This document shows, piece after piece, positions 1 through 32,000 of a DNA stretch of 32,000 nt. The position numbers and the translations under genes were made by a program. The stretch is from an uncultured Actinomycetes bacterium (GTDB taxonomy: Bacteria > Actinomycetota > Actinomycetes > S36-B12 > CAIYMF01), in the NCBI GenBank assembly GCA_963843975.1, contig CAWJMG010000003.1, positions 1,680,001-1,712,000 of the forward strand, given 5' to 3'. The notes beneath the pieces were generated by a model, which saw only the letters and a list, made by a program, of their open reading frames with translations, did no database searches and was not told the origin of the DNA. Position 1 is the first letter of the stretch; the number at the start of each line of letters is the position of its first letter.

Positions 1-1
1 C

Positions 2-1195
2 CTGCACGACGTGATCCTGCACCGGCCGGGCCTCGAGCTCTCGCGGCTCACGCCGCAGAACGTCGACGAGCTCCTCTTCGACGACGTCATGTGGGCGGCC
101 CGCGCGCAGGAGGAGCACGACGCGTTCTCGGCTGAGCTCCGCGCGCGCGGGGTGCGCGTGCACCTGTTCGGCGAGCTGCTGGCCGACGTCCTCGCGATCC
201 CCGAGGGGCGCGAGTTCATCCTCGAGCGCGTGGCCGACGTCCATTGGGTCGGGCCGCAGCTGGTCGAGCCCCTGCGCGAGCTGCTCGGCTCGGTCGATGC
301 CGCGACCGCGGCAGAGCTGCTGATCGGCGGCATCCTGAAGCGCGACCTCGACCTGCCGGCGCACACGTCGCTGCTGTGGGACTCGCTGTCGGCGTACGAC
401 TTCGTTCTGACGCCGTTGCCGAACCACCTCTTCCAGCGCGACAACTCGGCGTTCGTCTACGACGGATTGTCCGTGCACCCCATGGCCAAGCCGGCACGGC
501 AGCGCGAGACGGTGCACTCGCGCGCGATCTTCCGCCACCACCCGATGTTCGCGGACGCCGGTCTTCACTTCTACTACGGCGACGACGACGCGCACCACCA
601 GCCTGCGACGTGCGAGGGCGGCGACATCCTCGTGATCGGCAACGGCGCGGTGATGATCGGCATGGGCGAACGGACGACGCCGCAGGGCATCGGCATGCTC
701 GTGCGCGGCTGGTTCAGCGACCCTCGGCACCGGGTGAGGACCGTGATCGTCGTCGAGCTGCCGAAGGTGCGCGCGTTCATGCACCTCGACACCGCCATGA
801 CGATGGTCGACCGCGACGCGTTCAGCGTGTACCCGTTCCTGCCGCCGCAGCTGAAGTCGTGGACGCTCACCGGTCGTGGCGAGGGCGGCGACTACGACGT
901 CGTCGAGAACGCGGCGCTGTTCCCCGTGGTGGCCGAGGCGCTCGGCGTCGAGCGGGTGCGGGTGCTGACCACGCCGATCGACGAGATGGGCGCGGCACGC
1001 GAGCAGTGGGACGACGGCAACAACTTCCTCGCGCTCTCGCCCGGCGTGATCGTGGGCTACGAGCGCAACACGACGACGAACGCGTTCCTCGCCCGCAACG
1101 GCATCGAGGTCGTGGCGATCGCCGGCTCAGAGCTCGGCCGTGGCCGCGGCGGCCCCCGCTGCATGTCCAACCCCATCAACCGAACCCCCGCCTAA
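2..1195 (+). CDS. arcA: arginine deiminase (5' end off window)
   Basis: The frame of ORF 11..1195 stays open back to base 2 (LHDVILHRPGLEL...). The translation is arginine-deiminase-like throughout, including the C-terminal catalytic-Cys motif GGPRCMS. Stop TAA at 1193-1195. Confidence 0.9.
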   Translation: MHDVILHRPGLELSRLTPQNVDELLFDDVMWAARAQEEHDAFSAELRARGVRVHLFGELLADVLAIPEGREFILERVADVHWVGPQLVEPLRELLGSVDAATAAELLIGGILKRDLDLPAHTSLLWDSLSAYDFVLTPLPNHLFQRDNSAFVYDGLSVHPMAKPARQRETVHSRAIFRHHPMFADAGLHFYYGDDDAHHQPATCEGGDILVIGNGAVMIGMGERTTPQGIGMLVRGWFSDPRHRVRTVIVVELPKVRAFMHLDTAMTMVDRDAFSVYPFLPPQLKSWTLTGRGEGGDYDVVENAALFPVVAEALGVERVRVLTTPIDEMGAAREQWDDGNNFLALSPGVIVGYERNTTTNAFLARNGIEVVAIAGSELGRGRGGPRCMSNPINRTPA

Positions 1196-1201
1196 CTTCG
1201 C

Positions 1202-1271
1202 TGTTCTTCCCTTAGGGAAGGAAACCGAAGTTGAGCTGCACGAAGGCCGCCCAGAATCGCGATCTTGAGCG
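1202..1271. repeat. left arm of imperfect inverted repeat flanking the DUF559 gene
   Basis: By hand alignment, 1202-1271 matches the reverse complement of 2243-2312 at about 56 of 68 positions. This includes an identical 17-mer, ttcttcccttagggaag (1204-1220 versus the reverse complement of 2293-2309), and an identical inner end, gatcttgagcg. The arm ends one base before the stop codon of the enclosed gene. Confidence 0.65.
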
Positions 1272-2171
1272 CTATGCGGCCGCTGCAAGCTGGGCGCGAA
1301 TCTCCGCGACCACCCTGTGTGGCTCATGGACCAGGTCGTGCCACGTGAAGCGAAGGGGACGGTAGCCCAGCGCCACGAGACGGTTCTGCCGCGAGCGGTC
1401 TCGTTGGAAGGCCATCGCGTTCGAGTGATAGGCCTCCCCGTCCAGCTCGACCACGAGCTTCGCATCTTCGAACAGCAGGTCGACGATCCCCACGAGCCCC
1501 GCGGAGTCGTGAACCGCGGCATTCGCCACCCAGCCCGTGATGCCCGCTCGGCGCAGCATCCGATGGGCGCGGACTTCGGAGTCCGAGTGCGCGTTGCCCA
1601 CGACGTCGGACACGACGGACCACGCCCGTCGGAGACCGTGCCGTTGTGGAGACGACGCGACAAGGGAGCGAAGCCCATCGGCGGTAGTGCGTCCACGTCG
1701 GAGTGCATCGACCGCCAGCGCTCGACCCGCCTCCTCCGGCAGCCACAGCAGACAGTCGAGAATGGTGCGCGGGAGCGTCGTGGACAGGACGCCGTCGACG
1801 GATTCGAGCTCCGAGTCAGAGACTTCGATGCGATGCGTGCGCAGGCCGGGAATGGCCACGCGCGCATTTCGTCCGACTATGGCGTGCACCTCGGGATCCG
1901 CCGGTACGAGCAGCCCATCACGGGCAGCGGCAGTCGTGTGGCTGACCACGGCGCCGAGACCGGCCGCCAGCGAGGCGGCGTACGACAGAGATACCGGTGT
2001 CAATGTGCGGGCCGAAGCCGCGTACACACCACCGATGACCACCTTCCACTCTCCACGCTGGAGAAGGCGGCGCACGCGGTACGGCGAGATGCCGGCGTCG
2101 AGCGCCTGCTGGCGGGTGAAGACACCACCCTGGTGGGCGGCTGGGTCAGGTGCAGTGAAGTCTCCGCGCAT
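1272..2171 (-). CDS. DUF559 (Vsr-like endonuclease domain) protein with AbiEi_4-like N-terminal domain
   Basis: ORF 1272..2255. The C-terminus VVELDGEAYHSN...RDRSRQNRLVALGYRPLRFTWHDL is typical of DUF559. The N-terminus GGVFTRQQALDAGISPYRVRRLLQRGEW is typical of the AbiEi-antitoxin-like wHTH. ATG at 2171 (MRGDFTAP) is the preferred start, because the upstream 28 codons are Arg-rich and overlap the repeat arm. Confidence 0.75.
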   Translation of the reverse strand: MRGDFTAPDPAAHQGGVFTRQQALDAGISPYRVRRLLQRGEWKVVIGGVYAASARTLTPVSLSYAASLAAGLGAVVSHTTAAARDGLLVPADPEVHAIVGRNARVAIPGLRTHRIEVSDSELESVDGVLSTTLPRTILDCLLWLPEEAGRALAVDALRRGRTTADGLRSLVASSPQRHGLRRAWSVVSDVVGNAHSDSEVRAHRMLRRAGITGWVANAAVHDSAGLVGIVDLLFEDAKLVVELDGEAYHSNAMAFQRDRSRQNRLVALGYRPLRFTWHDLVHEPHRVVAEIRAQLAAAA

Positions 2172-2242
2172 GTCTCCACGGTGCCTGGCGCGCACGTCGC
2201 CACGCCATCCTTGCCTCCCGGCCTGTGGACAACGACGCGAGC

Positions 2243-2312
2243 CGCTCAAGATCACGAGTTTGGGCAGCTTGGTGCAGTTGAACTGCGCGTTGCTTCCCTA
2301 AGGGAAGAAGCA
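2243..2312. repeat. right arm of imperfect inverted repeat flanking the DUF559 gene
   Basis: Reverse complement of 1202-1271 (see the left arm). It lies about 72 nt upstream of the ATG at 2171. Confidence 0.65.
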
Positions 2313-2346
2313 CGAAGGCCCGCGCTGGTTGGCGCGGGCCTTCGTG
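2311..2346. terminator. stem-loop, probable pckG terminator
   Basis: Perfect 15-bp stem: cacgaaggcccgcgc (2311-2325) pairs with gcgcgggccttcgtg (2332-2346), with a 6-nt loop. It lies 17 nt beyond the pckG stop. On the minus strand a pyrimidine-rich tract (cttcttccctt) follows. Confidence 0.6.
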
Positions 2347-2362
2347 GTTCGTGCTTGGCGGG

Positions 2363-4177
<1,815 letters not shown>

Positions 4178-4426
4178 GACTTCGTTGTCCTATCGCAGAG
4201 GGTTGGATCGTCGTTCAATCTCAGGGTGCCCTAAGCGTGTACCGGTGCGAAGAGGAACCCCGTGTGAAGTACGCCGTACTCGCGGGTTGTGACGGTCGGC
4301 ACACGTTGCCGTGACCGTTCCGTGAACCGCGATTCCGTTGTGCCCCACGGAAGTAAGCGTTGTCATGAACGAGCGTGGGCGCAGGCGTTCTACCCAGGTG
4401 TCGCCGACCTCACACGCTGCGCGCGG

Positions 4427-6103
4427 CTACGACACGAGCGGGAACGTCGTCACCACGAGGTAGGCGAGAGGCACTCCTTGCACGACCGCTGCCGACCACG
4501 GCAGCCGCGCCCTGCGGGTCACCGTCTGGCCGTAGACGAGGAGCAGTCCGAGCACCACCGCCATGAGCGGCACGAGCAGCGAGAGGAAGCCCGGGGCGCC
4601 GAGCACCAGCACCGACGCGAGCAGCACCACCACCGCGATCACGCGGGTGATGAGCGCGAGCCACCAGCGCGCGCCCACGAGACGGTCGTCGGCCCAGAAC
4701 CACGCGATGAACGCGAGCTCCACGACGAGCAGCCACGACTTCCGGTCGCCCGCGAGGTCGAACGCCGTCCACGTCACGCGGCCGACGAGTCCGAGGGCGA
4801 TCACTGCGTACGTCGTCAGCGCGAGCACCACGACGACCTCGCGCAGCACCCACCGCGCCGGGAGCGCGACCCCGTCGACGCGCTCCGCCGACGGCCGCAG
4901 CCACGACGTACGGCGGCGCGCCAGCGTGGTCAGCACAGCGACCACTGCGGCCGCGCACGCGAACCACACGATCACGTAGCCGCCGACCGCGAGAGGCACG
5001 CGGGCGGCCACACCGGACAGCGCCGCGGCGGCGAGCGACCCGAGGACCGAGGCGACGACGGCGACCACGACCGCGACGAGCGCGCGCGGCCGCGGCGCCT
5101 CGGCCGCGCCGCCCTCGCCCGGCGCACGCGCGGGCAGCACCAGCCGCGCGATCGGCACGAAGCCGACGGCCGCACCGGCCATGAGCAGCAGCAGCCAGAG
5201 GATGCGCGACCCTCCGGCGTCGTGGCCGGACGACGGCGCACCCACGGTGGCGTCGAGCCAGTCGAGGGTCTGCTGGCGCGTGTCCGCGGAGAACAGGATC
5301 GTGATGTGGTCCGCCCTCGGTACCACGTCGGCCGCGCGCGCGGTCCCGTCGACAGGGGAGCCGTACCCCGGCCCGACGACGCCGTCGGGGTACGCCGCCT
5401 GCAGCCCCTCGAGCGCGGCGTCGACGAAGCGCTGCTGCTCGTTGCCGCCGTACAGCAGGAGGAGGTTGCGCGGCACCAGCGCCGACCCCGACGGCAGGTC
5501 GTCGGCCGACGGGAGCGACAGCGCCACCGTCGCGCCGAGCGGCACCGTGGCGGATGCGGCGGACGAGCCGGAGGCGGCGGCCACGGCGTAGCGCACGACG
5601 GCGCCCGCGCCCATCGAGTGGCCGACGAGCGCGATCGGCCGCGCCGGATCGGCGAACGGCTGACCGACGGCCCAGGCGGCGACCGCTGCCAGGTCGGCGT
5701 CGATCACGTCGGTCGCGACGACGCCGTCCGACAGCGGCAGCGGCAAGGGGTTCCGGCCGTGCCCGGTGAGGTCGGGCAGCACGACGGCGTAGCCGGCCTT
5801 CGCGAGCGAGACGCCGAGGTCGTCCATCAGCTGCGCGGAGCCCGCGAACCCGTGCACCACGATGACGACCGGGTGCTGGCCGGCCGTCTCGTCCACCAGC
5901 GTCGTCACCGGTACGCCGACCGGCTCGGCACCGGGTGCGAAGCCGGGGTCGAGGTCGCGCGAGACCACCGCGGTCCCCCGCTCGAGGCCGGAGTCCTGCC
6001 CGGCGAGCACGACGGTCGCGGGCACCGTGAGGAGCAGCGCCACCGCGCCCAGGACCCAGGACGAGACCCGCTGCGGCCGGGACGTCGCGCTCATGGTGCT
6101 CAT
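4427..6103 (-). CDS. alpha/beta-hydrolase domain fused to a polytopic membrane domain
   Basis: ORF 4427..6217. The start is set at ATG 6103 (MSTMSATSRPQRVSSWVLGAVALLLTV, an N-terminal TM or signal segment). Hydrolase hallmarks are HPVVIVVHGFAGS and the nucleophile elbow GHSMGAG. The C-terminal ~250 aa consists of several hydrophobic helices. Confidence 0.75.
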   Translation of the reverse strand: MSTMSATSRPQRVSSWVLGAVALLLTVPATVVLAGQDSGLERGTAVVSRDLDPGFAPGAEPVGVPVTTLVDETAGQHPVVIVVHGFAGSAQLMDDLGVSLAKAGYAVVLPDLTGHGRNPLPLPLSDGVVATDVIDADLAAVAAWAVGQPFADPARPIALVGHSMGAGAVVRYAVAAASGSSAASATVPLGATVALSLPSADDLPSGSALVPRNLLLLYGGNEQQRFVDAALEGLQAAYPDGVVGPGYGSPVDGTARAADVVPRADHITILFSADTRQQTLDWLDATVGAPSSGHDAGGSRILWLLLLMAGAAVGFVPIARLVLPARAPGEGGAAEAPRPRALVAVVVAVVASVLGSLAAAALSGVAARVPLAVGGYVIVWFACAAAVVAVLTTLARRRTSWLRPSAERVDGVALPARWVLREVVVVLALTTYAVIALGLVGRVTWTAFDLAGDRKSWLLVVELAFIAWFWADDRLVGARWWLALITRVIAVVVLLASVLVLGAPGFLSLLVPLMAVVLGLLLVYGQTVTRRARLPWSAAVVQGVPLAYLVVTTFPLVS

Positions 6104-6207
6104 GGCGCCGGACGCTACCGCCGCGGCGTCGATCGCGCGCCCGAGCCGCCGCGCGGAGGCGTAACGGTGACGCGGGGTGAGCCGCACGCGTCCGACCGGG
6201 CGACACC

Positions 6208-8514
6208 GTGCTGGCACCGGTCTCGGAATCCGGGTGCCTCAGGCTCGGTCGCCGTAGCGTGACCCCATGCTCCGTCGCGCCTGCTCCGCTGCCGTCGCCC
6301 TCGCGCTCCTCGCCGCCTCGCTGGTCACCGGGTTGGCGGCCGCGCCCGCCGCCCAGGCGGCCGTGGCGTCCGACCCGGTGCAGCTACCAGGTCACGTTCG
6401 TCGCGCGCGTCTGCCCGACGTACGCCGACATCATGGCCAACCGCGCGCGCAACAACATCCAGGAGAGCCTGCGCGACCTCGGCAAGGACACCGTCTACAC
6501 CAGCGGCAGCCCGGTGCGGCCGTCGATCGAGGAGCCGAACAACCCCAACTGCAAGCCCCTCGACGACTGGCAGTTCCGCCTCGGCACCGGCTACGCCGGG
6601 AAGACGCCGGCGAACGACTACCTCTCGACGGTCACGGGCGACTACGGCCAGACGATCAAGGTCCAGCCGACGACGCCCGAGCTCGACTCCCTCGGCCAGG
6701 ACACCGGGCGCACGGTCGAGGACGCGGTCACCGTCACGCTCACGGCCGAGCAGGCGCAGCGGGCGCAGCAGGGCAACCGCCTCTGGACCCAGGGCGGCCT
6801 GCGCACCGACCCGCTGATGAACACCGTCTTTGGCGACGCGTACGGCTTCGGCGCTCTGCGCTGCGCGATCGACAACCTCAACGGCGACAACGTCGAATGG
6901 ATCGGCTTCCCGCAGGGCAGCCGGCACGTCTTCTGCTACTACTACGCCGTCACGCCTCCGCCGGACGCCGGCACGATCGTGGTGCGCAAGCAGCTCGCGA
7001 CCGGCAGCAACGGCCCCGCGACCTTCCGGTACGTCGGCAACATCTCGTACACGCCGACCAACGACTTCTTCCTGTCGCCGCAGGACGACACGACCCCGGT
7101 CTCGGCCTCGTTCGTGCGCGCGGTGGGCGACGCCTGGGACTTCGAGGAGCAGCCGCTCGACGGCTACGCGCTCGCGAGCCTCACGTGCGCGGAGACGACA
7201 GGCTCAGGCTCGACATGGACCATTGCCGGGGCCAAGGCCACCGTGCGCGTCGGCGACGGCGCCACCGTCACGTGCACGTACACGAACGCCGAGGTCGCCG
7301 CGACGACGGGCTTCCTGCAGCTGTCGAAGGTGTCGTACGGCGGCGTCGGCTCGTTCGACTACCTGATCACCCGCGGCGACAGCACGACGCTGGCGGCGTC
7401 CGCCACGACGACAACCGAGGGCGAGCCGGTGGTCGTCGCCGACACCTCGGCCGCGGCGGTCGGCACCTGGACGGTGCGCGAGACGCTGCCGGCACCGACC
7501 ACGCGCGGCGCGTGGTCGGTCGAGGCCGTCCAGTGCAACGGAGCGGACGTGCCGTTCACCGACGCGCCCGGGCCCGCGGGCACGACGTACGTGAGCGCGT
7601 CGAAGAACATCCAGGCCGGCGAGGCCACCGACTGCCTGTTCACCAACCGGTTCACTCCGGGTGGCGAGCTGCAGCTGGCGAAGCGCACCACGGGCGGCAC
7701 CGGGTCGTTCGCGTTCCCGGTGGTGCGCGCGGACCAGGTGGACGAGGACGGCACCGTCACCGACCTCTTCAGCATCTACGGCGTCGACGTCGCCGCCACC
7801 GGCACGCCGACGACCGCGACCGCGGTCTCGGGCTTCGCGACCCTGACCGACCTGCCGGTCGGCGAGGCCGAGGCGTCGACCTACCTCGTCGGCGAGCTCG
7901 CGCCGCCGGACTCGCCCACCGCGAGCTGGCGCTTCCGCTCGATCGCCTGCACCGACCTCGACACCGGCGACCCGGTGCCCGTCACGGGTGCGCTCGGCGG
8001 CAACGCGCTCCGGGTCGAGCTGACCGACGAGCACCCGCGGGTGCGCTGCCTCGCTGACAACGCGCTGCAGCCGGTCGGCGGCCTCGACGTGTCCAAGACC
8101 ATCGCCGGTGCGAGCGCCGGGGCACAGGGTGCGGTGACGATCGCGATCACGTGCGACGACGGCACCCGCGCCTCGCTCGACGTGCCCGCGGGCGCCGCCG
8201 GCACGACGTCGCTGGCCGACACCCTCGCGCTGCGCGACCCGGCGACCTGCACGGTCGTCGAGACCGAGAACGGCGCCCGCGCCGAGGCGAGCAAGGTGGC
8301 CACGACCTTCTCGGTGAACGGCGGCACCGCCGTGACCGGCACGCGGGCCTCGGTCGACGTCGACAGCGGCGCGCTCTCGAGCGTGGACGTGGTCAACACG
8401 TACGACGCCCTGGCCCCCAGCGGCGCCTCGCCCGCGACGCCGGCGTACGCGCTGGCCGGACTGCTCCTGCTGCTGCTCGGCGCCGCCGCCTACGCGGTCG
8501 GCTCGAGGGCCTGA
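6208..8514 (+). CDS. secreted/cell-surface repeat-domain protein (prealbumin/SpaA-like beta-sandwich repeats); apparent frameshift near the 5' end
   Basis: There are four tandem modules of ~110 aa, each carrying a spaced Cys pair (…VTCTYTNAE, …TDCLFTNRF, …VRCLADNAL, …ATCTVVETENG). The C-terminus has a hydrophobic anchor (AYALAGLLLLLLGAAAYAVGSRA). A textbook signal peptide, MLRRACSAAVALALLAASLVTGLAAAPAAQA, begins at 6267 but in the neighbouring frame. 6267..8514 is 3n+1 long. The true start is uncertain. Confidence 0.7.
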   Translation: MLAPVSESGCLRLGRRSVTPCSVAPAPLPSPSRSSPPRWSPGWRPRPPPRRPWRPTRCSYQVTFVARVCPTYADIMANRARNNIQESLRDLGKDTVYTSGSPVRPSIEEPNNPNCKPLDDWQFRLGTGYAGKTPANDYLSTVTGDYGQTIKVQPTTPELDSLGQDTGRTVEDAVTVTLTAEQAQRAQQGNRLWTQGGLRTDPLMNTVFGDAYGFGALRCAIDNLNGDNVEWIGFPQGSRHVFCYYYAVTPPPDAGTIVVRKQLATGSNGPATFRYVGNISYTPTNDFFLSPQDDTTPVSASFVRAVGDAWDFEEQPLDGYALASLTCAETTGSGSTWTIAGAKATVRVGDGATVTCTYTNAEVAATTGFLQLSKVSYGGVGSFDYLITRGDSTTLAASATTTTEGEPVVVADTSAAAVGTWTVRETLPAPTTRGAWSVEAVQCNGADVPFTDAPGPAGTTYVSASKNIQAGEATDCLFTNRFTPGGELQLAKRTTGGTGSFAFPVVRADQVDEDGTVTDLFSIYGVDVAATGTPTTATAVSGFATLTDLPVGEAEASTYLVGELAPPDSPTASWRFRSIACTDLDTGDPVPVTGALGGNALRVELTDEHPRVRCLADNALQPVGGLDVSKTIAGASAGAQGAVTIAITCDDGTRASLDVPAGAAGTTSLADTLALRDPATCTVVETENGARAEASKVATTFSVNGGTAVTGTRASVDVDSGALSSVDVVNTYDALAPSGASPATPAYALAGLLLLLLGAAAYAVGSRA

Positions 8515-8542
8515 GCCCGCCGGGGCACCGGCCCGGGAACGA

Positions 8543-8578
8543 CTGAGCCCCCCTCGCCCGAAGGCGAGGGGGGCTCAG
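8543..8578. terminator. bidirectional stem-loop between convergent genes
   Basis: ctgagcccccctcgcc (8543-8558), loop cgaa, ggcgaggggggctcag (8563-8578). This is a perfect 16-bp stem between the surface-protein stop (8514) and the cspA stop (8594). Confidence 0.7.
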
Positions 8579-8593
8579 TGCGAAGCGTGGTCG

Positions 8594-8797
8594 TCAGACC
8601 GCGCGGACGTTCTCGGCCTGCGGGCCCTTCTGGCCCTGACCGATCTCGAACTCCACGCGCTGGTTCTCCTCGAGGGAGCGGTAGCCGCTGCCCACGATCG
8701 CCGAGAAGTGAACGAACACGTCGGTGTCCGAGCCGTCCGGCGAGATGAAGCCGAAGCCCTTCTCCGCGTTGAACCACTTGACAGTGCCCTGCGCCAT
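8594..8797 (-). CDS. cspA: cold-shock protein (CspA family)
   Basis: [22 protein letters not shown]…VFVHFSAI carries the RNP1/RNP2 motifs. ATG at 8797 is preceded by GAGGAGA. Confidence 0.95.
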
Positions 8798-9171
8798 TAC
8801 ATGTCTCCTCATGGGGACGGTTCAGGCCGCACCTTGTGCGCGGACCCGGGTTGCTTCCGCCGTTGTGTCAGACCTGCCCATGGGGACGTGTCTTGCGAGG
8901 CACCGATTCCGGCGAGCCGGAGGGTTCCCAGGACGAACGAAGTGCTGCAACCACGCTCAGCATACCCAGATCCCCGCGCACGACACCATGCTTCAACCCG
9001 CCTGGAGCACGTGTCGACACGCTCCCGTGATCCGAGCCGGGCGCGGGGGCGGGCATGGTCGTGCTGGGCCTGGGCGCGCCTGCGGGGGTGGTCGCATCGT
9101 GCTCCGTGTCCGACTATCGGTCACCACGCCGCCCGAGACGGCCTCGCCCCCCTCCCGGTACCGTCGCGACC

Positions 9172-9498
9172 ATGACCGAGTCCCCCGACAACCTCCCGCG
9201 CCGGCACCAGATCGAGGTGCCCGCCGACCTGGTCGTAGGGGTGCCCGCCGACTTCGCCTCGGTCTGGCACACGCCCGAGTCGTTCGTCATCGACTTCCTG
9301 TCCGCCCGCGGTCCGGCGCAGATCATGGACGACGAGGGCACCCCCGTGCTGAGCCAGGACCTCGTGGTGAGCGCACGGGTGCGCATGCCCCCCACGCACG
9401 TCATCGAGCTGATGAAGGCCCTCGAGCGCCAGCTCTCCACCTGGGAGACCCAGACGGGGCAGCGCTCGCCGGTCGACCCGCCGCACCCCGACCTCTGA
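9172..9498 (+). CDS. DUF3467 domain protein
   Basis: MTESPDNLPRRHQIEVPADLVVGVPADFASVWHTPESFVIDFL…VIELMKALERQL matches my recollection of the DUF3467 family pattern. ATG at 9172. The upstream part of ORF 9055..9498 is Pro/Arg-rich filler. Confidence 0.8.
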   Translation: MTESPDNLPRRHQIEVPADLVVGVPADFASVWHTPESFVIDFLSARGPAQIMDDEGTPVLSQDLVVSARVRMPPTHVIELMKALERQLSTWETQTGQRSPVDPPHPDL

Positions 9499-9641
9499 GC
9501 GGCTGGGTCCCGGCTGCGGGCGTGTCGCACGAGCCCCGATGTCCTGAGCGACACGACAGGGCGGCTTGAGGGTCGCGAGAGCCTCGCGGCGCATGCTCAT
9601 CCCACAACTTCATGCGTGCGGCTCCACTCGGCAGACGATCA

Positions 9642-9731
9642 CCCCCCCCCCCCGGTCCTCTGCCATCCCCCCCCCCCACTGGTGGAGCCACCCAGCACGC
9701 GACACGGATCGAGTACCCCCCCACTCGATCC
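9642..9731. repeat. three poly-C homopolymer tracts (C12, C11, C7); the last forms the loop of a 9-bp hairpin
   Basis: Counted directly: C12 at 9642-9653, C11 at 9667-9677, C7 at 9716-9722. Hairpin: ggatcgagt (9706-9714) pairs with actcgatcc (9723-9731). Confidence 0.9.
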
Positions 9732-9872
9732 GCACTGACGGCCCCGCCTCCACCCGAGACGGGGCTGTCAGCATTCCGGGACCTGTCCGCGGCACTGTCG
9801 GTAACCGAACTCTTCCTGACTCGCCGGTCAGTACGCCGTCTGCGCGGGCCGCCGCCCGCGTACGCTCCCGCC

Positions 9873-12329
9873 ATGGCGGATCCCGTTCTCCCCTCCCGTG
9901 CCCGCGTCGTCGTGATCGGCGGCGGCGTCATCGGCTCGTCCGTGGCGTACCACCTCGCCGAGCTCGGCTGGACCGACACGCTGCTGCTCGAGCGCGACCG
10001 GCTCACCAGCGGCACCACGTGGCACGCGGCCGGGCTCATGGTGACCTTCGGCTCGACCTCGGAGACCTCGACCGAGTTCCGGAAGTACACCCGTGACCTC
10101 TACTCCCGGCTCGAGGCCGAGACCGGGCAGTCGACCGGTTTCTCGCCCGTCGGCTTCATCGAGATCGCGACCGACGCAGGCCGCCTCGAGGAGTACCGCC
10201 GCGTGTCGGCGTTCAACCGCTACTGCGGCGTCGATGTCCAGGAGATCTCGGCCCGCGAGGTCGAGCAGAAGTTCCCCATCGCACGGGTCGACGACGTGCT
10301 GGCCGGCTTCTACGTCGCCGAGGACGGCCGCGCGAACCCTGTCGACGTGACGATGGCGCTCGCGAAGGGTGCGCGCCTGAAGGGCGCGACCGTCCTCGAG
10401 GGCGTGCAGGTCACCGCCGTCACGACGAAGGACGGCGCGGTCACGGGCGTCGACACGCCGTACGGGCACGTGGAGTGCGACGTCGTCGTGAACTGCGCGG
10501 GCATGTGGGCGCGGCAGCTCGCCGAGCAGAACGGCGTCAACGTGCCGCTGCAGGCCGCCGAGCACTACTACCTGATCACCGAGGAGTTCGACGCGATCAG
10601 CAAGTCGTTCCCGGTGCTGGAGGACCCGGCCAACTTCGGCTACTTCCGCGAGGAGGGCGGCGGCCTCATGGTCGGCCTCTTCGAGGCGGTGTGCGCGCCC
10701 TGGAAGATCGAGGGCATCCCCGACTCGGCGTCGTTCCTCGAGCTGCCGCCGGACTGGGACCGCATGGGCCCGTACCTCGAGGCCGCGATGAGCCGCATCC
10801 CGATGTCGAACGAGGTCGGGATCCGGAAGTTCTTCTGCGGGCCGGAGAGCTTCACGCCCGACCTGCAGCCGGTGGTCGGCGAGGCGCCCGAGGTGCGCGG
10901 CTACTTCGTGGCGGCCGGCCTCAACTCGATCGGCATCCTGACCGGCGGCGGCATGGGCCGCGCGGTGGCCGAGTGGGTCGTCACGGGCCACCCGACGGTC
11001 GACGTGACCGGCTTCAACATCGACCGGCTGCACACCTACCAGCGCAACCCGGAGTACCGCGCGACGCGCACGGTCGAGAGCCTCGGCCGCGTCTACGCGA
11101 CGCACTACCCCGACAAGCAGATGCACACCGCGCGCGGTGCGAAGCTGTCGCCGCTGCACGAACGTCTGGCGGCGCAGCGGGCGTGGTTCCGCGACGTCAG
11201 CGGCTGGGAGAACCCGGGCTGGTACGCGCCCGAGGGTGCCGAGCCCGACTTCGGCGAGCCGACCTTCGGCCGCCCCTCGTGGTGGCCGCACTGGGAGGCC
11301 GAGCACCACGCCGCCCGCAACGACGTCATCGTCATGGACATGAGCTTCATGTCGAAGTTCCTCGTCCAGGGCGACGACGCCGGCGCGCGGCTCAACTGGA
11401 TCTCCGGCAACGACGTCGACGGCGAGAGCGGCGTCATCACGTACACCCAGTGGCTCGACGAGCTCGGCAAGCTGCAGGCCGACCTCACCGTCACCAAGCT
11501 GGCCGACGACCGCTTCTGGGTCGTGGCCTCGGACACAGCGCACCGGCACGTCGAGACGCACCTGAAGCGGCACTTCGCCGGGCACCACGCGTTCGTCACG
11601 GACGTCACGGGTGCCTACGCCCAGATCAACGTGCAGGGTCCGCGCTCGCGCGAGCTGCTGCAGTCGGTCACGACGGTCGACCTGTCGGACGAGGCGTTCC
11701 CGTTCCGTGCCGCGCGCGAGATCGACCTCGGCTTCGCGCGCGTGCTCTGCATCCGGATCACCTACCTCGGCGAGCTCGGCTACGAGCTCTACGTGCCGAC
11801 CGAGCAGGCGGTGCACGTCTACGACCGGCTGGTGTCGGCCGGGCCGGCGTACGGGCTGCGGCACGCGGGCACGAAGGCGCTCGCGAGCCTGCGCATGGAG
11901 AAGGGCTACCGCGACTACGGGCACGACATCGACAACACCGACACCGTGCTCGAGGCCGGTCTCGGCTTCGCCGTCGCGATGGACAAGCCGGGGGGCTTCC
12001 TCGGCCGCGAGGCCGTCGCCGCCCAGAAGGCCGCGGGCCCGTTGAGGAAGCGGCTGGTGCAGGTGCTGGTCGACGACCCCGAGCCGATGATGTTCCACGC
12101 CGAGGTGATCAGGCGCGACTGCGTGCCCGTCGGCTACATCCGCGCGGCGTCGTACGGCTTCACACTGGGCGGCGCGGTCGGGCTCGCGATGATCGAGGCC
12201 GACGAGCCCATCGATGCTGCGTGGATATCGGCCGGGTCGTGGACGGTGGAGATCGTCGACCGCGAGTGGCCGTGCACGGTGTCGCTGCGCCCGCTGTTCG
12301 ACCCCGCCAACGAGAAGATCAAGCGCTGA
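9873..12329 (+). CDS. FAD-dependent oxidoreductase fused to a GcvT-type folate-binding aminomethyltransferase domain (dimethylglycine oxidase / sarcosine dehydrogenase family)
   Basis: ATG at 9873 (MADPVLPSRARVVVIGGGVIGSSVAYHLA, Rossmann GxGxxG). The C-terminal half is GcvT-like (…ITYLGELGYELYVP…). The upstream part of ORF 9612..12329 is non-coding leader. Confidence 0.9.
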   Translation: MADPVLPSRARVVVIGGGVIGSSVAYHLAELGWTDTLLLERDRLTSGTTWHAAGLMVTFGSTSETSTEFRKYTRDLYSRLEAETGQSTGFSPVGFIEIATDAGRLEEYRRVSAFNRYCGVDVQEISAREVEQKFPIARVDDVLAGFYVAEDGRANPVDVTMALAKGARLKGATVLEGVQVTAVTTKDGAVTGVDTPYGHVECDVVVNCAGMWARQLAEQNGVNVPLQAAEHYYLITEEFDAISKSFPVLEDPANFGYFREEGGGLMVGLFEAVCAPWKIEGIPDSASFLELPPDWDRMGPYLEAAMSRIPMSNEVGIRKFFCGPESFTPDLQPVVGEAPEVRGYFVAAGLNSIGILTGGGMGRAVAEWVVTGHPTVDVTGFNIDRLHTYQRNPEYRATRTVESLGRVYATHYPDKQMHTARGAKLSPLHERLAAQRAWFRDVSGWENPGWYAPEGAEPDFGEPTFGRPSWWPHWEAEHHAARNDVIVMDMSFMSKFLVQGDDAGARLNWISGNDVDGESGVITYTQWLDELGKLQADLTVTKLADDRFWVVASDTAHRHVETHLKRHFAGHHAFVTDVTGAYAQINVQGPRSRELLQSVTTVDLSDEAFPFRAAREIDLGFARVLCIRITYLGELGYELYVPTEQAVHVYDRLVSAGPAYGLRHAGTKALASLRMEKGYRDYGHDIDNTDTVLEAGLGFAVAMDKPGGFLGREAVAAQKAAGPLRKRLVQVLVDDPEPMMFHAEVIRRDCVPVGYIRAASYGFTLGGAVGLAMIEADEPIDAAWISAGSWTVEIVDREWPCTVSLRPLFDPANEKIKR

Positions 12330-12348
12330 CCGCCGTACGGTGGCCGGC

Positions 12349-13347
12349 GTGACCGAGCGCGAGATCACCGGGCCCGTCGACCTCTGCACGCCCAAGGGCC
12401 GCGTGAACCGCGACGCCGTGGGGTGGACGCGGCAGCCGCTTCACCGCACCTCGGTGCCGGGCTGGGGCCGCACGAAGCGCTGGGAGTACTGGGGCGTCAT
12501 GACGCCGACGGTGTTCGTCGGGCTCACGGTGTCCTCGCTCGACTATGCCGGCGTCGAAGCGGTGTACGTGCTCGACCGGGCGACGGGCCGCGAGCACGTG
12601 CACGAGGCGGTCGTGCCGCTCGCCCGCGGCGTGGTGCTCCCCGAGCAGTGCGGCGCCGGCCGAGCCGCGGCGTCTGCGAAGGACCTGCGCATCGAGCTCG
12701 TCGAGGTCGACGGCGGCACGCACCTGGTCGCCTCCGGGCAGGGCATCGAGGTCGACGTCGTCGCGGTGCTGCCCGAAGGGCACGAGCGCATGGGCGTGGT
12801 GGTGCCCTGGTCGGACACGCGGTTCCAGTACACGGTCAAGGACGTGGGGCGGCCGGTGTCGGGCTCCGTGGTCGTCGACGGCGTGCGCCACGACGTGGGT
12901 GGTGCCGGGTCGTTCGGGGTGCTCGACCACGGGCGCGGGCGCTGGCCTTACTCGCTCACCTGGAACTGGGGCGCGGGGCACGGCGCGGTCGACGGCCGCG
13001 CGGTCGGGGTGCAGGTCGGCGGGCTCTGGACCGACGGAACGGGCTCGACCGAGAACGCGCTCGTGCTCGACGGCGTGGTGCACAAGGAGTCGGGCACGCT
13101 GCGGTGGGAGTACGACCGCGCCGACTGGCTGCGCCCGTGGCGGATCCGGACCGTCGGCTCCGAGCGGGTCGACCTGGCCTTCACGCCCGCTCATGAGCGC
13201 GTGGCGCGTACCAACCTGCTCGTCGTCGCCAACGAGACGCATCAGTGCTTCGGCACCTGGTCGGGCTGGATGAGCACCGACGACGGCGAGCGCGTGCGGG
13301 TCGACGGCGCGGAGGGCTGGGCCGAGGAGGCCCGCAACCGCTGGTGA
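12349..13347 (+). CDS. DUF2804 domain protein
   Basis: VTEREITGPVDLCTPKGRVNRDAVGWTRQPLHRT…RWEYWGV… matches my recollection of DUF2804. The start is GTG 12349 or GTG 12340, 11-20 nt after the upstream stop. Confidence 0.7.
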   Translation: MTEREITGPVDLCTPKGRVNRDAVGWTRQPLHRTSVPGWGRTKRWEYWGVMTPTVFVGLTVSSLDYAGVEAVYVLDRATGREHVHEAVVPLARGVVLPEQCGAGRAAASAKDLRIELVEVDGGTHLVASGQGIEVDVVAVLPEGHERMGVVVPWSDTRFQYTVKDVGRPVSGSVVVDGVRHDVGGAGSFGVLDHGRGRWPYSLTWNWGAGHGAVDGRAVGVQVGGLWTDGTGSTENALVLDGVVHKESGTLRWEYDRADWLRPWRIRTVGSERVDLAFTPAHERVARTNLLVVANETHQCFGTWSGWMSTDDGERVRVDGAEGWAEEARNRW

Positions 13348-13445
13348 GGCAAGCCTCACCTGATGCCATGTGCTGCAAGGGGAATCACTCCGCAGTTTGC
13401 TCCGTGAGCCTCCCGTGAGCGATCAGCCACGCCTACCCTGAACTC

Positions 13446-14999
13446 ATGGACATGTCCGAGGTACGCACGCGCGCCCGCACGCTCGTCGACAGCCCTGAGC
13501 TGACGTACCGGCAGCGGGTCCAGGCGCTCGCCGGCCTGGCCGAGGCGACCCTCGACCCGCCGGCGGTGTCCGACGCGGTGACGGAGGCCCTCGCCACCGG
13601 GCTCGTGTGCGACATCGCGGAGGGGCATGCGCCTTACCGGCCGCGCTACCTGCTCCCCGACTACCCGAAGGCACTGCGCCAGGGCTCGGAGTTCCTCGGG
13701 CTGAAGCCGCCGACCGATCTCTACGAGGCCGTGGCATTCCTGCTCTCGATGTACTCCCAGGTGCCGTCCATCACCGGCTATCCCGTCTACCTCGGCGACG
13801 TCGACTCGCTGCTCGAGCCGTACGCCGACGGCGTCGACGACGAGACGCTCACGAAGATCCTGCGGCTCATGTGGGTCACGATCGACCGGTCGCTGCCGGA
13901 CGCGTTCACCCACGCGAACCTCGGACCGGACGACTCGCGCGTCGGCCGCACCATCCTCGCGCTCGAGCGCGAGCTGCTGCAGACCGTCCCCAACCTCACG
14001 CTCAAGGTGGACGCCGAGCGCACGCCCGACAGCCTCGTGCTCGACGCGGTGAAGACCGTGTTCGCGTGCGGCAAGCCGCACTTCGTCAACCACGCGATGA
14101 TGACGGCCGACCTCGGAGCGGACTACGGCGTCGTCTCCTGCTACAACTCGCTGCGCGTCGGCGGTGGCTCGCACACGCTCGTGCGGCTCAACCTCGCGGA
14201 GTCCGCTCGCCGCAGCGTCGGCGGTGTCGACGAGTACCTCGCCACCACGCTCCCCGCGCACGTCGAGGTGACGGCCGAGCTCATGGCGGCGCGCATCACG
14301 TCGCTGGTGGAGCAGGCGCACTTCTTCGACAACAGCTGGCTCGCCGACGAGGGCCTCGTGCACCTCGACCGGATGTCGGCGATGTTCGGCGTCTACGGCC
14401 TCGCCGAGTGCGTAGACGGCCTCGTCGCGGCCTCCGGCGGCACCGGCCGCTACGGGCACGACGCAGACGCGACGTCGCTCGGCTGGCGGATCGTCGAGCG
14501 CGTGGCCGAGCTGGTCGCGGCGACACCGCTCCCCTACTGCGAGGGCAACGGCGGCCACGCCTTCCTTCACTCGCAGTCCGGCATCGACTCCGACCTCGGC
14601 GTCACTGCCGGCACGCGCATCCCGATCGGCGACGAGCCGCCGCTGTTCGAGCACCTCGCCGCCGTCACGCCGAACCACAAGTGGTTCGCGTCCGGAGTCA
14701 GCGACATCCTCAGCTTCGACCAGACGGCCGTGCGCAACCCGCAGGCCTGCGTCGACGTCGTACGCGGAGCCCTGGCCACGGGGATGCGCGACGTCACATT
14801 CAACCTCGACAGCAACGACTTCATCCGGATCACCGGCTACCTCGTGCGCAAGAGCGATCTCGCGAAGCTCGATGCGACCGGCGTCGCGCGGCACGGCAGC
14901 GACGTGCTGGCTGCGGGCTCGGTGGCCAACTCGCACTCGGACAAGCGCGCCGTGAAGCGGGTGATCAGCCATGAGTCAGCCCCTCGGGCTGCTGGCTGA
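13446..14999 (+). CDS. YjjI-family glycyl-radical enzyme (function unknown)
   Basis: 517 aa. The C-terminal motif FIRITGYLVR (Gly codon at 14835-14837) resembles the glycyl-radical fingerprint R-[VI]-x-G-[YF]. Overall length and the pairing with a YjjW-like activase fit the YjjI family. Confidence 0.8.
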   Translation: MDMSEVRTRARTLVDSPELTYRQRVQALAGLAEATLDPPAVSDAVTEALATGLVCDIAEGHAPYRPRYLLPDYPKALRQGSEFLGLKPPTDLYEAVAFLLSMYSQVPSITGYPVYLGDVDSLLEPYADGVDDETLTKILRLMWVTIDRSLPDAFTHANLGPDDSRVGRTILALERELLQTVPNLTLKVDAERTPDSLVLDAVKTVFACGKPHFVNHAMMTADLGADYGVVSCYNSLRVGGGSHTLVRLNLAESARRSVGGVDEYLATTLPAHVEVTAELMAARITSLVEQAHFFDNSWLADEGLVHLDRMSAMFGVYGLAECVDGLVAASGGTGRYGHDADATSLGWRIVERVAELVAATPLPYCEGNGGHAFLHSQSGIDSDLGVTAGTRIPIGDEPPLFEHLAAVTPNHKWFASGVSDILSFDQTAVRNPQACVDVVRGALATGMRDVTFNLDSNDFIRITGYLVRKSDLAKLDATGVARHGSDVLAAGSVANSHSDKRAVKRVISHESAPRAAG

Positions 15000-15699
15000 C
15001 GTCGTCCCGTTCTCCTGGGTCGACGGGCCGGGCAACCGCTTCGCCGTCTTCCTCCAGGGGTGCAACCTCGACTGCCTGGTGTGCCACAACCCGCACACGA
15101 TGCCGCTGTCGACGCCGCGCGCGCGGTCGGTGTCAGTTGCCGAGCTCGTCGACCAGGTGCGTCCGCTGGCGCCGTACCTCTCGGGCGTTACGGTGTCCGG
15201 CGGCGAGGCGACCCTGCAAGCGCCGTTCGTGGCCGCGTGGTTCGACGCCCTGCACGACGACCCGGCGACGTCCGGGCTCACGCGTTTCGTCGACAGCAAC
15301 GGCTGCGCCGACGACGACGTGTGGGACCTGCTGCTGCCGCGCACCGAGGGCGTGATGCTCGACCTCAAGGCCCTCGACCTCGGCACCCACCTCGAGCTCA
15401 CCGGTTCGTCGAACTTCTCGGTGCTGCGCGGCCTCGAGCGGCTCGCGATCGCGGGCAAGCTGGCCGAGGTGCGGCTGCTCGTCGTGCCCGACCGCAACGA
15501 CTCCGAAGAGACGCTGCGGGCCACCGGCGAGTTCGTCGCGAAGCGGGCGCCCGGGGTTCCCGTGCGGGTGATCGGCTTCCGGGCGCACGGCGTACGAGCC
15601 GCGGCACGGTCGATCCGCGAGGCCAGCGCCGAGGAGCGCGCCCACTACGGCGAGTGGGTCGCCGAGGCCGTCGGCGCCGACCTCGTCACCGTCGTCTGA
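14971..15699 (+). CDS. YjjW-family glycyl-radical enzyme activase (radical SAM)
   Basis: SWVDGPGNRFAVFLQGCNLDCLVCHNP contains the activase-type CxxxCxxC cluster motif. The start overlaps the preceding gene by 29 nt. Confidence 0.85.
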   Translation: MSQPLGLLADVVPFSWVDGPGNRFAVFLQGCNLDCLVCHNPHTMPLSTPRARSVSVAELVDQVRPLAPYLSGVTVSGGEATLQAPFVAAWFDALHDDPATSGLTRFVDSNGCADDDVWDLLLPRTEGVMLDLKALDLGTHLELTGSSNFSVLRGLERLAIAGKLAEVRLLVVPDRNDSEETLRATGEFVAKRAPGVPVRVIGFRAHGVRAAARSIREASAEERAHYGEWVAEAVGADLVTVV

Positions 15700-15770
15700 C
15701 CCTGGCTGCTGCCGCGACCAGCGGGCACGACCGCAAGACAGACCGACAAAGAACCGGCACTATCGCTCGC

Positions 15771-16277
15771 ATGGACTTCGGGGGAGCCAACCTTCCGACG
15801 CCTCAGGACGATCCACGTGGGTACGCCCTTGCGGTAGCGAAGTGGCGCCGCGGCATGTGGCGCGGCGTCATCGGGATATTGGCCTTGCTTGCGTTGGGGC
15901 TATGGGTCTCTGGCTACTTCCAGCAGCGCAAGCACCCTGAGACCTTCCCCGCCCTTGCCGCCGCTGTCGGCTTGGGGCTCCTGATCGCGTTCGGTGCCGG
16001 ATACGTGGCGGGCCGCGTTGTTCGACGGCACGTCAAGCCCGCTGCGCCTGGCTATTCACTTCGCGGCAGCGGCGCGAGCAGCAAGCCTCCGGGCTGGGTC
16101 TATGTCGTGCCGTTGATTGGTGCGCTGGTGCCTGTCGGGATGCAGTCGTTGGCAAGGGCATCGCCACAGGCTGCGGACGTGTTGGCGGCTGTCGCTGCGG
16201 GAATCCTGACGGTCCTCGCGGGAGTCATGGCCGCCCAACTGCCATGGCCCCCCGACCCAAACGATCCGAAGCCGTAG
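15771..16277 (+). CDS. hypothetical membrane protein (about 4 TM segments)
   Basis: ATG at 15771. There are four hydrophobic stretches (e.g. GVIGILALLALGLWVSGYF). Codon usage is atypical for the window, with many A/T-ending codons. I recognise no family. Confidence 0.5.
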   Translation: MDFGGANLPTPQDDPRGYALAVAKWRRGMWRGVIGILALLALGLWVSGYFQQRKHPETFPALAAAVGLGLLIAFGAGYVAGRVVRRHVKPAAPGYSLRGSGASSKPPGWVYVVPLIGALVPVGMQSLARASPQAADVLAAVAAGILTVLAGVMAAQLPWPPDPNDPKP

Positions 16278-16429
16278 ACGCCTAACGTCGCAGGCGCCTC
16301 GCGGTACCGCGCCCAGATGTGCCGTTCGCGCTCGCATCTGATCGGGGGGACGGGCATCCTGATTGACACGGTGACGACGGGGAACGGGCGCTCCATGGAC
16401 TGGAACTGCTCTCTGAGGGGCTGCGTCTG

Positions 16430-16891
16430 ATGAGAATGACTATTCGGGGTAGCGCGGCGGCTGCTGTCCTCGTCCTCCCGGGTCTCCTCCTCGCGGGGTG
16501 CGGTTCGACTCAGCCGACAGCAGCGATTGCAAGTGCGTCCGTTAGCACCTACGGAGACCTGTCCAACGATCAGTACGACGCGGCGGTTGCGCTGGCTCGC
16601 CAAGAGGTCGCTCGCGACGGCGCCACGATCACCAGTGCCACGGCGACGCTGACGTCCGGCACGGTTGAAGACACGAACCTTCCGGGCACGTGCACGTCTG
16701 GAAAGCTGCTGAACATCAAGCTGATCGGAACCGACTTCGCGATTTCTGTTGGTGGCACGCCGGGCGGCGACACGACGGTGAGTGGAGTCCTGCTGACCGC
16801 CGATGCCGACAGCGGCGAGGCCTGCATGCTCGCCGTCAAGACCGGTGCCGTCTCACCCGACCCTGGCGCGGTGACGCTCAGCCTCGGCTGA
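16430..16891 (+). CDS. hypothetical lipoprotein
   Basis: MRMTIRGSAAAAVLVLPGLLLAGCGS is a signal peptide with the lipobox L-A-G-C. Codon usage is atypical (aga, act, att, ggt, gca, agt). Confidence 0.6.
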   Translation: MRMTIRGSAAAAVLVLPGLLLAGCGSTQPTAAIASASVSTYGDLSNDQYDAAVALARQEVARDGATITSATATLTSGTVEDTNLPGTCTSGKLLNIKLIGTDFAISVGGTPGGDTTVSGVLLTADADSGEACMLAVKTGAVSPDPGAVTLSLG

Positions 16892-17137
16892 GCAGAAGTG
16901 CCGATCCAGCTCGGCTCGTGCGCGTGTGCTGGGCGCTCGTCGGCGTGGCAGCAGAGTCGGGCAGTCGGTCCCCTTCCGCACTCCCCAGCCGGTTGTCACC
17001 GTCGGCGACTGCGCGCACGGCACCCTGTGGACGACTCGCTGTAGGTGTCGGCCTGTGGACAGCGCCGCCCGACATCCGTTGTGGTTGTTGCGCTTTGGGG
17101 GTTGACGACTGTCGGAGGGCCGTGATTTGATTCGTAC

Positions 17138-18518
17138 ATGCGTTCGACTCCTGCTGACCTCCCGCTGGAGCAGAAGGCTGCCCGCGCAGTCTCCGCCCTG
17201 ATGGAGGCCGCCGAGGCGGTGGCCGAGGTCGCCCGCGAGGGTGGGTTCGCCGCCGCACCCGCCGTGGTGCAGCCGGCGCTGGCGATGGCGGTGCTGCGCT
17301 CCGCCGACCAGGCCCAGGCCGCCGCCACCGTCGCGGTCGGTGTCGTGCACGCGTCGGGATGGCTGCCCGACGGGCAGGTCTCCCTCGGTCGGTGGCTCGA
17401 GAAGGTCGGCGGGCTCGCGAGTCGTGAGGCCGCCGGCCTGATCGGCGCCGCCCGCAGCCTCGCCGACGACTACGACCGGCTCCGGGACGTCTGGCTCACC
17501 GGTGAGATCTCCGGATCGATGGCCACCACGATGCGCACCGGCATCGACACCATGCTGCGCCGCGTCCCCCGCGCCGACCGCCCCGCCGAACACGCCCAGA
17601 TCCTCGACCAGCTCATGCCCCACGCCGACCGCGTCACCCCCGACCGGATGGCCAAGGTGCTCAAGGACCTGCGCACCCGGGTCGACCAGGACGGCGCCCG
17701 CCAGGCCGAGATCGACGCCGACGACGAGCAGCACATCACGTTCACCCCCGTCGGATCCGGCGTCGTGATGAAGGGGTGGCTCTCCAACGAGACCTACGCC
17801 CAGATCCGCACCGCGCTCGAGCAGGTCGTCGACGGCTGGTACCGCGATGGCGAGCTCCCCGAGGAGGACCGCATCGACTCCGCCGACGACTTTCGCGCTG
17901 CCGACCGCACGAAGCGCCAGCGTCAGGCCCACCTGCACGCGTTGGCACTTGCCCAGCTGTGCACCGACGCCCTCGAGTCCGGCAGCCTCGGCACCCACCA
18001 CGGGCTCCTCCCCCGCATCACCCTGACCGGCAGCCTCGACCGGCTCGACGTCGGACTCGGGGGCGAAGCTGCTGCTGCCCGGGCACGACACCCCCGCCGT
18101 CGTCATCCCCGACGCGTTCCGCCGGTTCCTGTGCGACGCCGAGATCACCCCCATCATCACCGCCAACCCCACCCACGGCCTCCAGCCGATCGACCTGGTG
18201 CTGCGCGAGGCCAACGACGCATTCCTGTACGTCGGCCGCGACTACCGGGTCGTGCCTCCCCGCCTGCGCCGGGCCATGGAGCACCGCGACGGGCACTGCG
18301 CCTTCCCCGGCTGCGGCGTGAACGTCCGCCGCTGCCGCGCCCACCACGTCCAGCACTGGGAGCACGGCGGATTGACCAATCTCGACAACTGCGTGCTCCT
18401 GTGCGAAACCCACCACAGATCAGTGCACGAAGGCGGCTGGACCGTCCGTGCCGTAGGCGCCGATCCACGCCTGCCGGACTACTGGCAGTTCACCCCGCCC
18501 GACCGACGCCGGCCCTGA
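17138..18518 (+). pseudogene. DUF222 / HNH endonuclease (13E12-repeat-type), frameshifted as assembled
   Basis: The N-terminal DUF222-like part is in the frame of ORF 17138..18526 up to …RLDVGLGG. The continuation GAKLLLPGHDTPAVVIPDAFRRFLCDAEITPII… and the HNH core (HCAFPGC…AHHVQHWEHGG…LLCETHH) are in the frame of ORF 18198..18518. The switch is at the G5 run 18059-18063. The total length is 3n+1. Confidence 0.8.
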
Positions 18519-18609
18519 CCGCATAGCGCGTCAGGGCGCACGACCCGTCACCCGTCACCCCGTTCACCCGTGCCGACCGCTGGTACGCGCGACGATTACG
18601 CTCTCGACC

Positions 18610-19470
18610 ATGCTGATCGTCGATGCGCGCGAGGCGCACACCTGGTTCGGATTCGGCGTCGCCGGCAACTTCGCCGGCCACCTCGAGCAGGCGGGCGAGG
18701 CGGGCGACTTCGTGTCGGTCACGGCCCCCGAGAACGCGCCGAAGGGGATCTTCCCCTTTTACGTGCCGGGCAAGGACTCCTACCTCGGCACGTTCCCCAT
18801 CTCGTCCGACACCGTCCAGCTGCCGCAGTCGGACACCCCGCTCAACCTGCAGATCGAGCCCGAGGCCGGCTTGCTCTGCCACGTCCACTACGGCGCCGAC
18901 GGCGGCATCGAGCGGCTCGCGCCCTACGCGATCGGGGCGTTCAACGACTGCTCGATCCGGCGGCCCGACGCCAAGAAGCTCAGCGAGAAGAAGAACTGGG
19001 GGCCCGCGTCCAAGGGCCTGGCCGCGCGCCTGCTCACGGTCGACGACCTCGGCCCAGCGGGCGGCACCGCCGACCTGCGCATCGCGAGCTTCCTGCGCCG
19101 CGGCGGCGAGGCGCACGCGTACGGCCTCGACTCCCCCGTCGTCGGCTACTCGTACTACGGCGACGTCCTGCTCGACTGGATCGTCGAGCGCCTGCACAAC
19201 CAGACGGGCTCGCCCGAGACACCGTTGGAGAACGTCGGCCAGTACCTCCTCGATGCCGGCCGCCCCGCCACGGTCGTGATCGGCATCGGCGCCACGCGCT
19301 ACACCGAGGTCGGCGAGAGCACCTACCTCGAGGACGGCGACCAGGCGATCGTGATCGTGTACGACGCCTCCGCGACCGCGCCCGAGCAGGTCGCGGCCGC
19401 GGTCGCAGCCGGCACCGAGGACGACCTCGAGCACGCGTCGGTGCTGCGCCAGACCGTCCGCACCGCCTGA
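18610..19470 (+). CDS. conserved hypothetical protein, FAH-like sequence pattern (possibly DUF5718)
   Basis: 286-aa ORF with typical codon bias. GVAGNFAGHLEQAG … PKGIFPFYVPG … LQIEPEAGLL resembles the spacing of fumarylacetoacetate-hydrolase-fold motifs. The family name is from memory only. Confidence 0.6.
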   Translation: MLIVDAREAHTWFGFGVAGNFAGHLEQAGEAGDFVSVTAPENAPKGIFPFYVPGKDSYLGTFPISSDTVQLPQSDTPLNLQIEPEAGLLCHVHYGADGGIERLAPYAIGAFNDCSIRRPDAKKLSEKKNWGPASKGLAARLLTVDDLGPAGGTADLRIASFLRRGGEAHAYGLDSPVVGYSYYGDVLLDWIVERLHNQTGSPETPLENVGQYLLDAGRPATVVIGIGATRYTEVGESTYLEDGDQAIVIVYDASATAPEQVAAAVAAGTEDDLEHASVLRQTVRTA

Positions 19471-19532
19471 GCACATCCACTGGTAGTCGGAACGGACGCC
19501 CTACCCTCCGAATTCACTTCCGAAGGACGCAC

Positions 19533-19566
19533 GAGAGCCCCGGCCGCTGAGGCGACCGGGGCTCTC
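19533..19566. terminator. stem-loop between convergent genes
   Basis: gagagccccgg (19533-19543) pairs with ccggggctctc (19556-19566), an 11-bp stem. It lies between stop 19470 (+) and the sdhB stop 19583 (-). Confidence 0.55.
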
Positions 19567-19582
19567 GAACGTTGCGGAGCGA

Positions 19583-20377
19583 CTAGCGAGGGGTGGTGCC
19601 ACCCGGCGTCGCGCCCGGCTTCTCGCGCTTGTCGCCCTTACGGAACAGCGAGGCGACCGAGAAGATCGGGTCGTACTTGCGGTCGGCGACGCGCTCCTTG
19701 AGCGGGATGAGCGCGTTGTCGGTGATGTGGATGTGCTCGGGGCACACCTCGGTGCAGCACTTGGTGATGTTGCAGTAGCCGAGCCCGTGGTCCTCGACGG
19801 CGACCTCACGACGGTCGGCCGTGTCGAGCGGGTGCATGTCGAGCTCGGCGATGCGCATGAGGAAGCGCGGGCCGGAGAAGGTGGTCTTGTTCTCCTCGTG
19901 GTCGCGGACCGCGTGGCAGACGTTGTTGCAGAGGAAGCACTCGATGCACTTGCGGAACTCCTGGCTCCGCTCGACGTCGACCTGCTGCATCCGGTAGTCA
20001 CCGGGCGCGAGGTCCTCCGGCGGCGCGAACGCGGGCACCATGCGGGCCTTCTCGTAGTTGTACGAGACGTCCGTGACGAGGTCGCGGATCACCGGGAACG
20101 TGCGAAGCGGCGTGATCGCGATCGTCTCGTCCTCGGTGAACGTGTTCATGCGCGTCATGCACATGAGCCGCGGCTTGCCGTTGATCTCGGCGCTGCACGA
20201 GCCGCACTTGCCGGCCTTGCAGTTCCAGCGGACGGCGAGGTCAGGGGCCTCGGTCGCCTGCAGGCGGTGGACGATGTCGAGGACGACCTCGCCCTCGTTG
20301 ACCTCGACGGCGAAGTCCTGCAGCGCGCCGCCCTCGTCGTCGCCGCGCCAGACCTTGAACTTGGCGGTGTACGTCAT
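19583..20377 (-). CDS. sdhB: succinate dehydrogenase/fumarate reductase iron-sulfur subunit
   Basis: MTYTAKFKVWRGDDEGG…CKAGKCGSCSAEINGKPRLMC… and later CIECFLCNNVC / CTEVCP provide cluster ligands. ATG at 20377 overlaps the sdhA stop (TGATG). Confidence 0.92.
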   Translation of the reverse strand: MTYTAKFKVWRGDDEGGALQDFAVEVNEGEVVLDIVHRLQATEAPDLAVRWNCKAGKCGSCSAEINGKPRLMCMTRMNTFTEDETIAITPLRTFPVIRDLVTDVSYNYEKARMVPAFAPPEDLAPGDYRMQQVDVERSQEFRKCIECFLCNNVCHAVRDHEENKTTFSGPRFLMRIAELDMHPLDTADRREVAVEDHGLGYCNITKCCTEVCPEHIHITDNALIPLKERVADRKYDPIFSVASLFRKGDKREKPGATPGGTTPR

Positions 20378-22261
20378 CAGTGGGCACCCTTCGGGAGCTC
20401 GGCCTCGGTGAGGTACTTCTTCAGCTCGCTGACCTCGAAGAGCTCGATGAGGTCCTCGCGCATCGGCGGGATCGCCTGGCGCTCGATGGCGACGCCGTCG
20501 CCCTCGGTGCGGCAGACGATGTTGACCTGGCGCCACTCCGGGTTCATGCCCGGGAAGTCGTCGCGGGTGTGGCCGCCACGGCTCTCGGTGCGCTCGAGCG
20601 CCGCCTTGGCGACCGACTCGCCGACGAGCAGCATGTTGCGCAGGTCGATCGCGAGGTGCCAGCCCGGGTTGAACGCCCGGCCGCCCTCGACCTTGGCGTT
20701 CTTGACCCGCACCTTGAAGTCGTCGAGCCGCGCGAGCGCCTCGACCAGCTCGGCCTCGGTGCGGATGATGCCGACGAGGTCGTTCATCGTCTGCTGCAGC
20801 TCGGCGTGGATGACGAACGGATTCTCGCCGCTCTCGATGTTGAACGGCAGAAGTGCCTCGGCCTCGGCGTCAGCGAGCATCTCGTCGGTGACCGCGGGGC
20901 GCGCCTCGCCGAGCGCGTCGATGTACTCGGCAGCGCCGAGGCCGGCGCGACGGCCGAAGACCAGCAGGTCGGAGAGGGAGTTGCCACCGAGGCGGTTGGA
21001 GCCGTGCATGCCGCCGGACACCTCGCCCGCGGCGAACAGGCCGGGGAGCTTGGTCATCTCGGTGTCGGGGTCGACCTCGACACCACCCATGACGTAGTGG
21101 CAGGTCGGACCGACCTCCATCGGCTCCTTGGTGATGTCGACGTCGGCCAGCTCCTTGAACTGGTGCCACATCGACGGGAAGCTCTTGCGGATGACGTCCG
21201 CGGGGAGGCGGCTCGACACGTCGAGGTAGACGCCGCCGCGGGGGGATCCGCGGCCGGCCTTGACCTCGGAGTTGATCGCGCGGGCGACCTCGTCGCGGGG
21301 CAGCAGCTCCGGAGGACGGCGGTTGTTGTCGGGGTCGGTGTACCAACGGTCGCCCTCCTCGGGCGTCGTCGCGTACATCGCCTTGAAGACGTCGGGGATG
21401 TAGTCGAACATGAAGCGCTTGCCCTCGGAGTTGGTGAGGACGCCGCCATCGCCTCGCACCGACTCGGTGACGAGGATGCCCTTCACCGACGGCGGCCAGA
21501 CCATGCCCGTCGGGTGGAACTGGATGAACTCCATGTTGAGCGTGGTCGCGCCGGCCTTCATCGCGAGAGCGTGGCCGTCACCGGTGTACTCCCACGAGCC
21601 GCTCGTGACCTTGAAGGTCTTGCCGATGCCGCCGGTGGCGAGCACGACGGCGGGCGCCTCGAAGAGGACGAAGTCGCCGGTCTCGCGGTAGTAGCCGTAG
21701 GCGCCGGCGGCGCGGCCGTCGGCGGTGAGCAGCCGGGTGATCGTGACCTCGGCGAAGATCTTGATGCCGGCCTCGTAGTCGCCGGTGGCACGGAAGTCGT
21801 CCTGCTGCAGCGAGACGATCTTCTGCTGCAGGGTGCGGATCAGCTCGAGGCCCGACGCGGTCGCCGACGTGGGCGAGGCGCGGGTACTCGTGGCCGCCGA
21901 AGTTGCGCTGGCTGATCTTGCCGTCGGGCGTGCGGTCGAAGAGCGCGCCGTACGTCTCGAGCTCCCAGACGCGCTGCGGCGCCTCCTTGGCGTGCAGCTC
22001 GGCCATCCGCCACGAGTTGAGGAACTTGCCGCCGCGCATGGTGTCGCGGAAGTGGACCTGCCAGTTGTCGTTCGAGTTGACGTTGCCCATGGCCGCGGCG
22101 ATGCCGCCCTCGGCCATGACCGTGTGCGCCTTGCCGAACAGCGACTTGCAGACGATCGCGACGCGCTTGCCCAGGAGTCGGGCCTCGATCGCGGCGCGCA
22201 GGCCGGCGCCACCGGCACCGATGACGACGACGTCGAAGGAATGGCGCTCGAGCTCGGTCAT
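20377..22261 (-). pseudogene. sdhA: succinate dehydrogenase/fumarate reductase flavoprotein subunit, frameshifted as assembled
   Basis: The N-terminus MTELERHSFDVVVIGAGGAGLRAA…GGHEYPRLAHVGDR is in the frame of ORF 21578..22261. The continuation (S)GLELIRTLQQKIVSLQQ…HPTGMVWP…GGNSLSDLLVFGRRAG… is in the frame of ORF 20377..22218. The junction is at about 21851-21862. The total length of 1885 nt is 3n+1. Confidence 0.9.
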
Positions 22262-22284
22262 GAAGGGGTTCCTTTACGCGGCCG

Positions 22285-23079
22285 TCAGAAGGAGATGTGC
22301 AGGTCGGTGCTGAGGGTGCCGGACGCCAGCAGGTAGACGTAGAAGTCGGCGAGCACGACGGTGCACAGCGAGATCCACGCCCACTTCATGTGGTGGGCGT
22401 TGATGCGCGACACGAACGTCCACATCTTGTAGCGGACGGGGTGCTTGGAGAAGTGCGTGATCCGGCCGCCGACGGCGTTGCGGCAGGAGTGGCACGACAG
22501 CGTGTAGAACCACAGCGCCGCGGCGTTGGCGACCAGGATCACGGTGCCGAGGCCGATGTAGCCCCAGCCGCCCTCGGGCTTCCGGAAGGCCGCGACCGCG
22601 TCGATCGTCAGCATGATGTTCAGCAGCAGCGCCAGGTAGAACGTGTAGCGGTGCAGGTTGTTGAGGATCAGCGGGAGACGGCGCTCACCGGTGTACTTGC
22701 CGTGGGGCTCGGCGACGGCGCAGGCCGGCGGCGACATCCAGAACGACCGGAAGTAGGCCTTCCGGTAGTAGTAGCAGGTGAAGCGGAACGTCAGCGGGAT
22801 CCACGCGATCAGCAGCGCCGGCGAGAGCGACCACCACGAGATCGGGCCGCCGGGGATGGCGCCCGGGTCGCACGTGGTGACGACGCACGGCGAGTAGTAG
22901 AGCGAGACGTACGGCTCGGCGACGTAGTACTTGCCGCTGAACACGCGCCAGGCGGAGTACACGACGAAGGCCGTGAGCGCGAGGAACGTGACGAGCGGCT
23001 GGATCCACCAGCGGTCCGTCCTCAGCGTCCTGACGCCGATCTTCGCGCGTCCTGGTGCGTCGACACCGGTCGTGGCCAT
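22285..23079 (-). CDS. succinate dehydrogenase membrane anchor subunit (mycobacterial Sdh1/Rv0249c-type)
   Basis: ATG at 23079 is preceded by GGGAG. The 264-aa polytopic protein has conserved Cys/His (…TCYYYRKAYFRSFW…, …LSCHSCRN…). It sits first in a three-gene anchor-flavoprotein-FeS order. Confidence 0.8.
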   Translation of the reverse strand: MATTGVDAPGRAKIGVRTLRTDRWWIQPLVTFLALTAFVVYSAWRVFSGKYYVAEPYVSLYYSPCVVTTCDPGAIPGGPISWWSLSPALLIAWIPLTFRFTCYYYRKAYFRSFWMSPPACAVAEPHGKYTGERRLPLILNNLHRYTFYLALLLNIMLTIDAVAAFRKPEGGWGYIGLGTVILVANAAALWFYTLSCHSCRNAVGGRITHFSKHPVRYKMWTFVSRINAHHMKWAWISLCTVVLADFYVYLLASGTLSTDLHISF

Positions 23080-23448
23080 GCGGCTCCCTGCCCGTTCTGC
23101 TGGGTCGATAGTGCGTGAATCCGTGAATCCGTGGCGAGTGTGCCAGGACCCTGCCCCTCGTGGCCCTGTACCCCGGCAAGCCGGCAGGGACCGTGACCCA
23201 CGCCACAACTCCCCGTGAGGCGCGGCCTTCCGGCCGGTCGCCAGGCGGGGAGCCGGCGGGGGTCGTGCGGGGCGGAGCGGGTCCCGAAACCCGCGGGTCC
23301 GGGAACGCCCGGTCCACCGATCCACAGGTTCCTCCTCACTCCCCGTCCCTGCCACCCGCACACGCCGTGAAGTCCGTCACCGTCGCGGGACGCCGTCCCG
23401 CCGAGCGGTACGCCGCCCGCCTCCCGAACCGCCGCCCGGGGACGTACG

Positions 23449-24786
23449 GTGCTCCGCGTGACCGCCACCGTGCCCGACCCCGCCCGCCTCGCGACCGACG
23501 CGGTGGACCTCGCCGTCCGCCTGATCCGGGTCGACTCGACCAACGGGAACGAGACCGTCGCGGCCGAGGTGCTCGCCGAGCACCTCGAGGGCTCGGGGGC
23601 CGAGGTCGAGCTGGTCGCCCGCGACCCCCGCCGGGCCAACCTCGTCGCCCGCCTGCCCGGCACCGGCGGCGGCCCGACCCTGGCCCTCGTGGGGCACCTC
23701 GACGTCGTCCCCGCCGACGCCCGCGACTGGACCCACCCGCCGTTCGAGGCCGTCCTGGACGACACCGGGATGCTCTGGGGGCGCGGCGCCGTCGACATGA
23801 AGAACGAGGTGGCCGCCCGCACGGCGGCCTTCGCCACTCTCGCCCGCTCCGGGTGGCGCGGCACCGGCGACCTTCTCCTGGTCATGGTCGCCGACGAGGA
23901 GGACGGCTCGGCCGAGGTCGGGATGAACTGGCTCGTGAAGGAGCGGCCCGACATCGCGACGACCTACGCCCTGAACGAGGGCGGCGGCCTGGCCTTCGAC
24001 CTCGCGGACGGCCGGCGGATGGTCGAGGTGGCGATCGGCGAGAAGGGCACCTGCCCGGTGCTGGTCGAGGCGGTGGGCGAGGCCGGTCACGCCTCGATGC
24101 CCGGCATCGGCGACAACGCCGTCGTGATCCTCGGCGAGATCCTGCGCCGCGTGGGCCGCGGGGTCGGCGAGCCGGTGGAGCACCCCGCCGTACGCCGGAT
24201 GCTCGAGGCCCTGCTGGGCGCCGACCAGGTCGCCCGTCTCGGTCTCGCAGGCTCGGTCGAGGCCGCAGCGGCGCTGCACGAGACGTGGGAGCACGCGATG
24301 CCCGCGCTCGCCGGCACCACGATGGCGCCGACCATGCTGCACGGCTCGGCCGCCCGGAACGTCATGCCAGGCCGCGCCGGCGTCGAGCTCGACTGCCGCA
24401 CGCTGCCCGGCACCACCGACGAGGAGGTGCTCGCGGCCGTCCGCGCCCGGATCGGCGACGGCGTCTCGTACGACCTGTCGTTCGCCGAGCCCGCGGTGCA
24501 CGGCAACTCCTCGGCTGCAGAAGGGCGCCTCTGGGACGTGGTGTCGACGTACGTCACCGACCACCTCGGCGGCGTGGCCCTGCCCGTGCTGTGCACGGGT
24601 TTCACCGACTCGGTCTACCTGCGGCGCGAGTTCGGCACGGAGGCGTTCGGCTTCAACACCTATGTCTCGACGCCGACCGCGGTCGTCGAGGCGGGCTTCC
24701 ACAACCGCGACGAGCGGATCCACGTCGACGACATCGCGCTCTCGGCGTCGTTCCACCTCGATGCCGTGAAGGCCCTGCTCGGCTGA
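23449..24786 (+). CDS. M20/M25/M40 family metallopeptidase
   Basis: …LVGHLDVVPADARDWTHPPFEAV…GRGAVDMKNEVAA…ADEEDGS… are M20 metal-ligand motifs. The start is GTG 23449 or GTG 23458. Confidence 0.85.
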   Translation: MLRVTATVPDPARLATDAVDLAVRLIRVDSTNGNETVAAEVLAEHLEGSGAEVELVARDPRRANLVARLPGTGGGPTLALVGHLDVVPADARDWTHPPFEAVLDDTGMLWGRGAVDMKNEVAARTAAFATLARSGWRGTGDLLLVMVADEEDGSAEVGMNWLVKERPDIATTYALNEGGGLAFDLADGRRMVEVAIGEKGTCPVLVEAVGEAGHASMPGIGDNAVVILGEILRRVGRGVGEPVEHPAVRRMLEALLGADQVARLGLAGSVEAAAALHETWEHAMPALAGTTMAPTMLHGSAARNVMPGRAGVELDCRTLPGTTDEEVLAAVRARIGDGVSYDLSFAEPAVHGNSSAAEGRLWDVVSTYVTDHLGGVALPVLCTGFTDSVYLRREFGTEAFGFNTYVSTPTAVVEAGFHNRDERIHVDDIALSASFHLDAVKALLG

Positions 24787-24796
24787 GCAGGCCCCG

Positions 24797-26020
24797 CTAC
24801 GCCAGCGGGTGCACGAACAGGCCGCTCGCGAGCTTGGGCTCGAACCACGTCGACTTCGGCGGCATCACCTCGCCGCGGTCGGCCACGGCGAGCAGCTCGT
24901 CGGTCGAGGTCGGGAACAGCGTGAACCCGACGGCGAAGGCACCGGACGCCACGAGCCGGTCGATCTCGCCCGCACCACGGATGCCACCGACGAACGCGAT
25001 GCGCGCATCCGTCCGGGGGTCGGCGATGCCGAGAACCGGGCCGAGGACCCGGTCCTGCAGCACCGAGACGTCGAGGCGCGCCAGCTCGTCGGCCTCGTCG
25101 ACGACGCCGGGTCGGGCGGTCGCCGTGCGCCAGCCGTCAGCGAGGCGGATCCCGAACGAGTGCCGCGAGGCCGGCGTGACCGGGCCGTCGGCCGGCTCGA
25201 CGTCGAAGTGCTCGGCCACCACCGCGAGGAACTCCCCCGGGGTGCGGCCAGCAAGGTCGCGGACGACGCGGTTGTAGGCCATGACCTGCACGTCGTCGAG
25301 GGGGAAGACCACGGCGAGGAACGCGTCGTGCTCGCCGGGCTGCCCGGCCCGCAGCGCGTGGACGCGGGAGGCCGCAGCGCTGCGGTGGTGGCCGTCCGCG
25401 ACGTACAGGTCTCCCCCGGCGGCGAACGCCGTGCGCAGGGCGACGATCTCGGCCGCGTCGTCGACGACCCAGAGCGTGTGGCCGACGCCGTCGCGCGAGA
25501 CGAGATCCACCTGCGGCTCGCGCGCAGTCACCGCGCCGAGGACAGCGTCGACGGCCGCAGATCGTCGGGACAGGAGGAACACCGGCTCGTCCTGCGCGTC
25601 GAGGGCGTCGACGTGGCGCACCCGGTCTAGCTCCTTGTCGGGCCGGGTGTGCTCGTGCGTGCGCACACGCTGCTCGTCGTAGTCGGCGACAGCGACCGCC
25701 GCCACCACGCCCGTCTGCACGACGTCGCCCATCACCTGGCGGTAGACGGAGTACGTCGGCACCTCGTCGCGCCGCAGAACGCCGTCGGCGACGAACTCGT
25801 CCAGCGTGCGGCGGCCGAGCGCGTAGACCTCGTCGCTGTGCGGGTCGACGTCGTCGGCGAGGTCGATCTCCGGCCTTGACACGCGCAGGAACGACATCGG
25901 GTCGCCTGCGGCGTACGCGCGCGCCTCGGCCGTGTCGACGACGTCGTACGGCGGTGACACGACGCGGCCCTCGAGCCCGGGAGCGGGGCGCAGCGCGCGG
26001 AACGGACGGACGTCGACCAT
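24797..26020 (-). CDS. DUF1015 domain protein
   Basis: MVDVRPFRALRPAPGLEGRVVSPPYDVVDTAEAR… is the characteristic DUF1015 N-terminus. 407 aa. Confidence 0.85.
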   Translation of the reverse strand: MVDVRPFRALRPAPGLEGRVVSPPYDVVDTAEARAYAAGDPMSFLRVSRPEIDLADDVDPHSDEVYALGRRTLDEFVADGVLRRDEVPTYSVYRQVMGDVVQTGVVAAVAVADYDEQRVRTHEHTRPDKELDRVRHVDALDAQDEPVFLLSRRSAAVDAVLGAVTAREPQVDLVSRDGVGHTLWVVDDAAEIVALRTAFAAGGDLYVADGHHRSAAASRVHALRAGQPGEHDAFLAVVFPLDDVQVMAYNRVVRDLAGRTPGEFLAVVAEHFDVEPADGPVTPASRHSFGIRLADGWRTATARPGVVDEADELARLDVSVLQDRVLGPVLGIADPRTDARIAFVGGIRGAGEIDRLVASGAFAVGFTLFPTSTDELLAVADRGEVMPPKSTWFEPKLASGLFVHPLA

Positions 26021-26029
26021 GCCCCGAAC

Positions 26030-26707
26030 CTAGCCGGTGACCGCGACGGCCGGCTCGTCACGGCGGCTGTGCACGAGCGCGACCCAGCCGGTCACGATCA
26101 GGGCCTGCGCGACGACGTACGTCGTCATCACGAGGACGCCGGACGCCGGGATCGACACGTCGGCGGCCCGGAGCCCGATGAGCAGGTCGGACACGAGGAA
26201 CACCACGCCGCCGACGCCGATCGCTCGACTGCCCGTCGCGACCGCAGACGCAGCCATCGTCACGAGCGCGAGGGAGTAGACGGTGATGGGCCAGCGCAGC
26301 TCGCCGAGCATCGGGCCGAGCGCGACGTTGAGGACCAGCCACAGCACCGCCCAGCCGACGACGACGAGCGGCCGCGCGCGGAGCCACGCGCCCGCCCCGA
26401 GACCGAGGAACCCACGGATGTAGCAGACCTGCATGAGCAGGAACGCGCCCATGCCGGCGAGGAACGCGACGGTGCCCGATACGTCGAGGAGGACGTCGCC
26501 CAGCAGCGCGAACGCGAGGCCCGCCGTGAGCATCCGGGGCGGTCGGCGGTCGGCCGCGAGGAACGCCCACACGAGCAGCAGCCCGACGAGGAACGGCTTG
26601 GTCGCGACCGCCAGCGTGTCGATCCCGGTCGCGACGGCGAGCACGTTGACGACGCAGACGGCGACGAACGCCGCGAAGACGCCACGGGGCTGGGGCAGGG
26701 CGTTCAT
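26030..26707 (-). CDS. YhhN-family (lysoplasmalogenase-like) membrane protein
   Basis: ATG at 26707 is preceded by GAGGA. The protein is polytopic, with …LAFALLGDVLLD… typical of YhhN. Confidence 0.75.
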   Translation of the reverse strand: MNALPQPRGVFAAFVAVCVVNVLAVATGIDTLAVATKPFLVGLLLVWAFLAADRRPPRMLTAGLAFALLGDVLLDVSGTVAFLAGMGAFLLMQVCYIRGFLGLGAGAWLRARPLVVVGWAVLWLVLNVALGPMLGELRWPITVYSLALVTMAASAVATGSRAIGVGGVVFLVSDLLIGLRAADVSIPASGVLVMTTYVVAQALIVTGWVALVHSRRDEPAVAVTG

Positions 26708-26753
26708 GCGGGTCCTCGGAGGCTGGGTCGGGGCGCGCACACCCTACGGCGCA

Positions 26754-28200
26754 TCAGACGCCGGAGACCGCCTGGATGCGGCCGTCGGCGATGGCGGACA
26801 CGAGGGCGGCGTGGTCGCGGCGGTTCTGGTCGGCGTAGTGGTGGCCGAACTCCACGAGGGCATCGTCGAGCCTGCGCGAGGTGCCGACGTACGACGCGAT
26901 CGCGACGCGGTCGCCTGAGCGCGCGTGGGCGCGCGCGAGGGTCCAGGCGCACACCTCGCCGTAGACGCGCATGCCGCCGGGCAGCAGGGTCGCGACGTCG
27001 ACGCTCCCCTTGCCGTCGCGCAGCTGGCGGACATAGAAGTCGCGAGGCTGCCCGTCGAGCCCGTGGCCGTGGTACCAGCCGAGGAAGATGTCGGTCGACG
27101 CCTGCATGAGCTGCTGCCCTGCGACCACCCGGCGCCCGTGCGACTCGAACGCCGACGTCCCGAGGTGCGGCTCGAGCACCGAGGGCTGGGCCTCCTTCCA
27201 CTGCAGGATGAGCGGGTCGCTGTCGTCCCGGCCGAGCAGCAGCACGATCCACGCACGCGTTCCGACGCTGCCGACGCCGACGACCTTGCGCGCGAGGTCG
27301 ACGAAGCGGTACTGCGTCACGAGGTCACGACGGTCGTCGGGCAGGGAGCGCAGGTAGTGGGTGAGGAACCGGTCGGCGGTCTCGACCACCCAGTCCCAGT
27401 CCGTGCCGAGCAGCTCGTCGACCGGGACGATCAGCGGGGGCTCGGACCGGAAGCGCGGCCCGTCGTCGGTCGGCATCGTCAGCTTGCCGAAGGCCTGAAG
27501 GCTGTCGCGCGCCGCGAACTTCGCGGTCTGCCTGTTGAACAGCTTGACCCTGCGCGGGTCGAGCTGTCCCCTAACGGTGTCGAGCAGCGCCTCCACCTCG
27601 AGGCGGGAGTACCAGACCGCGAGGTTGCCCTGGACTGCGAAGGACGCCATCGCGGTGCGGTAGCTGCGCACCGAGTCCCGCACGATCTCCTCGACGTCCG
27701 TCTGCGCGTAGCCGTTCTCCTGCGCCGCGATCACGAGCGAGGCCACGAGCCGCTTGAGGTCCCACTCCCACGGGCCGGGCAGCGTCTCGTCGAAGTCGTT
27801 GAGGTCGAAGACCAGCCGGCGGTCGGGCGCGTTGTAGACGCCGAAGTTCATGAGGTGGGCGTCTCCGCAGAGCTGCGCGTGGATCCCCGACGACGGCGTG
27901 CCGGCCAGGTCCGCCGACATGACCGCGGCCGCGCCTCGGTAGAAGGCGAACGGCGAGGACGCCATCCGCCCGTACCGGATGGGGACGCAGCTCGGGCACG
28001 CGCGTCGCCGCCTGGTCCTCGAGCACGGCCACCGGGTCGCGGCGGTCGGGGGACAGCACCAGCCCGGCGTGCGAGGAGCGCGGCAACGCCTTGCGCGCGG
28101 CCTTGCCACGCGCGGCCCGCTGCTCGACCGTCCCGCGACGCCCCGACAGCACGTGGTGCTGCAGGTGCTCCTCGCGCTCGTTCACCTCTGCAGATCCCAT
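26754..28200 (-). pseudogene. DUF2252 domain protein, frameshifted as assembled
   Basis: The N-terminus MGSAEVNEREEHL…RDPVAVLEDQAATRVPEL is in the frame of ORF 27571..29004. The continuation (V/R)PIRYGRMASSPFAFYRGAA… is in ORF 26754..28109. The junction is at ggggacgcag, 27981-27990 (a C4 run on the coding strand). The length of 1447 nt is 3n+1. Confidence 0.8.
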
Positions 28201-28932
28201 GCCCGGACTCCCCCCACGATGCCTGCCGTGTTCGGCACGATCACGACGTCGTCGCCGAGGACGGCGATCACCTCGGGCGAGAGCACCCGGGCGTTGCCGC
28301 CGCCGACGTACAGCCTGTCCCACACGAACACCGGACGCAGCGCGTCCACGACGCGGCGCACCCGGCGCGACCAGAAGGCGGGCCCGAGCCGCTTGCGCTC
28401 CTTGTCGCCGACGTACGTGTCGTACGACTGGCCCCAGCGGACCGGGGCCTGGGAGAAGCTCGAGGTGCGGCGCGAGCCGCCCGCCGTCGAACAGCGCGCA
28501 GCCGAGGCCCGTGCCGAGGGTGAGGACGAGCTCGAGGCCCACGCCCGTCACCACGCCGGCGCCGTGCACCTCGGCGTCGTTGAGGACGAGGGTCGGCATG
28601 CCGAGGCGGGTGGCGAGGGCAGCCTGGGCGTCGAAGCCTTGCCACTGGTCGACGAGCTCGGGCACGGGCCTGCTGCGCGGCCCGCTCTCGGTGACGTAGT
28701 GCGGCGTCACGATGACGACGCCGTGACGGATCATGCCGGGGACCCCGACCGTGGCGCGATCGGCCGGCGGAAGCTCGGCGGCGAGGCCCGCGACCGTGTC
28801 GAGGAAGCGGTCGACCGTGAGCGGGTACGGCGTCGGCACGCGCACGGGCTTGGCGTGCAGCGTGCCCGCGGGGTCGAGCACGGAGGCCTTGATGCCCGTG
28901 CCCCCGCAGTCGACGGCCAGCGTCATGGTCAT
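28182..28932 (-). pseudogene. ROK-family sugar kinase (polyphosphate-glucokinase-like), frameshifted as assembled
   Basis: MTMTLAVDCGGTGIKASV…LNDAEVHGAG…LTLGTGLGCALFDGGRLAPHLEL is in the frame of ORF 27571..29004. The C-terminus SQAPVRWGQSYDTYVGDKERKRLG…YVGGGNARVL…VPNTAGIVGGVRAW is obtained by hand translation of the next frame and ends at TGA 28182-28184. The junction is at about 28449-28462. The length of 751 nt is 3n+1. Confidence 0.8.
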
Positions 28933-29045
28933 GGGCGGATCACGCCGCGCATTCTGCTCCCCCGCGCTCGCGCGGGTGCGCAGGTCGCGCAACACGTCTC
29001 CCACGAGGCTAGTACAGATGTTCGAAACGTTGCTACGCTACGTCC

Positions 29046-29675
29046 ATGGCTCTCGCGGTCCAGGCCTCCCTGCTCGACCTCGCCGATGACGTGCGCCTCG
29101 GAGCGCTCGCCGGCCGCGTCAGCCGTACCCGGCTCGAGCACGGCGCCTGGGTCGACCACCGGCCCGGATGGGTGGAGGGGTCCGACTCCGTCCTCGACTC
29201 CCTCGTGCGCGACATCCCGTGGCGCAGCGAGCGGCGCCGGATGTACGACCGTGTCGTCGATGTCCCTCGCCTCATCAGCTGGTACGACGACGCCCGCGAT
29301 CTCCCGCAGCCGGTCCTGGTCGACGCCCGGGCAGCGCTGTCGGCGTACTACGCGCCCGAGCTCGGCGAGCCGTTCGTCAGCGCCGGCTGCTGCCTCTACC
29401 GCGACGGCCGAGACTCCGTGGCCTGGCACGGCGACACGATCGGCCGCGGAGCCACCCACGACACGATGGTCGCGATCGTCTCCTTCGGCTCGCCGCGCAC
29501 GCTGGCGCTGCGCCCGCGCGGTGGCGGCGCCGGCGTGGCGTTCGCGCTCGGCCACGGCGACCTCGTCGTCATGGGCGGCTCGTGCCAGCGCACCTGGGAG
29601 CACGCCGTCCCCAAGACCGCGCGGGCGGTCGGGCCGCGGGTGAGCATCCAGCTGAGGCCCGCCGGGGTCGCCTAG
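29046..29675 (+). CDS. alkB: alpha-ketoglutarate/Fe(II)-dependent dioxygenase, AlkB family
   Basis: …CCLYRDGRDSVAWHGD…VVMGGSCQRTWEHAVPK…RVSIQLR carries the HxD…H and RxxxxxR pattern of AlkB-like 2OG oxygenases. Confidence 0.85.
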   Translation: MALAVQASLLDLADDVRLGALAGRVSRTRLEHGAWVDHRPGWVEGSDSVLDSLVRDIPWRSERRRMYDRVVDVPRLISWYDDARDLPQPVLVDARAALSAYYAPELGEPFVSAGCCLYRDGRDSVAWHGDTIGRGATHDTMVAIVSFGSPRTLALRPRGGGAGVAFALGHGDLVVMGGSCQRTWEHAVPKTARAVGPRVSIQLRPAGVA

Positions 29676-29700
29676 GTCCCCCGTCCTACGACCCCGGACG

Positions 29701-29745
29701 TGCCTTCGGCCCGGCCCTCCTCGCGGAGGTGCCGGGCCGAAGGCA
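29701..29745. terminator. bidirectional stem-loop between convergent genes
   Basis: tgccttcggcccgg (29701-29714) pairs with ccgggccgaaggca (29732-29745), a 14-bp stem. The loop contains a nested cctcc…ggagg pairing. Confidence 0.6.
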
Positions 29746-29756
29746 TGCGATCAGCG

Positions 29757-31373
29757 TCAGCCGATGTGGACGACCGCCGACTCGTCGGCGTCCGCGACGG
29801 CGTCCTTGCCGATGCGCAGGAACACGAACGTGATCAGCGCGGCCGCGACCATGAAGCCGCCACCCCAGAGGAAGGCGTGGGTGTAGCCCTCGGTGAGCCC
29901 CGCCTTGGTGGCGGCGTCGCCCTGCTGGCCGGGGTTGGCCACGAACCAGGCGGTGGTGCCGGCCACGGCGATCGTGTTGAGAAGCGCCGTGCCGATGGAC
30001 CCGCCGACCTGCTGCGTCGTGTTGAGCACAGCGGAGCCGACGCCTGCGTCCTCACGGCCGATTCCGTGCAGGGCCGTCGTCGAGACCGGGATGAACACGT
30101 GCGCCATGCTCACGCTCATCACGACCATCGCCGGGAACACGTGGGTCCAGTAGTTGGAGTCGGCCTCGAGGGTCGACAACCAGAACAGGCTCAGGGCGGC
30201 ACCGATGAGGCCGGGCACCATGAGCGGCTTGGGTCCGACCCGCGGCAGCAGCTGGCTCGCGACACCCGCGCCCAGGATGATGCCGAGGCTGAACGGCAGG
30301 AACGCGAAGCCTGCAGTGACCGGGCTCATGCCCTTCACGACCTGCAGCCACAGGCCGAGGAAGAGGAACATCGCGAACATGCCGATGCCGACGATCAGGT
30401 TGACGGCGTAGCTCGTGCCGCGGTTGCGGTCGCGCAGGATGCGCAGCGGCAGCAGCGGGCTCACGGCCCGGCTCTCGATGACGAAGAACGCGACGAGCAG
30501 CACGATCGCGGCGCCGAACCACGCCAGCGTGACGGGGTCGGTCCAGTGCGCGGTGTCCTGGATGCCGTGCGGGGCCGCCTTGGTGAACGCGTAGACGAGC
30601 GCCACCAGGCCGAGGGTCGCGGTGATCGCGCCCGCGACGTCGTAGCGCGCCGCACCGGTCGCCTTGCTCTCCTTCACGTAGGGGACGGCGAGGAGGGCTG
30701 CCACGATCGCGATCGGGACGTTGACGAAGAGGCACCAGCGCCACGAGAAGTACTCGGTGAGCACACCGCCGAGCAGCAGGCCGATGGCCGCGCCGCCGCC
30801 GGAGATCGCGCCGTACACGCCGAACGCGCGGGCGCGCTCCTTGGGCTCGTGGAACGTGACGGTGATGAGCGAGAGCGCCGCGGGCGCGAGGAGCGCGGCG
30901 AAGGCGCCCTGCAGGCCGCGCGCCGCGAACAGCATGAGCGGACCCGTCGCGAGGCCGCCGAGGGCCGAGGCGAAGGCGAAGCCGATGAGGCCCACGATGA
31001 AGATCTTCTTGCGCCCCACGTAGTCGGCGATGCGGCCGCCGAGGAGCAGGAGGCCGCCGAAGGCCAGGGTGTACGCCGTGATGACCCACTGCTGGTCGGC
31101 ATCGGCGATGCCGAGGTCGGCCTTGGCGCTCGGGAGGGCGAGGTTCACGATCGAGGCGTCGAGCACCACCATGAGTGCGCTGATGCCGATGACGAGGAGC
31201 GCGCGCCAGCGGTTGGGGTCGGGCACGAGGTCGTAGCCGTGCTCGTTCAGCTCGCCGGGGACGGGGTCTGCGTTGAGGTCGAGATCGGGGGTGTCGGACA
31301 CGGGCGGTGCCTTCCGCTTCGGGCGGGCGCCAGGCGGCGCCTCATCGGCGAGCACGGCACTCCGGCCGCACAT
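29757..31373 (-). CDS. MFS transporter, DHA2 (EmrB/QacA, 14-TMS) type
   Basis: …RWRALLVIGISALMVVLDASIVNLALP… and …GGRIADYVGRKKIF… are MFS motif-A-like. Many TM segments. The start is ATG 31373, or an internal GTG (VSDTPDLD) preceded by GGAAGG. Confidence 0.85.
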   Translation of the reverse strand: MCGRSAVLADEAPPGARPKRKAPPVSDTPDLDLNADPVPGELNEHGYDLVPDPNRWRALLVIGISALMVVLDASIVNLALPSAKADLGIADADQQWVITAYTLAFGGLLLLGGRIADYVGRKKIFIVGLIGFAFASALGGLATGPLMLFAARGLQGAFAALLAPAALSLITVTFHEPKERARAFGVYGAISGGGAAIGLLLGGVLTEYFSWRWCLFVNVPIAIVAALLAVPYVKESKATGAARYDVAGAITATLGLVALVYAFTKAAPHGIQDTAHWTDPVTLAWFGAAIVLLVAFFVIESRAVSPLLPLRILRDRNRGTSYAVNLIVGIGMFAMFLFLGLWLQVVKGMSPVTAGFAFLPFSLGIILGAGVASQLLPRVGPKPLMVPGLIGAALSLFWLSTLEADSNYWTHVFPAMVVMSVSMAHVFIPVSTTALHGIGREDAGVGSAVLNTTQQVGGSIGTALLNTIAVAGTTAWFVANPGQQGDAATKAGLTEGYTHAFLWGGGFMVAAALITFVFLRIGKDAVADADESAVVHIG

Positions 31374-31541
31374 CTGTCAGGGCTGTCGGTCGCGGGCGTC
31401 GTCGCACGCTCGACTCGGAGCGCAACCATCCCCGCCCCGGGCTTGTTCCCACTCTGCCGAACACATCTGACATCGGCTTCTCGGTTTCTGCTGACCCCTG
31501 TCGCCCCCTGCCGTGCGTGACGCTGCGGCTACGGTGATCGC

Positions 31542-32000
31542 ATGACCGAGGCCGCCGCGCTGCGCACCGTGCGTGCGACGCGCTACGTGCTCGCCCTGCG
31601 CGAGGGCGGCTCGCTGCCCGGCGTGGTCGAGGCCGACGACCTGGGCACCTACGTGCTGAAGTTCCGCGGCGCCGGCCAGGGCCTGCTCGCCCTCGTGGCC
31701 GAGGTGGTCTGCGGCGAGCTCGCCCGGCGGCTGGGTCTCCCCGTGCCCGAGCTGGTGCTGGCCGAGCTCGACGCCGGCCTCGCGAGCGCCGAGCCCGACG
31801 AGGAGGTGCAGGACCTCCTGCGGGCCAGCAACGGCCTCAACCTGGGCATGGACTTCCTGCCGGGCTCCCTCGGGATCGAGCGGCCGGACGGCCTCGACCC
31901 GGTGTTCGCCGCCCAGGTCGTCTGGTTCGACGCCCTCGTCCTCAACGTCGACCGCTCCTGGCGCAACCCGAACCTGCTCCGGTGGCACGGCTCGCCGTAC
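31542..32000 (+). CDS. HipA-like kinase family protein (3' end off window)
   Basis: Hand translation from ATG 31542 gives MTEAAALRTVRATRYVLALREGGSLPGVVEADDLGTYVLKFRGAGQGLLALVAEVVCGELARRLGLPVPELVL…NVDRSWRNPNLL. It stays open to the window end. It is absent from the ORF track because no stop is reached. The family assignment is from memory of the YVxKFRGAGQG pattern. Confidence 0.6.
   Translation, partial: MTEAAALRTVRATRYVLALREGGSLPGVVEADDLGTYVLKFRGAGQGLLALVAEVVCGELARRLGLPVPELVLAELDAGLASAEPDEEVQDLLRASNGLNLGMDFLPGSLGIERPDGLDPVFAAQVVWFDALVLNVDRSWRNPNLLRWHGSPY

Follow-up and report, generated by a model that had tools for sequence, protein, structure and literature searches.

A four-gene run on one strand

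The window, by which we mean the entire 32,000-nucleotide stretch of DNA analyzed here, contains four consecutive genes on the + strand. The first (9873-12329) encodes a fusion of DAO, FAO_M, GCV_T and GCV_T_C domains by Pfam scan, hereafter DAO-GcvT, and is followed by a DUF2804 gene (12349-13347) whose product matches PF10974 with 354 bits and covers the profile end to end. Downstream lie yjjI (13446-14999; TIGR04040, PF11230), encoding a 517-aa YjjI-family glycyl-radical enzyme (GRE), and a yjjW-like gene (14971-15699) encoding a 242-aa activase, a short PflA-type radical-SAM enzyme with Radical_SAM and Fer4_12 matches. The ORF listing places 19 nt (12330-12348) between DAO-GcvT and DUF2804 and 98 nt (13348-13445) between DUF2804 and yjjI, and the 3' end of yjjI overlaps the start of yjjW by 29 nt (14971-14999), an arrangement suggestive of translational coupling. 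The original prediction had drawn this run with the same coordinates, gaps and overlap, and the ORF listing together with Pfam and NCBIfam scans reproduced it exactly. Third-position GC of 0.91-0.94 across the four genes indicates that all are genuine coding frames, and comparison with close relatives gave dN/dS values of 0.06-0.29.

YjjI and its activase

In the NCBIfam scan, YjjI scored 664.8 bits against TIGR04040, well above the 498.3-bit cut-off, and the Pfam scan returned PF11230 with 638.9 bits. Across 512 aa it can be aligned colinearly with its E. coli counterpart, at 45 % identity. Judged by its sequence, the product of 13446-14999 is a genuine YjjI-family glycyl-radical enzyme and a member of a known orphan family. 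The absence of an assigned substrate, stated in the original prediction, still holds, and the E. coli pair (b4380/b4379; TIGR04040/TIGR04041) and the window pair are both orphans in this respect. The two systems share the RxTGYxVR glycine loop, the VSCYNS and CxKPH cysteines, and an activase encoded immediately downstream with an identical 29-nt overlap.

We then mapped the predicted radical residues. The FIRITGYLVR motif is encoded at 14820-14849, approximately 50 residues before the C-terminus rather than at the very end of the protein, where it had been placed. Its glycine, Gly464 (codon 14835-14837), aligns with E. coli YjjI G465, the residue that a radical probe labelled in vivo, and this bears out the earlier assignment of the RITGY glycine as the radical site. 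In the AF2 model of YjjI (pLDDT 87, pTM 0.89), Gly464 occupies the tip of the hairpin E459-462/E465-468. The cysteine of VVSCYNS, Cys232 (TGC, 14139-14141), also withstood scrutiny as the candidate thiyl residue, being invariant in 50 homologues, conserved in E. coli YjjI and positioned at the tip of a predicted beta-hairpin (E227-231/E234-237); with this placement in the model, it is likely the finger-loop thiyl cysteine of YjjI. Cys208 (FACGKPH; codon 14067-14069) is a second universally conserved cysteine, likewise invariant in the 50 homologues and shared with E. coli YjjI. Of the three locally invariant cysteines, only C365 is not shared with the E. coli protein.

Closer inspection of these motifs revealed likeness to PflB in the glycyl-radical motif (RVSGYAVR versus RITGYLVR in YjjI) and in the context of the cysteine loop (DYAIACCVSP…RANLAK versus DYGVVSCYNS…RLNLAE). 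Unlike PflB, however, YjjI carries a single cysteine at the loop tip (SC rather than a CC pair) and is 240 residues shorter; hhalign gave a probability of just 0.9 %, and this non-significant alignment placed S231-C232 of YjjI on C418-C419 of PflB. No PFL-like Pfam match was found in the window YjjI, nor any NRDD, ATP-cone or Gly_radical match at E values up to 10.

The closest solved folds to the YjjI model belong to the class III ribonucleotide reductase (RNR) NrdD (8p2s, 9dau and T4 1h78; TM 0.65-0.74, E down to 3.7e-16), followed by PflD, YbiW and other GREs. NrdD and YjjI share a C-terminal glycine hairpin, a cysteine finger loop and a small radical-SAM activase without a ferredoxin domain, and in both enzymes the pair of conserved cysteines is split between different structural elements. 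This raises the possibility that YjjI is a relative of class III RNR that reduces nucleotides or nucleosides and serves as an accessory anaerobic enzyme for deoxyribonucleotides or deoxysugars, a reading also favored by the weak NRDD Pfam signal of E. coli YjjI, by similar signals in the precomputed Pfam annotations of many homologues, and by the divergent orientation of E. coli yjjI relative to deoCABD. We nevertheless consider it unlikely: identity to NrdD is just 12-14 %, YjjI is 517 aa long as opposed to 600-712 aa and lacks both the ATP-cone and any CxxC pair that might form the C-terminal zinc site of NrdD, an hhalign comparison with E. coli NrdD was not significant, E. coli already possesses NrdD, and no nucleotide-metabolism gene appears as a conserved neighbor in a census of 77 immediate neighbors. 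Because of the conserved Cys208 and the NrdD-like fold, reductase- or lyase-type chemistry is more likely for YjjI than PFL-type C-C cleavage.

For the activase, the best NCBIfam model was TIGR04041 (YjjW), whose 250.2-bit cut-off it missed with 214 bits; TIGR02493 (PFLA) came second at 124 bits. Of the predicted YjjI/YjjW pair, the YjjI half cleared its curated model, and the YjjW half found the expected model as its best match but fell short of the threshold. The protein shares 40 % identity with E. coli YjjW, whose 43-residue insert with Cys-rich, ferredoxin-type motifs it does not have; in length and domain content it resembles PflA. Given that this short form accompanies YjjI in 66 of 78 partners, it represents a clade feature rather than a sign of decay. 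The CX3CX2C motif predicted to bind the radical-SAM [4Fe-4S] cluster (CNLDCLVC, 15061-15084) is matched at the corresponding site of the related activases that were scanned, and the translation also contains DGPG (residue 18) and GGE (residue 77).

Putative control signals upstream of yjjI

A -10-like hexamer, TACCCT (13434-13439), precedes the yjjI ATG by 6 nt. Among 81 loci, 40 have TANNNT 6-8 nt before the yjjI start codon (6 or 7 nt in 39), versus 0.25 % expected, and only two of these 40 have a Shine-Dalgarno-like sequence. A hexamer at this distance combined with no Shine-Dalgarno sequence suggests a leaderless mRNA, and this conservation, rather than a mapped transcription start, implies that yjjI has its own leaderless-type promoter.

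The DUF2804-yjjI interval contained no T-tract terminator and no consensus sigma-70 promoter, which leaves room for read-through from upstream. A GGTGAGG-CAAG-CCTCACC hairpin (13343-13360) spans the DUF2804 stop codon and may act as a terminator without a T-tract or as an operator. It is the sole stem in the 37-nt stretch 13336-13372, whose folding energy of -12.1 kcal/mol (z = -1.7) makes it only marginally more stable than shuffled sequence and is weak evidence alone. In the closest relative (L001, 96 %), a clean deletion of ~1 kb, with nearly identical flanks, has removed DUF2804 while leaving yjjI-yjjW intact, and the hairpin is kept there despite the deletion. A further motif, TGCAAGGGGAATCAC (13374-13388), occurs once in the window and is conserved ahead of yjjI solely within the window's own clade (the window and L001-L003).

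These features bear on whether, in Longivirga and its closest relatives, DAO-GcvT/DUF2804 read-through adds to yjjIW transcription while the processes themselves are unrelated. Such lineage-specific co-expression would fit the shared strand, the 98-nt gap without a canonical terminator and an arrangement stable across three genomes (L002-L004). We regard it as quite improbable, however, in view of the conserved hexamer at leaderless distance, the hairpin at the DUF2804 stop codon and the yjjI upstream region, whose retention in L001 suggests that it carries yjjI's own control signals.

E. coli yjjI is switched on by FNR under anoxia, whereas a leaderless actinobacterial promoter is predicted in the window. 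In many actinobacterial relatives, a DosR-like box suggests low-oxygen expression of yjjI; no such box was found in this window. By analogy, yjjI-yjjW expression in the window is probably confined to low oxygen. The setting had been called unusual on account of an aerobic-type Sdh1 encoded in the same window, an argument that carries little weight: yjjI of E. coli is simply activated under anoxia, and E. coli also has Sdh alongside several GREs.

Gene neighborhoods and proposed mechanism

When evaluating the neighborhoods of related loci, we observed that the activase follows yjjI in 80/80 and that the 29-nt overlap recurs in 49/78, as it does in E. coli K-12. No other ORF cluster was common to more than 12 of the 80 loci, and the common ones represent clade-specific housekeeping genes. 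The Pfam census of 77 immediate neighbors yielded 112 families, none in more than three members, with DUF2804 absent and DAO/GCV_T encountered once.

The original prediction read the four genes as one operon for an undescribed anaerobic route acting on a methylated amine or amino-acid derivative, with DAO-GcvT and DUF2804 providing or processing the YjjI substrate. The tight, same-strand packing favors this, as does its retention in L002-L004, but both genes flank yjjIW in just three or four genomes, L002-L004 among them, whose YjjI proteins are at least 86 % identical, and the linkage is missing in 76/80 related loci. At one further, independent locus (L048), a 45 %-identical paralogue of DAO-GcvT lies ~0.9 kb downstream of yjjW; by a rough, informal estimate this is one case among ~45 independent contexts and is compatible with chance. 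The closest relative has dropped DUF2804 with its yjjIW still under purifying selection, and where N. pacificus has both, DUF2804 and yjjIW stand 1.1 Mb apart. DAO-GcvT belongs to a CSP-DUF3467-DAO/GcvT backbone also present in genomes without yjjIW at the site; in L084, L086 and L087 this backbone continues to DUF2804 with 0 to 4 other genes between DAO/GcvT and DUF2804. Together with the promoter signature of yjjI, this survey overturns the proposed pathway linkage.

The chemistry of the two neighbors argues in the same direction. The DAO-GcvT product has the full DMGDH/DMGO domain architecture (Pfam), with rat/human DMGDH the best match in a PDB sequence search (E = 7e-126) and A. globiformis DMGO at 2.5e-97, and is of the flavin oxidase/dehydrogenase type, with aerobic-type chemistry. 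DUF2804, for which no sequence-level relative was found in the PDB, is modeled (pLDDT 93.8) as an AttH-like double beta-barrel, a fold known from enzymes on lipophilic substrates; its fold matches reach only TM ~0.5 and comprise AttH NE1406, the decalin-forming cyclases CghA/Fsa2/Phm7, kievitone hydratase and 25-phosphosteroid lyase. Linkage of either gene to yjjIW is confined to one lineage. We accordingly hold the single-pathway operon to be very improbable and think it highly probable that the dimethylglycine-dehydrogenase-like DAO-GcvT and DUF2804, with its lipid-handling-type fold, are not functional partners of yjjI-yjjW.

Least credible is a decaying relic without current function in an aerobic actinobacterium, for although the closest named genome is Longivirga aurantiaca, of a lineage generally considered aerobic, a succinate dehydrogenase lies nearby in the window and the activase misses the curated YjjW threshold, both ORFs are intact with every catalytic motif present, their dN/dS of 0.10-0.29 indicates purifying selection, and the short activase is the prevailing form among YjjI partners.

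We favor instead a self-contained pair, for which the following mechanism is proposed. A promoter of its own would give yjjI a leaderless transcript, with translation of yjjW coupled to that of yjjI through the conserved overlap. Based on family chemistry, YjjW, as a short PflA-type radical-SAM enzyme with one CX3CX2C [4Fe-4S] cluster and no ferredoxin insert, would reductively cleave S-adenosylmethionine, and the resulting 5'-deoxyadenosyl radical would take a hydrogen from Gly464 of YjjI. In the model, Gly464 is predicted at the tip of a C-terminal hairpin that enters an alpha/beta barrel resembling that of NrdD; if YjjI follows the solved GREs, Gly464 would there face the Cys232 finger loop. 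Substrate binding would then move the radical to Cys232, and the thiyl would take a hydrogen from a small-molecule substrate.

Collectively, these findings indicate that yjjI-yjjW came to lie next to DAO-GcvT and DUF2804 by accident in a single shallow lineage, and that the adjacency does not mark a new pathway. With good confidence, yjjI-yjjW can be regarded as an autonomous two-gene glycyl-radical module that lies downstream of an unrelated DAO/GcvT…DUF2804 backbone by historical accident.

The glycyl-radical enzyme and its activase

ORF listing together with Pfam and NCBIfam scans bore out the coordinates, spacings and identities of four consecutive plus-strand genes, which the original prediction had read as a possible anaerobic route for a methylated amine or amino-acid-derived substrate. 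These comprise a DAO, FAO_M, GCV_T and GCV_T_C domain fusion (hereafter DAO-GcvT; 9873-12329; Pfam and NCBIfam), a DUF2804 gene (12349-13347; 354 bits with the whole profile covered), a YjjI-family glycine radical enzyme (13446-14999) and a radical-SAM activase (14971-15699). The genes are separated by gaps of exactly 19 and 98 nt followed by a 29-nt overlap, and codon-position GC supports all four ORFs as real genes. Translation likewise verified the FIRITGYLVR and VVSCYNS (TGC at 14139-14141) motifs of the enzyme and the CNLDCLVC motif of the activase.

The 517-residue enzyme was assigned to YjjI, as the match to TIGR04040 (664.8 bits) exceeded the curated cut-off of 498.3 and extended over model positions 3-497 of 497, and the PF11230 match (638.9 bits) spanned positions 1-484 of 485. 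Few glycyl-radical enzymes of E. coli are, as far as is known, still orphans, and YjjI is among them. The closest relatives of the window protein, at 95-96 % identity, are from Longivirga aurantiaca, whose genus is classed in Sporichthyaceae (NCBI), and from a Nanopelagicales MAG, and E. coli YjjI is 45 % identical over the full length. The family is compact and isolated: of 1.84 billion 50 %-identity representatives, only 478 clusters were matched at E <= 1e-3 and 104 at E <= 1e-30.

Alignment with the E. coli protein placed IRITG464YLVR of the window on VRVTG465YMVR, and in a 2026 preprint, where the E. coli protein is still called uncharacterised, a radical probe is reported to have labelled G465 in living cells, corroborating Gly464 as the predicted glycyl-radical residue. 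The proposed thiyl cysteine in VVSCYNS was also supported, since C232 is invariant among 50 homologues, conserved in E. coli YjjI and located at a hairpin tip in the structural model. C208 is likewise conserved in E. coli YjjI, and C365 is not. In the AlphaFold model of YjjI (50 homologues; pLDDT 87, pTM 0.89) the tips of two beta-hairpins hold Gly464 and Cys232, respectively, and as modelled C232 on this finger loop could carry the thiyl radical.

Foldseek comparison of the model with the PDB returned 121 chains at E <= 0.001, and the best 50 of these were without exception class III ribonucleotide reductases (RNRs) or other glycyl-radical enzymes; no solved YjjI structure was among the PDB entries. 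The top match was the class III RNR 8p2s_B (E = 3.7e-16, TMq 0.74), T4 NrdD reached a TM of 0.68, and PflD, YbiW and other glycyl-radical enzymes ranked after the class III RNRs, with sequence identity at 12-14 % throughout. The predicted structure thus belongs to the PFL/NrdD-barrel glycyl-radical enzyme superfamily fold, a ten-stranded alpha/beta barrel with Gly and Cys loops. By sequence, the window protein gave no match to the Gly_radical, PFL-like or NRDD Pfam domains at E up to 10, and a profile search of all PDB chains with the YjjI alignment recovered no glycyl-radical enzyme, yielding chance matches to ribosomal protein L29 alone. Similarly, aligning the YjjI profile by hhalign with individual E. 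coli sequences gave no significant result for either NrdD (probability 4.6 %) or PflB (0.9 %); the non-significant PflB alignment pairs S231-C232 with C418-C419, a weak pointer at most. Although NrdD is the nearest solved fold, window YjjI has no Pfam match to its ATP-cone or NRDD profile, and its sequence is without any CxxC pair, whereas NrdD carries a C-terminal Cys4 zinc site.

The activase (242 residues) was identified as YjjW less cleanly. TIGR04041 (YjjW) was the best-scoring NCBIfam model, ahead of PflA, and identity to E. coli YjjW is 40 %, but the score of 214 bits, split over two stretches, fell below the curated cut-off of 250.2. We attribute this shortfall to the absence of a ferredoxin-like insert: E. 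coli YjjW carries 43 residues with two CxxCxxCxxxC motifs where the window activase has a gap. The insert is missing from 66 of 78 partner activases, and this short form (~240 aa), which the TIGR04041 cut-off consequently passes over, is essentially that of Actinomycetota; the 12 loci that keep it are non-actinomycete or acidimicrobial, including Deltaproteobacteria, SAR324, Verrucomicrobiales, Trueperaceae and Ilumatobacteraceae. The short window protein contains DGPG at residue 18, the cluster-binding motif C31-N-L-D-C35-L-V-C38 (CX3CX2C) and a SAM-binding GGE at residue 77. The 29-nt overlap between yjjI and yjjW recurs unchanged in E. coli and at 49 of the 78 loci, pointing to translational coupling of the two genes from ancient times. 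Comparison with close relatives gave dN/dS values of 0.10-0.29 for yjjI and yjjW, indicating that both are maintained in the window lineage. On the same values we reject a reading of the pair as a relic or pseudogene.

Gene neighbourhood and the proposed four-gene pathway

We assembled 80 species-level genome loci encoding YjjI relatives of 59-96 % identity and searched them with the window proteins. An activase lies directly 3' of yjjI in all 80, and all-vs-all ORF clustering of the 81 loci, window included, showed that only YjjI, YjjW and their shadow ORFs are widely shared, the next real cluster reaching at most 12 loci. When the 77 immediate neighbours of the pair (hereafter yjjIW) from ~42 non-redundant loci were surveyed with Pfam, 112 families were recorded and none recurred in more than three neighbours; DUF2804 was never among them, and DAO/GCV_T came up once, at L048. 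Outside the window, DAO-GcvT and DUF2804 were found beside yjjIW in L002-L004 only, where YjjI identity is at least 86 %, and this arrangement is absent from 76 other loci. These three loci are fully syntenic with the window, extending to the Sdh and M20 peptidase genes and, where the flank reaches that far (L003), to PEPCK, and we therefore count them as one evolutionary event.

The closest relative by YjjI identity (L001, 96 %) has DAO-GcvT and lacks DUF2804. DNA alignment revealed a clean ~1 kb deletion that takes out the DUF2804 ORF (L001 9878-10000 versus window 12331-13325), with near-identical flanks on both sides and with the whole yjjI upstream region and the hairpin at the former DUF2804 stop codon kept. 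As yjjIW is intact in L001, DUF2804 is dispensable for it. Elsewhere the pair occupies other surroundings, including the gmk / mIHF / coaBC housekeeping region in the sister clade L005-L019 (76-84 % identity) and a position downstream of a SenX3/RegX3-type two-component system in the Planktophila clade.

In nine 'Ca. Planktophila' or acI-type MAGs (L065, L066, L068, L071, L072, L074, L075, L077 and L079), yjjI-yjjW lies directly 3' of a histidine kinase and an OmpR-type response regulator. A glycyl-radical enzyme is unexpected in these genome-streamlined freshwater bacteria, which are regarded as oxic-water specialists, and we found no paper linking the two. At L048, from an unrelated actinomycete MAG, a DAO-GcvT paralogue 45 % identical to that of the window (13146-15602) lies ~0.9 kb 3' of yjjW. 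No further co-location was found, and this one probably arose by chance; on a rough estimate, one extra co-location among ~45 independent contexts is compatible with chance.

The adjoining genes were also traced independently of yjjIW. For the DAO-GcvT protein, matches include dimethylglycine dehydrogenase from rat and human (E = 7e-126) and dimethylglycine oxidase from Arthrobacter (2.5e-97), and it is an aerobic-type enzyme that depends on flavin and folate. In the window this gene closes a backbone of a minus-strand cold-shock protein (CSP) gene, DUF3467 and DAO/GcvT (8594-12329) that recurs in three related Nanopelagicales-type genomes (L084, L086 and L087; gene calls in L086 divide the fusion into its DAO and GcvT halves). 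DUF2804 homologues in these MAGs sit within the same CSP-DUF3467-DAO/GcvT…DUF2804 backbone with no yjjIW after it, and the number of genes between DAO/GcvT and DUF2804 is 0, 2 (cydAB) or 4, so even this pairing is loose. DUF2804 has unrelated neighbours in Cellulomonas, and in Nocardioides pacificus, which has both, it lies ~1.1 Mb from yjjIW, with a 2-oxoacid dehydrogenase cluster (E1, transketolase-like and E2 components) immediately preceding it.

Sequence search returned no PDB relative of DUF2804. Its structural model (pLDDT 93.8) matches the AttH-like double beta-barrel family at E values of 1e-8 to 1e-6 and a TM of ~0.5, the matches being AttH NE1406, the decalin-forming cyclases CghA, Fsa2 and Phm7, kievitone hydratase and 25-phosphosteroid lyase. 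Proteins of the AttH-like family act on lipophilic substrates, and the fold together with the N. pacificus setting hints at a lipophilic substrate for DUF2804. Nothing ties it to radical or methylamine chemistry.

The DAO-GcvT/DUF2804/YjjI/YjjW pathway of the original prediction would be expected to recur in independent lineages, and it does not: the linkage is confined to the window and L002-L004, the census contains no DUF2804, L001 has lost it, and in N. pacificus 1.1 Mb separates DUF2804 from yjjIW. We accordingly abandon the pathway and regard coupling of yjjIW to methylamine metabolism, as originally envisaged, as highly improbable. Backbones without yjjIW in related MAGs, the L001 deletion and the N. 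pacificus arrangement indicate that CSP-DUF3467-DAO/GcvT…DUF2804 is older than, and independent of, the yjjIW insertion. The pair would have inserted next to this pre-existing, unrelated backbone. The window pair represents the actinobacterial short-activase form of YjjI/YjjW, a known orphan family of which it is an ordinary member inserted beside unrelated genes.

The region 3' of the pair (15700-18610), between yjjW and a DUF5718 gene, is a variable island. It encodes a small predicted membrane protein (~15780-16277), a lipoprotein-like ORF (16430-16891) and a DUF222 and HNH endonuclease gene split over two frames (17138-18214 and 18198-18518), the split reflecting either a frameshift in a pseudogene or an error in sequencing. 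DUF5718 follows yjjW directly in L002 and L003, and L001 has different inserted DNA at that place. A PADLOC scan revealed no defence-system relationship.

Transcription signals and possible low-oxygen control

Upstream of the yjjI start codon, 40 of the 81 loci have a TANNNT -10-like hexamer (TACCCT at 13434-13439 in the window); the spacing is 6 or 7 nt in 39 of them and 8 nt in one, and the chance expectation is 0.25 %. Only two of these 40 loci have a Shine-Dalgarno-like sequence. This combination is the actinobacterial leaderless signature, and yjjI is therefore predicted to have its own promoter; judged from these sequence features, it implies putatively leaderless yjjI mRNAs across much of Actinomycetota. 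A hairpin (13343-13360) overlaps the DUF2804 stop codon, and the surrounding 37-nt stretch folds at -12.1 kcal/mol (z = -1.7). A consensus scan of 8500-17200 detected neither a canonical terminator nor a sigma-70 promoter, the sigma-70 consensus fitting actinobacteria poorly, and read-through into yjjI from upstream is therefore possible. An Rfam scan of the whole window returned no riboswitch and no other RNA.

About 30 relatives carry an imperfect 14-mer palindrome, GGGACCTTnGGCCC, at a fixed start -48 to -51 (mostly -49/-50) from the yjjI start codon and centred at ~-43 (L019, L021-L027, L029-L032, L034-L037, L039, L041, L043-L045, L047-L049, L051, L054, L060, L061 and L070; for example, L021 9952-9965). 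Matches of at least 12/14 occupy 0.23 % of upstream positions versus 0.0022 % in the background, a ~100-fold enrichment. The palindrome resembles the M. tuberculosis DosR/DevR box, whose consensus is GGGACTWWAGTCCC / TTSGGGACTWWAGTCCCSAA (PMC2275270). Two further loci, L028 and L033, have two boxes each, and L017 has a perfect 14/14 match at -71. Other DosR-like boxes in the related loci stand in front of genes for assorted oxidoreductases and an SCP2 protein, and of no typical DosR-regulon genes. In E. coli, FNR activates yjjI directly (PMC3688515), and with the DosR-like box of ~30 relatives this makes a low-oxygen switch plausible for the whole family.

Neither the window's own clade nor most of L005-L018 has the DosR-like box; the window contains no match to GGGACTWWAGTCCC at two or fewer mismatches, and the best score upstream of yjjI is 9/14. 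At 13374-13388, ~60-70 nt upstream of yjjI, the window carries TGCAAGGGGAATCAC, which is conserved in L001-L003 only, and a motif search found no second copy elsewhere in the window. TGCAAGGGGAATCAC may be an operator for a regulator that replaces the DosR-like box of other clades.

An orphan two-gene unit in Actinomycetota

Had the proposed pathway held, it would have constituted a new anaerobic route; the negative outcome spares effort on the DAO-GcvT/DUF2804 link. At the family level, four points emerge: YjjI is compact and isolated, it forms a strict two-gene unit with its activase, the activase in Actinomycetota is a short form without auxiliary clusters, and many actinobacterial copies carry a DosR-like box. 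As a translationally coupled two-gene unit without conserved neighbours, yjjIW will not yield the substrate of YjjI through genome context. Together these points narrow the route to YjjI function to direct biochemistry, or to hypoxia transcriptomics combined with metabolomics. The actinobacterial hosts of this NrdD-like enzyme include nominally aerobic soil genera and the genome-streamlined freshwater Nanopelagicales and Planktophila. We tentatively suggest, as a possibility that we rate as rather doubtful, that Actinomycetota retain, under purifying selection, an orphan glycyl-radical enzyme of NrdD-like type, with a single-cluster activase and wired to low-oxygen sensing, for an undescribed radical reaction that would matter in hypoxia, the promoter having been rewired in the clade of the window.
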